In this document: one piece after another, positions 1-64,000 of the stretch
Layout: each line of letters opens with the position of its first letter
How positions within the stretch are numbered: the first letter of the stretch is position 1
Origin: Ilumatobacter sp.
Lineage (GTDB): Bacteria; Actinomycetota; Acidimicrobiia; Acidimicrobiales; Ilumatobacteraceae
Length of the DNA stretch: 64,000 nucleotides
Reading direction: 5' to 3'
Assembly (NCBI GenBank): GCA_051275435.1
Contig: JBNMOS010000001.1
Location: 8,567 to 72,566 of the forward strand
The notes under the pieces: model-generated
The model's input: the letters and a program-made list of their open reading frames with translations, nothing else
Database searches by the model: none
Told to the model about the DNA's origin: nothing
Position numbers and translations under genes: made by a program

Positions 1-17
1 CAGAACAAGAGCGTAGA

Positions 18-41
18 AGTTACGAAAGGGGTCTGACCCCA
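18..41. repeat. REP-like element with GGGGTCTGACCCC palindrome
   Basis: AGTTACGAAAGGGGTCTGACCCCA matches the reverse complement of 37271-37294 at 22/24 positions; lies just downstream of crtI. Confidence 0.7.
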
Positions 42-48
42 TCGGCAA

Positions 49-1536
49 CTATTTGCGTTTGGCGTACTCGTCAACGCGTTCGGCTGCGAGCTTGCCGGAG
101 ACGAGGACCATGGGGACGCCGACACCCGGCAGCGTGGAGCTGCCAACGAAGACGAGGCCGGGGATTTGCTTAGTGACGTTGTTCGGTCGGAACGGCCCGG
201 TCTGGAAAAACGTATGTGCCAGTGCGAAGGGCGTGCCCTGCTCCATGCCCATGCGCTCCCAATCTTGCGGATCGTAGACCTCTTCGAGCACGACCTCGGT
301 CGGGTAGCCGAGGCTGGCGACTTTGGTCTGCAGCGATTCGACGATCGTGTCGCGCTCTTTTGACCAGTCGATTTTGCCGCTCAGGTTTGGCGTCGGTTCG
401 AGCACGTACAGGTTGTTGTGGCCGGGAGGGGCGAGTGTCGGATCATCGAGTGAGTGCAGGGTGACGAGGATCGAGGGGTCGGGCATGCGAACACCGTCTT
501 CGATGAGTGCTTTGAACGACCCGTTCCAGTCGTCACCGAAGTGGATGTTGTGATGTGCTGCGTCGGCGGGAAGGTCGCCCTTAACGCCAGCGATCCACAG
601 TAGACAAGACGGGCTGTACTTGCCGTTCTGCGCCTTCTTCGGGACATCGACGCCGTCAAGCAACTCGCGGTACGCGACCGGAAGATCTGGGTTACAGACA
701 ACGGCATCGGCTTCGAGCAGTTCGCCACCCTCGGCACCCGGTTCGCCGAGTTGCACACCGCGCACCGACCCGTCGGCAAACCGGACGATCTGGTTGACCG
801 GGGATTCGTAGCGAATGGTGACGCCTGCGAGTTCGACTGCATTGGCCAAGCCGACCGCCATCATGTGCATGCCGCCCTCGGGCACGAAGACGCCTTCGAC
901 GGCGTCCATGTAGGTGATGACGGCATAGATGGCCAACGCCTCGTATGGCGCGAGGCCGGCATACATCGACTGGAAGCTGAAGATCTGCTGCAGTCGTGGG
1001 TCGTCGAAGAACGAGGCCACCTTCTTGTCGAGCTTGCCGAAGCCCCCGAGCTTGAGGATCTTCAGGCCATCACGCCACGGTTTGATCAGATCGAGCGGTG
1101 AGTCGAGGTTGGTGTCGATGTACGACCGCATCTCGGCGGTGTAGAGCTTCTTCAGCCAGTCGGCGAAGTCGCCGAATGCAGCGGCCTCTTTGTCGCCCGC
1201 GAAACGTGCGATCTCTTCGGTCATTGCCTCGCGGCCGTGCTTGACCAGCAGCGTCGACCCATCGGCGTAGCAGGCGCGGTACATGGGGTCGACCGCCTTG
1301 ATCGTGACGTGGTCGGCCATGTTTGCGCCGGCAGCCTGAAATGCTTCTTCGAGCAGATCGGGCATCGTGAGCACGGTGGGCCCGTTGTCGAGCCTGAAGC
1401 CGTCTCGGATGACCATGCCAGCGCGGCCGCCGGGCATCGACTCGCGCTCGACGATGGTGACGTCGTGGCCAGCCTTGCTGAGGTGGGCTGCGGCGGACAG
1501 GCCGCCGAGGCCTGCACCGATGACGACAACGTTCAC
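49..1536 (-). CDS. crtI: Phytoene desaturase family FAD oxidoreductase
   Basis: N-terminal VIGAGLGGL FAD motif, DNGPTVLTMP, C-terminal LVFVGSSTLPGVGVPMVLVSGKLAA signature. Confidence 0.92.
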   Translation of the reverse strand: MNVVVIGAGLGGLSAAAHLSKAGHDVTIVERESMPGGRAGMVIRDGFRLDNGPTVLTMPDLLEEAFQAAGANMADHVTIKAVDPMYRACYADGSTLLVKHGREAMTEEIARFAGDKEAAAFGDFADWLKKLYTAEMRSYIDTNLDSPLDLIKPWRDGLKILKLGGFGKLDKKVASFFDDPRLQQIFSFQSMYAGLAPYEALAIYAVITYMDAVEGVFVPEGGMHMMAVGLANAVELAGVTIRYESPVNQIVRFADGSVRGVQLGEPGAEGGELLEADAVVCNPDLPVAYRELLDGVDVPKKAQNGKYSPSCLLWIAGVKGDLPADAAHHNIHFGDDWNGSFKALIEDGVRMPDPSILVTLHSLDDPTLAPPGHNNLYVLEPTPNLSGKIDWSKERDTIVESLQTKVASLGYPTEVVLEEVYDPQDWERMGMEQGTPFALAHTFFQTGPFRPNNVTKQIPGLVFVGSSTLPGVGVPMVLVSGKLAAERVDEYAKRK

Positions 1537-1579
1537 AGGGTCACTTCCATGGTGAAATCTTTCTTTGACTCGTTCATGA

Positions 1580-2638
1580 TCAAACGGTGCGCTGCGCGAC
1601 GAACTCGGCGAGCGCTACGAGTTCAGTCTTGGCGACCGCAGTGATCGGTGCTGCGTCGAGCGACGTGACAGCGGACTCAGTGAGGTCGCTGATGTGCTGT
1701 TCCAATTCGGCCAGGCCACCGGTGTCGACAATGACCTGCTGGATCGACGCGATGGTCTCGGCGCTCATGTCGGGGTCACCGACGCGCTCGAGGACCTCGC
1801 GTTGAGCGTCGGTTGCCGAGCGTGTGGCCCGGGCGAGTAGCGGCGTTGGTTTACCCTCAACGAGGTCGCCGCCGACCGGTTTGCCCGTCACCGCTTCGTC
1901 GCCGAAAGCACCCATGACGTCGTCGCGCATCTGGAACGCGTCGCCGAGTGGGAGGCCGTACGCAGAGAGGTGGGGAAGGAGTTCGTCGGCGCGCTCAGGG
2001 GCGGCGAGGACGGCGCCGAGATGCAGCGGCCGTTCGATCGTGTACTTGCCCGACTTGTACCGGCAGATTCGTTCCGATGCGGCCAGATCCCGAGTTCGGC
2101 TCACACCGCCCAAAATGTCGAGGTATTGCCCGATGTTCAGCTCGACCCGCAGCTCGTTCCAGATGCCCAAGGCATCAGGTGAGGCTGCTGCGAGGAGTTG
2201 ATCGGCGTAGACGAAGGCAAGGTCGCCAACGAGGATCGCAACGCCTTCACCGAATCGACGAGATTCGCCAGCCCACCCCTGCTCGGCGTGCTCGTCGGAT
2301 GCAGCCATGTGAGCAGTCCGCTGCCCACGACGAGAATCGGCATCGTCCATGACGTCGTCGTGGAACAGCGCACACGCGTGCATGAGTTCGAATGCGGCGC
2401 CGGCGTCGATGTCGATCTGCTCGTCTGTACCGCCCCCCGCACCGACGAATCCCCAATGGCAGAACGCAGGTCGGAGCCGCTTGCCGCCCGAGAGCACTAA
2501 GCGGCGGATCTCATCGATCGGCTGAGCGAGGGCGGGCTCGAGTGCGACCCAGCGGACGCGCTCGGCTGCAAGGAACTCGTCGAGTCGGCTGGTGACGCGG
2601 GCAGCAATTTCGAGCAGTGAGGCAGGAGCACTCGACAT
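1580..2638 (-). CDS. crtE: Polyprenyl (GGPP) synthase, CrtE/IdsA-like
   Basis: GGKRLRP, first Asp-rich HDDVMD..RRG, KSGKY, second Asp-rich FQMRDD; upstream of crtI. Confidence 0.85.
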   Translation of the reverse strand: MSSAPASLLEIAARVTSRLDEFLAAERVRWVALEPALAQPIDEIRRLVLSGGKRLRPAFCHWGFVGAGGGTDEQIDIDAGAAFELMHACALFHDDVMDDADSRRGQRTAHMAASDEHAEQGWAGESRRFGEGVAILVGDLAFVYADQLLAAASPDALGIWNELRVELNIGQYLDILGGVSRTRDLAASERICRYKSGKYTIERPLHLGAVLAAPERADELLPHLSAYGLPLGDAFQMRDDVMGAFGDEAVTGKPVGGDLVEGKPTPLLARATRSATDAQREVLERVGDPDMSAETIASIQQVIVDTGGLAELEQHISDLTESAVTSLDAAPITAVAKTELVALAEFVAQRTV

Positions 2639-2720
2639 GAAGCCAAGGCTAGTGGCGACAAGGAATGACCTGCCGAGTAGCGGTCACACTGTTGCTGGCA
2701 CAGCGCTACCGGATGACGGA

Positions 2721-2927
2721 TCAGCCGTCGAGGTCGGCGGTGACCTGTTCGATCTTGACTTGTGCGTTGGAGATCTTCTCTCGGCACAACGTAATCAGTT
2801 CGCTTGCCCGGGCGACTCGGTCGGCAAGGTGGTCGACGTCGACGTCGGAGCCTTCGAGTTCGCGCAGGATCTTGTCGAGTTCGTCGAGTGCTGCGGCGTA
2901 GCCGGGTTGTTCGGTGGCGTCAGGCAT
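2721..2927 (-). CDS. xseB: Exodeoxyribonuclease VII small subunit
   Basis: 68 aa, YAAALDELDKILRELE..DVD pattern; overlaps the xseA stop. Confidence 0.9.
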   Translation of the reverse strand: MPDATEQPGYAAALDELDKILRELEGSDVDVDHLADRVARASELITLCREKISNAQVKIEQVTADLDG

Positions 2928-4278
2928 CGGTGTCGTCTTTCAGTTGCGTGGCGGTGACGGTACTGGTGACGGTGCCGTCGGCGAGTGTGGTGGTGAGGAC
3001 GTCGTCGACGTCGAGATCTGTGGTTGAGCGAACGAGGTCGCCCGCTGCGTTGTGGGTGATTGTCCACCCGCGACCGAGCTGCACAGCTGGATCGAGTGCA
3101 CCAACGCGAGCGGCGAGCACGTCGAGCCGTTGTGTTGAACGTGTGAGTAAATCATTGGGCCGTTCGAGGATGCGGGCAGCTGCGCGGTCGAGGCGTTCGG
3201 TCGATCTACTGAGTGCCGCCGGGCCGCTGCGAGCAAGACGATCGACGCGCATCTTCAACCGTTCGTCGGATCGTTCCACAGCGGCATGTGTGCGCCGCGC
3301 GATGCGGTGTGCAGCTTCAGACAGGTCGTTCGTGGCATCGCTCAGCGCTACTTGGCTGCGCTGGACTATCGCAGCAAACGCCTGCTCGGTCTCGCCGATG
3401 TAGCGCTGGGTGCGCTCGATGAGCGCGCCTGCGCAGGCGGTTGGCGTCTTGAGGGCAGTGTGAGCGACCTCGTCGGCGACGCTCCGGTCGATTTCGTGGC
3501 CCAGTCCGGTCAGCACCGGGATCGGACAGCCAGCGATCGTTCGAGCAATCTTTTCGGAGTCGAACACCGCAAGTTCGTTGCGCGCTCCGCCGCCGCGGAT
3601 GACGACGATCGCATCGAGGTCGCGACGCAGCGCGAACCGCGCGATGGCCGCGGTGACCATGTTCTCGGCCATGTCGCCCTGGACTCGGACGTCGGCGACG
3701 CTGAGCTGGAAGCCGATCCCGCTGCGTTCGAGTTCATCGCGGAAGTCATGCCATGCAGCGGTGCCGACGCTGGTGACGACACCGACACGCAACGGCACAG
3801 GCGACACCCGAACTCGGCGGTTGGTGTCGAGCAAGCCCTCGGCTGTGAGCCGGCGCAGTACTTCATCGCGTGACTGGGCAATGTCTCCAATGGTGAACTT
3901 CGGATCGAGGTTCGCCATCTTGAACCCGAGGCGACCACCCTGGGCCCAAAAATCGAGGTCGCCGTTGATGCGAACGTTCATTCCGTTGCGGAGTTCGAGG
4001 CGGAACTTTCGCAGCAGCGGGGCCAGCCGTTGCTTGGTTGGTGCAAACAGTTGGACGTTCAGGACGGCCTTGCCGTTGTCGCCCTCCTCAATCAGCGAAA
4101 AGTACGTGTGTGCTCCGCGATTCGACAGGTCGCTGATTTCACCGCGGACCCAAATGCCGCCTCGGAAACCGCGCCGCAGTTGATCATTAATGGCGTCGGC
4201 CAGCTCGCCGACGGTGAACGTAGGGTCGGCGAACTCGTCAGGAACGATGTCGTCGAAGTCGAAGGCGGGCTGGCTCAC
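2920..4278 (-). CDS. xseA: Exodeoxyribonuclease VII large subunit
   Basis: WVRGEIS OB fold, VGVVTS, IRGGG, GLGHEIDRSVADEVA, TPTA motifs. Confidence 0.95.
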   Translation of the reverse strand: MSQPAFDFDDIVPDEFADPTFTVGELADAINDQLRRGFRGGIWVRGEISDLSNRGAHTYFSLIEEGDNGKAVLNVQLFAPTKQRLAPLLRKFRLELRNGMNVRINGDLDFWAQGGRLGFKMANLDPKFTIGDIAQSRDEVLRRLTAEGLLDTNRRVRVSPVPLRVGVVTSVGTAAWHDFRDELERSGIGFQLSVADVRVQGDMAENMVTAAIARFALRRDLDAIVVIRGGGARNELAVFDSEKIARTIAGCPIPVLTGLGHEIDRSVADEVAHTALKTPTACAGALIERTQRYIGETEQAFAAIVQRSQVALSDATNDLSEAAHRIARRTHAAVERSDERLKMRVDRLARSGPAALSRSTERLDRAAARILERPNDLLTRSTQRLDVLAARVGALDPAVQLGRGWTITHNAAGDLVRSTTDLDVDDVLTTTLADGTVTSTVTATQLKDDTDA

Positions 4279-4320
4279 TGCGCTCGATTCAATCAGGCGC
4301 GAGCGCGGGCTCGGCCCTGA

Positions 4321-5628
4321 TCAGGTCCCGAGTTGGCGAACATTGCCGCCGGCGGGCGTCTCGTTTTCGTCTTCGTCCTTTGCCAGGGCGAACAACTCGC
4401 CGTCGACTGGCAGGCCTCGCTGCTGGCGAATTCCGTCGAGTTCACGCAGCGGTCGTTCGAGGGCGCGGCGCCGGGTGCCGGCGAGCATCTCGAACTCTTT
4501 GTCGACAGCCTCGAAGCGCTTTTTCACCTTGTCGACCTGTTCGGAGTACTTCGTCCACTGCGTACCGAACTTGCCGATCAGCTGCAGGATTTGATCGCTG
4601 GTCTTCTCGATCATGAAGTTGTCGAAGGCCTGGCGGATGACACCGAGGAATGCGAATAGCGTGAGCGGGGAACACATGACGATTTGCTGCTTCATCGCAT
4701 CGTCGAGCAGGCCCGGATCGTGCTCGTGAATGAAGCTGGTGAGCTGCTCGTTCGGGATGAAGAGGAGCACGGAGTCGACAGCCTGCTGATTGCCGGTGTT
4801 GCCGTAATCGCGCTTGGCGAGTTCCTTCACGCGCATCCGGACATCGCGGAGGAAGTTCTTGATGTGCGTTTCTCGTTCGGCGTCAGTGCCAGCTTCGAGA
4901 TAGCGCAGGTACGACGCCATCGGAAACTTAACGTCCATGTACAGCGCGTGATCCTTGGGCATCGGGAACGTGTAGTCGGGCCGGCCGGTGGCGCCATCGA
5001 TCTGGGTCTGCTTGAAGTAATTCGTGTTCTCGACGAAGCCAGCCATACGCAAGACGTCTTCAGCCATCCGCTCGCCCCACTGGCCACGAGCCTGCGGGTT
5101 GGCAATTGCGGTGCGTAGTGCCTGGGCCGATTCGGCGACCGCCGCAGCGACATCGGCGTGTGCCTTCAACGACGTTTCGACTTGTCCGAACTTCTCGGCG
5201 TTGGTTTTGCCGAGCGCATTGACCATGTCGCTCAACTTCGCCAGCTCATTGCGCATTTCGCCGTGGACCTGGTCGAGCCGTGTGTCGATGACGTCTTTCT
5301 TGGCAGCCAGATCGGCGCTGGCGTGCTGCTGAACCTGAGATGCCGTGGCGCCCAATTGTTCTCGCTGCAAGATGGCGGTCTGCGCGAGGGCGGCCGACAC
5401 GGCAGCGTCACGTTCTTCGATGGCCTGCTGGCGCACGGCGGCAACAGCGCCCTGAACGGCGCTGTCGACCGATGCCTGCAGGGCTTCGACAGTCATGGCC
5501 TGTGAACCGAGCTGGGTGGCGAGGTCGGTAGACGCGCGCTGCTCGGCCTGCCGGAGTGCGAAGAAATAGGCCGCTGCGGCTGCGAAGCCGGCGAGCACGA
5601 GGCCCATCACGATGACGACGATCAACAT
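4321..5628 (-). CDS. rmuC: DNA recombination protein RmuC
   Basis: N-terminal TM, coiled coil, RGQWGE, RPD, DVKFP, LFIPNE; start placed at ATG 5628, 7 nt after TACGGT. Confidence 0.9.
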   Translation of the reverse strand: MLIVVIVMGLVLAGFAAAAAYFFALRQAEQRASTDLATQLGSQAMTVEALQASVDSAVQGAVAAVRQQAIEERDAAVSAALAQTAILQREQLGATASQVQQHASADLAAKKDVIDTRLDQVHGEMRNELAKLSDMVNALGKTNAEKFGQVETSLKAHADVAAAVAESAQALRTAIANPQARGQWGERMAEDVLRMAGFVENTNYFKQTQIDGATGRPDYTFPMPKDHALYMDVKFPMASYLRYLEAGTDAERETHIKNFLRDVRMRVKELAKRDYGNTGNQQAVDSVLLFIPNEQLTSFIHEHDPGLLDDAMKQQIVMCSPLTLFAFLGVIRQAFDNFMIEKTSDQILQLIGKFGTQWTKYSEQVDKVKKRFEAVDKEFEMLAGTRRRALERPLRELDGIRQQRGLPVDGELFALAKDEDENETPAGGNVRQLGT

Positions 5629-5885
5629 GGTTCCCACCGTACGGATGGAGTGTCACAGAGTTGTGGATACCCCATCGCCCCAGGTCAGAGCCTTCGGCCG
5701 GCAGCCTAGGCGCGTCGAGTCACCGCCGATCTGCTGGCAATCGACGCGCAACCGAGCGCTGGATCGATCATGGTGACGTCGCTATCGTGCCGAAATGGCG
5801 ACGTGACGCATCTCCCGGTCGTTGTGACCAGCGTTCACCTGGCGTCGGTGGTCCGGTTGCGGGGCGGTCGTTACGGTCCAGATCT

Positions 5886-6698
5886 ATGGCTGTCACCTCC
5901 GGCATCACCGAACCGAACGTCGATGCGCTTGCCATCGTGGAACACGCCAACCGCGTCGTTCCCCTCGAGTCGGTCTTCAACTTCCGCGACCTCGGTGGCT
6001 ACGTCCTCGGCAACGGCCTGACCACCGAGTGGGGACGACTTTTTCGAGCTGACGGTCTGTACCGGCTGAACGATCGTGACATCCATGTTGTCGACGCGCT
6101 CGGCATTCGTACCGTCATCGACCTCCGTACCTCGAAGGAGATCGCCGAGCGCGGCACCTTCCCCGTGGCTAAGTATCCGGTGGCGTTCCATCATCTGTCG
6201 ATCCTCGATGCCACCTGGGTCGAGACCGGTGTTCCCGACTTTCCCGCCACCGAGCAGGGTGGCATCGACTTCTTGATTTGGGCCTACCGAGACATGTTGG
6301 ACAACGGTGCCGATCGGTTCGCTCAGGCCATCGCCACGCTCGCGGTCCCCGGCAGCGGCCCGGCCGTGTTTCACTGTGCTGCAGGCAAAGACCGCACCGG
6401 CATCCTCGCGGCGCTCATTCTTGGTGGGCTCGGCGTCGACCACGAAGTGATCGTCGAAGACTTCGGGCTCACGCGTGGCGGCATGACCCGCATGCGAACG
6501 TGGCTTGCCGAGCACGTCCCGGAGGCTGCTGCTGACATGGATACGCGTCCGCAGATGATGTTTGGAGCGCACCCTGACGCCATGCGTCAGATCTTGCGTG
6601 ACCTCGTTGCCGACCACGGCACGGTGCGCAACTATCTCGCCTCGATTGGTATTGGCGACGCAGTGCTCGCCGACCTCGAAGCGCGTCTCACAGCTTGA
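5886..6698 (+). CDS. Protein tyrosine/lipid phosphatase (MptpB-like)
   Basis: NFRDLGG, IDLR, catalytic HCAAGKDRTG; start moved to ATG 5886. Confidence 0.88.
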   Translation: MAVTSGITEPNVDALAIVEHANRVVPLESVFNFRDLGGYVLGNGLTTEWGRLFRADGLYRLNDRDIHVVDALGIRTVIDLRTSKEIAERGTFPVAKYPVAFHHLSILDATWVETGVPDFPATEQGGIDFLIWAYRDMLDNGADRFAQAIATLAVPGSGPAVFHCAAGKDRTGILAALILGGLGVDHEVIVEDFGLTRGGMTRMRTWLAEHVPEAAADMDTRPQMMFGAHPDAMRQILRDLVADHGTVRNYLASIGIGDAVLADLEARLTA

Positions 6699-6766
6699 CC
6701 GCTCTCCAACCCTGATTATCGAAGTCCGTTCGCCGGACCTGGTGGATCAGCTGTTGAGAACGCAGG

Positions 6767-7612
6767 TCAGCTGGTGGAGATGACGACGGACTGGATTTCG
6801 ATCGGCTCGGACGGGCTGCCCGAATCTGTGCCCGCTGCTTCCATCTGGAGGACTGTCTCGTCGAATCCAGTGGCGACTTCGCCGAACAGCGTGTACTGCG
6901 GCGGCAGAGCTGCACCCTGGTCGCCGGTGATGATGAAGAACTGGCTGCCGTTGGTGTCGGGACCGCTGTTCGCCATGGCGATCGAACCGATCTGGTACTC
7001 GCCGGCTTCGGGCAGTTCGTCAGCGAACTTGTAGCCCGGATCGCCGCCGCCGGTGGCCGTCGGATCGCCGCACTGGACGACGAAGCCTGGGATGATCCGG
7101 TGGCACGTCGTGGCATCGAAGTACTGGTTTCGAGCGAGAAACACGAAGTTGTTGACGGTGACCGGCGCCTCGGCAGCGTTGAAGTCGATGGTGATCTCGC
7201 CCTTGTTTGTCGTCACGAGAGCGCTGTACGCCAGGGTCGGATCGAGGCACATTGGCGGCTGGGCATCGAACGACTGCTGCTGCTCGGCGGAGCCATCGGG
7301 TGACGGGCATCCGTCAGGAACAAATTCGCCGGTCGCGGCGAACACTTCGCCGCCAGCCTCGCTGCCGGCATCGGTCGAATCGCCGGTGACGGTACTGTCG
7401 GCTGAGGGCAGGGTCTCCAGCGTGTCGGTCGTGGCAGCGTCGTCATCGCCGATGAACATGTTGGCGATCAGCACAATGCCGAAGACGGCGACGATGGCTC
7501 CGACGACAATGATTGCCGTGCGCGTGGTTTTCTCGCGCGTCTTGGCCTTGGCGACCTCGTCGTCCTTCATGGCCTTATTGGTCCGCTGGCGTTCTCGTTT
7601 TTCAGTTCCCAC
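6767..7612 (-). CDS. Membrane-anchored cyclophilin-type peptidyl-prolyl isomerase
   Basis: CHRIIPGFVVQCGDPTATGGGDPGY, MANSGPDTNGSQFFI; basic N-terminus plus TM; start GTG 7612 is inferred. Confidence 0.9.
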   Translation of the reverse strand: MGTEKRERQRTNKAMKDDEVAKAKTREKTTRTAIIVVGAIVAVFGIVLIANMFIGDDDAATTDTLETLPSADSTVTGDSTDAGSEAGGEVFAATGEFVPDGCPSPDGSAEQQQSFDAQPPMCLDPTLAYSALVTTNKGEITIDFNAAEAPVTVNNFVFLARNQYFDATTCHRIIPGFVVQCGDPTATGGGDPGYKFADELPEAGEYQIGSIAMANSGPDTNGSQFFIITGDQGAALPPQYTLFGEVATGFDETVLQMEAAGTDSGSPSEPIEIQSVVISTS

Positions 7613-7647
7613 AGTGGCCTGACGATACCCCGAGCAGACGCTGCCAG

Positions 7648-7687
7648 CGGGCAACTTCTCGGGCAACTTCTCGGGCAACTTCTCGGG
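7648..7687. repeat. 12-bp tandem repeat (CGGGCAACTTCT) x3.3
   Basis: Directly visible in the divergent intergenic region. Confidence 0.9.
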
Positions 7688-7776
7688 TGGTTAACGCGTG
7701 CTCAAGATGCGCCGTCGGTGTGCCGAAGAACGACTGACGCTGGCATCGACGCCCGATTGCTGCTGACCAGGCTCCC

Positions 7777-8868
7777 ATGACCATCGACACGAACACGCAG
7801 AATCCAGAAGCCAGCGCTCCACAGGGGGCGCCAGTTGTGTTGCCGCGCCGCCCTGCGCCAGCGTCGACGAGTGTCGTCGGAACGATCGTCTCCGCGGCCG
7901 GGCTCATGAGCTGGTTCGCCTGGCTGTCGTGGCGCGCTGGTTCGTTGAATGGCAGCATCGCCAATATCGCGATCCTCGGTCTTGAACTGGTTGCTTTCGC
8001 AGCATCGCTGGTTGTCTGTGCTGGGCTCGCAGTTTCCCGACCGCCGCGGCGTCGAGATCGGCGAGTCACCGACCGCGACCGCCAACTCCCGGTGCTGCTC
8101 GCCGAAGCGCTCGACCTCGGCGAAGTCATTGACGAGCAACCGGAGGTTCGCCGCATCGGCAACGACGACACTGGCGAGATCGCATGGGCCCGTCGCGGGA
8201 TCCGCGTGCTCCGTGAGCAACGACGACTTGGTGCCCGAACGAGACTCGCCAGCAACAACCTGCGCGAAGCCGCATGGTCCGTCGTCGCGCTCGATGGATT
8301 GCGCCGGTTGTGCAGTGTCATCGTGCTCCTTGTCGTGCTCTTCACGGGTACGACGCCATTCGACGTGCCTTCGATCGAAAGGGTCGCCTTTTTGGTCGGT
8401 GGCATTGGTCTCGTGTCCATCGGCAACTGGTTCAGCTCTGGTGGCCACCTCCGACCGGGGGCTCGACTGGTGTGGTCGATGGCATCGATTGGGGCTGGCC
8501 TTGGCGACGGCATCTCCCGCTCGGGGCTGCCAATTCGATGGGTGATGACGATGGCCACGCTCGTTGCCCTCAACATTGCCGTCGCATTGCGCGGCATGAG
8601 TGATCGATGGACGCATGGTTTGCAGCCGATGGAACGCGACACCAGGATCGCCGCCATGTCGATCGCCGCCGGCCTCGTACTGGTCGGCGGACTCGCGCTG
8701 CGTCGGATGCCGCGTCCCGAACTCGGCTTCTACGGTGCCACCGGGCGCCTCGAAGAAGACTCGGTTCGACGCCTTGCTCTCGGGCTCACGCTTGCCGTTG
8801 CCGCCATCGGATTCGTCGCCGGCGTTCTTCCGGTCGACGCACTCAACGCCGCTGTCGTTGCACCTTGA
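7777..8868 (+). CDS. Polytopic membrane protein resembling the TM scaffold of cellulose synthase-like GT2 enzymes, catalytic domain absent
   Basis: About 8 TM segments; WLSWR..LGLE N-terminal pair; WARRG resembles QxxRWARG; no DxD domain. Confidence 0.55.
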   Translation: MTIDTNTQNPEASAPQGAPVVLPRRPAPASTSVVGTIVSAAGLMSWFAWLSWRAGSLNGSIANIAILGLELVAFAASLVVCAGLAVSRPPRRRDRRVTDRDRQLPVLLAEALDLGEVIDEQPEVRRIGNDDTGEIAWARRGIRVLREQRRLGARTRLASNNLREAAWSVVALDGLRRLCSVIVLLVVLFTGTTPFDVPSIERVAFLVGGIGLVSIGNWFSSGGHLRPGARLVWSMASIGAGLGDGISRSGLPIRWVMTMATLVALNIAVALRGMSDRWTHGLQPMERDTRIAAMSIAAGLVLVGGLALRRMPRPELGFYGATGRLEEDSVRRLALGLTLAVAAIGFVAGVLPVDALNAAVVAP

Positions 8869-9016
8869 GAAAGTTTTTCGAGAAATTCCTCAAGTCGATC
8901 AAGCAACATGCCGATGGACCGGACGTCACGGTCGCTGCATCGTTCATCGATCTGCCGTTTCACTACAGCGGTGGGGTCCCCCGAGGACTCGGCACGTGCC
9001 CGGTAGATTGAACGCA

Positions 9017-9259
9017 ATGGCCAAAATACGTCTGTTTGCTTCGGCCCGCGAGGCCGCGGGGACGGGAACCGACGCGTTCGAAGGTGCCACGGTGGCTGAC
9101 GTCCTGTCCGCAGCCGAGCAACGCTATGGCCCGGGATTCAGCGATGTGCTCAGCACGTGCCGAGTCTGGGTGAACGGTGACGATGTCGGTCTCGACACCG
9201 CACTCGGACCGAATGACGAAGTGGCGGTTCTTCCGCCCGTATCTGGAGGATGCACGTGA
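9017..9259 (+). CDS. MoaD/ThiS-family sulfur carrier protein
   Basis: IRLFASAREAAG, VWVNG, DEVAVLPPVSGG followed by CT-stop. Confidence 0.88.
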   Translation: MAKIRLFASAREAAGTGTDAFEGATVADVLSAAEQRYGPGFSDVLSTCRVWVNGDDVGLDTALGPNDEVAVLPPVSGGCT

Positions 9260-9759
9260 GCGACACCACAACCCAGGCCAGCCCTGACCCCGCAGCGCTC
9301 TCGCTGACCGATCTACGTGTGCTGCGCCAGCAACTGCAGCATGAAGACGACGTCGTCTCGTACGCACGCCGCGTGGCCCAGGCCCGACTCGATCTCGTGA
9401 AAACCGAGCTGTCGCGGCGTGACGCCGGCCCCGGCGCCGACCTCAATGCGCAGATCGGCGTCGTGCTCTCGCAGCACCTGACCGGAGGCCCGGCTCGGCC
9501 TCCCCGTCCGACCGAGGATCTCAGCGATAACCCCCTTGCCGACGAACTCGATGCCGTGTGCGCCGAATTCCATTTTGGACGCCTCGAAAAACTCGACAAC
9601 ACAGAACTCGATTCCCTCGCTGACGCCATTGGCAAATTCGAGGCCAAGGTGTCATCTAATCGCCGTGAACGCTTCGACCGCCTCGACGCGTTGAGCGCCG
9701 AACTCGTGCGCCGTTACCGCGACGGTGAAGCCAACGTCGACAGCCTCCTCGAGGGTTGA
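9256..9759 (+). CDS. rsiG: RsiG/AmfC-family c-di-GMP-binding anti-sigma factor homologue
   Basis: Two helical repeats DDVVSYARRVAQARLD and EAKVSSNRRERFDRLD; C-terminal ELVRRYRDGEANVDSLL; GTGA overlap with moaD. Confidence 0.78.
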   Translation: MSDTTTQASPDPAALSLTDLRVLRQQLQHEDDVVSYARRVAQARLDLVKTELSRRDAGPGADLNAQIGVVLSQHLTGGPARPPRPTEDLSDNPLADELDAVCAEFHFGRLEKLDNTELDSLADAIGKFEAKVSSNRRERFDRLDALSAELVRRYRDGEANVDSLLEG

Positions 9760-9836
9760 CCCCGACCATCTTTGGTCGGCGCGGACTCTGAACACGACAT
9801 CTCGGTAAGCCCCCTGCGTCGGTAGGGTCGGTTTTC

Positions 9837-11075
9837 GTGGTGCTTCGAGTCGCAGTGATCTCCCTGCACACCTCACCGTTGCTCCAACCGGGCTCTGGTG
9901 ACAGTGGCGGGATGAACGTCTACGTACGCGAACTCGTGTCGTCGCTCAGCCAGATTGGTATCGAGTGCACCACATTCACCCGCGCCGACCGCGAGGGTTT
10001 GCCGGCCGAGGTCCTCGTCGAGCCGGGTCACCGGGTGGTGCACATCGAGGCCGGGCCGCATCACCTTCCAAAAGAGGCGCTTCCGGAGATCTCCGATCAG
10101 TTCTGCCACGGCGTGATGGAGTGGATCGAGGCCAACGAGAAGCCCGACATCATCCATGGGAACTACTGGCTCAGCGGCGTTGTTGGTCACCACCTCAAAC
10201 ACGAGCTCGATGTCCCGTTCGTGTCGACATTCCACACTCTGGCGCGGGTCAAAGCCGAAGGTGGCGATCCTGAACCCAGGTGGCGCGACCGGGCCGAGGC
10301 CGAGATCATCCAGTGTTCCGATGCGATCTGCGTCAGCTGTGTCGAAGAAGAAGAACAGTTCAGGCGTCTCTACGGTGATCCGCACGGCCGGATCGAGATC
10401 ATTGCGCCGGGTGTCGAGCACGCTTTTTTTGCACCAGGCGACCAAGCCGGTGCGCGACGCGCCATCAACGTTGACCCGGACGTTCCGTTCATCCTGTTCG
10501 TCGGCCGCATCCAACCATTGAAGGGGCCAGACGTCGCCATTCGTGCACTCGCCGCACTCGGCCGACCTGATGCACAGCTGGCCATCGTCGGCGGTTCGAG
10601 CGGTCGTAATGGCGATGTTCAAGCATCCGAGGCGCATGCACTGGTCGACGAACTCGGCCTGCATGACCAGGTGCATTTCATCGAACCGAAGCCGCACCAC
10701 ATCCTCTCTACTTGGTACCGGGCGGCTGACATCGTGCTGGTGCCGAGCCGAAGTGAGAGCTTCGGACTTGTTGCGCTCGAGGCTGCGGCGTGCGGAGTGC
10801 CGGTGGTCGCCAGCGCGGTCGGTGGGCTACTCAGCCTTGTCGACGACGGGGAAACTGGATTTCTGATCGAAGGCCGCAAACCGGCCGACTATGCCGATGC
10901 GATGCGCACGATTCTCAACGACTCCGAGCTTGCAGCGTCGATGGGCAAGGCCGCCGTTGAACGGGCCAAGGCCTATACCTGGCGTGCCGCAGCGGAGCGG
11001 CTCCGTGACCTCTATGCCGAACTGGGCGTCGAATCGCTCGTCACCTGCCACGACGTTGGTGAGGAGTCGACATGA
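9837..11075 (+). CDS. mshA: D-inositol-3-phosphate glycosyltransferase (mycothiol synthesis)
   Basis: SLHTSPLLQPGSGDSGGMNVY, FVGRIQPLKG, ESFGLVALEA. Confidence 0.88.
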   Translation: MVLRVAVISLHTSPLLQPGSGDSGGMNVYVRELVSSLSQIGIECTTFTRADREGLPAEVLVEPGHRVVHIEAGPHHLPKEALPEISDQFCHGVMEWIEANEKPDIIHGNYWLSGVVGHHLKHELDVPFVSTFHTLARVKAEGGDPEPRWRDRAEAEIIQCSDAICVSCVEEEEQFRRLYGDPHGRIEIIAPGVEHAFFAPGDQAGARRAINVDPDVPFILFVGRIQPLKGPDVAIRALAALGRPDAQLAIVGGSSGRNGDVQASEAHALVDELGLHDQVHFIEPKPHHILSTWYRAADIVLVPSRSESFGLVALEAAACGVPVVASAVGGLLSLVDDGETGFLIEGRKPADYADAMRTILNDSELAASMGKAAVERAKAYTWRAAAERLRDLYAELGVESLVTCHDVGEEST

Positions 11076-11545
11076 CCGAACCGATGAACGCCCGCGAACT
11101 GGCGGTGCTGCAACGCCAGATCGATGAATGGTTGGGCGAGCTCGATGCTGGCCACGACCACATCGCCGCCGTCGAACGCGTTGCCGAAGTCAGCTCCGAA
11201 TCCGGTGTTCGATGGCTCGTTCGCATGCGCGGCGAGGAGAAGGATTTCACCACCGTGTGGCTCACGCTCGGCCAGCGCACGCTGAAGTACGAGACCTACG
11301 TCATGGCCGCGCCCGAGGAGAACCACGCCGATTTGTACGAGCACGTGCTCCGCCGGAACGATCGGCTTGTCGGCGCCCGCTTTTCGATCGGCGCCGAAGA
11401 CGGAATCTTTCTGCGTGGAGAACTCCCAGCGAGTCAGGTCGATCTCGATGCGATCGACCAGGCACTCGGCGTGCTGTACGCCAACGTCGAGCAGTGCTTC
11501 AAGGGGCTACTCCGCATCGGTTTCGCGTCCCATTTCTCCGGTTAA
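11072..11545 (+). CDS. YbjN-domain protein (Rv0487-like)
   Basis: GEEKDFTTVWL..APEEN..LRRN motif; usual position after mshA. Confidence 0.75.
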   Translation: MTEPMNARELAVLQRQIDEWLGELDAGHDHIAAVERVAEVSSESGVRWLVRMRGEEKDFTTVWLTLGQRTLKYETYVMAAPEENHADLYEHVLRRNDRLVGARFSIGAEDGIFLRGELPASQVDLDAIDQALGVLYANVEQCFKGLLRIGFASHFSG

Positions 11546-11755
11546 TCCAGCGCTGCCCGGCGAGCCATCGCGCTGGTCGATTGCTGGAATCGCGCACACA
11601 AAACTTGGGCGACCGGGTTCCGCTCGCGCTGGTTGCCTGCCCACTGTGTTTGTGTCCGGGCGGGTGCGCATCGGGGGAGTCGGTCCCTTGCACTCGCCCG
11701 GGCGGATCCCGCCGCTCGAACGGCAGGAGTCGGACGGCCAGTTACCGTTGCGGTG

Positions 11756-12562
11756 ATGAGTGCGACGACCGGCAGCGACATGATCGACCTGGTAATGATC
11801 GGCGGCGGCAACATGGGTGCGGCGCTGCTCGGCGGGATGATCAAGTCCGGGGCCTTCGCTGCGGAGCAGCTTGCCGTTGTCGAACTGCGTGCCGAGCGAC
11901 GCACCGAACTCGCCGAGATGTTCCCCGGCATGACCGTCACTGAGTCGATTCCGCCATGCCGTTCAGCAGTGCTCGCAGTCAAGCCGCAGGGGGTGGCCGG
12001 CGCAGCGACAGCAGCAGCGGAGGCGGGAGCGACGCGGATTCTCTCGATCGCCGCTGGTGTCGGCATCGCCACCATCGAAGCGGCCGCCGGCCCGAATGTC
12101 GCTGTCGTGCGATGCATGCCGAACACGCCAGCGCTCGTTGGCAAGGGAACATCGGCGATCGCCGGTGGGACCACAACCGACGACGACGATCTGGCCTGGG
12201 CAGAGTCGATCCTCGGTGCCGTCGGCATCGTCGACCGTATGCCCGAACCTCAGCTCGACGCGTTCACCGGCGTCGCCGGATCGGGCCCCGCCTACATCTT
12301 CCTCGTGGCTGAGTCGTTGATCGAAGCGGCCGTCGCCGAAGGCTTTGACCCCGACATCGCCGAGCGCATTGTCAGTCAGTTGCTGCTTGGCGCATCGACA
12401 CTGCTCGCCCAGCACGGCGACCCGGCAACGCTGCGCAAGAACGTCACGTCACCAAACGGCACGACCGCAGCCGGCCTTGCGGTGCTCGAAGCGCGCGGCC
12501 TCCGCTCGGTCTTCGCCAGCGCAGTGGCCGCAGCAACCGAACGCAGCCGCGAACTCGGCTGA
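11756..12562 (+). CDS. proC: Pyrroline-5-carboxylate reductase
   Basis: IGGGNMG, LAVKPQ, RCMPNTP, GSGPAY, VTSPNGTT; start ATG 11756 inferred. Confidence 0.93.
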   Translation: MSATTGSDMIDLVMIGGGNMGAALLGGMIKSGAFAAEQLAVVELRAERRTELAEMFPGMTVTESIPPCRSAVLAVKPQGVAGAATAAAEAGATRILSIAAGVGIATIEAAAGPNVAVVRCMPNTPALVGKGTSAIAGGTTTDDDDLAWAESILGAVGIVDRMPEPQLDAFTGVAGSGPAYIFLVAESLIEAAVAEGFDPDIAERIVSQLLLGASTLLAQHGDPATLRKNVTSPNGTTAAGLAVLEARGLRSVFASAVAAATERSRELG

Positions 12563-12658
12563 CAGATCTGTGTGTTGTGCGGCTCGTTCTCGTCACGCTG
12601 CCGTGTGTAACTCATTGCGCGTGGTCAAAGACCTCTGGCCACCGTGTCGGCGGGGCGG

Positions 12659-12748
12659 AAAACGAACAGAGCCGATGCCAACCCCCCAGGTGGCACCGGC
12701 TCCGTCACGTGCCGTTCGCCGAACAAGTCGGGCGAACGCATCTTTGTT
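12659..12748 (-). ncRNA. Candidate ~90-nt small RNA
   Basis: TTGTCA-18nt-TAGTCT promoter upstream; internal hairpin; terminal 12-bp hairpin followed by TGTTCGTTTT; lies in a 330-bp gap between convergent genes. Confidence 0.55.
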
Positions 12749-12753
12749 TCGAC

Positions 12754-12783
12754 AGACTAAGTCATTGGCCGAGCATGTGACAA
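12754..12783 (-). promoter_or_regulatory. Sigma-A-type promoter (-35 TTGTCA, -10 TAGTCT)
   Basis: Near-consensus hexamers with an 18-nt spacer on the minus strand. Confidence 0.6.
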
Positions 12784-12890
12784 GGGCCACTTTGTGAAAC
12801 CGCGCTACCGGCGCACGAGGTGCGGCCATTTCGGTTCAACGACACAAGACGGACCAACGAATGGAATCCGACGAGGTGAAGTCGTCGGGC

Positions 12891-13787
12891 TCAACTCGGC
12901 CGGATGCTGACCTGTTGCGTGACGGGGCCGCTACCCCGACCGTCACCAGCGTCGGAACTCTCGGTGAGCGTCACCTGGTCGCCGACGTCGAGGCCAAGTT
13001 CTTCTGCAGCTGATCGCTGATCCATGGCAATAGCGAGCATGCCGCTTGAGTCGTGGACGAGGCCGACAGCGCCCCCAGCGAGTTCGGCGAACGAGGTGGC
13101 GCGAACGCAGTTACGGGTCGTGCCGCCGGTCGGATCGGTGGGAGCGCTGAAGCGCACGTCGATCCGATCGCCGAACGACGCAGGAATGTCGTCGGGCCCG
13201 ACGTTGAGTTGGGCGTTGCCGAAACGGTCGACCCAGAGAACCTGGGCGATGACCTTGGTCTCGTCCGACTGGGGAAGTGGGATCACGCCGGGGAGCAGCA
13301 GATCGGTATCGACCGGATCACCGAGTTCGAAGAGGTCGACACCGTTACAGAGGTGCGCCGCTGCTGGTGCGAACACATCGCGGCCAGCGAACGTGGCGCC
13401 GATTGCATGGAGTTGATAGTCGGCGTTGTTGAGCTGCACCGCTCGGCCCGCTCCGCCTGCCATCGACACGGCGGGTGCGAGCAGTCCGTTGTCAGGGCCG
13501 ATCAGCACGCCTTCACCGTCAGCAACCTCGATGGCCAGCGCCTTGCGTGACGTGGCGACACCAGGGTCGACGACGGCGAGCACCACACCCGATGCCACGT
13601 AACTAATCGAACGGGCAAGCGCGAGCGAACCGGCGCGTACGTCGAAGGGGGCGACGCCGTGGGTGATGTCGATCACGACAGCGTGCGGCGAAATCTCACG
13701 GATCACCGACTTGCAGACGCCGACGAACTCGTCCTGCGTGCCGTAATCGGTGAGGAAGGAAACGGTGTCGTACCTGCGGCCCATCAC
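12891..13787 (-). CDS. SAM-dependent chlorinase/fluorinase family (SAM hydroxide adenosyltransferase, DUF62)
   Basis: FLTDYG..D, DITH, VVDPGV, GPDNGL, TFAGRDVFAP, VDRFGN. Confidence 0.9.
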   Translation of the reverse strand: MMGRRYDTVSFLTDYGTQDEFVGVCKSVIREISPHAVVIDITHGVAPFDVRAGSLALARSISYVASGVVLAVVDPGVATSRKALAIEVADGEGVLIGPDNGLLAPAVSMAGGAGRAVQLNNADYQLHAIGATFAGRDVFAPAAAHLCNGVDLFELGDPVDTDLLLPGVIPLPQSDETKVIAQVLWVDRFGNAQLNVGPDDIPASFGDRIDVRFSAPTDPTGGTTRNCVRATSFAELAGGAVGLVHDSSGMLAIAMDQRSAAEELGLDVGDQVTLTESSDAGDGRGSGPVTQQVSIRPS

Positions 13788-13955
13788 CGCCGACGCTATC
13801 CACGGCCTGCGCTATCCACGGCCTGGACTGCCGGGTTCGCTGCTGATTTGGGCGGGTATTGCGGGCGCTCGGATGAGCGAACCCTGTGACACCTGTGCCG
13901 AAACACGCGGCGCCACGGTTGGTCACATTCTGCGCGCGACCGTACGATGGAGGCA

Positions 13956-14903
13956 ATGTCCGTCGGCTCCCGTCCCCTTGTTCCGTCGCGGCTTGCGCCC
14001 GGCGGTGTGGCACACGGCAACCGTCGTGTCCCGACCACCGTCCTCGGTGCCTACATTGCACTCACCAAACCGCGCATCATCGAACTGCTGTTGATCACCA
14101 CGGTGCCGACGATGATCCTGGCCGAACGAGGCTGGCCCTCGACCTGGCTCGTCATCGTCACGCTGATCGGCGGGACGCTGTCGGCCGGCAGTGCAAACGC
14201 CGTCAACATGTACGTCGATCGCGACATTGATGCGCTGATGAAGCGCACGCAGGCCCGCCCGCTTGTCACGGGTGTAATTGAGCCGCGCAGTGCCCTGATT
14301 TTTGCCCTGAGCCTGCAAGTGTTTGCTTTCGGAGTGCTCTGGGCTGGAGCCAACCTCTTGTCGGCAGTCCTCGCGTTCGCCGCTGCCGCCTTCTACATCG
14401 GGGTGTACACCATCTGGTTGAAGCGCACGAGCAGGCAGAACATCGTGATCGGCGGCGCGGCAGGTGCCGTTCCGGTCTTGGTTGGCTGGTCGGCGGTGCA
14501 AAACAACGTCACCTGGACGCCGGTCGTGCTTTTCATTGTGATGTTCCTCTGGACGCCACCTCATTTCTGGGCACTGGCTGTCAAGTACGCCGACGACTAC
14601 CGCGCTGCCGACGTCCCGATGCTTCCCAGCGTGGTGTCGATGGCCGAAACGGTCAAGCAGATGACCTTGTACACCGTCGCTCTCTGCATCTCCACGCTGG
14701 TTCTGATCCCGGTAGCTGATCTCGGCTGGATTTATGGGATCTCTGCCGTTGTCCTCGGCGCTGTGTTTCTTGGTGGCACTATTGCGTTGGGCAGGCACCC
14801 CACCGAGGCAGCGAGCATGCGGCTCTTTGGTTTCTCCATCACCTACGTCACGCTGCTCTTTGGCGCCATGTCACTCGATGTCTTCGTGGAGTACGGGTTC
14901 TAA
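13956..14903 (+). CDS. ctaB: Protoheme IX farnesyltransferase (heme O synthase)
   Basis: LTKPRII, DRDIDALMKRTQARPL, FLWTPPHFWAL, DDYRAADVPMLP. Confidence 0.95.
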   Translation: MSVGSRPLVPSRLAPGGVAHGNRRVPTTVLGAYIALTKPRIIELLLITTVPTMILAERGWPSTWLVIVTLIGGTLSAGSANAVNMYVDRDIDALMKRTQARPLVTGVIEPRSALIFALSLQVFAFGVLWAGANLLSAVLAFAAAAFYIGVYTIWLKRTSRQNIVIGGAAGAVPVLVGWSAVQNNVTWTPVVLFIVMFLWTPPHFWALAVKYADDYRAADVPMLPSVVSMAETVKQMTLYTVALCISTLVLIPVADLGWIYGISAVVLGAVFLGGTIALGRHPTEAASMRLFGFSITYVTLLFGAMSLDVFVEYGF

Positions 14904-15060
14904 CCCGTTTGTCTTGTGAACTTGTTCTCTGGCGCCCGGGACGAATCTTGGTTTGATTTCAGAAGAAATGCCCCCGTGCAAGTAGTCTCGGGCCGTTGTG
15001 TCCAACGACTTGACAGTCGAAATCTGATCCGTTGAACGAATTAAGTGAGCTCCACTTCGT

Positions 15061-16701
15061 ATGACAACCATTGATCCCACCGCCGAAGTCATTGCTTCAA
15101 GTGTCGAAGCGGGAAACAGCGCGCTTGATCGCCTGCTCACCGCCGTCGCCGATTGGCTGACATCAACCGACCACAAGAAAATCGGCAGGCTGTTCCTTGG
15201 TGGAGGCCTGCTGGGCCTTCTGGGAACGGTCGCTATCAACGTGATTCTCGGAATCGAGCGGAGCGGTATCGGCAACATCGATGACGGTGCCATCGCCCAG
15301 ATCCTTGATGCGCAGCGTGTGGGGCTCGTGTTCGGCACGCTGTTGCCGCTTGCGATCGGCCTCTGTATCGCTGTCGTCCCGATGCAGCTCGGCGCCCGCT
15401 CCATTGCGTTCCCACGCCTGGCCGCGACCGGTTTCTGGATGTGGGCTGGCGGCCTGATTTTCTCGATGATCGCTCTCGTGAACAACGGCGGCGGCCTCGG
15501 TGGCGACCCCGACATGGTTGACCTCTTTCTCGGTGCGCACGGGCTGATGGCTATCGGCCTCGCCGCAACGGGCGTCTCGATCGCCACCAGCGTGCTCACT
15601 ACGCGGGCACCGGGCATGACATTGCGCCGCGTCCCGTTCTTCGCAATGTCGGCCCTCGTTATGGGTCTCGGACTCGTCATCGTGATGCCGGTCCTGCTCG
15701 GCACGTTGACCTACCTCTTCGTCGATCACCGCAACGGCCGCGAAGCCTTCGGTGGCAACGTGGGCCTGTACCAGTGGGCCGGCTGGATCTTCTCGCCGGG
15801 CGCAGCGGTGTTGTTCGCTATCCCAGTCGCCGGTCTACTCGCCGAAGGTGCACCGCTGCTCTTCAAGCAGCGCACGCCAGCACGCGGCATCGTGTTTGCC
15901 GGCTTCGCTCTGATGGGCGTCGCTGCCCTCGGCTCAGTCACCCAGGTCGCCGTGCACAACGTTCCGTGGGCGGGCAGCGATCTCTACCTTGGTGGAGGCG
16001 ACGACGTTCGCGAAAAGCTCTACGACGTCGTCCCGTGGGCGATGTTCAACTTGCTCCCGCTACTCGGTCTCACGATCGTGTTGCTGATGACCTTCTTCCT
16101 CGCCAAGCCGGTCAAGGGTGCCAGGCCCAACGTCACGCCGGCATTGGCCTTCGGCTTTCTCGGGCTTGGCATGGTTATGGTCGGCATGATCGGTACCGCG
16201 CTGTTTGCCATCGAAGACCTCGGCCTGCAAGGCACGGTCTTTGACGAAGGCGCCTTGATCTACGTGGTCTACGGCACCGTCCTTGCTGTGCTCGGCGGCA
16301 TGGCCCATTGGGCGCCGAAACTCTGGGGCGTCAATCTTCAGGCTGCCAAGGTGCTTCCGCTCGCCGTCCTCGGTCTGCTCGCAACGGTGCTCGCATCGCT
16401 GCCCAGCTACGTTGCCGGCTTCGACGAGCCGCGTGACATCTACGCCATTCTTGTCCTCGTCGGGCACGTGCTCATGGCGCTGACCGTGCTGGGCTTCATC
16501 GGCCTCCTCGTCACCTCGATGATGAGCTCGGACGGCAACGCCGAAGCCGATCCGTACGACGGACAAACGCTCGAGTGGGCCACGGCCTCTCCGGCGCCTG
16601 CCAATAACTTCGCCGAGACACCAACGGTGATGTCGGCTGAACCACTGGCCGATAGCAAGTCGAACTACGGCCACACCGAATCCGAGAAGGGCGAAAGCTG
16701 A
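15061..16701 (+). CDS. Cytochrome c oxidase subunit I paralogue lacking all heme/Cu ligands (pseudo-oxidase)
   Basis: Colinear with CtaD (TDHKKIG, LGARSIAFPRL, RAPGM, WAPKLWG, DPYDGQTLEWATASP) but HPEVY, HH and HxH are absent. Confidence 0.85.
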   Translation: MTTIDPTAEVIASSVEAGNSALDRLLTAVADWLTSTDHKKIGRLFLGGGLLGLLGTVAINVILGIERSGIGNIDDGAIAQILDAQRVGLVFGTLLPLAIGLCIAVVPMQLGARSIAFPRLAATGFWMWAGGLIFSMIALVNNGGGLGGDPDMVDLFLGAHGLMAIGLAATGVSIATSVLTTRAPGMTLRRVPFFAMSALVMGLGLVIVMPVLLGTLTYLFVDHRNGREAFGGNVGLYQWAGWIFSPGAAVLFAIPVAGLLAEGAPLLFKQRTPARGIVFAGFALMGVAALGSVTQVAVHNVPWAGSDLYLGGGDDVREKLYDVVPWAMFNLLPLLGLTIVLLMTFFLAKPVKGARPNVTPALAFGFLGLGMVMVGMIGTALFAIEDLGLQGTVFDEGALIYVVYGTVLAVLGGMAHWAPKLWGVNLQAAKVLPLAVLGLLATVLASLPSYVAGFDEPRDIYAILVLVGHVLMALTVLGFIGLLVTSMMSSDGNAEADPYDGQTLEWATASPAPANNFAETPTVMSAEPLADSKSNYGHTESEKGES

Positions 16702-17276
16702 TGCAAGCTCTCACTGCCGGCCCAGTTGCCGCACCGCGCCGCCAGATCATCGTCGGCACCACGCTCGGCGTGGTCGCTATGTCGATGATGGTCGGCGGGA
16801 TGCTCGCCGTCTGGTCCGAACAGCGCACCAATTTCGTCGAGCGAGACGGCAATTGGCTTCCCAGCGGTGTCGTCATCCCTGAAGTCGCTGCCAACGTCGC
16901 CCTGATTGCGTTCATCGCCATCTGCACCTTTGCTCAGTGGGCCGTGTGGGCTGCCAAGCGCAGCGACCGAGGTCACGGCGTCTTCGCTCTTGCTGCTACC
17001 GCCCTCGTGGCGATCATGGTGATCAACGCTCAGGCGTTCATCTATTCCGAGATGGGTGTCGGTGTCGGCGATGGTGCGTACGCCACCATGTTCTATGCGC
17101 TCACCGGTTTATTCATGGCGCTGATGCTCATCGGTGTCATCTTCTCCGTCGTCGCCGCATTCCGGTTCGCTGGGGGCCGCAGCGACAACGAGATCCTCGC
17201 CGCCCACGCCATCTACTGGTACGCCATGTCCATCATCTACACGGCCATCTGGTTCGTCGTCTACGTCACCAAGTGA
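16701..17276 (+). CDS. Divergent cytochrome c oxidase subunit III paralogue
   Basis: 5 TM; YATMFYALTG and AIYWY..WFVVYV align with CtaE FFTLTGFH and LYWHFVD..LVYL; His residues lost. Confidence 0.75.
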   Translation: MQALTAGPVAAPRRQIIVGTTLGVVAMSMMVGGMLAVWSEQRTNFVERDGNWLPSGVVIPEVAANVALIAFIAICTFAQWAVWAAKRSDRGHGVFALAATALVAIMVINAQAFIYSEMGVGVGDGAYATMFYALTGLFMALMLIGVIFSVVAAFRFAGGRSDNEILAAHAIYWYAMSIIYTAIWFVVYVTK

Positions 17277-17283
17277 GTTCTTG

Positions 17284-18468
17284 ATGTTCACTACTGGTTC
17301 CAAACTCCTCATCGGCTCCTCCGTCTTCGCGATGGTTGCTGCGGTCGTCTATGGCGTCACGCAGAACGAGGCCCTCGGCATCGTCGGCCTCGTGTCGGCG
17401 GCATGCGCGCTTGCCTTCCTGGCCGGCGTCAACGTCTGGGCTGCCGACTCCAACCTTTCTGCTGTGGACGCCACTGCGGTTGCCACGTCCGAAGCATCCG
17501 ACGACCCGCCCGGCGCCAGCATCTGGCCGATGGTCTTTGCCGTCGGTGCTGCCGCAGTGCTCCTGGGCCTCGTCACGCAACAGTCGATCTTCACGATCGG
17601 CCTCATCATCCTCCTCGCCGCAGGTGCGCAGTGGGCTGTGCAGGCTTGGGCCGAGAGTGCATCGACTGATTCGACCACCAATGCTGCCGTCCGTGGTCGT
17701 CTCGCGAACCCGCTCGAGTACCCGTTACTCGGAGCGGTCGCCGTCGGTAGCATCGCCTACGCCTTGAGCCGCATCATGTTGTGGCTCTCCAAAACCAACA
17801 CGATCATCGCCTTCGTCACGCTGGCAACGGTGCTTGCTTGCATTGGTTTCATCTTCGCCGCCCGCCCGTCGGTCAAGCGGGGTGCCATCGGTGGCGTCCT
17901 GACTCTTGGTGCCGTCGCAGTCGTCGCCGGCGGTGTCGCTGCCGGTATCGACGGAGAGCGTGACATCCACGTCTACGAGACCGTCGCTGCTGACGCTGCA
18001 TTGTTTTGCGATTCGCCCGACGAGTTCGAGATCGATGAGGGCGCCAGCCAGACCGTTTCCACCAAGGCCAGCACCTACACGATCTCGCTGACTGCAGCCG
18101 GCAGCCTCGTGTTCGATGTACCCGGCCCGGTCGACGAAGGTGCCGAAGCCATCTCTCTGCCTCGCTCGAACCCGAACAACATTGTGTTCCGCAACGACTC
18201 GGGCGAAGCACGTCGCCTCACGCTCGATTTCGGTCCCGCCCCGGTCGAAGAGGGCGCCGACGCCGCAGAAGAGGGCCACGGCGCAGACGAGGAACATGGC
18301 GAGAAAAGCGACCGCCACCTCACATGCACGTCGCTTGTCGAAGACGGTGGCGCTCAGCTGATCACCGTCAAGTTTGACGAGCCCAGCTTTGCCTACGCCG
18401 ACGACCCCGAAGCCTTCCGCTTCTACGTTCCCGGCACCGACGCCGAAATCGATGTGGTCGTGCCGTGA
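17284..18468 (+). CDS. Membrane protein: CtaF-like TM region plus C-terminal cupredoxin-like domain without Cu ligands
   Basis: About 7 TM including PPGASIWP; soluble beta-rich tail IVFRNDSGEARRLTL..FRFYVPG; start ATG 17284. Confidence 0.6.
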   Translation: MFTTGSKLLIGSSVFAMVAAVVYGVTQNEALGIVGLVSAACALAFLAGVNVWAADSNLSAVDATAVATSEASDDPPGASIWPMVFAVGAAAVLLGLVTQQSIFTIGLIILLAAGAQWAVQAWAESASTDSTTNAAVRGRLANPLEYPLLGAVAVGSIAYALSRIMLWLSKTNTIIAFVTLATVLACIGFIFAARPSVKRGAIGGVLTLGAVAVVAGGVAAGIDGERDIHVYETVAADAALFCDSPDEFEIDEGASQTVSTKASTYTISLTAAGSLVFDVPGPVDEGAEAISLPRSNPNNIVFRNDSGEARRLTLDFGPAPVEEGADAAEEGHGADEEHGEKSDRHLTCTSLVEDGGAQLITVKFDEPSFAYADDPEAFRFYVPGTDAEIDVVVP

Positions 18469-19742
18469 CGTACGACCTGAACATGTCCCACCAATCACCG
18501 ACCACGAAAATGCAGGCTGTGGAAACCACAACTACGTTGAAGTCCGTGACCTCCTCACGGCTCGTTCGCACCCTCGTAGCGGGCTCTCTCGCTGCGTTGC
18601 TCGCTGGCTGCGCAACTGATGCGCCGCAAGACACATGGCAGCCCAAGGGCCCGAATTCCCAGATGATCAACGACCTCGACTGGGTCGTCTTCGGTATCGC
18701 CGGTGTCGTCGGCGTCGTCGTCTTCTCTGTGCTGGGTTTCGCTCTCTGGAAGTACCGAGATCGCGGCCAGCCGATCCCTGAGCAAACTCACGGTAAGCCG
18801 GCGCTTGAAATCGGCCTCACGATTCTTCCGGCGTTGATTTTGGTCGGCATCGCCATCCCGACGGTTGGCACGATCATGGATCTTGCTGAGACCTCCGACA
18901 CCGAGTGCATTGTCAACGTCACCGGCCAGCAGTGGTGGTGGGAAATTGACTACCCGGTGCAAGACGGTTGTGGCGGTATCGACGAGCCCATCGTCACCTC
19001 CGGCCAGATGGTCATCGAAGCCGGCACCAAGGTGCTCGTGCGCGGTACCAGTCGTGACGTCATCCACTCCTGGTGGATCCCGAGCCTCAACGGCAAGCGT
19101 GACATGGTTCCCGGTCGAATCCACACCGTTCGCCTCGAGGCCGACGAACCGGGCATCTTTGCCGGTCAGTGCACCGAGTTCTGCGGCCTCAGTCATGCCA
19201 ACATGCGCATGGAAGTCATTGCGATGAACTCGGCAGACTTTGCCATCTGGAAGTCCAATCAGACCCAGGACTACGTCTCTCCGGCTGCTGGATCGTTGGC
19301 TGCTGAGGGCGAATCGACCTTCATTTCGCAGTGCTCACGCTGTCACCAGGTCGATGGCCTCACCGACTCGAACGACGAGCTGATCATCTCCCGTCCCGAT
19401 CAAAACGTCTGGTCCGGTGCTGCGCCAAACCTCACTAACTTCATGACCCGCAACACGTTCGCTGGTGCGTCGTGGGACCTGCTCAGTAAGGAATGCCGCC
19501 CCGGAGTCTGGGACGCCGATCCGAGCACCATTGGAGCGGCCTACCTCGACGGTGTCACCGATAGCTGCCTCAATGAGGTCGAACTCCGTGAATGGTTGCG
19601 TAATGCCCCGGCCAAAAAGCCGATGTACACCGACCCGGAAAGCCTCGAAGAGACCAATGGTCTTGTTCGCGGCATGCCCTACCTCGCCCTGAGCGAGGAC
19701 CAGATCGACCAACTGGTCGCCTACCTGCTCGAACGCAAGTAA
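18465..19742 (+). CDS. ctaC: Cytochrome c oxidase subunit II with fused cytochrome c (caa3 type)
   Basis: LLAGC lipobox, GQQWWW, DVIHSWW, CuA CTEFCGLSHANM, heme c CSRCH; true start may be slightly downstream. Confidence 0.93.
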   Translation: MTYDLNMSHQSPTTKMQAVETTTTLKSVTSSRLVRTLVAGSLAALLAGCATDAPQDTWQPKGPNSQMINDLDWVVFGIAGVVGVVVFSVLGFALWKYRDRGQPIPEQTHGKPALEIGLTILPALILVGIAIPTVGTIMDLAETSDTECIVNVTGQQWWWEIDYPVQDGCGGIDEPIVTSGQMVIEAGTKVLVRGTSRDVIHSWWIPSLNGKRDMVPGRIHTVRLEADEPGIFAGQCTEFCGLSHANMRMEVIAMNSADFAIWKSNQTQDYVSPAAGSLAAEGESTFISQCSRCHQVDGLTDSNDELIISRPDQNVWSGAAPNLTNFMTRNTFAGASWDLLSKECRPGVWDADPSTIGAAYLDGVTDSCLNEVELREWLRNAPAKKPMYTDPESLEETNGLVRGMPYLALSEDQIDQLVAYLLERK

Positions 19743-19756
19743 GGAGCTGACGTCAC

Positions 19757-21775
19757 ATGGCAATCATCGAACGCCCAGCCGAAGCACCGGCCACGACACA
19801 GCGTGGATCGGCCCCCACTCCGAAGGCCTCCACCAACTACGGCTACCTCCGTCGTCCTGTCGAGACGACCGGCTGGCGCTCGTGGGCCTTCACTGTCGAT
19901 CACAAAAAGATCGGCATCATGTATGGCGCCGTTGCGATGTTCTTCTTCATCCTCGGCGGCCTCGAAGCGGCCCTGATCCGCCTGCAGCTCGCTGGCCCTG
20001 ACGGCACGATTCTGTCGGCCGACAAGTACAACCAGATGTTCACGATGCACGCCACCACGATGGTGTTCCTCTTCGTGATGCCGATGGCTGCGGCCTTCGC
20101 CAACTACTTCATCCCGCTCCAAATCGGTGCCCGCGACGTCGCGTTCCCCCGGTTGAACGCGCTTTCGCTGTGGGTGTTTGTCTTCGGCGGCGTCTTCCTC
20201 AACACGTCGTGGTTCCTCGGCGGCGGTGCTGATGGCGGCTGGTTCATGTACGCACCGAATAGTTCGGTGCCGTTCAGCCCGACCAACGGCGTCGACTTCT
20301 GGGGCCTCGGCCTCCAGATCACCGGCATCGCCTCGCTGGTCGGCGCAATCAACCTGATTGTCACGGTTCTCAACATGCGTGCGCCGGGCATGTCGATGAT
20401 GAAGATGCCGATCTTTACTTGGATGGCCTTCGTCGTCCAGATGCTCCTCCTCTTCGCCATCCCCGTGATCACAGTCGCACTCTTCCTGCTGATGTTCCAG
20501 CGAAGTTTCGGCGCCCAGTTCTTCAGTGTCGAGGCTGGCGCCGACCCGCTGCTCTGGCAGCACTTGTTCTGGATTTTCGGGCACCCCGAGGTGTACATCC
20601 TCGTCTTGCCGTCCTTCGGCATCATCTCCGAGGTCCTTCCGGTCTTCTCGAAGAAGCCGTTGTTTGGCTACCCATTCGTCGTCTTCTCTGGCGCTGCGAT
20701 CGGCTTCGTCGGCTGGGGCGTGTGGGCCCACCACATGTTCGCTTCGGGCCTCGGGCCGGTCTCGGTTGCAGTGTTCTCGGTGGCCACCATGGCCATCGCC
20801 GTGCCAACCGGCGTCAAGATCATCAACTGGACCCTCACACTGTGGGGCGGCAAGCTGACGTTCACCACGGCGATGCTGTTCGCTGTCGGCCTCATCGTGC
20901 AGTTCACGATTGGTGGTCTCTCGGGTGTCACGCACGCAGTGGCTCCGTCTGACACGCAGCAGACCGACACCTATTACATCGTTGCGCACTTCCACTACGT
21001 CATCTTCGGTGGTGCCGTGCTCGGACTGTTCTCCGGTTTCTACTACTGGTGGCCGAAGGTCTTCGGAAAGCTCCTCAGCGAGTCCTTGGGCAAATGGAAC
21101 TTCTGGCTGATGATCGCTGGCATGAACCTCACCTTCGGTCCCATGCACATCATTGGTCTGCAAGGCCAGCCACGCCGTATGTACCGCTGGACCGAATTCC
21201 GTGCGGGCGAGGGATTCTTCAACCTCGGCTTCTGGAACCTCGTCGCCACGATCGGCACCTTCGTCCTGGGCGTCGGCATCCTGCTCTTCCTGGTCAACAT
21301 TTGGATCACGCATCGTCCCAACTCGAAGACCCCGCCGGCACCTGCTGACCCCTGGGATGCACGCAGCCTCGAGTGGATCACCAGCAGCCCGCCGAAGGAG
21401 TACAACTTCGCTCGCACGCCGCAGGTGTCCCAGCTCGACGAGTTCTTCCACCGGAAGTACGAAGATGTCGGTGAAGGTGACAAGCACGAGTACGTGCAAA
21501 AGATGACCGGCGAAGAGGTCATTCAGTTCGAAGAAGACAACGCCGATCCGAACATCCACCTCCCGGCTCCGTCTTACTGGCCGATGGTTCTTGCGTTCGC
21601 TCTGCCAGTCATGGCATATGGCGTGATCTACAACACTCTGTTGATCGTCGCAGGTGGTGCGATCGCGACGATGGCGATGTTTGGTTGGGCTCTCGAGCCA
21701 GCCGACGCAGAAGCATCTGACTTCGACCCGCCGGTCGAGGGCGACGAGACGAGCAAGGAACTAGCCAATGTCTGA
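19757..21775 (+). CDS. ctaD: Cytochrome c oxidase subunit I (A1 type)
   Basis: FTMHAT, ARDVAFPRLN, FGHPEVY, WAHHMF, PTGVK, VAHFHYV, PRR; two extra C-terminal TM helices. Confidence 0.97.
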   Translation: MAIIERPAEAPATTQRGSAPTPKASTNYGYLRRPVETTGWRSWAFTVDHKKIGIMYGAVAMFFFILGGLEAALIRLQLAGPDGTILSADKYNQMFTMHATTMVFLFVMPMAAAFANYFIPLQIGARDVAFPRLNALSLWVFVFGGVFLNTSWFLGGGADGGWFMYAPNSSVPFSPTNGVDFWGLGLQITGIASLVGAINLIVTVLNMRAPGMSMMKMPIFTWMAFVVQMLLLFAIPVITVALFLLMFQRSFGAQFFSVEAGADPLLWQHLFWIFGHPEVYILVLPSFGIISEVLPVFSKKPLFGYPFVVFSGAAIGFVGWGVWAHHMFASGLGPVSVAVFSVATMAIAVPTGVKIINWTLTLWGGKLTFTTAMLFAVGLIVQFTIGGLSGVTHAVAPSDTQQTDTYYIVAHFHYVIFGGAVLGLFSGFYYWWPKVFGKLLSESLGKWNFWLMIAGMNLTFGPMHIIGLQGQPRRMYRWTEFRAGEGFFNLGFWNLVATIGTFVLGVGILLFLVNIWITHRPNSKTPPAPADPWDARSLEWITSSPPKEYNFARTPQVSQLDEFFHRKYEDVGEGDKHEYVQKMTGEEVIQFEEDNADPNIHLPAPSYWPMVLAFALPVMAYGVIYNTLLIVAGGAIATMAMFGWALEPADAEASDFDPPVEGDETSKELANV

Positions 21776-22457
21776 TTCGCTCATCTCCGAAACGGTGAAG
21801 GACGCCGTTCAAATCGTCAAAGACCATAGTGGCGACGTGCACGAGCACGACGTCCACGCTGGCGACGATCATTCCGGTGATCACGGTGGCCATCACACGT
21901 CACTTGGTCTTTCGAACACGAAGTTGGCCATGTGGCTCTTCCTCGGTTCGGAATGCCTGCTGTTCGGTGGCCTGATTTCCACCTACATGCTCTACCGCAA
22001 CCGCCACTCGGAAAACCTGGGGCCTGATCAGCTGTGGGACATTCCGTTCACGTCGGCAACGAGCTTCGTGCTCCTCACCTCGTCACTCACGATGGTGCTG
22101 GCCGTGTCGGCAGCGAACCGCAAGGACCTCCGCAACACCAAAATTTACCTCGGTGTCACGTCGCTGCTCGGTGCACTGTTTCTCGCCGGACAGATTTACG
22201 AGTTCACGGTCTTCTACCGTGAGGGCTTGGGGTTCACCACGAGCTTGTTCTCGTCGAGTTTCTTTACCCTCACCGGTTTCCACGGCGTGCACGTCTCGAT
22301 CGGCATCATCATGCTGGTTGCGATGATTGGTATGTTGTCGAAAGAGAAGGTGTCTGGCGACGAGGCAGAAGCGGTCGAAATGGTCGGTCTTTACTGGCAC
22401 TTCGTCGACATCGTCTGGATTATTATCTTCACGCTCGTCTACCTGATTCCGGCTTGA
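21768..22457 (+). CDS. ctaE: Cytochrome c oxidase subunit III
   Basis: MWLFLGSE, LTGFHGVHV, GLYWHFVDIVW. Confidence 0.95.
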   Translation: MSDSLISETVKDAVQIVKDHSGDVHEHDVHAGDDHSGDHGGHHTSLGLSNTKLAMWLFLGSECLLFGGLISTYMLYRNRHSENLGPDQLWDIPFTSATSFVLLTSSLTMVLAVSAANRKDLRNTKIYLGVTSLLGALFLAGQIYEFTVFYREGLGFTTSLFSSSFFTLTGFHGVHVSIGIIMLVAMIGMLSKEKVSGDEAEAVEMVGLYWHFVDIVWIIIFTLVYLIPA

Positions 22458-22460
22458 TCA

Positions 22461-22790
22461 ATGACTGACACACTCGAAACTCCCACCGCCCACGACGAGC
22501 ACGGTGCCGATGCGCACCATGGCCCGAGCGATAGGCAGTTCGTCACGATCTTCTTTATCCTCGCTGCCATCACCGCAGTCGAGGTGGCCGTCAGTTACAT
22601 CGATATCGGCGCGCTCTTCCTGCCGGTCTTGCTTGGTCTGATGGTCGTGAAGTTCTTCACTGTCGTGCTGTACTTCATGCACATCAAGTTCGACAACAAA
22701 CTGTTTGGCCGGCTGTTTTACATTGGCCTCGGCCTGGCTGTCTTCGTTTACGTTGCGGCGCTGTCGACGTTCCAGTTCTTCGCCGGCTGA
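22461..22790 (+). CDS. Cytochrome c oxidase subunit IV (caa3-type)
   Basis: ILAAITAVEV, KFFTVVLYFMHIKFD; 3 TM. Confidence 0.88.
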   Translation: MTDTLETPTAHDEHGADAHHGPSDRQFVTIFFILAAITAVEVAVSYIDIGALFLPVLLGLMVVKFFTVVLYFMHIKFDNKLFGRLFYIGLGLAVFVYVAALSTFQFFAG

Positions 22791-22862
22791 TTCGGGCCCA
22801 CGTGACCGACGCCGCCGTCGCAGGACTGGGCGCGCTGACACCTGGGTTCTAGGATTGTGTTT

Positions 22863-23786
22863 GTGATCGAGCAGGCCAATGACCTTGCCGCAGCGGACCC
22901 CTGGAGATTTCAGTGGCATCCCGAGGTGTGGCTCCTCGTCGCCTTTTTGACAGGCGCGTTTGTCTACATGGTCCGCGTGATCGGCCCAAAGGCCGTGCCG
23001 ATGGGCCAGCCAGTAGTCACTCGGAAGAATATTTACGCCTTCGTCGGAGCCATGGTGATGCTGTGGGTTGCCAGCGACTGGCCACTGCATGACATTTCCG
23101 AGGAGTACCTGTACTCGGCGCACATGTTGCAGCACATGATGCTCAGCTACTTCCTGCCGCCGCTTGCGCTCATTGCCACGCCGCCGTGGCTGTTGCGTGT
23201 TCTGGTGGGCGACGGCCGCCTGTACACCGGTTTGAAGTTTCTGACGAAACCGGTGATTGCCGGTGTGCTGTTCAACGTCGTGGTCATCATCAGCCACATC
23301 CCGATGGTCGTGAACAGCTCGCTCGACAATGGTCCGCTCCACTACTCACTGCACGCCCTCGTGGTATTGCTCTCACTGCTGATGTGGATGCCCGTCGTTG
23401 GCCCATTCAAGGAACTCCACATCGGCCCACTCGGCAAGTGCATCTATCTGTTTCTGCAGTCGGTCATTCCGACTTTGCCTGCAGCTTGGCTGACGTTCGC
23501 TGAAGGAGCGGTCTACAAGGAGTACGACATTCCGGTTCGTGTCTTCGGGTGGAGCGTCACTGTTGACCAGCAGTTGGCTGGCGGGATAATGAAATTGGGC
23601 GGCTCGACATTCCTGTGGACCATCGTCGTCTATATCTTCTTCAAGCGCTTCGCCAACGGCTACGGCGAGTCGCAGGATTATCGCCGCCATGATCCGGCAC
23701 CCTCAGGCGAATCTGACGATGTACTCACGACGGCCGACGTCGAGCGTGAGTTCGCCACCCTGTCGGCTCCGCCCGACGACCGCTGA
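22863..23786 (+). CDS. ctaG: caa3-type oxidase assembly factor
   Basis: WPLHDISEEYLYSAHMLQHM, DQQLAGGIMK; start GTG 22863 (or 22857). Confidence 0.87.
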   Translation: MIEQANDLAAADPWRFQWHPEVWLLVAFLTGAFVYMVRVIGPKAVPMGQPVVTRKNIYAFVGAMVMLWVASDWPLHDISEEYLYSAHMLQHMMLSYFLPPLALIATPPWLLRVLVGDGRLYTGLKFLTKPVIAGVLFNVVVIISHIPMVVNSSLDNGPLHYSLHALVVLLSLLMWMPVVGPFKELHIGPLGKCIYLFLQSVIPTLPAAWLTFAEGAVYKEYDIPVRVFGWSVTVDQQLAGGIMKLGGSTFLWTIVVYIFFKRFANGYGESQDYRRHDPAPSGESDDVLTTADVEREFATLSAPPDDR

Positions 23787-24071
23787 CGGGTCCTGGCGGT
23801 TGCATCGTCGCCCGGCATTGCTTGCCACTGGCGCATCATTGCGAGGTGATGACAAATGCCGTTCGAGAATGACACAACAACGTTCGGTGTCTCTGCGCGC
23901 CGAGCGAGGAATGCTGTCATCAGAACACGGGAGGGCTCGTGCGGAACGAATGCGAGGCGCGAGTGGGCAACGTCGATGCGTTGTCCACTCCGCGCTTCCG
24001 TTTGGTTGCCCTGCTCCTCGGGGCGGTAACGGTCAGGGCCGGGTGGCAGGCGCCCTGTAGCGTCTTGTTTC

Positions 24072-25379
24072 GTGATTGATCAACGGCTACTGCGAACTGA
24101 CCTCGATGGTGTGAAGGCCGCATTGTCGCGCCGTGGCTGGCCACAGTTGATCGACGACGTTGACCAGGCCGCTCAGCTTGATGCACGGTTGCGCGTCATT
24201 CAGGCAGAGCGCGACGAGATCCGCGCCGAAGTCAACTCGATCTCGAAAACCGTGGGCGGCCTCCGTCGAGAAGGCAAGGTCGACGAAGCCGAGGCATTGC
24301 AGGCACAGAGCCGGGAGTTTGGGGGGCGCGAGAAGTCGCTGGCCAGCGAGCACGACGATGTGTCGGCCCAGCTGAGAGACGTGTTGCTCGCCATACCGAA
24401 TATCCCCCACGCCGACGCCCCCGACGGTGTGAGCGACGCCGACAACCCGGTCATCACCGGGCCGGTCGGGCTGAGCGCAGAGTTCCCCGATTGGCAGCGC
24501 GTGCCGCACTGGGAAACGGCCGAAGCGCTCGGCATCCTCGACAACGAACGCGCCACAAAGATCTCGGGCGCGATGTTTACGATGCAACGTGGCGCCGGCG
24601 CGACCATGGCGCGTGCGCTCACCCAGTTCGGTCTCGACCGTAACGCTGATGTCCACGAGGAGATCCGTCCGCCGTCGCTGGTGACCACGGCGACGCTGAC
24701 CGCCACCGGGCAGTTGCCGAAGTTCGCCGACGATGCGTACTCGATCGAACGTGATGACCTCTGGTGTGTGCCGACGGCCGAAGCGTCGCTGACATCGCTG
24801 TTCAACGAGGAGGTCCTCGAAGACACCGATCTTCCGATCCGGCTGATGGCCTTCAGCCCGTCGTTCCGACGCGAGGCTGGCTCGGCGGGACGCGACACGC
24901 GCGGCATGCTGCGCGCCCACGAATTCGACAAGGTCGAGATGCTGGCGTTCGCCCTGCCCGAACAGGCACCGGCACTCCTCGACGACATGATCGGGCGCGC
25001 CGCAAGTGCAATGGCCGACCTCGGCCTGCCCTATCGCGTGATTGAGATCTGTACTGGCGACATGGGCCAGAGCCATCACCGCACCTTTGACGTTGAGGTC
25101 TACGCGCCGGGTGTCGACACCTGGCTCGAGGTGTCGTCGATCTCGTGGTTCGGTGACTATCAGGCCCGGCGCGGCAACACCCGCTTCCGGCGCCGCGGCG
25201 AAGACGGCAAGCCGATCAAGGGCAGCGAGTTCGTGCACACTTTGAACGGTTCGGCTTTGGCTGTCCCGCGGGTGTGGGCCGCGATTGTCGAGAACTACCG
25301 GAATGAGGACGGCAGCGTCACGGTCCCGGAAGTTCTCCACCCCTACATGCGCAACATCACCGTCATTCGGTCCGATTGA
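24072..25379 (+). CDS. serS: Serine--tRNA ligase
   Basis: N-terminal coiled coil, TGQLPKF, PTAE, FRREAGSAGRDTRG, EVSS, HTLNGS. Confidence 0.96.
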   Translation: MIDQRLLRTDLDGVKAALSRRGWPQLIDDVDQAAQLDARLRVIQAERDEIRAEVNSISKTVGGLRREGKVDEAEALQAQSREFGGREKSLASEHDDVSAQLRDVLLAIPNIPHADAPDGVSDADNPVITGPVGLSAEFPDWQRVPHWETAEALGILDNERATKISGAMFTMQRGAGATMARALTQFGLDRNADVHEEIRPPSLVTTATLTATGQLPKFADDAYSIERDDLWCVPTAEASLTSLFNEEVLEDTDLPIRLMAFSPSFRREAGSAGRDTRGMLRAHEFDKVEMLAFALPEQAPALLDDMIGRAASAMADLGLPYRVIEICTGDMGQSHHRTFDVEVYAPGVDTWLEVSSISWFGDYQARRGNTRFRRRGEDGKPIKGSEFVHTLNGSALAVPRVWAAIVENYRNEDGSVTVPEVLHPYMRNITVIRSD

Positions 25380-25539
25380 TCCGATCGCGGCGTTCCGTGA
25401 ACTCCTCGTCGGCGAGCGTCTTGACCGATTTCTGTGGGATGGGCGAACCGTGTTCTCGTCTCGGCCGCCTTCGTCTAGAGCAAACTGAATCTCGATGTGG
25501 GCGGGGCGCGGGTGGCGCGATTGGTGAGAAGGTTGAGTT

Positions 25540-26187
25540 ATGAGTGATTCAATTCGCGATCGACGCGTGCAGTACGAGACGGCGGGTTTGGATGTCGAGG
25601 AGCTCAATGCTGACCCGATTGCTCAATGGCAGATCTGGCACGACGCGGCGCTCGATGCGGGGGTCGTTGAGCCGAATGCGATGACGCTCGCGACGATCGG
25701 GCTCGATGGCATTCCAGACTCCCGAATCGTCCTGGTGCGCGGCATCGATGCACGCGGGTTGGTTTTCTACACGAACTACGACGGGGCGAAAAGCCAACAA
25801 CTCGACGCCAGCCCCGTCGCATCGGCCACATTCAGCTGGCTCGATCTCCACCGCCAGGTCAGAGTGCGTGGCCCCGTCGAGCGCATATCGGCCGAGGAGA
25901 GTGACGCCTACTTCGCCTCCCGTCCGCGGGCGTCGCAGCTCGGAGCATGGTCGTCCCCGCAGAGCGACGAGATCGCCGATCGGTCCGAGCTCGATGAATT
26001 CCTTGCAGCGACGGCCGAACGCTTCGCCGACACCGAGACTGTCCCGCGGCCCGACAACTGGGGCGGCTGGCGCATCATTCCGATCGAGTGGGAGTACTGG
26101 CAAGGCCGCCCGAGTCGCCTGCACGATCGGCTCCGCTACCGCCCCACCAGTGACACGACGTGGGCTATCACTCGTCTTGCCCCATAG
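25540..26187 (+). CDS. pdxH: Pyridoxamine 5'-phosphate oxidase
   Basis: EPNAMTLAT, FYTNY..K, RQVR, SRPRASQ, EYWQGRPSRLHDR. Confidence 0.95.
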   Translation: MSDSIRDRRVQYETAGLDVEELNADPIAQWQIWHDAALDAGVVEPNAMTLATIGLDGIPDSRIVLVRGIDARGLVFYTNYDGAKSQQLDASPVASATFSWLDLHRQVRVRGPVERISAEESDAYFASRPRASQLGAWSSPQSDEIADRSELDEFLAATAERFADTETVPRPDNWGGWRIIPIEWEYWQGRPSRLHDRLRYRPTSDTTWAITRLAP

Positions 26188-26419
26188 CCCCGCAACCCCT
26201 CCTTCCGAAATGGAGACCAATTCAACGCGCTTGCGACGACTGGTGATCTCCAATTCGGAAATCCTCAGCGAATGCCCCGAAATGGAGAGCATCTCCTTGC
26301 GTGAGGGGTGAGAAATGGTCTCAGTTTTGGAAACTCCCAGCGGGGCAGAGGGCGAGCCAAAAAAGAAACTGCCTGCACGAAGAGTTGAACGCGAGTTGTC
26401 AACCAGCGAGGCTGTTCAT

Positions 26420-27121
26420 ATGACGGGAAGCAAAGTTCTTGTGGTCGATGACGAACCGACCGTGCGAGAGGTGGTCGTCAGCTACTTGCGCCGCGATGGC
26501 CATGAGGTAGCCGAGGCCGGTGACGGCCACACCGCGCTCGAACTGCTCGATGCCGACCCGCCCGACCTCATCGTGCTCGACATGATGCTCCCCGGTGTCA
26601 ACGGCCTCGATATTCTGCGCCGTGTTCGATCAACCAGCTCGATTCCGGTGATTATGCTCACGGCCCGAGCTGAAGAATCGGACCGCGTGGCGGGCCTTGA
26701 ACTCGGCGCCGACGACTACGTGGTCAAGCCGTTCTCACCTCGCGAACTCGCTGCACGTGTGAATGGTGTACTCCGCCGTACTGCTGGCCGCGTCGAAGAC
26801 GCACCCGCCACGCTGACGTTCGATGGGCTCCGCATCGAACCGTTGAGCCGTGAGGTTCGCATGGGCGATGAGATTGTCGACATGACCCCGAAGGAGTTCG
26901 ACGTGCTGCTTTTCCTGGCTTCGTCGCCGCGTCAAGTGTTCTCGCGCGCTCAGCTCCTTGAGTCGGTCTGGCAGTCCTCGCCTGAGTGGCAGGATCCTGC
27001 CACTGTGACGGTGCACGTCCGTCGTATTCGCAACAAGATCGAGTCCGATCCTGAGCACCCGCGGTGGATCACCACGGTGTGGGGTGTCGGCTACCGGTTC
27101 GAGCCGTCGAGAACTGAATGA
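26420..27121 (+). CDS. OmpR/PhoB-family response regulator
   Basis: VVDDE, LDMMLPG, MLTA, GADDYVVKPF, wHTH TVWGVGY; start ATG 26420 inferred. Confidence 0.92.
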   Translation: MTGSKVLVVDDEPTVREVVVSYLRRDGHEVAEAGDGHTALELLDADPPDLIVLDMMLPGVNGLDILRRVRSTSSIPVIMLTARAEESDRVAGLELGADDYVVKPFSPRELAARVNGVLRRTAGRVEDAPATLTFDGLRIEPLSREVRMGDEIVDMTPKEFDVLLFLASSPRQVFSRAQLLESVWQSSPEWQDPATVTVHVRRIRNKIESDPEHPRWITTVWGVGYRFEPSRTE

Positions 27122-28203
27122 CCAGCACGCACACCCACGATGGGGAAGTCGCACGTTCGGCCGTCGACCTTCAAGAGATCGGGCACAAGGCCCATCGGAT
27201 GAATCGCCTAGGCCGCCGCTTCCTCGGCGCGAATCTCGCCGTCCTCGGCGTAGCGATCTTGATGATTGCCGTTGCGGCCAACGAAATGTTTATCAATGAC
27301 CACGACCGGCGGCTCCTCATGTGGGTGCTGGTGCCAGCGGTCCTGAGTGCGGCGATGGTCGCAATGCTGATGGCGCGTCCCGTCGCACGCGATGCGAAGC
27401 GCATCTGTGACGCGGCGATGCGCGTGGCGGACGGCGACCTCACCGCCCGGACCGGCGTGGTCCGCAACGATGAACTGGGTGAGGCCGCCGAGATGTTCGA
27501 TGTGATGGTCGACCGCCTGAATGCCATCGAGACCGAACGCTCGTTGATGCTGTCGTCGATCTCTCACGACCTCCGTACGCCGCTTGCAGCGTTGCGTGCC
27601 GCCGTCGAGGCGATTCGTGACGGTGTCGCCGATGACCCGGATCTCTACCTTGCGGGCATGGAACGTCAGGTGCGGGCACTGACCTTCCTGGTCGACGACC
27701 TGCAGCTCCACACGCGTCTGGTGAGTGGCACCTTGCAGCTCAGCCGTGCTCGCATCGATCTCACCGAACTCGCTGACGAATCAATGGAAATCGTTCGCCC
27801 GCTCGCCGAGAGTCGGGCTATCAAGTTGCTACTCGAAGCAACGCAACGGGTGATGGTCGATGCCGACGGATCGCAGCTCGCTCGTGTGATCCGCAACCTG
27901 CTCGACAACGCCATCCGCCATGCCCCTGATGGTTCGGTCGTGCTGGTACAGGTTGTCGGAAACGAAAGCAGCGTGACGCTGCGGGTCCACGACGAAGGCC
28001 TCGGATTTCCCGACGAGTTCCGGGACCGTGCCTTTGAGCCGTTTACCCGAGCCGATCCGGCGCGGGACACGCGGACTGGCACCGCTGGCCTTGGCCTGTC
28101 GATCGCCCGGGGCATCGTCGCTGCGCACGACGGCACCGTTGTGCTCGGCGACGGTCCTGGTGGTGACGTGCGAATCTCCCTGCCGATTCCGTTCGCCAGC
28201 TAG
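27118..28203 (+). CDS. HAMP-domain sensor histidine kinase
   Basis: 2 TM, HAMP, SHDLRTPL, NLLDNA, DEGLG, GLGLSI. Confidence 0.93.
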   Translation: MTSTHTHDGEVARSAVDLQEIGHKAHRMNRLGRRFLGANLAVLGVAILMIAVAANEMFINDHDRRLLMWVLVPAVLSAAMVAMLMARPVARDAKRICDAAMRVADGDLTARTGVVRNDELGEAAEMFDVMVDRLNAIETERSLMLSSISHDLRTPLAALRAAVEAIRDGVADDPDLYLAGMERQVRALTFLVDDLQLHTRLVSGTLQLSRARIDLTELADESMEIVRPLAESRAIKLLLEATQRVMVDADGSQLARVIRNLLDNAIRHAPDGSVVLVQVVGNESSVTLRVHDEGLGFPDEFRDRAFEPFTRADPARDTRTGTAGLGLSIARGIVAAHDGTVVLGDGPGGDVRISLPIPFAS

Positions 28204-29299
28204 GGCCCTGTCAGACAACGTTCGCATGGTCTGCGGCGTGCCGCCAATCCGGGGCCGCAGAGTCCCGTCACCAACCCGGCGATCGGGGACACACCCGTTA
28301 CGCAGTCCGGTTATCTCGGTGGACCCTTGCGTAGCTCGTCGAGGTCCATCCGGTAGGCGGTCAACAACCATGTCGCCCCGACCTCATCCGCGAGGGAACG
28401 GTATTCGGGGTCATCACGCTCCTGGCGGGGCAGCACGACCTCGCCGACCTCGTCTGCCACCTCCCGATACAACGCCATGAGGTCGCGCAGCTCACCATCG
28501 ATCGTGCCGTTCGACGTCTGGCCCTCGGGGCCGACCTCACCCTCGAGCAAGGCCGGCCAATAGGGCATCGTGCCGTCCCAGCGACCAGCGCGACGGAATG
28601 GCTGCTCGTTCGGCCACCAGCCTGCGATCACCGTCGGAATCCGAGGCTCCTGCCGAGGTACGACCGGCAGTGTGACGTCGTCGAGCCGGAAGAATTCGCC
28701 GGCGAACGTCACTGGCTCGCCTGACCAGAGCAGCTTGATGACCTCGAGGGCTTCGTCGTAACGTCGTGCCCGATCACCGGGTGAAGAGTCGTCCCCGAAC
28801 CGACTGAAGTCGGACCCGACGCCGAGGCCGACGCCGAGCATCACGCGGCCATCCGACAACTGATCGAGCGACGCCGCGGCAAGTGCCAGCCTCCATGGCT
28901 GGTAGGTCGCAGGGGCCGAGATCCAGGTTCCAAGCGTGATCCGCTCCGTCCGGGCTGCGATCGCTCCGAGGGTCACCCACGGGTCACTCGCACCGTCGGT
29001 GATCGAGTCGCTGACGAACACGCCGTCCCAGCCGGCCTGTTCCGCCACGACAGCGAACTCGACGACCTCGGACATCGTCCGCACCACTGGATAGTTCATA
29101 GCCCAAACTCCGTGCTTCACGAGCACCCCCTCTCACGAGCTTTTCTACCACTTCTGGGACATCCATCGCTCGCTTCGGTGCGCCGCAACCCCCTGGCTCC
29201 ATCCGAGATCCGTCGCAATACGCGCACAAGCGGGTGATGCTCATAACGCTCAGCGTTTGGCCTCGACCGGGGGCACCCAAACTTTGTCTGATACGCCAG
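28203..29299. mobile_element. Candidate non-autonomous cassette with imperfect terminal inverted repeats, carrying an LLM gene
   Basis: Ends GGGCCCTGTCAGACAACGTT and AACTTTGTCTGATACGCCAG (14/20 inverted match), CTA on both flanks; no transposase. Confidence 0.4.
28311..29099 (-). CDS. LLM-class flavin/F420-dependent oxidoreductase
   Basis: AEQAGWDGVFVSD, DPWVTLGAIAARTERITLGT, LDQLSDGR, LWSGEPVTFAG. Confidence 0.87.
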   Translation of the reverse strand: MNYPVVRTMSEVVEFAVVAEQAGWDGVFVSDSITDGASDPWVTLGAIAARTERITLGTWISAPATYQPWRLALAAASLDQLSDGRVMLGVGLGVGSDFSRFGDDSSPGDRARRYDEALEVIKLLWSGEPVTFAGEFFRLDDVTLPVVPRQEPRIPTVIAGWWPNEQPFRRAGRWDGTMPYWPALLEGEVGPEGQTSNGTIDGELRDLMALYREVADEVGEVVLPRQERDDPEYRSLADEVGATWLLTAYRMDLDELRKGPPR

Positions 29300-29923
29300 C
29301 TAACGCGGCTCGTTCGGCCAGGTCGTTGCTGCTTCGACCAGACCGTCGATCAGTGAAATGGTGTGGGGTGTCAGCCCCGGACCTTCCCAGTCCCACCACA
29401 TCGGGCTGGAACCGCGGACGCGCGGCGGCAGCTCGATCTGTACGCCCGCCTGGCGCGGCAAGTTCACCGGGTTGTCAACGTGCATGCCACGGAGCTTTTT
29501 CGGAATCGTCTCGAGATCAGTGACGATGTCGTACGCGGGGAGCGCCCTTTGTAGTGCGCCACCAACATGGTGGGCGAGTGGGCGGTTGTTTCCGCCGAGC
29601 AGCAGCGCGCTGAACATGCCGCGTCGACCAAACCCGTGGATCGTGATCACGACGTCGACGTGTTCGATGAATGCCGCCAACCGTTCAGACTCCGCAGGTC
29701 GCACCTTGATCGACGAGAGGTGCTCGCGCATGGGAACAGGTTGCACGACGCCGTAGTACGAGGCACCAGACCGCTCCGCCGCAGCAGCTGCGATCACATC
29801 GGTCTGCAGCTCGAGATTTCCGCCGTGATACGCCATGAACCCAAGACGCCCTGGGGCGTCCGGCCGAAGGTCACAGACCTCTTGCACACCAGGTGCACTG
29901 AGGATCGCTGCGAATTCGGCCAC
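29300..29923 (-). CDS. Poly-gamma-glutamate hydrolase family protein (DUF867/PghP-like)
   Basis: YHGGNLE, HLSS, TIHG, LRGMHVDNPVN, GVQIELP match phage PghP-type Zn hydrolase motifs. Confidence 0.75.
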   Translation of the reverse strand: MAEFAAILSAPGVQEVCDLRPDAPGRLGFMAYHGGNLELQTDVIAAAAAERSGASYYGVVQPVPMREHLSSIKVRPAESERLAAFIEHVDVVITIHGFGRRGMFSALLLGGNNRPLAHHVGGALQRALPAYDIVTDLETIPKKLRGMHVDNPVNLPRQAGVQIELPPRVRGSSPMWWDWEGPGLTPHTISLIDGLVEAATTWPNEPR

Positions 29924-29990
29924 GGGTCCATCATGTCGGAGGGATGAGCGTTCAGCGACCCGGAGCGCCAGTGCCGTTACGCTTCGCCGA

Positions 29991-30563
29991 ATGCTCGTGT
30001 GGATGGATCTCGAAATGACCGGCTTGGATCACACCTCGGAAGTGATTGTCGAGATCGCCACGTTGATCACCGACGACAACCTGGAGATCATTGCTGAGGG
30101 GCCTGACCTGGTCATTCATGCGACCGACGAGCAGTTGGCTGCGATGGACCCGTTCGTTGTCGACATGCACACGAAATCAGGGTTGCTTGATCAGATCAAG
30201 GCATCGACCATCACTCTGGAAGAGGCGGGCGCTGCGACGTTGGCGTTCATTCAGGAGCACGTGCCCGAAGAGCGCACCGTGCCCCTGTGCGGAAACTCGA
30301 TCGGTACCGACCGCCGATTCCTCGACGCGTATTTGCCCGAGATCGAGAACTATCTGCATTACCGCTCGATCGACGTCTCCAGCGTCAAGGAACTGGTGAA
30401 GCGTTGGTATCCGGCGATTGATCACAAGCGCCCCCGTGGTCAAGGGTCGCACCGTGCGCTCGACGACATTCGTGAATCGATCCGTGAGATGGCGTACTAC
30501 CGCGAGATGGTTTTCATCGACCCGGCGGCATCGCCTGCTGATGGCGATTCGTCCGCGAGTTAA
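29991..30563 (+). CDS. orn: Oligoribonuclease
   Basis: LVWMDLEMTGL, PLCGNSIGTDRRFL, HYRSIDVSS, HRALDDIRES. Confidence 0.96.
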   Translation: MLVWMDLEMTGLDHTSEVIVEIATLITDDNLEIIAEGPDLVIHATDEQLAAMDPFVVDMHTKSGLLDQIKASTITLEEAGAATLAFIQEHVPEERTVPLCGNSIGTDRRFLDAYLPEIENYLHYRSIDVSSVKELVKRWYPAIDHKRPRGQGSHRALDDIRESIREMAYYREMVFIDPAASPADGDSSAS

Positions 30564-30745
30564 TTCCCGGCACGAACCGACGCCACTTCTCTAGGTTGCG
30601 AGGCGTATCCACATGTGGTCGCTCGGCACAAGTGCTGTCGGGCGGTCTCATCTGATCTGCGGGCTTTGGCCAGCAGACACGTTGCCCAGGTTTCGATGAG
30701 GTTCCGAACCTGGGCGACGGCGCGTTCAGGGATAAGTTCGCCACT

Positions 30746-31723
30746 ATGCGCGCAATCGTCCTTCGTGAACATGGCGGCCCCGAGGTCCTACAGATCGAGG
30801 AGGTCGACGACCCGACGCCCGGGCCTGACGAGATTGTCGTCGACATCGCGCACACGGCGCTGAACCGCGCCGACACGCTGCAACGCATGGGGATGTACAA
30901 CGATCCGCGCAACCGTGCGATCGAGATCCCCGGCCTCGAATACGCCGGCACGGTGTCCGCAATCGGAACCGAAGTCACCAACTGGTCCGTGGGCGATCGA
31001 GTGATGGGCATCGAATCGGGAGGGTGCTACGCCGAGAAGGTCGTGACGCATAGTCGTCAGGCATTGCCGGTGCCGAGCAATGTCGAACTGGCCGAGGCTG
31101 CGGCAATCGCAGAAGTGTTCCTGACCGCCTGGGACGCACTCGTCGTGCAGGGTGGCTTGACGTCGGGCCGCTGGGGTTTGATCCACGCTGGAGCATCGGG
31201 CGTCGGCACCGCAGGTATTCAGATCGCCAAGGCACTCGGTGCTCGCATCGCTGTCACCTGCTCGGCCGGCAAGGCCGACGCATGCCGCGAGCTGGGTGCT
31301 GACCTTGTGCTTGAGCGGAGCCCGGCCGACTGGCTCGGCGCGCTCAAAGCCGAGATTCCGGATGGGGTCGACACGATCCTCGACGTCGTTGGCGGTGAGG
31401 AAGCCGATCGGAATTTGCAGGCACTGGCGATGGACGGCACCGTGGTGCAAGTTGGGCTGATGGGCGGCGGGACCGCTCCGGTCAACATGGGTTTGCTGCT
31501 GATGAAGCGCATCACCTGGATCGGTACGACGCTCCGTGCTCGGCCGTTGGAGCGCAAGATCGCGTTGATGCAACGATTCATCAGTGAGATCCTCCCGCTG
31601 TTTGAATCAGGCGCGTTGCGCCCGGTGATCGACTCGCGCTACAGCTTCGAGCAGCTCCCTGAGGCGCACACCTACATGGAGACGAATGCGAACGTCGGCA
31701 AGATCCTGATCGACATCGCCTGA
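30746..31723 (+). CDS. NAD(P)H-quinone oxidoreductase (zeta-crystallin/PIG3 type MDR)
   Basis: GGPEVL, LNRAD, PGLE, IHAGASGVG, NVGKI. Confidence 0.9.
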   Translation: MRAIVLREHGGPEVLQIEEVDDPTPGPDEIVVDIAHTALNRADTLQRMGMYNDPRNRAIEIPGLEYAGTVSAIGTEVTNWSVGDRVMGIESGGCYAEKVVTHSRQALPVPSNVELAEAAAIAEVFLTAWDALVVQGGLTSGRWGLIHAGASGVGTAGIQIAKALGARIAVTCSAGKADACRELGADLVLERSPADWLGALKAEIPDGVDTILDVVGGEEADRNLQALAMDGTVVQVGLMGGGTAPVNMGLLLMKRITWIGTTLRARPLERKIALMQRFISEILPLFESGALRPVIDSRYSFEQLPEAHTYMETNANVGKILIDIA

Positions 31724-31750
31724 TCGACATCGCCTGTCGGCGGTCGTTGA

Positions 31751-32260
31751 TCAGGCGGGAACGGTGTCGTCGTTGACGGCGCCGCCTGGGGCGTTGTTCC
31801 GGCGGAAGCTGAAGAATGCGCCAGCGCCGAGAATTGCAACAGCGACCACTCCGAAAATAATCCAGATACCAGCGTCGGCACCCTCACCGGCTCGGTCGCC
31901 GTAGGTGAAGGTAATGGCGCCGGCCACGAGATGGCCGTCTTCTTCGGCGAGGTACTGGACGATGTACTCGCCCTCTTCGGTCAGCGTGGCGAAATTAAGG
32001 TGGGCCTCAGTGTCGGAAATGACAGTGACTTCACCGGCGATCCGTTCGTCGTCTGGGCCCCGAAGGCCGAGTTCGACGCCGCTGACCGGCTCGCCGAAGT
32101 TGATCGTGACTTCGTCAATCGGTTCGTTGATTTGCGACTGATGCTCGGGGATTGACGACTCAATTTCGTCGTGGGCGAATGCCACGCTCGAGAAACTTGC
32201 AGCTGCAGCGAGAGCTGCGATGACTGCGACGATTCGGATGCGACGGGGGGCACCTTGCAT
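31751..32260 (-). CDS. copC: CopC-family copper-binding protein with C-terminal membrane anchor
   Basis: Signal peptide AFA followed by His1, F.EPV, EDGH, C-terminal TM. Confidence 0.78.
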   Translation of the reverse strand: MQGAPRRIRIVAVIAALAAAASFSSVAFAHDEIESSIPEHQSQINEPIDEVTINFGEPVSGVELGLRGPDDERIAGEVTVISDTEAHLNFATLTEEGEYIVQYLAEEDGHLVAGAITFTYGDRAGEGADAGIWIIFGVVAVAILGAGAFFSFRRNNAPGGAVNDDTVPA

Positions 32261-32300
32261 GCCTTCATTCAACCAGGGCAAACAAGGTGGAGCAGCGCAG

Positions 32301-32398
32301 TCTTGTCACACTCCCGTCCCGTCACACTTTGGTCAGACCAAAGTGTGACAAGACCAAAGTGTGACAAGACCGGAGTGTGACAAGACCGGAGTGTGACA
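32301..32398. repeat. Palindromic REP-like element with tandem 16-bp arm expansion
   Basis: GTCACACTTTGGTCAGACCAAAGTGTGAC palindrome; AGACC(AA/GG)AGTGTGACA x4 at 32335-32398. Confidence 0.9.
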
Positions 32399-32403
32399 AC
32401 CGA

Positions 32404-33471
32404 TCAGCTGGCTGCGACGGTGCGGCCCTTCCAGGTGACCTGGCGTCCGAAGGCGACCGCGAACAGGCTGCGCACGAAGATCACCACGAACGCAGCGACG
32501 GCGATGGGGAACAGCAGAGCCGTCACGGGGTGAACCGATGCGGCGCGTCGGCCGAGCACCCAGACCTGCAGCGCGCTGAGCGGATACAGCAACGGGGATG
32601 CAAGCCATCCGCCGGCGAGCGACCAGACCCACAGCAGGGTGGCAAGTGCCAGCCACCACGTGGTGAAGCGAGCACCAGTGGCGATGCTGCGAGTCCACCC
32701 GCGAATCGTCTGCGAGAGGCCGTCGGGATACATCCGGAACGATGTGTCGGGGGCTCCGGTGAAGAGATGGCACTGGCGGATGGTGCGGGCGAGGCCGATG
32801 TCTTCGGTGTGCATCGCCCGGACATCTGGATGGGCATGCCCACCTGCCGCGTCGTAGGTCGACCGATCGACAGCGAGCACCGGGCCGAACGCCACTGTTG
32901 CGGTGACCCGATCGCCGGCGGCGGTGAAGGCGCCGCACCCCATCAGGGCCGTGACGTTGCACAGGATGCTCGCCTGCTCGACCCACCGGGCAGTGGTATG
33001 CCACGGCTGGACCGAAACAACGGCGTCAGGATGGGCGGCCAACTCGGTACCGACTCGATCGAGAAGGTCAGGTGCGGGTCGGACGTCCGCGTCGAGAAAA
33101 AGCAGGTGCGGGGCAGTTGTCGCCCCGGCACCGATCGAGCAAGCGTGGGGCTTGCCGAGCCATCCGGCCGGTAGCGGAGGCGGCACGACGACCGTTGCCC
33201 CGAGTGATGCAGCAACATTGCCGGTGTCGTCGGTCGAGTGGTCATCGACCACGACGAGTTGGTCGCCATGTCGGAGTTGAGCGACCAGCGCAGGGATGAG
33301 ATGGGGGAGCGCGGCTGCTTCGTCGCGGGCCGGAATCACCACCGCAATCGCCTGGCGAGCATCGGCGGCGCCGACCGCCGGAAGGGGTCGAGGCCGCCAG
33401 AGCAATAGCCAGCCAATCGTCCATCCGACCAGGTAGATCGCCAAATCGATGACGCTGGGGACGAGTTGCAC
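32404..33471 (-). CDS. GT2 glycosyltransferase (CrtQ/CruC carotenoid-type-like)
   Basis: VIPARDE, VDDHSTD, GWLGKPHAC, FLDAD, TED, FRMY; start GTG 33471 inferred. Confidence 0.8.
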   Translation of the reverse strand: MQLVPSVIDLAIYLVGWTIGWLLLWRPRPLPAVGAADARQAIAVVIPARDEAAALPHLIPALVAQLRHGDQLVVVDDHSTDDTGNVAASLGATVVVPPPLPAGWLGKPHACSIGAGATTAPHLLFLDADVRPAPDLLDRVGTELAAHPDAVVSVQPWHTTARWVEQASILCNVTALMGCGAFTAAGDRVTATVAFGPVLAVDRSTYDAAGGHAHPDVRAMHTEDIGLARTIRQCHLFTGAPDTSFRMYPDGLSQTIRGWTRSIATGARFTTWWLALATLLWVWSLAGGWLASPLLYPLSALQVWVLGRRAASVHPVTALLFPIAVAAFVVIFVRSLFAVAFGRQVTWKGRTVAAS

Positions 33472-33702
33472 TGGCCCACTGTGCCCGCGTTGAGAACTTT
33501 CTGCAAGAAAACTGCCGAAGTGTCGACCCGGGTCCTTCTGAGGGACGAAGCACGGATCTCTCCACATCTCGTGGCGCAAGAAAGTTTGACAACTCTCGAA
33601 ACTCGCTTGACCGAGCATCACGCATCGTGGTTGCCTAGTGCTTGAACCCAGCCGGTCGCGCTTGCGACCGACACCGCCGACACGCCCGGAAAGGACCAGC
33701 CA

Positions 33703-33975
33703 ATGAGCACCACGACGTTGATTTCCCAGCGCATTGTTCAGCGTCTGCCCTTCCACGCGCCCATCGCACCCCATTCGTTTGCCGCTTCCGGCCATGCGTA
33801 TGTCTCCGCAGCCGCGCCCGTGCACGCCGTCCCGGCAATCACTGGCAACGCTGTCGTCACCGGTCTCGGTAACGGCATGGCATGGCTTGGTGGGCTTGGC
33901 GAGAACGTGTGTGTCTCGAAGAAGCAGTTCACCAAGCGAATCGCTACCGGCAACCTCGACAGGGTGCTGACGTAA
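33703..33975 (+). CDS. whiB7/wblC leader peptide (uORF), 90 aa
   Basis: Strong GAAAGGA RBS; ends just before an intrinsic terminator upstream of whiB7. Confidence 0.65.
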   Translation: MSTTTLISQRIVQRLPFHAPIAPHSFAASGHAYVSAAAPVHAVPAITGNAVVTGLGNGMAWLGGLGENVCVSKKQFTKRIATGNLDRVLT

Positions 33976-34001
33976 CTTTCTACGTCAGATCACCTCTTTC
34001 G

Positions 34002-34041
34002 AGGCCGCCGGGTTGATCAACCCGGCGGCCTTTTTGGTTTT
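34002..34041 (+). terminator. Intrinsic terminator (attenuator) in the whiB7 leader
   Basis: Perfect palindrome AGGCCGCCGGGTTGATCAACCCGGCGGCCT running into a T-rich tract. Confidence 0.9.
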
Positions 34042-34128
34042 CCGGTTTCGGTTCTCCATCCACCGCCCCTGGCCACTGCGCCGGGCCGCAGCATCAACCG
34101 CAAGACCAACACAGAAAGCGCCAATGAC

Positions 34129-34644
34129 ATGAAGACCCTTCCGAACATCACCCACGCCAACCCGGCCGGCATCTGGCCACGCCGGGACCACACCATCGCA
34201 ACCAACAACCCTGACACTTCTTCTGAAACGGAACTTCCCATGAGCACCTTCGCTCCTCTCGACGACCTCGATGAACTCGATCCCACCAGACAACGCCCGC
34301 CGGACTTACCCGGTGATGCCGTGGCCGATGAGCTGCTTGGTGCACGTGCGCCTGTCGCTCGATGCGCCGACGGCAATGGCACCATGGCTGGCCTCTTCTT
34401 CTCTGACCACGTGGTCGACGTCGCACGCGCCAAGGCGATGTGCGCACTTTGCCCGCTCGCTGAGCAGTGCCTCGCCGGTGCACTCGAACGAGAAGAGCCC
34501 TGGGGTGTCTGGGGTGGCCAGTTGCTCTCGGGCGGCCGGATCATCGCTGGCAAGCGGCCATGCGGCCGGCCGCCGAAGCACCCTCGCCCCGAAGTGATCT
34601 ACGACGAGATGGGTCCGGTCGGCGTGCCGCTGATCTCGGCCTGA
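34129..34644 (+). CDS. whiB7: WhiB7/WblC transcriptional activator
   Basis: 4 Cys (C..CALC..C), EPWGVWGG, AT-hook-like KRPCGRPPK; alternative start ATG 34240. Confidence 0.85.
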   Translation: MKTLPNITHANPAGIWPRRDHTIATNNPDTSSETELPMSTFAPLDDLDELDPTRQRPPDLPGDAVADELLGARAPVARCADGNGTMAGLFFSDHVVDVARAKAMCALCPLAEQCLAGALEREEPWGVWGGQLLSGGRIIAGKRPCGRPPKHPRPEVIYDEMGPVGVPLISA

Positions 34645-34944
34645 TCCCTTCCCAATTCCATCAGGTCCCTCCTCCCATTCGGCCTGACCGTCGCGTCGGG
34701 TGTTTCGTGTGGGGCTGCCGGGTGGAAACACCGGGTCAGACCGAAACACCCGACGCCAGCGGTCTGCCTCGGGCGGGCGCGCTGGGCGGGGTTGGGCTCG
34801 GTTCGGGTTGCGAAGACGGGTTCCCCCACCGTGTCTTGCGCCCGAACCGGGCCGTGGCAGGCGAAATGCTGAGCCAGATTCTGTAAGAAATCGTTTCGCT
34901 GGGCTTCGAGCGGGAGAACAAACCGTGTCACTACCCTTCTGGGG

Positions 34945-35535
34945 GTGAAGATCGCCCGACCACGACTGCTTGCCAGCTCGCTTGCCGTCGCGGCACTGCT
35001 CGTTGTTGCCTTCGCCGTCGTCGCCACCAACGGAGGCGATGACGAACTTGACGCCCGCCTCACCGACAGTCGTCAGGTCGTCGCATTCCCTGACGACGGC
35101 CTCGCTAACGAAGATCTTCAAGGCGATCCGCTGCCGCTCGTCACGCTGGGCGATCGTGATGGCAACGACATTGACACTGCGTCGTTCCTCGGTCAGCCGT
35201 TGGTGATCAATTTCTGGTTCGCGGACTGCCCTCCGTGCGCCAAGGAACTCCCCGACTTTGCCGAAGCCCACGCCGAGTTCGGCGACCAGGTGCGCTTCAT
35301 CGGCGTCAATCCGCGTGACTCGATCGAGAAGATGGAGCGCTTCGCGTCTGAACGAGGCGTGAACTACGAGCTCTACCGCGACGACTTCGCTGAGTTCACC
35401 GATGCGATCAGCGCGGTGAACTTCCCGATCACTCTGTTCGTCACGCCCGCGGGAAGAATCATCGAGCAGACCGGCGTCATCGACGCCGACGATCTGGTTA
35501 CCGAAATCAAAGAATTGCTGGAGGCCTCAGCATGA
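34945..35535 (+). CDS. TlpA/ResA-like thiol-disulfide reductase
   Basis: N-terminal TM, PLVINFWFADCPPCAKELP, FPIT. Confidence 0.88.
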   Translation: MKIARPRLLASSLAVAALLVVAFAVVATNGGDDELDARLTDSRQVVAFPDDGLANEDLQGDPLPLVTLGDRDGNDIDTASFLGQPLVINFWFADCPPCAKELPDFAEAHAEFGDQVRFIGVNPRDSIEKMERFASERGVNYELYRDDFAEFTDAISAVNFPITLFVTPAGRIIEQTGVIDADDLVTEIKELLEASA

Positions 35536-36389
35536 GTCTGTCGTTCATCCGAGGCCTTGTTGCCGCTGTCAACCCGTGCGGGTTCATTCTGCTTCCGACC
35601 TACCTGATGTACTTCCTCGGGGTCTCCGGCGGCGCGCCGGGCACGCAGAAAGCGTCGCTCAAGCGAGCGCTCAAGGTGAGTGCCGCCGTCTCAACAGGCT
35701 TCCTGACCGTGTTCCTGATCATCGGATTCTTGTCGGTGCCACTGCGCTCGACGATTTCGTCCAACTCCAAATATGTCACCGGTTTCATCGCTGTTGCGCT
35801 GATCGTTCTTGGTATCGCGATGCTGTTCGGCTACAAGCCGCCGTTCATGACGCCGCAGATCGACTCGGGCAAGAAAGACCAGACAGTCAAGTCAATGTTC
35901 ATCTACGGCGTGGCGTACGCAGTCGCGTCGATCGGCTGCACGATCGGCCTGTTCCTCGCCACCGTCTTCAGTGCTCGCCCAGGTGAGACGTTCATTGACA
36001 GTGTTGGCAACATGGTGGCCTACGGCGCCGGCATGGCGCTCCTGGTCAGTGCGTTGACCGTCGGTTTCGCATTCGCCAACACCAGTTTGCTCAAGTTCCT
36101 CCGCAGCTCCATGCAGTACATCGACAGGGTTGCTGCGGCATTCGTGGTGCTGTCGGGCCTGTACCTCGCCTGGTACTTCTACTGGGTCGACCTCGACAAC
36201 GGTGGCGACCCGATCACCGACTGGGCCTTCGCTCGTCAGGCTGATGCGACAGCGTTCCTGAACGACAACTGGAAGGTCGTCGGGACCATCCTCGCTGTAA
36301 CAGTTACCGCAGCAGTCGCGTACGTCACTTTTCGCCAGGAAGATGAGCCGGAGATCGAAGCACCCGCCGAGTCAGAAACCGTCTCCTGA
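35532..36389 (+). CDS. ccdA: CcdA/DsbD-family cytochrome c biogenesis protein
   Basis: NPCGFILLP and ASIGCT Cys pair; multiple TM; coupled to tlpA. Confidence 0.82.
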   Translation: MSLSFIRGLVAAVNPCGFILLPTYLMYFLGVSGGAPGTQKASLKRALKVSAAVSTGFLTVFLIIGFLSVPLRSTISSNSKYVTGFIAVALIVLGIAMLFGYKPPFMTPQIDSGKKDQTVKSMFIYGVAYAVASIGCTIGLFLATVFSARPGETFIDSVGNMVAYGAGMALLVSALTVGFAFANTSLLKFLRSSMQYIDRVAAAFVVLSGLYLAWYFYWVDLDNGGDPITDWAFARQADATAFLNDNWKVVGTILAVTVTAAVAYVTFRQEDEPEIEAPAESETVS

Positions 36390-36393
36390 CACC

Positions 36394-36441
36394 CGCGTTT
36401 CAGTTGGCGCGTTTCAGTTGGGGTCTGACCCCAACTGAAAC
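36394..36441. repeat. 31-bp palindrome (GGTCTGACC core) with a duplicated arm
   Basis: GTTTCAGTTGGGGTCTGACCCCAACTGAAAC at 36411-36441; CGCGTTTCAGTTGG occurs twice in tandem. Confidence 0.85.
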
Positions 36442-36474
36442 CTGGGGCGTATTGCTCCGTAGTGTCGAGCGTTC

Positions 36475-37269
36475 ATGACTGAGACGTTCGACCCGACCAC
36501 TGTTCCGATCAAGGCCGCAGCCACCGTGATGATGGTGCGCGACGGCGAGCTTGGGCTCGAGGTCTTTATGTTGCGTCGCACCGGCAATGCGTCCTTTGGC
36601 GCTGGCATGTACGTGTTCCCCGGTGGCCGCGTCGACGACGCCGACCATGCCGACGAGATTGCACCGTTCTGTGCAGGTCTCGAAGATGTCGACGCGTCAG
36701 CGCAACTCGGTATCGACCACGGCGGCTTGGCGTTTTGGGTCGCGTCGATTCGCGAGTGTTTCGAAGAAGCCGGTGTGCTGCTCGCTGAGCGTCGCGACGG
36801 TGAACCGCTCGACCTCGGTGACGACGAACGCCACGCGGTACACGACGGTGAACTCTCGATGGTCGAACTGTGCAAGCGGCATGATCTCGTCCTCGACCTG
36901 TCGACGACGCACTACGTCGACCACTGGATTACGCCGGTCGGCGAGAAGCGGCGTTTCGATACCCGCTTCTTCGTGACCGAAGCGCCTGCCGGTCAGGAGG
37001 GTCTGCACGACGATAAGGAGACAACCGACAGCCTGTGGGTCAGCCCGCAGAAGGCGCTCGATATGCAAGAAGCAGGCGAGCTGATGATGATGCCGCCCAC
37101 GATGTACAACCTGCGTCGCCTGATGGAGTCGGCGACTGCTGCTGATGCTGTCGCTGCCGGCGAGGCGCTGACCAACATCGCCTGCATCTTGCCGAAGCTC
37201 CGCTCGATCGACGGCGGCAAGATCTCGATAGCCATGCCCGGCGACGCCGACTACGACACCCTCAGGTAG
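36475..37269 (+). CDS. NUDIX hydrolase (NUDT19-like)
   Basis: AATV, VFPGGRVD, IRECFEEAG, WITP..RRFDTRFF. Confidence 0.88.
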   Translation: MTETFDPTTVPIKAAATVMMVRDGELGLEVFMLRRTGNASFGAGMYVFPGGRVDDADHADEIAPFCAGLEDVDASAQLGIDHGGLAFWVASIRECFEEAGVLLAERRDGEPLDLGDDERHAVHDGELSMVELCKRHDLVLDLSTTHYVDHWITPVGEKRRFDTRFFVTEAPAGQEGLHDDKETTDSLWVSPQKALDMQEAGELMMMPPTMYNLRRLMESATAADAVAAGEALTNIACILPKLRSIDGGKISIAMPGDADYDTLR

Positions 37270-37270
37270 T

Positions 37271-37294
37271 TGGGGTCAGGCCCCTTTCGCAACT
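37271..37294. repeat. REP-like element (inverted copy of 18-41)
   Basis: TGGGGTCAGGCCCCTTTCGCAACT. Confidence 0.7.
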
Positions 37295-37354
37295 CTGTGG
37301 CGGAAGTCCAGAGTCGTTCAGACGGCGGTCGAAGTTCCCGAATCGCAGCGTTGT

Positions 37355-37385
37355 TGTCACACTTTGGTCTGACCTCGGTGTGACA
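37355..37385. repeat. 31-bp TGTCACAC-type palindrome
   Basis: TGTCACACTTTGGTCTGACCTCGGTGTGACA, same family as 32321 and 63272. Confidence 0.85.
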
Positions 37386-37392
37386 GTCAGCG

Positions 37393-38628
37393 TCAGCCTT
37401 TGGATCGAGCGTTGACCTTCACGAACGCCTCGTTGACGCCGTCGCCGATGTGGGCTGAGCAGCCGGCCATGTCGATGTCGTTGGGACGCGACGGGGGAGC
37501 GATGTCGGTGATGATTCGCTGGGCGATCGACCGGAACATGTCGGCGGCAGCGCCAGTCCCCTCGATCGCTACAGGGTTTCCAGCGTCGTTGCCGGCGGCA
37601 ACCGTCGGTTCAAGAGGGATCTGACCGAGGAGCGGTGCGCCAATGGCCTCGGCCAGCGCAGCGCCACCGCCAGAACCGAACAGCGGGTACGACTCGCCGT
37701 GGTCGCAGGTGAAGGCACTCATGTTCTCGATCACGCCGAGCACCTTCAGAAAGCTGCGACGGGCCATGTCGGCAGCGCGTTGAGCGACCTTTTGTGCAGC
37801 AAGTGCAGGTGTGGTGACAACCAGGAGCTCGGTACTCGGCAACATTCGGGCGAGGCCCATTTGTACGTCACCGGTGCCGGGCGGCATGTCGATCAGGAGG
37901 TAGTCGAGCTCGCCCCAGCGCACGTCGCGAAGGAACTGTTCGACCGCCTTCGTCAGCATGAGGCCGCGCCACATGAGCGCAGTTTCCTCGTCGACCATGA
38001 AGCCCGTCGACACGACCTTGAGCAGGCCGTCGCCGACTACGCGCTCGTTGGGGAAGATCTTCGGGGTGCCGGGCTCGCCATCTTCGCCTGTCACGGGATG
38101 CGCTTCGAGTCGGTCAGAGATGCCGAGCAGCCGCGGAATCGAGAATCCCCAAATATCAGCGTCGAGCACACCGACGGTGAGCCCCGTCGAGGCCAGCGCT
38201 GCAGCGAGGTTGACCGTGACGGATGACTTACCGACCCCGCCTTTGCCGCTGGCAATTGCAAGCACCTTGCAATTGGCAGGGACTTCGGTGGCCTGGGCAT
38301 TTTCTCGAGCGTTCCAACGCGCCTTCGTCATCACTTCGCTGCGCTCTTCCGAGTTCATCTCGCCCCAGGTGATCTTGACCTTCGAGACACCCGGGTGCAG
38401 CTCGACCCGATCTTTGACTTCCTTCTGGATCTCGGCACGCATCGGGCAGCCGGAGATCGTCAGCTTGATTTCAACATTGACGATGCCATCGGGATGCACG
38501 ACCAGCGAGGGGACCATGCCAAGCGACACGATGTCGGCACCCAATTCTGGGTCGATCACCGATCGGAGCACTTCCATCACCTCGTCGCGGCCAGGAGGCG
38601 GAGCAGTTGTGGGCAGTGCTGAAGCCAT
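37393..38628 (-). CDS. mrp: Mrp/ApbC (NBP35) Fe-S carrier ATPase with N-terminal DUF59
   Basis: VIDPEL..LTISGCP, SGKGGVGKS, DADIWG, MWRG, IDMPPGTGD, ENMS. Confidence 0.92.
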   Translation of the reverse strand: MASALPTTAPPPGRDEVMEVLRSVIDPELGADIVSLGMVPSLVVHPDGIVNVEIKLTISGCPMRAEIQKEVKDRVELHPGVSKVKITWGEMNSEERSEVMTKARWNARENAQATEVPANCKVLAIASGKGGVGKSSVTVNLAAALASTGLTVGVLDADIWGFSIPRLLGISDRLEAHPVTGEDGEPGTPKIFPNERVVGDGLLKVVSTGFMVDEETALMWRGLMLTKAVEQFLRDVRWGELDYLLIDMPPGTGDVQMGLARMLPSTELLVVTTPALAAQKVAQRAADMARRSFLKVLGVIENMSAFTCDHGESYPLFGSGGGAALAEAIGAPLLGQIPLEPTVAAGNDAGNPVAIEGTGAAADMFRSIAQRIITDIAPPSRPNDIDMAGCSAHIGDGVNEAFVKVNARSKG

Positions 38629-38668
38629 AGGGGCTATTTTACCGGCCAAAACCGTGTAATCTCCTCAC

Positions 38669-39352
38669 GTGTCCACGTCGCAACTCGATCTACTCAAGAC
38701 CTTGGGCGACAACACGCGTTACGCCATCTATCTCGAACTCGCCCGAGCGTCGGCGCCAAAGACCACCGCCGAGATCTCCGAAACGCTCTCGCTCCACGCG
38801 AACACGGTGAGGCCGCACCTTGAACGGATGCGTGAGGTCGGCCTGCTGTCGGTCGAAGTCGGTGGGCGCGGTGATGTGGGCCGTCCGCAACATCGTTATT
38901 CGGTTGCGCCCGATGCCCCATCACTCGGGCTCGAGCCTCCCACGATGCCGGTACTCGCCCGCATGGTGCTGTCGATGGCCAAGCGGCTGCAGGCCACGCC
39001 AGACGACGCCGAGGCCGTTGGATACGACGAAGGCTGTAGTCGGGCAATTGGATACCGCGACGCCCCGTCGACACTCGAAGCGTTGGTCGCCGACCTTGAC
39101 CGTCTCGGATTCGACCCCGTCGTCAGCGACGATCCGCGAGCCGACCTCACCGCCGATGACGCCCTCGCGGCAGTCGTGTCGTTCGCCAATTGTCCGTTCG
39201 CTGACCTCGCTCAGCAACACCCTGACCTTGTCTGCAGCCTGCATCGCGGCCTCGTCACCGGGTTCGTTGCCGACATGGGCGACACCCAGATCGATGACTT
39301 TTGCGATGTCACGAGTCGCACACCTTGCCGAGTCACCGTTTCAACCAGATAA
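38669..39352 (+). CDS. ArsR/SufR-like HTH regulator with Cys-containing sensor domain
   Basis: LHANTVRPHL, GRPQHRY, NCPF, LVCSLH, C-terminal Cys. Confidence 0.8.
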   Translation: MSTSQLDLLKTLGDNTRYAIYLELARASAPKTTAEISETLSLHANTVRPHLERMREVGLLSVEVGGRGDVGRPQHRYSVAPDAPSLGLEPPTMPVLARMVLSMAKRLQATPDDAEAVGYDEGCSRAIGYRDAPSTLEALVADLDRLGFDPVVSDDPRADLTADDALAAVVSFANCPFADLAQQHPDLVCSLHRGLVTGFVADMGDTQIDDFCDVTSRTPCRVTVSTR

Positions 39353-39393
39353 TCTAACTGCACACTGAGAGAGCTCCTGAGGAGGACTGTCAC

Positions 39394-39723
39394 ATGATCA
39401 CACTTACCGAAACCGCAACCAGCAAGGTCGGCCAGCTGCTTCAAGCAGAGGGCGCCGAAGACCTCGCACTTCGCGTTGCTGTCCGCCCCGGCGGCTGCAG
39501 CGGCTTCTCGTACGAGATGTTCTTCGACGGCGACATCGCCGCCGACGACAACGTCACCAACTTTGGTGACGATGGCAAGGTCCGTGTCGTCGTCGACCCG
39601 GCCTCGGCACAGCTCCTCGAAGGCGCCACGCTCGATTACAAAGATGGGCTCGATCAGAGCGGCTTCGCCGTCACGAACCCCAACGCAACCCGCTCCTGCG
39701 GCTGCGGCCAGTCGTTCTCCTGA
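39394..39723 (+). CDS. erpA: A-type Fe-S carrier (ErpA/IscA, HesB family)
   Basis: GGCSGFSY, NPNATRSCGCGQSF; GAGGAGG RBS. Confidence 0.93.
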   Translation: MITLTETATSKVGQLLQAEGAEDLALRVAVRPGGCSGFSYEMFFDGDIAADDNVTNFGDDGKVRVVVDPASAQLLEGATLDYKDGLDQSGFAVTNPNATRSCGCGQSFS

Positions 39724-39856
39724 GCGGCGCCAGATCTCCCGATGCCTGCGTTGCGAGAGCTCCTCGTTGACGGAAGTCAAGGTCGTCGCCTCGCGCCTTG
39801 GCCTCGGAAGATCTGATCACCGCTCAGTACAACGATGAACATAAAGATTGAAGAGG

Positions 39857-39892
39857 ACGCCCGCGGTTTGACCGCGGGCGTTTTGCGTTTTT
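39857..39892 (+). terminator. Intrinsic terminator
   Basis: ACGCCCGCGGT-TTG-ACCGCGGGCGT followed by a T-rich tract. Confidence 0.8.
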
Positions 39893-40012
39893 CTTCCCTC
39901 TTCTCAAACTGAGCGGCGATCAGGTTTTCTTCTCGCAAGGCGCGCTGCGACGGCCATGACTTGGGTCACCGAGGAGCCGGCGGAACGCAGTGAGAAGGAA
40001 ACGTGGCGCCGC

Positions 40013-40918
40013 TCAGCTGGTGAGGAGGGTGAGGCGGCCGTTGAGCTCGGTGGAGTCCCAGACGGCGTCGAGGCGCTCGACGACCACGCCGCTCGCATCG
40101 GTCAGGAACAGCGCCGGCTCGTAGGTCATGCCGACAGCGGTAACTGCCGGAGCGATGTCGATCCCCGCATCGTCGGTGAACACTTCGGCGTGCACGTAGG
40201 TGATCTTGTCGCCGAACAGTTCGCGGCTCGCGACCAGTGCATCGAGTGCGGGCGCACAACTGCCGGTTGAGCAGAACGCCGGCGTGCCCACGTAGTACGC
40301 CACCGGCTTGCCCATGGTGAGTGCGTCGGTCAAGGACACGGTGTGGAACGGGCACGGTTCGGGCGACAGGGTGCACAGCGAGGCGAGGCCCTGCTCGTTG
40401 CCGATCGTCGGTGTGTCGAAGCCTGGGAGTAACTGTCCTGGCGTTGGCACAGCGACCTCGCCGGGCTCCAAGACCTGGAACGCTGCGCCGGTGTCGGGCC
40501 CGCCATCGACGACGAGGGCGTAGACACCGGGCGTGTCGATCGTGGTGCGAAAGTCGTAGTACGGCGCCGGAGCGACGGTCCGCTTCACCGCGGTGAATGC
40601 ACTGCCGATTGGATTGCCATCGATGTCCACCACGCGGGCGCCGAGCGTGGCCGGGCCGTCCTGGATGAATTCAGCAGCACCGGTCGACAGCGTGATCGGC
40701 ATGCGGATCTCGCCGGGGACCAGCACGTTGTTCGGGAATCGCTGGACCAGCGTGAACCCTTCGCCCGATGGGCCGGCTACATCGCTGGCGTCGCCAGACG
40801 AAACGCCACCGTCAGAGCCCGAGCAGGCAGCCAATGCTCCCGATGCGGCGACACCGGCAATAAAGCGTCGTCGGCTGATGCCGGTTCCGAGGTCGATGAG
40901 CCGAGGAAAGTTCGTCAT
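40013..40918 (-). CDS. Tat-exported lipoprotein with thioredoxin-like C-terminal domain, function unknown
   Basis: SRRRF twin-Arg, LAAC lipobox, CT..CPFH and TPAFCSTGSC, HAEVF, YEP. Confidence 0.72.
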   Translation of the reverse strand: MTNFPRLIDLGTGISRRRFIAGVAASGALAACSGSDGGVSSGDASDVAGPSGEGFTLVQRFPNNVLVPGEIRMPITLSTGAAEFIQDGPATLGARVVDIDGNPIGSAFTAVKRTVAPAPYYDFRTTIDTPGVYALVVDGGPDTGAAFQVLEPGEVAVPTPGQLLPGFDTPTIGNEQGLASLCTLSPEPCPFHTVSLTDALTMGKPVAYYVGTPAFCSTGSCAPALDALVASRELFGDKITYVHAEVFTDDAGIDIAPAVTAVGMTYEPALFLTDASGVVVERLDAVWDSTELNGRLTLLTS

Positions 40919-41049
40919 GTGGTCCGGTCGCAAACTGTTGTGGGGGAGGGGGAGGAGACGGAGCGTGAGGGTGAGGGGTAGAGCGGGATGAAAGGAGGCC
41001 AGGCCGGTCGTTGCACTGAGCATCGCGAACGTGCGAATCTTTGCGGGTC

Positions 41050-42624
41050 ATGAACGTGCCTGGAAGCCAAATCCCTCTCCGACGATATCGCCGCCGGATA
41101 CTCGGGTGGGGTGCAGTCGGTGTGATCGGGGCCTTTGCTGTCGGCGCGGCGATCTTCGGGCCTCGTGTCGAAGACGATCTGGAGCGGCGCGTTGTCGCAG
41201 AATTCAACGCTGCTGAAGTCGGGCCCGTCACAGCAAGATTCGATGGCCAGGACGGTGTGCTGCTCTGTACGCAGGGCGTGGTGGAGATTCCCGACGACCT
41301 CCTCGAACGGAGTCGCGGCCTGTGGGGCATCGCCTCGCTCGACGTCGACGAATCCTGCACGCCGGGTGCGATATCGGCTGATGGCGCCGTGTCGGCAGGC
41401 TCGACCACCGAACCCGTAGCGACGGCGCAGCCCGAGGCCACGTCACCATCTGCAGACGCGGACACTGTGGCGAGCTTGGTTGCGAGTGGGTCGCAATTCT
41501 CCACGTTGCAAGGACTACTGAGTGATATCGGGCTCGACGCGACGCTCGCGGGCGACGGACCGTTCACCCTGTTCGCTCCGACCAACGAAGCATTCCAGGC
41601 GCTCGGACCTGACGCGATTGCTGCGCTCGGACGCGATACCGAACTGCTCACCACCGTGCTCAGCCACCATGTCACCGCAGGGGCAGTCGTGAGCGTTGAC
41701 CTCAGTGGTGGAACCGTCGAGATGCTTGATGAATCGTCGATCACCGTCGAGGTGGACGACGGCGTGACGCTCATCAGCGGTGCATCGAGAGCAATGGTGA
41801 CCGAGGCCGACCTCATCGCGGTCAACGGGGTGATTCATGCCATCGACCATGTGCTCGTTCCGGTTGGGGTGACGATAGGCGTCGACACCGCCGAGCCGAT
41901 CCTCGTCGCCGAGGTCGCTGACGGCCAGATTTTCCTGCGAGGCACCGTGGCGACGGATGCGCAGCGAACCCAACTGATTGCGGCCGCAGGCGTCCGGATC
42001 AACCCGGCCAACGTTGTCGATGAACTGGTCGTTGGGCCCGGGAGCGCAGTGACCGATGCCGACGTCGAAGGTTTTGCCAACCTGGCTTCCTTGATGGTCC
42101 CGAATCTCATCAGTGGCGAGGCCACGCTCGCCGGCTCGGGCGTGACGCTGGTCGGCGTGTACGCAACCGACGAGCAGAGCGCCATGCTCACCAGCGTGTC
42201 GGCGGACGACGTCTTCTTTGACCTGACCGAGCGCGCTGCGGCCACCGAGGCCGACGCAGCGCAGCTCGAGGCCGATCTCAACGCGCTCGTGGCTGCCAAC
42301 CCGATCCTCTTCGATCCGGGCAGCACGACGATCGCCGCTGATTCAGCAGCGATCATCGATCGAGTCGCCGCGCTCGCGAACCGTGTCGGAGGCATCGCCA
42401 TTGAGATCCAAGGCCACACCGACACCGACGGCCGTGCCGCAGCGAACCAGCAGCTGAGCGAAGGCCGTGCCGCAGCGGTGGGCAGAGCGCTCGTCGAACG
42501 CGGGATCGCCGCCGACTCACTCACCACCGCTGGCTTCGGCGGTTCACAACCGATTGTTGATGCGGCTGGAGTCGAAGATAAGGCGGCCAGCCGTCGCGTC
42601 GAATTCGTCATCACCGTCCAATAG
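41050..42624 (+). CDS. Fasciclin + BON-like + OmpA peptidoglycan-binding protein (ArfA-like)
   Basis: FTLFAPTNEAF and NGVIHAIDHVL (FAS1); LRGTV (BON-like); IQGHTD..NQQLSEGRA..RRVE (OmpA-C). Confidence 0.85.
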   Translation: MNVPGSQIPLRRYRRRILGWGAVGVIGAFAVGAAIFGPRVEDDLERRVVAEFNAAEVGPVTARFDGQDGVLLCTQGVVEIPDDLLERSRGLWGIASLDVDESCTPGAISADGAVSAGSTTEPVATAQPEATSPSADADTVASLVASGSQFSTLQGLLSDIGLDATLAGDGPFTLFAPTNEAFQALGPDAIAALGRDTELLTTVLSHHVTAGAVVSVDLSGGTVEMLDESSITVEVDDGVTLISGASRAMVTEADLIAVNGVIHAIDHVLVPVGVTIGVDTAEPILVAEVADGQIFLRGTVATDAQRTQLIAAAGVRINPANVVDELVVGPGSAVTDADVEGFANLASLMVPNLISGEATLAGSGVTLVGVYATDEQSAMLTSVSADDVFFDLTERAAATEADAAQLEADLNALVAANPILFDPGSTTIAADSAAIIDRVAALANRVGGIAIEIQGHTDTDGRAAANQQLSEGRAAAVGRALVERGIAADSLTTAGFGGSQPIVDAAGVEDKAASRRVEFVITVQ

Positions 42625-42647
42625 CGAGCACTCAGACAGGAACCGTC

Positions 42648-43259
42648 GTGCCATACACACTTGCCAAATTCTTCTTGTGGGGCCTCCTCATGGCGCTCGC
42701 CGGAGGCGTCATCGGCTGGTTGTTGCGCAGCCTCACCTGCCGCGCCGAGGTCGCTCGCGCAAAGGCGATCACGGTCGACAACAAGGAGCTTGATCGGCTC
42801 CGGGGCCGTCTCGCAAATCTCGAACCGGTGGTCGCCGAACGCGATCGTCTCCGGATGGAACTGGCCGACGTCCGTGGTTCGAGCGCGGGTGCACTCGGGT
42901 TCTCAACCGCAGTAAACACCTCGATCATTCCCGATGAGTTCGACGCTGCCGCTGACCGACCCGAGCTTGATCCGGCTGCAGCATCTGCAGCGCTCGGCAA
43001 GAAGATCCGAATCAACGACCTGACCGTGGTCGAAGGCATCGGGCCGAAGATCTCCGAGCTGTGCAGCTCCATCGGTGTCACGACGTGGGCGCAGCTGGCA
43101 GCTACCGAGGTCGACACGTTGCAGTCGATGTTGAATGATGCTGGCTCTCGGTTCCAGATGCATAAGCCGGGTTCGTGGCCCGCTCAGGCGGGGCTGCTCG
43201 CTGCCGGACAGTGGGTCGAATTCCAACAGTTGACAGCGGACCTCGCCAACGGCACCTGA
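42648..43259 (+). CDS. Membrane-anchored helix-hairpin-helix (DUF4332-like) protein
   Basis: N-terminal TM, coiled coil, DLTVVEGIGPKI..GVTTWAQLA..WPAQA. Confidence 0.75.
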   Translation: MPYTLAKFFLWGLLMALAGGVIGWLLRSLTCRAEVARAKAITVDNKELDRLRGRLANLEPVVAERDRLRMELADVRGSSAGALGFSTAVNTSIIPDEFDAAADRPELDPAAASAALGKKIRINDLTVVEGIGPKISELCSSIGVTTWAQLAATEVDTLQSMLNDAGSRFQMHKPGSWPAQAGLLAAGQWVEFQQLTADLANGT

Positions 43260-43290
43260 GTACGCGTGTTGGCTGGGTTAGATTCAGCCC

Positions 43291-43641
43291 ATGAGCAAGC
43301 CCCTCGGCCCCTACACGCCCGTCGTTCGCGCCGGCGACTTCATCATCATCTCCGGACAGGGCGGTCTGCTTGACGGCACGTTGGTCGACGGTGGTGTGGT
43401 CCCGGAGACCGAGCAGGCAATGAAGAACATCGAGTCGTTGCTCGCCACGATGGGCGCGACGATGAAAGACGTCGTCAAAACCACCTGCTTCCTCACCGAC
43501 ATGGAGGACTACGCGCGGTTCAACGAGGCCTACGTCGCGGCGTTCGGCAACCATCGGCCGTCACGGTCGTGTGTCGCAGTCGCTGAGCTGCCTGCCGGGT
43601 TCGTTGTCGAAGTCGAAGCGTGGGCCTACAAGCCAGCCTGA
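43291..43641 (+). CDS. RidA-family enamine/imine deaminase
   Basis: GPYT, SGQ, VVKTT, NEAY, PSRSCV..LP, VEVEA. Confidence 0.92.
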   Translation: MSKPLGPYTPVVRAGDFIIISGQGGLLDGTLVDGGVVPETEQAMKNIESLLATMGATMKDVVKTTCFLTDMEDYARFNEAYVAAFGNHRPSRSCVAVAELPAGFVVEVEAWAYKPA

Positions 43642-43703
43642 CCCCGGAGCCGCTGTCGGCAGAGAGTTGCAGTGCCGTCAGCGGCGGCCAGTAGTCTGGT
43701 CGC

Positions 43704-43862
43704 ATGCTCGGAGGCATTGCCATCATCATCTTCGTCGTTCTGCTGATTCCGGTCGGCGTCCTGATGACCGGCGCCGTTGCTTCGGCCGTGCTCGGAGAGG
43801 TGCTGCACCGCGACGGGAAACGTCGTTACGAGGGCTCCGAACTCCTCGACATTCCCGACTGA
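43704..43862 (+). CDS. Small membrane protein, 52 aa (below the ORF-track cutoff)
   Basis: MLGGIAIIIFVVLLIPVGVLMTGAVASAVLGEVLHRDGKRRYEGSELLDIPD; GC3-biased codons; TAGTCT 6 nt before the ATG. Confidence 0.7.
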   Translation: MLGGIAIIIFVVLLIPVGVLMTGAVASAVLGEVLHRDGKRRYEGSELLDIPD

Positions 43863-43886
43863 CCCAGCGTCGATGAACAGCTCGCT

Positions 43887-45257
43887 ATGACCGACGTTCG
43901 CGCTGACCTGGTCATCGCGAACGCGCGGTGTGTCGCAACGATGGACGGCGGCCGCCGTGAGATCGCTGGCGGCTGGGTCGCCATCACCGATGGCCTGGTC
44001 ACTGCAGTTGGCGATGGCCCCGCTCCCGAAGCAGCCAAGACGATCGATGCCACCGGCTGCCTGGTCACGCCTGGGCTCATCAATACTCATCACCACCTGT
44101 ATCAGAACCTGACGCGGGCGTTTCCAGCCATGACTGACAAGCCCCTGTTCGGGTGGCTGCAGTCGCTGTATCCGCTGTGGCGGGCGATCGACACCGAGTC
44201 GGTCTATGTGTCGGCCTGGGTCGGCCTGGCTGAACTCGCACTGTCCGGCTGCACCACCTCGTCCGACCACCTCTACCTCCACCCGCACGGCGCAGGCGAC
44301 CTGCTGACCGCCGAGATTGAAGCCGCCCAAGACCTCGGCATCCGTTTCCACCCGACGCGCGGTTCGATGTCACTGTCGGAGAAAGACGGCGGCCTTCCAC
44401 CTGATGACGTGGTCGATGACGACGACGAGATCCTCGCGGCCAGCGAAGCAGCGGTGCTCCGTCACCACGACCGGTCACACGGTGCGATGACCCGCGTGGC
44501 GTTGGCGCCGTGCTCACCGTTCTCGGTCACTGAAGATCTGATGGTCCGCTCGGCCGAGCTCGCGGAACGGCTCGACGTCCGCCTGCATACGCACTTCGCT
44601 GAGAACGCCGAAGATGACGAGTTCAGCCTGGCCACCTTCGGATGTCGACCAATGGAGTACCTCGAACGCACGGGCTGGTGTACCGACCGCACGTGGGTTG
44701 CGCACTGCGTGATGCCCAACCACGACGAGATCCAGCGGCTCGGAGCAGCGGGCGTCGGTGCTGCCCACTGCCCGTCGAGCAACATGATTCTGTCGTCGGG
44801 GATCGCACCGATTGTCGACCTGCGAGCGGCCGGCGTCAAGGTCGGTCTCGGCGTCGATGGCTCGTCGTCAGCCGACTCAGGATCACTCTGGCTCGAAGCG
44901 CGCCAGGCGATGCTGCTCGCCAAACTGCGCGACGGTGCCAATGCGGGCACGGCACGGATGGCGCTCGAGGTTGCAACGCTCGGCGGCGCTGGTTGCCTCG
45001 GCCGTGAGGGCGAGATTGGCGTACTTGCCGTGGGTGCTGTTGGTGATGTTGCCGTGTGGTCGTTGGACGGGCCGCAGTTCGCAGGCGCACTGGCCGATCC
45101 AATTGAGGCCTGGCTGCGTTGCGGCCCGACCGGCGCCCGCGACACGGTGGTTCATGGCGAGCCGATCGTCGCTGACGGCATGCTCGTCAGCGGTCGTCTC
45201 GCGGAGATGCTCGGTGCTCATGCCACGCTCTCCCGCAAGATCCAACAGCTGGATTAA
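43887..45257 (+). CDS. 8-oxoguanine deaminase-like amidohydrolase
   Basis: PGLINTHHH, PCSPFSV, LHTH..E, AHCPSSN, GVDG. Confidence 0.88.
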   Translation: MTDVRADLVIANARCVATMDGGRREIAGGWVAITDGLVTAVGDGPAPEAAKTIDATGCLVTPGLINTHHHLYQNLTRAFPAMTDKPLFGWLQSLYPLWRAIDTESVYVSAWVGLAELALSGCTTSSDHLYLHPHGAGDLLTAEIEAAQDLGIRFHPTRGSMSLSEKDGGLPPDDVVDDDDEILAASEAAVLRHHDRSHGAMTRVALAPCSPFSVTEDLMVRSAELAERLDVRLHTHFAENAEDDEFSLATFGCRPMEYLERTGWCTDRTWVAHCVMPNHDEIQRLGAAGVGAAHCPSSNMILSSGIAPIVDLRAAGVKVGLGVDGSSSADSGSLWLEARQAMLLAKLRDGANAGTARMALEVATLGGAGCLGREGEIGVLAVGAVGDVAVWSLDGPQFAGALADPIEAWLRCGPTGARDTVVHGEPIVADGMLVSGRLAEMLGAHATLSRKIQQLD

Positions 45258-45346
45258 GTGTCCATCGCCTCGGATTGCACGTGGACACGTGACGCGTATC
45301 TCTGTCGAGTGACAGGTCGGAGCGGTGCGCAGTGGCCAGAATGGGC

Positions 45347-46081
45347 GTGATGTCGCCGCGCTCGTTTTCCGTCTACCTTGTCGCGGCTGCGTTGACCATC
45401 GCCGGCTGCGCCGGGTCGACGTCGTCAGCCAGCAACGATGCGCCGTTGCCCACGATCGGGATCGGGTCAGAACTCAACGGCGAGGTCACCGTCGGTGCCG
45501 GTGTTCAAACGACGTCGAACATCGCTATCGACACCGTCGTGATGATTGGCGACTCCATTACTGTGGCCTCAGCACCAGCGCTGCAAGCGGTCTACGAACA
45601 GCTCGGTTTCGACGAGATCATCATCGAGTCGAAGGAAGGTAAGCGGACGGCGCTGACCTTCGGAAGCAACCCGAGCGGGGTCGACATCGCCAGCTTTATC
45701 GTCAACTCGCCCGACCGGGACGACGATCATTCGAACGAGCTCTGGGTCGTTGCATTGGGGACCAACGACATCAACCAGTACGGCGACGCTGCCGAGCGCG
45801 CCGCGGCGATCAACGAGATGTTGCAGACGGTTCCTGAGGAATCTCCACTGATCTGGGTCGATACCTACTTCAAGGACCAGCCTGAAGGCGCTGACGCGAT
45901 GAACGATGCGATCTCTGACCGAGTACTTGACCGCGGCAATAGCACCATTGCCCGATGGAGCTCGGTGGCTGCCGACGACGGCAACCTCCGTGACGATGGC
46001 GTGCATCCGCGTGAGCAGGGCAGCGCGGTCTTCGCTAGCGTCATTTCAGCGACGATCGTCAGTTTCCTGCAGCTGACTTAG
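45347..46081 (+). CDS. SGNH/GDSL-type hydrolase lipoprotein
   Basis: IAGC lipobox, IGDSIT, LGTND, DGVHP; start uncertain (45332-45350). Confidence 0.8.
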   Translation: MMSPRSFSVYLVAAALTIAGCAGSTSSASNDAPLPTIGIGSELNGEVTVGAGVQTTSNIAIDTVVMIGDSITVASAPALQAVYEQLGFDEIIIESKEGKRTALTFGSNPSGVDIASFIVNSPDRDDDHSNELWVVALGTNDINQYGDAAERAAAINEMLQTVPEESPLIWVDTYFKDQPEGADAMNDAISDRVLDRGNSTIARWSSVAADDGNLRDDGVHPREQGSAVFASVISATIVSFLQLT

Positions 46082-46779
46082 CTCTCCCAGCGAGACTCGC
46101 CGAAGCGGTAGCCGACCGATCGCACGGTTTGAATCAGGCCGGCGTGTTCCTCGCCGAGCTTGGCCCGGAGGCGACGAATGTGGACGTCGACGGTGCGCGC
46201 TCCGCCGTAGTACTCGTAGCCCCACACTCGGCTGAGCAGGATCTCGCGTGTGAACACCTTGCCAGGGTTCTGTGCGAGGAACTTAAGGAGCTCGTACTCC
46301 ATGTAGGTCATATCGAGTGACCTGCCGGCCATTGACGCCTGATAGGTCTCCAGGTTGAGGCTGAGCGGGCCGTACTCGACGAGGTCAGAGCTGACGAGCT
46401 GAACCTCACCAGCGAGCAGATGTCGGAGACGCGCCTCGACCTCGGCCGGATGGAACGGTGTGAGACAGAAGTCGTCGTACAAGTCGTCGCGGTGTTCGAG
46501 TTCGGAGAGCTGTGCACCGCCGATCAGCACGAGCACCGGCAGCGAGCTCGCTGGCTGCTTGCGCAATGTTCGGAGAAATGCCCATGCGGCTTCGGGATCA
46601 ACGGTTGCGTCGACAATCGCGCCGGCCCATCCGCCATCGGGTTCTTGCTCGCTGGCAGCGATCAACGTGTTGACCGCATTCCACCTGTAACCCCCGAGGT
46701 CGAGTGTGCGGGCCAGTTCTGGCGTCGTTGGATCGGGGACGACGATGAGCATTGATTTGGCTGGCAGCGTTTCGCTCAC
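46078..46779 (-). CDS. glnR: GlnR-like atypical OmpR-family nitrogen regulator
   Basis: DDF..PF..EVEARL, LETY, TYMEYELL, VWGYEYYGGARTVDVHIRRLRAKLG; GTGA overlap with the glnA stop. Confidence 0.82.
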   Translation of the reverse strand: MSETLPAKSMLIVVPDPTTPELARTLDLGGYRWNAVNTLIAASEQEPDGGWAGAIVDATVDPEAAWAFLRTLRKQPASSLPVLVLIGGAQLSELEHRDDLYDDFCLTPFHPAEVEARLRHLLAGEVQLVSSDLVEYGPLSLNLETYQASMAGRSLDMTYMEYELLKFLAQNPGKVFTREILLSRVWGYEYYGGARTVDVHIRRLRAKLGEEHAGLIQTVRSVGYRFGESRWES

Positions 46780-48116
46780 AGCGCCGTCAGGTACCGATCT
46801 CGCTCGAAGGCGCTCACATGTGTTTTGTAGGCCCGCCACTCTTGACGTTTGTTTCGCAGGAACCACTCGAAGATGTGTTCGCCGAGGGCTTCTCTGACCA
46901 GTGTCGAGTTCTCCATTGTTTGGAGTGCGGCAGCCAGCGACTCGGGGAGCTGTTCGATGCCCAGATCAGCGAGCACGTCGTCGCTGATCTCGAAGAGGTT
47001 CGCATCGGCCTCGTCGGGCAGCTCGTAGCCCTCCTCGACGCCCTTCATGCCAGCGGCCAACATCAGGCTGAAGGCGAGATAGGGATTGCATGCCGGGTCT
47101 GGTGAGCGGTACTCGAGCCGTGTGGCGGTCGGATTGCCCTTCTTCGCGATTGGCACACGGATCAGGCCGCTCCGATTGTTGCGCGCCCAGCTGACATGGA
47201 CCGGAGCTTCGAAGCCTGGGACGAGCCGCTTGTAGCTGTTGACGGTCTGGTTGGTGACCGCGGTGATCTCGGGTGCGTGGCGCAGGAGGCCGGCCATGAA
47301 GGCCTTAGCGGTCGGCGACAGGTTGTAGGGGTCGTCGCCGTCGTAGAACGCGTTCTCGTCGTCTTGGAACAGCGAGAGGTGCACGTGCATGCCCGACCCC
47401 TGGATTCCTTCGAGTGGCTTGGGCATGAACGTGGCGTGCACGTTGCTTCTGGCAGCGACCTCGCGCACGGCGTGACGGAAGGTCATCATGCTGTCGGCCA
47501 TCGTGAGGGCGTCGGTATGGCGCAGGTCGATCTCTTGCTGGCCAGGTGCATCCTCGTGGAAGCTGTACTCGACCGGGATGCCCATTGCTTCGAGCGTGCG
47601 GATGGTCTTCTTGCGCAGTTCGCCAGTGATGTCGTTGGTGGTGAGGTCGAAGAAGCCGCCGTCGTCAATCGGCACGGGTGGGGCGCCGGGTGTGAGCGGC
47701 TCGAAATAAAAGAACTCGATGTCGGGTGCGACATAGAAGGTGAGGCCGGCCTCGTTGGCGGCCTTCATGTGGCGGCGCAAGACCTGCCGCGGGTCACCGG
47801 CGAACGGCGTGCCGTCGAGGTTGTAGATGTCACAGAAGATGCGCGCTTCGGGGACCTTGGGGTCGCCCCATGGCAGGACCTCGAACGTGTCGGGGTCAGG
47901 GATGGCGAGGACGTCGGCTTCTTGTACGCGGGAGAACCCGTCGATCGACGAGCCGTCGAAGGTCATGCCGTCGCTGAGGGCATTGTCGAGTTCGGCCGGG
48001 GAGATGGCGAGGCTTTTCAAGGTGCCGAGCACATCGGTAAACCAGAGTCGAACCAAGCGCACCCCGCGTTCTTCAACCGAGCGAAGGACGTATTCCCGTT
48101 GCTGTTCACTACTCAT
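46776..48116 (-). CDS. glnA: Glutamine synthetase type I family (GlnA2-like)
   Basis: WFTDVLG, FDGSSIDG, HEDAPGQQEI, FMPKP, GSGMHVH, NSYKRLVPGFEAP, RLEYRSPD. Confidence 0.92.
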   Translation of the reverse strand: MSSEQQREYVLRSVEERGVRLVRLWFTDVLGTLKSLAISPAELDNALSDGMTFDGSSIDGFSRVQEADVLAIPDPDTFEVLPWGDPKVPEARIFCDIYNLDGTPFAGDPRQVLRRHMKAANEAGLTFYVAPDIEFFYFEPLTPGAPPVPIDDGGFFDLTTNDITGELRKKTIRTLEAMGIPVEYSFHEDAPGQQEIDLRHTDALTMADSMMTFRHAVREVAARSNVHATFMPKPLEGIQGSGMHVHLSLFQDDENAFYDGDDPYNLSPTAKAFMAGLLRHAPEITAVTNQTVNSYKRLVPGFEAPVHVSWARNNRSGLIRVPIAKKGNPTATRLEYRSPDPACNPYLAFSLMLAAGMKGVEEGYELPDEADANLFEISDDVLADLGIEQLPESLAAALQTMENSTLVREALGEHIFEWFLRNKRQEWRAYKTHVSAFERDRYLTAL

Positions 48117-48141
48117 GCAATGCAGTCTTTCAGATGGGGTG

Positions 48142-48184
48142 AAAAATGACGACGGGGTAGGGACTCAGGAGCCCCCACCCCGTC
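48142..48184 (-). terminator. Intrinsic terminator after glnII
   Basis: About 16-bp stem with G-U pairs on the minus strand, followed by GTCATTTTT. Confidence 0.7.
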
Positions 48185-48250
48185 AGCCACGTTGCTGTTC
48201 AGGTATTCAAAATAGTCATCAGAACTGAGACGAAACTGTCTCAGCGAAGT

Positions 48251-49273
48251 TCACTTCATGGCAGAGCAGATGGTCTCGGTCATGAGGCGTGCGACGGTGT
48301 AGGGGTCGATGTTGCCGTTCGGACGGCGATCCTCGAGGTAGCCCTTGCCTTCGATCGAGCACTGCCACGGGATGCGGATCGATGCGCCGCGGTCAGACAC
48401 GCCGTAGCTGAACTGGTCGTGGCGCTGCGTCTCGTGGGCGCCGGTGAGGCGATCCTCGACGCCAGCGCCGTAGTTGGCGATGTGCAGCGCAGCCTTTTTT
48501 CCGAGGGCCTTGCAGCCAGCTTCGATGTACTCCATGCCGCCGTCTTCGCGCATCTCCTTGGTGGAGAAGTTTGTGTGGGCGCCAGCGCCGTTCCAGTCGC
48601 CCTTGACTGGCTTGGCATCGATGTTGATGATCACGCCGTACTCCTCCGCGATGCGGTGCAGCAGGTAGCGGCCGATCCAGAGTTCGTCGGACACTTCGAG
48701 CAGGCCGACTGGGCCGACCTGGAATTCCCATTGGCCGGGCATCACTTCGGCGTTGATGCCGGAGAGCGTGACGCCGGCGGCGAGGCAGGCATCCATGTGG
48801 TCTTCAGCGATATCGCGGCCGGTGATGGCGATTTCGCCGACGCCGCAGTAGTACGGGCCCTGTGGTGCAGGGAAGCCATTGTCGGGGAAGCCGAGCGGCG
48901 AACCGTCGAGCTTGAGCATTGTGTACTCCTGCTCGATGCCGAACATGGGCTCGTGCTTCTTGTACTTCCTTGCGGTCCGTGCCGCTGCAGCACGGGTGTT
49001 GGTCGGGTGGGCCTTGCCATCGACGAGCATTACTTCGCACATGACGAGAATGCTGTTGCCGCCGCGGACCGGGTCGGGGAAGACACGGGCCGGCTTCAGA
49101 ACGCAATCGCTCTTGTCGCCGGTGGCCTGGTTGGTGGATGACCCGTCGAAGCCCCACAGGGGCATGTCGTCAAGCTCGATGCCGTTGTCGTCGTCCAGAA
49201 TCTTCGTCTTCGAACGAAGCTGGGGGGTCGGCTCGGCGCCGTCGATCCAGATGTACTCAGCCTTGATAGCCAC
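48251..49273 (-). CDS. glnII: Glutamine synthetase type II
   Basis: AEYIWIDG, LRSKT, WGFDGSST, QGPYYCG, INAEVMPGQWEFQ, DWNGAGAHTNFS, YLEDRRP. Confidence 0.95.
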   Translation of the reverse strand: MAIKAEYIWIDGAEPTPQLRSKTKILDDDNGIELDDMPLWGFDGSSTNQATGDKSDCVLKPARVFPDPVRGGNSILVMCEVMLVDGKAHPTNTRAAAARTARKYKKHEPMFGIEQEYTMLKLDGSPLGFPDNGFPAPQGPYYCGVGEIAITGRDIAEDHMDACLAAGVTLSGINAEVMPGQWEFQVGPVGLLEVSDELWIGRYLLHRIAEEYGVIINIDAKPVKGDWNGAGAHTNFSTKEMREDGGMEYIEAGCKALGKKAALHIANYGAGVEDRLTGAHETQRHDQFSYGVSDRGASIRIPWQCSIEGKGYLEDRRPNGNIDPYTVARLMTETICSAMK

Positions 49274-49340
49274 TATTGGTCCTCGAATCTCTCGTTGGTG
49301 GGGCGGGACAAGGTTAGGTCGCGACCCGTGAACGACGGGA

Positions 49341-49394
49341 ATTGTGGCAGCAATGACCAGTTTTGTTATTGCGCCTCTGTGAACGGCGCGTTAA
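49341..49394 (-). promoter_or_regulatory. Putative GlnR boxes and -10 of glnII
   Basis: Minus strand TTAAC-n6-TTCAC-n6-GCAAT (AC-n9-AC periodicity) upstream of CACAAT. Confidence 0.5.
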
Positions 49395-49521
49395 TTGGGC
49401 TGCGCATTCGTGAGTCCGGTGCGCCAGGTTTGATGATCTGGCACGCTGCAACCGTTGACCGTCCGGCTCGCAACCTGAGCGGCACCTCGGCCCGATGGCG
49501 GGCGGGGCAGCACGACGGGCA

Positions 49522-52095
49522 CTAAGGAACGATGATCGTGCGTTCGGTGAGGTTGGGATCGGCAGCAATTTGTTCGGCGGTGAATGCGACATCACGCCAG
49601 TTCTTCTCGCTGAACCGATTTGTCTGTTGCTCGAACAGCGGCGATGTGCGATCGCCGGTCTGGCCGTAACTCGTGATCGCCCAGGCCTGCAGGCTGTCAC
49701 CCGAGTAGTCGACGGCGAGCATGAAGCTCGATCCGAAGTTGACGGGGGCACCTTCGCCGCGGAGTGCGCTTCCGGGGGCAACGGCATCGCCGCGCGCCAG
49801 CGATGGCTCGGAGCTCGAGTTGTTGCTACTCCACTTCACAATGTTGGTGACGCCGTCGGCGTCGGTGCCGCCGTGCAGCGGGATGCGGATGCCGGAGCGC
49901 TCGGTGAACTGTGCTGCACCGAGCGATGCGTCGACCGCGAACCCGGCCTTGGACAATGTTTGGACAGCCCGAGCGATGGCTTGGAGGACCGGGTCCCCGT
50001 TGCCGGCTGCAGCGGGAACGGCCGGCACTCCTGGTGTGAGGGTGGGCAGTTCCGCATCGAACTCGTCGCTGAACAGCACACCGGTTGAGGTGCGGTCGGC
50101 AGTGGTGAAGCGGGTCATGACCTCGCGCCACAGGAGCGGGCCGGAGCTTGCGAGGTCGTAGCGGCCGTCCCAGTTCGACAGCACCTCGCAGGCGGCCGAG
50201 ATGTCGACGATCTCGGCAGGCAGTGCAACGGTCTCATCGTCAGCGAGAACTTCGGCGACTTCGATCAGCGGATCGGCGAAGCACCTGTCGACGGCGTTGG
50301 AGCGCAACAGGAGGGCGGTGTGGGCCTGATTGTCGAAGACTGCGTCGCGGAGTTCGAGGCCGGAAAAGTTTCCGTCGTCGCCGGAAAGGCCAAGCCGGTT
50401 GTCCGACGAGAGCACGGCGGCGTTCTGCCGGGTGCGCATCGACAGCGGAGTGCCCTGCTCGCCGTGGAGAATCGAGAAGTCGCCGGTGGTGATGAATTCG
50501 TCGCTCGACACCCAGAAGCTGTCGTTAGCGTTAAAGACGTAGTCGATCCGTTCGACCATCGGCATCTCGCTGAACGGCACAAGTCCGTCGTCGCGAGCGC
50601 CGGGAACGGTTTCCCAGGCGAGCCGGCTGTCGGATCCGTCAAGAAGGATGACGCCGTTGTCGTACCCGATTTGAGTGATCGGATCGGTGAACAGCTCGGC
50701 GAGGTACAGCTGCTCGCCTTCGGCGGAGAGGTTTGGCGTGGCAGCGGTGTCGGCATACCAGACTCGCCCGTCGGCACCCGTGGCGACCGTGTTGAACAAC
50801 GGGACGCCCTGGTGTTCTTTGTAGACGGCTTGCAGTTCGTCGAGGCTCTGTACGCCGATCATGTCGTGGTATTGCTCAATGAACTCGTCGTTATTGATGT
50901 TCGCGTCGCGGAACGTGAGAACCGCCGAGTCAGTCCAGCCGAGACCCGGGAAGTCGATGATCGGGCCGTACTCGCTGCGCCACAGCGTGCGGGTCTCTTT
51001 GTCGACCGAGCCGTCGGCACGCAAGATCGAGATGGTGAAGTCGGTCGATGTCATCGGGCGGGACTCGCCGTCGACGAGGTACGCCGTGTTTGACTCGGGG
51101 TCGAGTGTCAGCAGATAGGCCGTCAGCCGCTTGCCAGCTGAAACGGTGTGAGTCCAGGCGACTCCTTCGGTGAATCCGATCCCGATGCCGGGCAGACCGA
51201 GGAGTTGTGAGCCGTAGATGTCGACCTTGCCAGGAACGGTGAGGTGGGTTTCAGCGAACCGCAGTTCGCCTTCCCAGGGGAAGTGCGGGTTGGCGACGAG
51301 CAGCCCGCCGGTGCCTGACGCTGTGCGTTCTTTGCCGACGGCCCATCCGTTACTGCCGAGGTCGATCGGCTCGAGCACCGAGAAGTCTGGGGCTGGATCG
51401 TCGACATTGCCGGTGAGTTTGGCCGGGGCGAATCCGAGCACTTCTGCGACGACGGGAGGTTGCGCTGACGGGATGAATTCGGCCAACCGGCCACTGCTGG
51501 CGAGCAGGGCGATCGACCGTGCGTACACGTAGACCTCGACCGGCTGGACCGGCCGAACCCAGGCGGCGCCGTTGCACCAGCCGGTGAGCCCGTCATCGCC
51601 TTGGTCAGCGAGGTAGGCATTCCAACCTTCGGCGAATGCCCCGAACTGCGTGACGACATCGCTCGAAGCGTCGTCGAAGTCAGCCGTAGCGATGTTGGCG
51701 ATGTCGATCGCGCGCCAGGCAAAGTCGCTCTCGGTATTGCGCCCGTCGTCGCCAGGGCCGAGATTCTCCGACCGGACGCCGTATACCTTCAGGATCTGAT
51801 CGACGAGCGTGCAGCCGTGGTCTTCGGCGCTGACGAAGCCCTGGCCGTAGGCCACGCTCTCAAGATCGCTGCCGATGATGTGCGGCACACCGTCGGTCGT
51901 GCGGCGAATGGTGACCTCGAGTCGAGGGGGAACCAGCGTGGTGGTGGTCGTCGTCGTGGTCGTTGTGGAGGTGGTGCTGGTGCTCGTGGTCGTTGTATCG
52001 CCCGATGTCGGCAGCGGGATCGACTGGGGGCCCTCGCCAGGGGTGCACGCGGCCGTAAACATCACTCCGACGATCGCTAAGGCCTTCCAACGCAC
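49522..52095 (-). CDS. Ntn-hydrolase acylase lipoprotein (penicillin/AHL acylase, S45)
   Basis: TAAC lipobox, Thr-rich linker, IRRTTDGVPHI, nucleophile GSNGW, ANPHFPW; start GTG 52095 inferred. Confidence 0.9.
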   Translation of the reverse strand: MRWKALAIVGVMFTAACTPGEGPQSIPLPTSGDTTTTSTSTTSTTTTTTTTTTLVPPRLEVTIRRTTDGVPHIIGSDLESVAYGQGFVSAEDHGCTLVDQILKVYGVRSENLGPGDDGRNTESDFAWRAIDIANIATADFDDASSDVVTQFGAFAEGWNAYLADQGDDGLTGWCNGAAWVRPVQPVEVYVYARSIALLASSGRLAEFIPSAQPPVVAEVLGFAPAKLTGNVDDPAPDFSVLEPIDLGSNGWAVGKERTASGTGGLLVANPHFPWEGELRFAETHLTVPGKVDIYGSQLLGLPGIGIGFTEGVAWTHTVSAGKRLTAYLLTLDPESNTAYLVDGESRPMTSTDFTISILRADGSVDKETRTLWRSEYGPIIDFPGLGWTDSAVLTFRDANINNDEFIEQYHDMIGVQSLDELQAVYKEHQGVPLFNTVATGADGRVWYADTAATPNLSAEGEQLYLAELFTDPITQIGYDNGVILLDGSDSRLAWETVPGARDDGLVPFSEMPMVERIDYVFNANDSFWVSSDEFITTGDFSILHGEQGTPLSMRTRQNAAVLSSDNRLGLSGDDGNFSGLELRDAVFDNQAHTALLLRSNAVDRCFADPLIEVAEVLADDETVALPAEIVDISAACEVLSNWDGRYDLASSGPLLWREVMTRFTTADRTSTGVLFSDEFDAELPTLTPGVPAVPAAAGNGDPVLQAIARAVQTLSKAGFAVDASLGAAQFTERSGIRIPLHGGTDADGVTNIVKWSSNNSSSEPSLARGDAVAPGSALRGEGAPVNFGSSFMLAVDYSGDSLQAWAITSYGQTGDRTSPLFEQQTNRFSEKNWRDVAFTAEQIAADPNLTERTIIVP

Positions 52096-52199
52096 TCGTC
52101 CAATAGTGCCAGAAGACCAGTCCGGATCGTCACTGAAGACCCCTGTTTGCTGGAATTTCTTCACTGAGGCCGGCATCTCAGGCGACTATCCTCGTGGGC

Positions 52200-53927
52200 G
52201 TGACGGTTCTGCGTGTCGCTCTCGCCCAACTCAACCCAACGGTCGGTGATCTCGACGGCAATCTCGCGAAGTTGATTGAGGCCTATGGCCAAGCCGAGCG
52301 GGCCGGATGCGACATCGTCGCGTTCCCCGAACTGTCGGTCACCGGGTATCCGCCCGAAGATCTTGTGATGAAACCGGGGTTCGTCGCTGACAACCGCGTG
52401 GCGCTCGATGCATTTGCTGCAGCGACGGGCGAGTGTGTCGCCGTCGTCGGATTCGTTGACCAGGATCGAGACCTCTACAACGCCGCGGCGGTGTGTGTCG
52501 GCGGCGAGGTTGTCGGGATCTATCACAAGCGTTTGCTCCCCAACACCACAGTGTTCGACGAACAGCGCTACTTCACGGCCGGTTACGACTCCGACCCGCT
52601 CGAGTTGTTCGTGATCGGTGGCGTGAAGGTTGGCGTGTCGATCTGCGAAGACATCTGGAGCCCGTTCGGTCCGCTCGCCGAACAAGCAGCAGCAGGTGCC
52701 GAGGTCAACATCAACATCAACGGTTCGCCGTTCCGCGCCGAGAAAGACTTGGTGCGTGAGCAGCTCGTGTCGACGCGGGCCGCCGACTCGCACTGCGCCG
52801 TCGTCTACGTCAATCAGGTCGGTGGGCAAGACGAGTTGGTCTTCGACGGCGGTTCGTTCGCTGTCGACCACAAGGGGACGCTGCTTGCCAGGTCGCCGCA
52901 GTTCGTCGAAGACCTCACGATCGTCGACGTCCCGGTGCCGCCGGTGTACCGCAAACGTCTGCTCGACCCGCGAGGGCGTGTCACGAACGCGTTCTTGCCG
53001 ACCGTCGAGATCTCCAGTGTGCCGCGTCGGGCCGCTGCGCCGACCGAGCCGCTGCTCGCGCCGATCGCCGAGCCGTTGAGCACCGACAAAGAGCTGTACG
53101 ACGCGCTAGTGCTCGGCACACGCGACTACTGCCAGAAGAACGGCTTCAGCGACGTGGTGATTGGCCTCTCGGGTGGCATCGACTCCACGATCGTTGCCTG
53201 CATCGCTGCCGATGCTCTCGGCGCGGAGCACGTCCACGGTGTGTCGATGCCCTCGCGCTATTCAAGCGACCACTCGAAGTCCGATGCTGCGAAGCTTGCT
53301 GCGAACCTCGGGATCGACTATCGGACCATCTCGATCGAGCCGGCTTTCGCCGCCTATCAGGAGATGCTCAGCGACGCCTTCGAGGGTCGTGAGGTCGGGC
53401 TGACCTACGAGAACATCCAGAGTCGGTGTCGCGGCCAGTTACTCATGGCGTTGTCGAACGAATTTGGTTGGATGGTGCTGACCACTGGCAACAAGAGCGA
53501 GATGGCGGTCGGCTACTTCACGATCTACGGCGACTCGGTTGGCGGTTACGCCATGATCAAGGACGTTCTCAAACTGCGTGTGTACGAGCTGTGCCGCTAT
53601 GTCAACGAAGCGGCCGGGCGCGAAGTGATCCCGGTCGACGTGATCACCAAGCCGCCGTCCGCCGAGCTCCGGCCTGACCAGCGTGACGACGATTCGCTGC
53701 CGCCGTACGAGGTGCTCGACCCAATCCTCGAGCTGTACGTCGAGCAGGACCGCACAGCCGGCGAGATCATCGAACTCGGCCATGACGAAGCCATGGTGCG
53801 ACGCATCACCCGGCTGGTCGACATCGCCGAGTACAAGCGCCGTCAGTGCCCGCCCGGCGTCATTGTGAGCGCCAAGGCCTTCGGCCGCGACCGACGCCTC
53901 CCCATCACCCACTCGTACCGCGGCTAG
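52200..53927 (+). CDS. nadE: Glutamine-dependent NAD+ synthetase
   Basis: FPELSVTGY, ICED, GLSGGIDS, ENIQSR, TGNKSE, PSAEL, EYKRRQ. Confidence 0.96.
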   Translation: MTVLRVALAQLNPTVGDLDGNLAKLIEAYGQAERAGCDIVAFPELSVTGYPPEDLVMKPGFVADNRVALDAFAAATGECVAVVGFVDQDRDLYNAAAVCVGGEVVGIYHKRLLPNTTVFDEQRYFTAGYDSDPLELFVIGGVKVGVSICEDIWSPFGPLAEQAAAGAEVNININGSPFRAEKDLVREQLVSTRAADSHCAVVYVNQVGGQDELVFDGGSFAVDHKGTLLARSPQFVEDLTIVDVPVPPVYRKRLLDPRGRVTNAFLPTVEISSVPRRAAAPTEPLLAPIAEPLSTDKELYDALVLGTRDYCQKNGFSDVVIGLSGGIDSTIVACIAADALGAEHVHGVSMPSRYSSDHSKSDAAKLAANLGIDYRTISIEPAFAAYQEMLSDAFEGREVGLTYENIQSRCRGQLLMALSNEFGWMVLTTGNKSEMAVGYFTIYGDSVGGYAMIKDVLKLRVYELCRYVNEAAGREVIPVDVITKPPSAELRPDQRDDDSLPPYEVLDPILELYVEQDRTAGEIIELGHDEAMVRRITRLVDIAEYKRRQCPPGVIVSAKAFGRDRRLPITHSYRG

Positions 53928-53965
53928 CCGGTCGGCACCGTTCCGCGCACGGTGCGACCGGGTAG

Positions 53966-54451
53966 CTATTCGAGATGCATTGATTGGTGGATGGAGTCGC
54001 CAGTTTCACCGATGGCATGTTTGAGTTGGGCTTCGCCGAGCACGGTGAACGTGGCTCGGGCTTCGGCGCGAATACGACCTTTCAGGTCGACCACGCGGCC
54101 GATGGTCACGATGTCAGTCTCGGTCTGCTCGATGATCTCCGCCTCCACGAGGTGGGGCTTGTCGACGTACACCGCGCGATCGAACCGGGTCGATGTTTCG
54201 CTGGTAACCGCCCAGCGTCGACCGATTGCGATGCACGCCCACGCCATCGCCTCGTCGAGCACCGCAAGGATCACTCCACCATGCAGCATCGTCGGCGCAC
54301 CGCTGAACGCATCGGGCAGTGCGAACTCGGCTGAGACAAGGTTGCGACCGGTGTCGTGAAAGAACGGGATCTGGAGCCCCCGGTCGTTCGACTGCTCGCA
54401 AACGAAACAGTTTGTCTCGTAGCCGAGGTCGTCGTTGTGCAGAGGAAGCAT
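53966..54451 (-). CDS. PaaI-family thioesterase
   Basis: CFVC..N..GL, HGGVILAVLDEAM. Confidence 0.85.
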   Translation of the reverse strand: MLPLHNDDLGYETNCFVCEQSNDRGLQIPFFHDTGRNLVSAEFALPDAFSGAPTMLHGGVILAVLDEAMAWACIAIGRRWAVTSETSTRFDRAVYVDKPHLVEAEIIEQTETDIVTIGRVVDLKGRIRAEARATFTVLGEAQLKHAIGETGDSIHQSMHLE

Positions 54452-54530
54452 CGCCACCACCGAGACAGTAGGTGCAATGTGTGAACGATCCGATCCGGCC
54501 GGTGGCCGAGTGATCGGCGATGCTGGTCCG

Positions 54531-55268
54531 GTGATCACGTATGACAACGACCTGCGCTCCCGGATCGAACAGAATCTTGCGGCGCACGAGCGTCTCGAAC
54601 TTCCGCTCGAGGGTCGGCGTCACGCCGCCGTGGCCATTCTCATTGTCGACTCCGAGCACGGTTCGGACCGTGTCGATGCGCACCCGTCGACTGACGCTGG
54701 GATGTCGAAGATCCCCGCTGCTGATGACATCGCACATCTGCTTGATGGCCGGATGGAAGGTGTGGCTGGCGGCGCGGCGTTCGTCCTGTGCCGCCGAGCG
54801 GTTCGGCTGAACACCCATTCGGCGCAGTGGGCGCTCCCGGGTGGCCGGATCGACGCTGGCGAAACCGTCGTCGAAGCGGCACTGCGCGAGACCGATGAGG
54901 AAGTTGGTGTGCGACTGCCCGAGTCAGCGGTGCTGGGGCTGCTCGACGACTACGCGACTCGATCGGGATATGTGATGACACCGGTGGTCGTGTGGGGCGG
55001 AGCCGATCTGGTGCTCGTACCGAGCCCCGATGAGGTGCTCGCGGCCTACCGCATCGGATTACACGAGCTGTGTCGGGACGATTCGCCGCGCTTCGTCGAG
55101 ATCCCCGAGAGCGACCGGCCCGTCGTGCAGGTTCCGCTGAGCGGTGACCTGATTCATGCGCCCACCGGCGCCGTCATCCTGCAATTCCGCTGGGTCGGGC
55201 TCGAGGCGAGAACTGGTCCGGCGAGCAGAGTCAGCGAGTTCGAACAACCCGTTTTCGCCTGGGGTTGA
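54531..55268 (+). CDS. CoA pyrophosphatase-type NUDIX hydrolase
   Basis: HAAV, HSAQWALPGGRID, AALRETDEEVG. Confidence 0.85.
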   Translation: MITYDNDLRSRIEQNLAAHERLELPLEGRRHAAVAILIVDSEHGSDRVDAHPSTDAGMSKIPAADDIAHLLDGRMEGVAGGAAFVLCRRAVRLNTHSAQWALPGGRIDAGETVVEAALRETDEEVGVRLPESAVLGLLDDYATRSGYVMTPVVVWGGADLVLVPSPDEVLAAYRIGLHELCRDDSPRFVEIPESDRPVVQVPLSGDLIHAPTGAVILQFRWVGLEARTGPASRVSEFEQPVFAWG

Positions 55269-55327
55269 GTCGTAGCCGGGCGGAGAGGCCGACTTGAGGC
55301 CGGAAAGATCTCCACAGACTCCCGGGG

Positions 55328-55768
55328 TCAGGCGCCGGAGTGGCCGAAGCCGCCGCCGCGGTCTTGGCCGTCTAAGTCGTCGGTGACTTGCCACTCGACG
55401 TGCTCAACCTTTTGGATCACCAGTTGAGCGACGCGGTCACCCTTGGTCAGTGAGTAGTCGGTGGTTGGGTCGGTGTTCAGCAGGATGACCTTGATCTCGC
55501 CGCGGTAAGCGGCATCGATGAGGCCCGGGGCGTTGACGACGCTGATGCCGTGCTTCAGGGCCATGCCGCTCCGGGGGAGAACAAAGCCGCCGTAGCCCAT
55601 CGGTATCGCGATCGAGATGCCAGTGGCGACGAGCGCTCGGCCACCACCTGCGGCAATCGTCGCGTCCTCAGCGGCGTACAGGTCGAGGCCTGCGTCGCCC
55701 TCGTGGGCGTACTTCGGCAGCGGCAGGTCGGGGTCGAGTTGAACGATCGGAATCGGCAGCGAGCTCAC
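55328..55768 (-). CDS. dut: dUTP diphosphatase
   Basis: DAGLDL, PRSG, GLIDAAYRGE, GDRVAQL, RGGGFGHSG. Confidence 0.95.
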   Translation of the reverse strand: MSSLPIPIVQLDPDLPLPKYAHEGDAGLDLYAAEDATIAAGGGRALVATGISIAIPMGYGGFVLPRSGMALKHGISVVNAPGLIDAAYRGEIKVILLNTDPTTDYSLTKGDRVAQLVIQKVEHVEWQVTDDLDGQDRGGGFGHSGA

Positions 55769-56283
55769 GGCACAGCAGCGTAGAGCAGCCGCATGCAGAC
55801 TTCTCCGCAACAGGCGTCAGGGACCTCGGCCGGGAGGTCGTCTGGCGCAACGAGTTCGTAGCCGCGGCTCCGATACAGAGCCTGAGCCCGGTCGTTCGAG
55901 TGGTGCACCCAGAGCGTCGCGGTAGTCGCACCAGATTCGACTGTCCATGCTTCAGCTCCGTCGAGGAGCTGTGCTGCGATGCCCTGGCGTCGGCGTTCGG
56001 GCGCCACCCACATGCCCCAGATCGTTGCGTCTGTGGGAGCGTCCAGGCCGACGCCGACGATGCCAACGGGCGCAGTGGCATCGTCGGTGAAGACCGCGAA
56101 GACAGCGCCAGGATGTCCGGCGAAGCTTGTCAGACGTGCTCGCCACTCGGCGTCGCTGAACGCCAGTTCTCGTTCGTAGGTGGAATCGAATGTTGCCGGG
56201 TCGGTCTGCAGCGCGCGCAGCCGGATCGCGCTGAACTGTGCGACGTGCGTGGCGTTGGTGGGGTCGAGTTGCAGCACGTCCAT
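55765..56283 (-). CDS. GNAT acetyltransferase
   Basis: MWVAPERRRQGIA, N.RAQALYRSRGY. Confidence 0.88.
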   Translation of the reverse strand: MDVLQLDPTNATHVAQFSAIRLRALQTDPATFDSTYERELAFSDAEWRARLTSFAGHPGAVFAVFTDDATAPVGIVGVGLDAPTDATIWGMWVAPERRRQGIAAQLLDGAEAWTVESGATTATLWVHHSNDRAQALYRSRGYELVAPDDLPAEVPDACCGEVCMRLLYAAVP

Positions 56284-56387
56284 GTTCAGACGTTAGGTCG
56301 AGCGCAGGTCCCCGACAGCGAACGTTTCGCGGTGCCTCGTAGGCTGCCTAGCGTGGCAACTCGACCGTTCTTTCTGGGAGGCGGCAC

Positions 56388-57677
56388 ATGACTGCGCCTT
56401 CCCGTCCACCGTCGGTGGACAAACTCGCCCGCTCGCTGAAGGCCACGGGCCTTCCGCACCCGATCCTCGTCGACATTGCCCGAGCGGCGATCGACGCCGG
56501 TGATCACGAATCAGCATCCGCACGCGCTGAGCAGTTTCGGCGCACCTTGCTGACACCTGTGGTCAACGCAACTGGTGTCCTCCTGCACACGAACCTTGGT
56601 CGGGCACCGCTCGCACACCACCAGGGAGCCGCGGCACAGACCGTCGAATTCGACCTGTCGACAGGTCAGCGAGGATCGCGTCAGGCCGCCGTCGGCCAAC
56701 TCTTCGCACGGTTGTGCGGCGCCGAGAAGGCAATGGTCGTGAACAACAACGCAGCTGCAGTGCTGCTCGTCGTTGCGGCGCTCGCCGAAGGGCGTGATGT
56801 ACCAGTCAGCCGTGGCGAGAGCGTCGAGATCGGTGGATCATTCCGTGTCCCGGAAGTGATCGAACAGTCCGGCGCCCGGCTCGTCGACGTCGGCACCACC
56901 AACCGCACCCGAGTGGCCGATTACGCAAAAGCGATCGCGCGCCCCGATGTCGACGCGGCGATGGTGCTCAAGATCCACCCGAGCAACTACCGGGTGGAGG
57001 GTTTCGTCGAGGAGGCGTCGATCGCTGACCTGGCGACGCTCGACGTGCCCGTGGTTGCCGACATTGGCAGCGGTCTCGTTGATTCCACATGTCCGTGGCT
57101 GCCTGGGGCGCCGCCAGCATGGTTGGCCGGCGAACCGGCCGCTGTGCAGGCCATTGCCGACGGAGCCGACTTGATCACGTTCAGCGGCGACAAGCTGCTC
57201 GGTGGCCCGCAGGCCGGGATCATCGCCGGTCGCGCCGACCTCGTCGATCAGTGCTTGCGTCATCCACTTGCTCGGGCGCTTCGGCCCGGTGGCCTGGTGC
57301 TCGCTGCGCTGCAAACTACTGCGCTGACCTACCTCGACAAGCGTGCTGCGACCGACATCGCGTTCTGGAAGATGGTCGCCACCCCGATTGCCGAGTTGCA
57401 AGAGCGAGCCGAGTCGATCGTCGATGCAATCCAGGTGGCCCATCCGAGCGCACGGGTCGAGTCGACCGAGGCATTGCCGGGTGCGGGCTCGGCGCCTGGC
57501 GTCACGATGGCGTCGGTCGGCGTGGTGATCGACGGTGACCTTCTCGAACCGCTCCGGCAGTTCGCCACGCCGGTGATCGCACGTTCGCGTGGCGACCGGA
57601 CATCGCTCGATCTGCGCTCGATTGACCCCGCCGACGATCAGATCGTGATCGATGCGCTGCGGGTGGCCCGCCGATGA
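56388..57677 (+). CDS. selA: L-seryl-tRNA(Sec) selenium transferase
   Basis: VNATGVLLHTNLGRAPL, VNNNAAA, SRGESVEIGGSFR, PLP site FSGDKLLGGPQAG. Confidence 0.93.
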   Translation: MTAPSRPPSVDKLARSLKATGLPHPILVDIARAAIDAGDHESASARAEQFRRTLLTPVVNATGVLLHTNLGRAPLAHHQGAAAQTVEFDLSTGQRGSRQAAVGQLFARLCGAEKAMVVNNNAAAVLLVVAALAEGRDVPVSRGESVEIGGSFRVPEVIEQSGARLVDVGTTNRTRVADYAKAIARPDVDAAMVLKIHPSNYRVEGFVEEASIADLATLDVPVVADIGSGLVDSTCPWLPGAPPAWLAGEPAAVQAIADGADLITFSGDKLLGGPQAGIIAGRADLVDQCLRHPLARALRPGGLVLAALQTTALTYLDKRAATDIAFWKMVATPIAELQERAESIVDAIQVAHPSARVESTEALPGAGSAPGVTMASVGVVIDGDLLEPLRQFATPVIARSRGDRTSLDLRSIDPADDQIVIDALRVARR

Positions 57678-59392
57678 CGGTCATCGCAACTGCTGGGCAC
57701 GTCGACCACGGTAAATCGTCGCTTGTTCAGTCGCTCACCGGCACGGACCCTGATCGATTAGAAGAAGAGAAGCGGCGCGGGTTGACCATTGACCTCGGCT
57801 TCGCGCACACGGTGTTGCCCTCCGGTGCCGAGCTGAGCTTCATCGACGTTCCTGGGCACGTGAAGTTTCTCCGCAACATGCTCGCTGGCGTCGGCGGTGT
57901 CACAGCGTGCGTCTTTGTCGTCGCCGCGACCGAAGGATGGAAGCCGCAGTCCGAAGAGCACCTCCGGATCCTCGAACTCCTCGGTATCGAGAACGGCATC
58001 ATCGCCCTCACCAAAGTCGACCTCGTCGACGACGAGTGGCTCGAACTCGCCGAACTCGAAGTTGCTGAACACGTCGCGGGCACGTTCCTTGAAGGCGCCC
58101 CGATGCTTGCGGTGTCGTCAATAACCGGGGTCGGGATGGACGCAATGCGGGTGGCGCTTGATGCGCTCATCGCCCGCAGCGCGGAGGCTGCTGACCGCAA
58201 GAGGCCCCGCCTGTGGCTCGACCGTGTGTTTGCCGCAAAGGGCAGCGGCACCGTCGGCACCGGCACGTTGGTGGGCGGCACGTTGCGGAACGACCAGTTG
58301 GTCAGCATCGAGCCGGGCGGCCACTCGGCGCGTGTTCGCACGATTCAAACTGCCGGGCAGACAGTCGAAACGATCGGCGCTGGCAACCGCGTTGCTGTCA
58401 ACCTCGCCGGCGTCGACCACAACGACCTGAAGCGCGGCGACGCAGTCATTGAACCCGATCGTTGGCGGCTCACCAGCCGATTCGACGCGTCGCTCCGGGT
58501 GCTCGACGCACTCGATCACGAGGTGTCGCGCCGTGGCGCATACGTCGCCTACATCGGGTCCGGTGAGTATTCCGTCAAGTTGCGCGTGCTCGGCGTCGAA
58601 GAACTGTCGCCCGGAGGCACCGGCGCGGTCAGGCTGTTCCTTCCGGCAGCAGTTCCGCTGCTGCCAGGCGATCGTTTCGTGCTCCGTGAATCCGGACGTG
58701 ACGAGACGATCGGCGGGGGAGAAGTGCTCGACATCGATCCCGTGCTGCGTGCGTCTCGTGCCGCACCCGATCGCAGTATCGATCGATTGGTCAGCGAGCG
58801 CGGATGGTTGACCGTTGACGAAATCGAGCAACTCACCGGTGAGGTCGTCGACCCGGTCATCGGTGAATGGGTCACGTCGGCCGAGTCGCTCGCCGAACTG
58901 ACCGAGACGGTTATTGCCCGGGTCGAAGAGGCTGGCCCCGCAGGCGTTGACCTCGCTGCGTTCGACGATCGTGAGCGGGCGATACTTTCGACTGCCGAAG
59001 AAGTAGTAGTCACTGCTGGCCTCGTCCAGCCTGCTGATGCGATCGATCCGTACGAGGATCATCCGGTGCTGGCCGAACTGCTTGACGGCGGATTCATGCC
59101 GCCGTCACTTGCCGACGTCGATCGCAACGACCTACGCGAGTTGGTTCGGCGTGGCCACGTCATTCAGCGTGATGGGATCGGGTTCCACCGCGATGCAATT
59201 GAGGCAGCGGGTTACGTCGCTGCGGAACTACTCGCAGAACATGCAGATGGGTTCACGGTGGCCCAGTTCCGTGACGCGACTGGCGCCAGCCGCAAGTTCG
59301 TGCTGCCACTCGTGGCCGAACTCGATGCACGCGGCGTCACACGACGCCGCGAAGACGTCCGTATCGGCGGCCCCCGGCTTCCTGCGGTGTAG
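57674..59392 (+). CDS. selB: Selenocysteine-specific elongation factor
   Basis: TAGHVDHGKS, DRLEEEKRRGLTIDLGF, DVPGH, C-terminal wHTH SRKFVLPL..LD..TRR. Confidence 0.93.
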   Translation: MTVIATAGHVDHGKSSLVQSLTGTDPDRLEEEKRRGLTIDLGFAHTVLPSGAELSFIDVPGHVKFLRNMLAGVGGVTACVFVVAATEGWKPQSEEHLRILELLGIENGIIALTKVDLVDDEWLELAELEVAEHVAGTFLEGAPMLAVSSITGVGMDAMRVALDALIARSAEAADRKRPRLWLDRVFAAKGSGTVGTGTLVGGTLRNDQLVSIEPGGHSARVRTIQTAGQTVETIGAGNRVAVNLAGVDHNDLKRGDAVIEPDRWRLTSRFDASLRVLDALDHEVSRRGAYVAYIGSGEYSVKLRVLGVEELSPGGTGAVRLFLPAAVPLLPGDRFVLRESGRDETIGGGEVLDIDPVLRASRAAPDRSIDRLVSERGWLTVDEIEQLTGEVVDPVIGEWVTSAESLAELTETVIARVEEAGPAGVDLAAFDDRERAILSTAEEVVVTAGLVQPADAIDPYEDHPVLAELLDGGFMPPSLADVDRNDLRELVRRGHVIQRDGIGFHRDAIEAAGYVAAELLAEHADGFTVAQFRDATGASRKFVLPLVAELDARGVTRRREDVRIGGPRLPAV

Positions 59393-59448
59393 CGGTCAGG
59401 CCGTGCCTGACCCCATGCCTGGCCCAGTGCAGGACACAGGGCGACCAG

Positions 59449-59721
59449 TCAGCTGGCGCGGAGATGCTTCCGTTCGAGATCGGTGAGGCCACCCCAGATG
59501 CCGAAGCGTTCGCCGTGGTCGAGGGCCTGTTCAAGGCAGTTCTCGCGAACCACGCATGATGCGCAGACTGTCTTTGCTCGCTTCTCGCGAGCAGCCTTGA
59601 TGGAGCGCTTCTCGGAGCGGAGCGGAGGGTAGAACGCGCTGCCCATATCGCCTTGACAGGCGGCCTTGCTGCGCCACTCAAAGGAATCGGGCTGTGATGG
59701 AACCAACTGCACACCGACCAC
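59449..59721 (-). CDS. WhiB-family Fe-S transcription factor (WhiB3/WhiD-like)
   Basis: W...AAC, AKTVCASCVV..C, GIWGGLT..ER. Confidence 0.9.
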   Translation of the reverse strand: MVGVQLVPSQPDSFEWRSKAACQGDMGSAFYPPLRSEKRSIKAAREKRAKTVCASCVVRENCLEQALDHGERFGIWGGLTDLERKHLRAS

Positions 59722-59772
59722 GGTAGGTGGTCGAGGTTCGCCCGGTCAAGGGACAATTCTGTGGAAGTGCGG

Positions 59773-61203
59773 CTATTCAGGCACTGTGGGTGATGTTGAC
59801 CCGGAGTTCACGCTCTCGTCATCGAGCGTTTCGTCGTCGTCTTTGCCGCGCATCTCGCGGTAGTCCTTCGCGGCGCCTTCGAGCGGCTCGACTTCGAGCG
59901 TGATCCCGTCGATCTCGGCGACGCGGACTTGTTCCCCGGCCAGCACCGGGGTGGCCCTGTTGGTACGGGCACGCCAGCGGCCCGCACCGATTTCGACCAC
60001 GCCGTCAGGGTCGACGTCAGTGATCACGGTGCCGACTTCGCCGATCATCCACTCACGACCGATGGTCGGTGTGGCGAATCGGGTGCGGACCATGTTCGGC
60101 ATGCCCACGATGAATGTGAGTGTGATGCCGCCGATGCCGGTGAGTAGCGCAATCCACGAGGGGCGCATGCTGGCGCCGGGCAATGATTCGAACAGGAACC
60201 ACGTTCCGATGATGGTCAGCAGCAAGCCGACGCCCGTCCAGAATCTTGGTATCCCAACTTGGACATCGACGGCGAAGGCAAGCATGGCCACGCCGATCAC
60301 CACGATGGCCCACGTTCGGGTCGGGAGCACCGAGAGCCCGCTGAAGGCAAGGAACGTGCACGCAGCGCCGACCACGCCACCCACACCGACACCGGCGGTG
60401 TAGAACTCGAACACGAGGAGTGCGAGGCCGGTGAGAAGCAGCAGGAAAGCGACCGGAGGGCTCGCGACCGTGTGGAACAGCTGGTCGATGAGTGACAGCT
60501 TGGAGAATCGCACCGTTGCCACGGTGTCGAAGCGGAGATTGCCGTCGTCGGTGACAACCTGCTCGGTGGTGAGCAACGTCGTACCGGACTCCTCGTAGCC
60601 GTTCATGGCCTGCAACATCGAAGTGACGGTGGGGATGCCTTCGTCGTCGATGCGCTGCTTGAAGATGTTCAGGGCCCGGGCTTCGCTGAGGCCGACTGAT
60701 CCCTGGCGGAGGGTCTCTGCAGCCACGCCGAAGTCGATGTCAGCAGAAGGAATTTTCAGTGGCACACCGATAAAGCCGACGCGGGCGCCGGGGGCCATGC
60801 CTGTGACGTCGGCCACGGCGAGCATCTGTGCAGCGGGCCCGTAGAAGCGGGACCCGGTGGGGCCAACCCACACGCCAATGGGTATCGGGGCGTTCGCGAT
60901 GTCGTCGAGCAGCTTGGCAACGACATCGTCATCGACAATCGTGCCGTCGCTGTTGACCTGCAGAATCAGTGCCTGAGCGCCGCCGTTCTGGGCCCGTTCG
61001 ATGGCGTTGCCGATCTCGTCGATCAGGATGTCGTCGATGAAGCCGCTCACCTGCAGCACATCAACCGGGGCGATGTTGGCGCCCCCTGGAGTCGTCACAG
61101 TGTCGACGCCGTCGCCTTCGTTGTCGGTCTGCGCATTTGCTGCGCCGCCGAACATCGAGAGCCCGGCCGCCATTGTGAGCAAAGCGATCGCTAGTCTGCG
61201 CAA
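59773..61203 (-). CDS. nfeD: NfeD-family membrane protein (long form; protease site apparently degenerate)
   Basis: Signal peptide, ClpP-like domain (AMAPG-like GMAPG), FEFYTAGVG TM bundle, C-terminal OB fold GVV..WRA. Confidence 0.82.
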   Translation of the reverse strand: MRRLAIALLTMAAGLSMFGGAANAQTDNEGDGVDTVTTPGGANIAPVDVLQVSGFIDDILIDEIGNAIERAQNGGAQALILQVNSDGTIVDDDVVAKLLDDIANAPIPIGVWVGPTGSRFYGPAAQMLAVADVTGMAPGARVGFIGVPLKIPSADIDFGVAAETLRQGSVGLSEARALNIFKQRIDDEGIPTVTSMLQAMNGYEESGTTLLTTEQVVTDDGNLRFDTVATVRFSKLSLIDQLFHTVASPPVAFLLLLTGLALLVFEFYTAGVGVGGVVGAACTFLAFSGLSVLPTRTWAIVVIGVAMLAFAVDVQVGIPRFWTGVGLLLTIIGTWFLFESLPGASMRPSWIALLTGIGGITLTFIVGMPNMVRTRFATPTIGREWMIGEVGTVITDVDPDGVVEIGAGRWRARTNRATPVLAGEQVRVAEIDGITLEVEPLEGAAKDYREMRGKDDDETLDDESVNSGSTSPTVPE

Positions 61204-61205
61204 AG

Positions 61206-62147
61206 GTGCCTCCGGAACATGAGAGTCCGCTGCAGTCGTTGACCGCCACGAATGTTGTCATTGTGGCGGGCAAAGGGGGTGTAGGGAAGACAACAGTAAC
61301 GGCTGTCATCGCTCGCGCGGCCAGCCGTGACGGACGGCGCGTGCTTGTGGTTGAACTCGACGGCAAGCCGACCCTCGACGAACTCCTTCGCAACGACGGC
61401 GATGGTGACCGCACCGACCCGTCTGGGGGCACTCTCGAAGTCGTCCACATTTCTGCCGCTGATGCTCTCGATGAATACCTCCGCGACCACGGCTTCCAGC
61501 GAATCGCCAAGCGATTGAACAAAACCGGCGTCATCGACATGGTCGGCACTGCGGCGCCGGGAATCGACGATGTGGTCGTGCTCGGCAAGATCAAGCAGTA
61601 CGAACAAAGCGGCGAATACGACGTGATCGTCGTCGACGGCCCGGCTGCTGGACATGCGATCACCTTCCTCACGTCGGCGACTGGTTTGGCCAACGCGGTG
61701 CGGAGCGGCCCGGTGCGGACTCAGTCTGACGGCGTGATCGAACTGCTGACAGATGTCGAGCGGTGCCAGGTCGTGTTGGTCACGCTTCCCGAAACGACCC
61801 CGGTCAACGAGGTCGTCGAAACGGCGTTCGCGCTCGAAGACGATGTCGGCGTCCAGCTCGGCCCGATCGTGGTCAACGCAGTCGACGGTGGCGCAGCGCT
61901 CCCCGATGTCGCTGCTGAGGACGCAGCACTCGCCGGCATGGCCGGTGACGACGCCGACGTGATTCGTGCGGCGGCGGCGTTCCGGCGTTCCCGGCGGGCT
62001 ATGGAGGACACCGAAATCAAGCGGCTGGCAAGCGAGATGCCCCTCGTGCAGTTGCATCTCCCGGCCCGCCTTGTGGCTGGCCTCACGTCCGCTGACATCG
62101 ACCTGATGGCCGACGCACTGACCGATTCGGAGTCCTATCGTGGCTGA
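61206..62147 (+). CDS. ArsA/GET3-like ATPase (Rv3679-like)
   Basis: GKGGVGKTT, APG, VVDGPAAGH, LPETTPVNE. Confidence 0.85.
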   Translation: MPPEHESPLQSLTATNVVIVAGKGGVGKTTVTAVIARAASRDGRRVLVVELDGKPTLDELLRNDGDGDRTDPSGGTLEVVHISAADALDEYLRDHGFQRIAKRLNKTGVIDMVGTAAPGIDDVVVLGKIKQYEQSGEYDVIVVDGPAAGHAITFLTSATGLANAVRSGPVRTQSDGVIELLTDVERCQVVLVTLPETTPVNEVVETAFALEDDVGVQLGPIVVNAVDGGAALPDVAAEDAALAGMAGDDADVIRAAAAFRRSRRAMEDTEIKRLASEMPLVQLHLPARLVAGLTSADIDLMADALTDSESYRG

Positions 62148-63240
62148 TCTCGGTGCGGTCATCGACAACTCGTCGGTCATCGTGTGCTGTGGTTCGGGTG
62201 GGGTCGGCAAGACCACCACTGCCGCCGTTCTTGGGCTCGAAGCAGCGCGGCTGGGTCGCCGTGCCGTGGTCGTCACCATCGACCCCGCCCGGCGTTTGGC
62301 GGATGCTCTCGGCCTTGTTGACGGCCTGGCAGCCGAGCCCCAGCGAATCGAACTTGACTCCCGGCCTGGTGATGCGCCGGACGGCGAACTCTGGGCGATG
62401 ATGCTCGATACGGCGGCGACGTTCGACGGGCTGGTCACTCGACACGCGTCTGACCCTGACCAAATCGAGCGGATTTTGACCAACCCGCTCTACCGGAACA
62501 TGGCTGGGGCGATGAGCGGCACGCAGGAGTACATGGCGGCCGAGACGCTGCACACCCTGCACGGCGACGACCGGTTCGATCTCGTTATCGTTGATACGCC
62601 ACCGAGCCGGAACGCCCTCGATTTCCTCGAAGCCCCCGGCGTGCTCGCGCGGTTCCTCGACCATCGAGCATTCAAGCTGCTGATGCTGCCGACCAAGGGT
62701 GGGCTCCGGGTGCTCGGCGCGGCGGCGCAACCGATCCTGAAGGCGATCGGCCGTGTCGTCGGATCTGATGTCCTCGCCGATGCGGTGGCGTTCTTCCAGG
62801 CCTTTGCCGGCATGGAGTCAGGGTTCCGTGATCGCGCCGATGAAGTGGTCGCGCTGATCAGAGCACCCGAGACCTCGTTCGTCATTGTTGCTTCCCCGCG
62901 TCACGACACGATCACCGAGGCCGTCTGGTTCGCCGAACAGCTGGTCGATCAACAGGTGGACGTCAGCGCAGCGATCATCAACCGCACGCAGCCCGCGTTT
63001 GGTGAGGGCACTGCTGAAGATGCTCGAGCAGCTGCGGAGGCCGCCAACGGCGAACTCGCTGCGCTGTGGCACAACGTTGCTGACCTCCGGACGCTCCGCG
63101 AGGCCGAGCATGAGGTGGTCTCCCCGCTCGGTGACGCCGTCGGGCACGACCGGGTGGCGCTGCTCCCGCTACTCGACAGCGATGTCCACGACCTTGACGG
63201 CTTGTACACGATTGCCGACCATCTCTTCGGACGTTCCTAA
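62140..63240 (+). CDS. ArsA/GET3-like ATPase (Rv3680-like)
   Basis: CCGSGGVGKTT, TIDPARRLA, SGTQEYMA, VDTPPSRNALDFL. Confidence 0.88.
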   Translation: MADLGAVIDNSSVIVCCGSGGVGKTTTAAVLGLEAARLGRRAVVVTIDPARRLADALGLVDGLAAEPQRIELDSRPGDAPDGELWAMMLDTAATFDGLVTRHASDPDQIERILTNPLYRNMAGAMSGTQEYMAAETLHTLHGDDRFDLVIVDTPPSRNALDFLEAPGVLARFLDHRAFKLLMLPTKGGLRVLGAAAQPILKAIGRVVGSDVLADAVAFFQAFAGMESGFRDRADEVVALIRAPETSFVIVASPRHDTITEAVWFAEQLVDQQVDVSAAIINRTQPAFGEGTAEDARAAAEAANGELAALWHNVADLRTLREAEHEVVSPLGDAVGHDRVALLPLLDSDVHDLDGLYTIADHLFGRS

Positions 63241-63255
63241 ACCTCGTGGCGCCCG

Positions 63256-63302
63256 CAAAGTGTGACGTTCCTGTCACGCTCCGGTCAGACCAAAGTGTGA
63301 CA
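63256..63302. repeat. 31-bp TGTCAC-type palindrome plus partial arm
   Basis: TGTCACGCTCCGGTCAGACCAAAGTGTGACA at 63272-63302; CAAAGTGTGAC at 63256. Confidence 0.85.
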
Positions 63303-63342
63303 ACACGGGTCGATGTGGGTTGACCGGATAACGTCTGGCCTC

Positions 63343-63804
63343 GTGAACATCCTTATTGCCACCGATGCCAGCTGGGTCGTCGATGACATCACGGCGGCAC
63401 TTGGCGCCGACGGCGTCACCTTCACTGTGTGCCGCGAAGGCCGAGTTGTTGCCGATCAAGTCGCCGAACGCCTGCCCGACCTGGCGATCCTCGATCTCCA
63501 AATTGGTTCCATGGGTGGCATGGCGGTGACCATGTCGCTGCGCCTGGACGAGTCGGGTGGCACGTTGCCGCACGTGCCAGTGCTGATGCTGCTCGATCGT
63601 AAGGCCGATCTCCACCTCGCTCGCCGAAGTGGTGCCGAGGGCTGGCTGATCAAACCGCTTGACGCTCTCCGCCTCAAGCGTGCGGCGAACGCCATCATGA
63701 ACGGCGGCACGTACACCGAGGGGATCCCGGTTCCCGAGGCTCTGATCGTCGATGAGCCCGAAGCTCACGAATCGACCGAGGAAGAACAGGCAACCGCCGG
63801 ATAA
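63343..63804 (+). CDS. Stand-alone response regulator receiver protein
   Basis: ILIATD, PDLAILDLQIG, GA..WLIKPLD; start GTG 63343. Confidence 0.85.
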   Translation: MNILIATDASWVVDDITAALGADGVTFTVCREGRVVADQVAERLPDLAILDLQIGSMGGMAVTMSLRLDESGGTLPHVPVLMLLDRKADLHLARRSGAEGWLIKPLDALRLKRAANAIMNGGTYTEGIPVPEALIVDEPEAHESTEEEQATAG

Positions 63805-63819
63805 CATCTCCAGTCGCTA

Positions 63820-63896
63820 CGGGGTGTAGCGCAGCTTGGTAGCGCGCCACGTTCGGGACGTGGAGGCCGGGAGTTCAAATCTCCCCACCCCGACCA
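63820..63896 (+). tRNA. tRNA-Pro (anticodon CGG)
   Basis: CGGGGTG acceptor stem, CCACG-TTCGGGA-CGTGG anticodon arm, GTTCAAAT T loop, encoded CCA. Confidence 0.97.
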
Positions 63897-63898
63897 AT

Positions 63899-63939
63899 GA
63901 GTCGTTCTGTCTGCGGACAGAGCGGCTCGTTTCGTTTTT
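63899..63939 (+). terminator. Intrinsic terminator after tRNA-Pro
   Basis: GAGTCGTTCTGTC-TGCG-GACAGAGCGGCTC followed by GTTTCGTTTTT. Confidence 0.75.
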
Positions 63940-64000
63940 CAGGGCCCAGCTGGGCTGGTTCAGTACCATGCGCGCATGGATCTGGTTGAGCTACAGAAGG

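Follow-up and report, generated by a model that had tools for sequence, protein, structure and literature searches.

A ligand-free CtaD-CtaE-CtaF-like module at the head of an intact caa3 oxidase operon in Acidimicrobiales: a candidate non-catalytic respiratory scaffold

The described systems closest to the present locus are the actinobacterial aa3 oxidases (CtaD/CtaE/CtaF of bcc-aa3; PDB 6ADQ, 7Q21, 8HCR), the A-family caa3 oxidases of the Bacillus/Thermus type (PDB 2YEV) and the membrane-anchored type-1 cupredoxins, such as auracyanin (Cupredoxin_1, PF13473). Nitric oxide reductases and other altered-ligand heme-copper families combine the fold of subunit I with a modified metal site, keeping hemes and a second active-site metal, and in alternative complex III a dead paralogue, ActF, is kept next to the active subunit ActC. 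To our knowledge, the six His of subunit I have been treated as invariant and the scaffold as inseparable from catalysis. No description of a module such as the one below, or of a structural-partner role for it, was found in the literature searched.

The module consists of three genes (sI, sIII and sIV) in a 64,000-nucleotide stretch of Ilumatobacter sp. DNA (contig JBNMOS010000001.1, positions 8,567 to 72,566), which is referred to as the window; all genes named here lie on its forward strand. It is preceded by ctaB for heme O synthase (13947..14903; NF003349 393 bits and TIGR01473 324 bits, both above cut-off), from which sI is separated by 157 nt. The first gene, sI (15061..16701), encodes a ligand-free CtaD-like subunit I of 546 aa, sIII (16701..17276) an actinobacterial CtaE-like subunit III of 191 aa, and sIV (17284..18468) a 394 aa protein made of a CtaF-like part, a three-helix unit and a cupredoxin. 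The intact caa3 operon that follows comprises ctaC (subunit II, 18465..19742, with a CuA motif and one CxxCH), ctaD (subunit I with six His, 19757..21775; TIGR02891 679 bits, above cut-off), ctaE (subunit III, 21768..22457, by profile matches), the gene for a caa3-type subunit IV (22461..22790; PF03626 42.6 bits) and the Caa3_CtaG assembly factor gene ctaG (22857..23786; PF09678 121 bits). This ctaD carries a CtaF-like C-terminal extension, a PF12270 piece at residues 602-647. The gene 3' of ctaG is serS, and no standalone cupredoxin gene follows ctaG in the window.

As described in the original prediction, the three ORFs are unbroken and coupled between ctaB and the caa3 genes, with gaps of 7 bp or less (a 1-nt overlap of sI and sIII, a 7-nt gap between sIII and sIV), and sIV overlaps the longest ctaC ORF by 4 nt. 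Their codon style, also predicted to be that of the real oxidase genes, is alike in GC3 (0.78, 0.80 and 0.75 for sI, sIII and sIV versus 0.74–0.81 in ctaB, ctaC, ctaD, ctaE, the subunit IV gene and ctaG). A promoter scan returned 1 site where 2.0 were expected; there is a weak hairpin 3' of ctaB (14893-14908), and no convincing hairpin was found inside the module.

The resemblance of each protein to an oxidase subunit was borne out by profile alignment: sI matched COX1 (PF00115) at 72.6 bits (cut-off 34.8, versus 510.6 bits for the neighbouring CtaD), sIII matched COX3 (PF00510) at 38.3 bits, and sIV matched CtaF (Cyt_c_ox_IV, PF12270) at 22.1 bits, which is below the cut-off of 26.9. At 26% identity to the neighbouring CtaD, sI has 12 predicted membrane helices, as in the COX1 fold, and its AF2 model (pLDDT 89, pTM 0.90) matches solved oxidase subunits I with Foldseek TMq values of 0.73–0.80. 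In the alignment, CtaD residues H98, H276, E278, Y280, H325, H326, H411 and H413 correspond to Q85, P246, A248, V250, Q295, V296, A398 and I400 of sI. Replaced are thus the CuB His and the cross-link Tyr (P246, Q295, V296, V250) as well as the heme a bis-His pair and the heme a3 His (Q85, I400, A398), and D127 of the D-channel and K354 of the K-channel are S114 and V340. Compared with nitric oxide reductase, which holds two hemes and a His/Glu-bound non-heme iron, the window's sI has His at 0/6 of the His positions. With the heme- and copper-binding residues gone, the module should be incapable of oxidase chemistry, and sI is, judged by its sequence, catalytically dead.

These positions were compared in 32 pairs of sI and CtaD, a count that leaves out loci in which sI or ctaD is frameshifted or truncated (L043, L047/L126, L109, L114, L125, L120, L123, L127) and many near-duplicate members of the genus. 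H276, H325, K354 and D127 were found in 0/32 sI and in 32/32 paired CtaD, and Glu278 was kept in three sI. The original prediction, which would have been contradicted by orthologues with His ligands, holds in full for CuB (kept by 0/32 sI) and in part for the other sites, as both heme a His are kept in 7/32, all three heme His in 3/32, and the type-1 Cu site of sIV in 4/32. A relocated heme site on the seven leftover His of the window's sI was rejected: H160, H299, H469 and H538 occur in at most six of the 32 orthologues, H416 in 11 and H223 in 19, and the only His more widespread than this lies in an N-terminal DHK common to CtaD.

Conservation of sI relative to CtaD was highest in the C-tail (0.83), loop 2-3 (0.72), loop 4-5 (0.66), TM3 (0.62) and loop 10-11 (0.62), and lowest in TM6-10 (0.28–0.41), with TM8 at 0.28, where insertions weaken the alignment. 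In canonical subunit I, the side towards subunit III is formed by TM3-5 and that towards subunit II by TM8-9. Loss of the ligands would by itself produce part of this pattern, because they lie in TM6-10.

The sole NCBIfam match of sIII was NF050119 (aa3_CtaE_Actin; E 1.5e-8, 35.1 bits versus a cut-off of 190), and neither the GFHGxHV nor the WHFVD motif was kept in any of its orthologues (0/32 for either). Since canonical subunit III, like CtaF, binds no redox metal, what sIII has lost is conserved motifs and not metal ligands. The claim that all three ORFs are devoid of metal ligands is therefore apt for sI and for the cupredoxin of sIV, but not for sIII.

The N-terminal part of sIV (residues 1-124, 17284..17655; PF12270 E 1.7e-4) has four predicted membrane helices, and the sIV profile matches the solved CtaF chains 8hcr_H (4.8e-5), 7q21_F, 9wcx_m and 6adq_H, so that homology to CtaF is supported despite the score below cut-off. 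Matches to ND4L in a single-sequence PDB search were weak (E about 0.45) and were taken as chance. The second part (residues 130-223, 17671..17952) is a three-helix membrane unit in which P147, S162, R163 and G217 are near-invariant, and is homologous to the anchor of a standalone cupredoxin gene of caa3 operons (hhalign Prob 99.6, E 1.7e-24). The C-terminal domain (residues about 262-394, 18067..18468) has a predicted cupredoxin fold (Foldseek 4hcf, 6kol, E 3-5e-4). It is like the type-1 cupredoxins in this fold, as are some sIV orthologues and the standalone gene in their intact motif, but in the window's sIV the His/Cys/His/Met ligands of the type-1 Cu site are replaced, and the anchor is an unnamed three-helix unit fused to CtaF.

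Among the 32 sIV orthologues the cupredoxin is intact in four (HN...CxxH..M in L111, L113, L115 and L154), ligand-free in 11 and absent in 17; the membrane part stays. The C-terminal half of sIV (three helices and cupredoxin) forms a separate gene right after ctaG in 11/12 loci of sister orders, and closes the caa3 operon in 12/12 loci of other classes, both sets having been chosen by their match to this half. In one lineage the same unit is fused instead to a cbb3-type subunit I, which is a second ligand-free subunit I of independent origin.

In the phylogenetic tree, sI grouped with actinobacterial CtaD and with the CtaD of another family of the same order (f30), which has an intact ctaC-ctaD-ctaE-ctaF set. 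This group was split from caa3 CtaD by branches with support of 92/96, 94/92 and 100/100, and an AU test rejected a clade of sI and caa3 CtaD (p=0.0077); the sI branches are long and compositionally skewed, a pull that neither the support values nor the AU test removes. In a larger, 53-row tree (quick mode) the attachment node reached only 80. Duplication of the adjacent ctaD was rejected on the AU test. The original view of a selected, non-catalytic copy of the oxidase thus survives in that the module is selected, non-catalytic and no pseudogene, but not as a duplicate of the neighbouring caa3, with which it shares the operon and the subunit I fold.

The best family matches of sIII and sIV are actinobacterial CtaE and CtaF, respectively, and these matches together with the tree indicate that the module derives from an actinobacterial-type CtaD-CtaE-CtaF oxidase and not from its caa3 neighbour. 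It resembles actinobacterial aa3 further in the division into a 12-helix subunit I, CtaE and a 4-helix CtaF. It differs in having no subunit II of its own and no CuB, heme or proton-channel residues, in the fusion of CtaF to three extra helices and a cupredoxin, and in its place inside a caa3 operon; moreover, its genomes mostly have a b6-type complex III and not QcrCAB. Unlike ActF beside ActC, the module is a whole three-subunit core of different ancestry and not one duplicated subunit.

Of the 61 genomes of the order with a completeness of at least 90%, 49 have full-length sIV, among them small ones of about 1.7–2 Mb and 24/24 of the family. A strong sI match was missing in four of 24 genomes of the genus; three of these (G005, G008, G022) are 78–81% complete, and their ctaD lies less than 3.5 kb from where a contig starts, and in the fourth (G018, 94% complete) no COX1-like match whatsoever was found. 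Synteny and dN/dS, proposed as checks on the original prediction, both agreed with it. Wherever the contig reaches, sI-sIII-sIV lie directly 5' of ctaC-ctaD in the loci examined across the order, with TlpA-like thioredoxin genes between sIV and ctaC in L111, L113 and L128. Between the window and seven relatives, dN/dS was 0.08–0.19 for sI, 0.07–0.16 for sIII and 0.10–0.20 for sIV, compared with 0.01–0.06 for ctaD and 0.05–0.14 for ctaC. The module is under purifying selection (dN/dS 0.07–0.20).

The explanation that we favour, with a probability of about 0.5, is that the trio forms a non-catalytic, oxidase-shaped membrane block that would act as a scaffold in a respiratory supercomplex by docking with caa3, with the b6-type complex III or with both. 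An ancestor would have held two oxidases, one of the actinobacterial CtaC-D-E-F type and one of the caa3 type, of which the former would have lost subunit II and the CuB site. Its CtaD/E/F frame, which in mycobacteria is the side bound to complex III, would have been kept. In M. smegmatis the main III-IV contacts are made via CtaE and CtaF (PMC8361435). The accessory cupredoxin of caa3 would have been acquired by fusion to CtaF, the ligands of heme a and blue copper would have been lost later in most lineages, including that of the window, and the three proteins would assemble into a membrane block.

Against this scaffold counts the finding that complex III of the genomes with the module is of the split b6 type, not the mycobacterial bcc, from whose interface the hypothesis takes its cue: in 40 of 49 genomes cytochrome b was found at the b6-type level only, and nine have the long type too (in the window's own genome, which is 82% complete, no cytochrome b was found). 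Sister orders have the same caa3 and b6-type cytochrome b with no such genes (12 operon loci), and the module is therefore not generally needed to couple complex III and caa3. A complex prediction for sIV residues 126-238 with CtaD, CtaE and subunit IV scored 0.00 with the partner's fold uncertain, and counts neither way. The module does not belong to a sole-terminal-oxidase context, as bd oxidase is present in four of five genomes tested.

An assembly scaffold or chaperone, in which the trio would hold CtaC, heme or copper, or lipid for a time during the assembly of caa3 and be missing from the mature enzyme, is possible but unlikely. The position between ctaB and ctaC, the TlpA-like genes, the bis-His heme site kept in 7/32 sI and the location of the three-helix and cupredoxin unit after the assembly factor gene ctaG in sister lineages would suit such a role, but sister orders make caa3 without the module, the window's proteins have no heme or copper ligands, and the helices facing subunit II are the least conserved. 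CtaA and Surf1 are both present in the three module-bearing genomes tested, which rules out the module as a replacement for either.

We regard as improbable a relay or buffer in which blue copper of sIV and heme a (and a3) of sI would carry electrons from one to the other of complex III and caa3, or store them, in the ligand-keeping lineages, the window's module being a stripped frame. Wherever the type-1 Cu motif is intact (four loci), sI has retained both heme a His, and in three of these loci all three heme His; this co-occurrence is not independent, because three of the four form one clade. In the tree, the ligand-keeping lineages also stand closest to the intact enzymes and show the shortest branches of sI, and in family f30, whose oxidase genes abut b6-type bc genes in L176, CtaC bears a type-1 cupredoxin in place of cytochrome c. 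A relay is inapplicable, however, to the window's genome and to the 25/32 loci without the bis-His pair, and selection persists after ligand loss.

Quite doubtful is a repurposed stand-alone membrane device (a channel, a conduit for lipid, quinone or O2, or a sensor) that would share only regulation with the oxidase. The predicted model keeps the 12-helix fold with its core emptied, and the existence of a second, independent ligand-free subunit I suggests that the fold alone may be useful. Yet no conserved new set of His, Cys or Met marking a site was found among the 32 sI orthologues, the D- and K-channel residues are lost in all of them, and the fusion to an accessory unit of the caa3 operon points back to the oxidase. 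That the module is a decaying relic with no current function is most improbable and largely refuted by its distribution and dN/dS, for although it evolves faster than ctaD, shows graded loss of ligands and cupredoxin, and is frameshifted in some assemblies (e.g. G011), a pseudogene is ruled out by dN/dS of at most 0.20 and presence in 49/61 genomes, small ones included, and the breaks are probably sequencing errors, because the same assemblies have broken ctaB, ctaC or ctaD (L047/L126, L054, L125).

If the non-catalytic scaffold is correct, a wider picture may tentatively be drawn: an Acidimicrobiales supercomplex with a dead aa3-derived protomer that keeps the complex III face while caa3 does the chemistry, the living lineages representing the stages by which an O2-blind relay of heme and blue copper was pared down to a bare scaffold, and this solution having arisen twice, the second time via the cbb3-type subunit I and the three-helix cupredoxin unit. 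Found across an order, under selection and free of ligands, this subunit I, together with the module's subunit III and CtaF, shows that the scaffold does a job in itself. The module offers a natural experiment on the reasons for having subunit III and supercomplex interfaces, and a series of graded steps from enzyme to structural part.

In relatives, all three genes are covered by metatranscriptome contigs, which also run across the junctions sI/sIII, sIII/sIV and sIV/ctaC, a weak indication from one study. In RNA runs found with the operon region (shares of words 0.05–0.13), 24, 22, 23 and 17 of 30 bins were covered for the operon (351 nt) versus 20, 19, 14 and 7 of 30 for the control (664 nt), and DNA carry-over is possible because the control region is partly covered too.

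The order that carries the module consists of aquatic actinobacteria. In the source annotations, sI genes are labelled as additional 'cbb3-type', 'ubiquinol oxidase' or 'heme/copper-type' subunit I, and such labels inflate the counts of terminal oxidases for common marine and freshwater actinobacteria.

Each of the three coupled ORFs of the original prediction, encoding the ligand-free CtaD-, CtaE- and CtaF-like proteins sI, sIII and sIV, was present as described, and their GC3 was similar to that of the oxidase genes, in agreement with the codon style reported for them. The caa3 operon downstream (CtaC, CtaD, CtaE, subunit IV and CtaG) was also intact as claimed. Its CtaC carries CuA and one CxxCH, and its CtaD scored above the TIGR02891 cut-off and has a CtaF-like extension at the C-terminus. 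sI and ctaD are the only two COX1-like genes of the source genome, which is 82% complete. Titled records at 88-92% identity were for the most part Ilumatobacter MAGs, a placement from which the order is taken to be Acidimicrobiales; two of the records had proteobacterial labels, apparently by mistake. The operon also occurs in records titled Gammaproteobacteria or Bifidobacterium (loci L031, L034 and L050) that were placed among Ilumatobacteraceae sequences, and these labels look wrong.

The predicted structure of sI was a 12-helix subunit I (pLDDT 89, pTM 0.90) that matched solved oxidases with a TMq of 0.73-0.80; in the alignment all ligand and channel positions were substituted. The sole NCBIfam match of sIII was the actinobacterial CtaE, and the two conserved subunit III motifs were absent from it. 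For sIV, seven helices and a beta domain were predicted (pLDDT 88), comprising a CtaF-like part (residues 1-124), a three-helix unit (residues 130-223) and a C-terminal cupredoxin domain without copper ligands. This domain is flanked by C242 and C348 of sIV (window 17284-18468), two cysteines that are shared by many members of the family and may be linked as a disulfide.

Judged by their defining features, none of the enzyme families considered accommodates the module, which was therefore filed as a new kind of component with a putative role. No description of the module was found in the open full-text literature. Subscription papers, among them surveys of respiratory chains in actinobacterial genomes and classifications of the heme-copper family, lay outside the search and may mention the genes.

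With a probability of about one half, the trio is a non-catalytic scaffold, which would assemble, sit in the mature complex and dock with a partner. This reading is favored because the retained parts correspond to the complex III-binding parts of the mycobacterial supercomplex, and because the N-terminal loops and tail of sI were better conserved than TM6-10. In M. smegmatis, CtaE and CtaF provide the main contacts between complexes III and IV (PMC8361435); the QcrB extension docks on CtaDEF (PMC8795186), and CtaE/CtaF represent a split subunit III (10.1101/2021.06.16.448340). Among the rival readings, a trio acting as assembly chaperone appears unlikely, an electron relay, of which the source genome retains the stripped frame, is somewhat less probable still, a stand-alone channel or sensor is doubtful, and a relic is very improbable. 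CtaA and Surf1 were present in all three shadow genomes (those carrying the trio) tested, and Surf1 was not found in the two non-shadow genomes tested.

Ligands were compared in sI-CtaD pairs from 32 loci, picked for spread and intact frames. Every ligand was retained in the paired CtaD (32/32). The predicted loss of His ligands from sI held for the CuB positions H276 and H325 (numbering of the window's CtaD), kept in none of the 32, but only in part for heme a, both His of which remained in seven; all three heme His were kept in three. A His at the third CuB position, H326, was found once, and K354 (K-channel) and D127 (D-channel) were never kept. The type-1 copper motif of sIV was intact at four loci, all among the seven with both heme a His, and likewise at L120 and L127, outside the set; the sIV cupredoxin was ligand-free in 11 of the 32 and absent in 17. 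The membrane frame was never lost among the 32 loci.

The order sI-sIII-sIV-ctaC-ctaD was retained in the shadow loci read, where contigs reach, with ctaB upstream (divergent in two). The trio is under selection, as had been proposed, with pairwise dN/dS of 0.07-0.20 against seven relatives (simple counting method, non-independent pairs). In some families a TlpA/ResA-like thioredoxin gene lies between sIV and ctaC (L111:5228-5836, L113:6537-7232, L128:11723-12448).

Orthologues of sI (53-91% identity) occurred in 20 of 24 genus genomes. In a class-wide draw of 200 genomes (completeness >= 90%), full-length sIV (E < 1e-50) was found in 49 of the 61 genomes that belong to the order; the other 139 gave no such match. 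The remaining 12 order genomes had a short CtaF-level match only (nine) or no match (three), and all 12 had a long QcrB-type cytochrome b; the one locus read among them (L145) had the canonical actinobacterial layout. Some shadow-bearing genomes carry extra intact oxidase clusters (L138, L140, L142), of which two have a long QcrB-type cytochrome b next to them.

Detailed reading of two near-complete shadow genomes showed complex III to be of the split b6 type, its operon lying directly before nuoA (L137:5852-12812, L139:6249-13414) and encoding a 4Fe-4S ferredoxin, b6, subunit IV, Rieske protein and diheme cytochrome c, as well as membrane proteins without an assignment. Cytochrome b of most sister-order genomes scored at the same b6 level, and caa3 and b6-type complex III therefore coexist without the module. 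All three genes and the junctions between them were represented in metatranscriptome contigs of a single marine study, most of them 90-99% alike; because a control region was partly covered too, these contigs weakly support expression of the trio.

In a careful, unrooted 25-row tree, sI formed one group (100/100) that lay with actinobacterial-type CtaD, with branches of 92/96, 94/92 and 100/100 between sI and caa3 CtaD; a single clade of these two was rejected (p-AU 0.0077), tree and test both being limited by long branches and skewed composition. A sister-order family, f30, has an intact ctaC-ctaD-ctaE-ctaF with the gene order of the module. This arrangement is a candidate ancestral state, with f30 a possible sister of sI. 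At L176, f30-type oxidase genes adjoin b6-type bc genes. At the C-terminus of the f30 CtaC, cytochrome c is replaced by a type-1 cupredoxin (L155:7931-11900 (-), L176:6280-10343 (-)).

The C-half of sIV, the three-helix cupredoxin unit, resembled a standalone gene (hhalign 99.6%). Among loci chosen for having a unit match, this gene directly follows ctaG in 11 of 12 from sister orders and is the last gene of its caa3 operon in all 12 from other classes, its copper motif being intact in most; no shadow genes were seen in these loci. This domain history ties sIV to the caa3 system at the level of gene descent rather than of contact. The gene, which has no family name, closes caa3 operons both in further orders of Acidimicrobiia and in further classes of the phylum (L157, L158, L160-L168, L183-L194), sometimes with two cupredoxin domains (L187, L193). 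Its product may be an accessory subunit or an electron shuttle that has so far gone undescribed.

The twelfth sister-order locus (L159:12093-14237 (-), genome G052) encodes a fusion of the unit with a cbb3/CcoN-like subunit I directly upstream of the caa3 ctaC, with the type-1 copper unit intact and the canonical CcoN His missing. These His were also missing from eight homologues (56-67% identity; P0271-P0279 for all nine), except that three proteins have a single His close to the first CuB position. The fusion is a second, independent ligand-free oxidase core; a ligand-free subunit I fold has thus been joined to the unit twice, from two families. Unfused CcoN-like proteins without His motifs were also found (P0280, P0282, P0284, P0289-P0292). 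Divergently from the caa3 operon runs an additional standalone ctaE-like gene, with genes for cytochrome c maturation behind it (L184:11991-13181, L191:9182-10375; also L196:1450-2379); genome G346 has one COX1 gene only.
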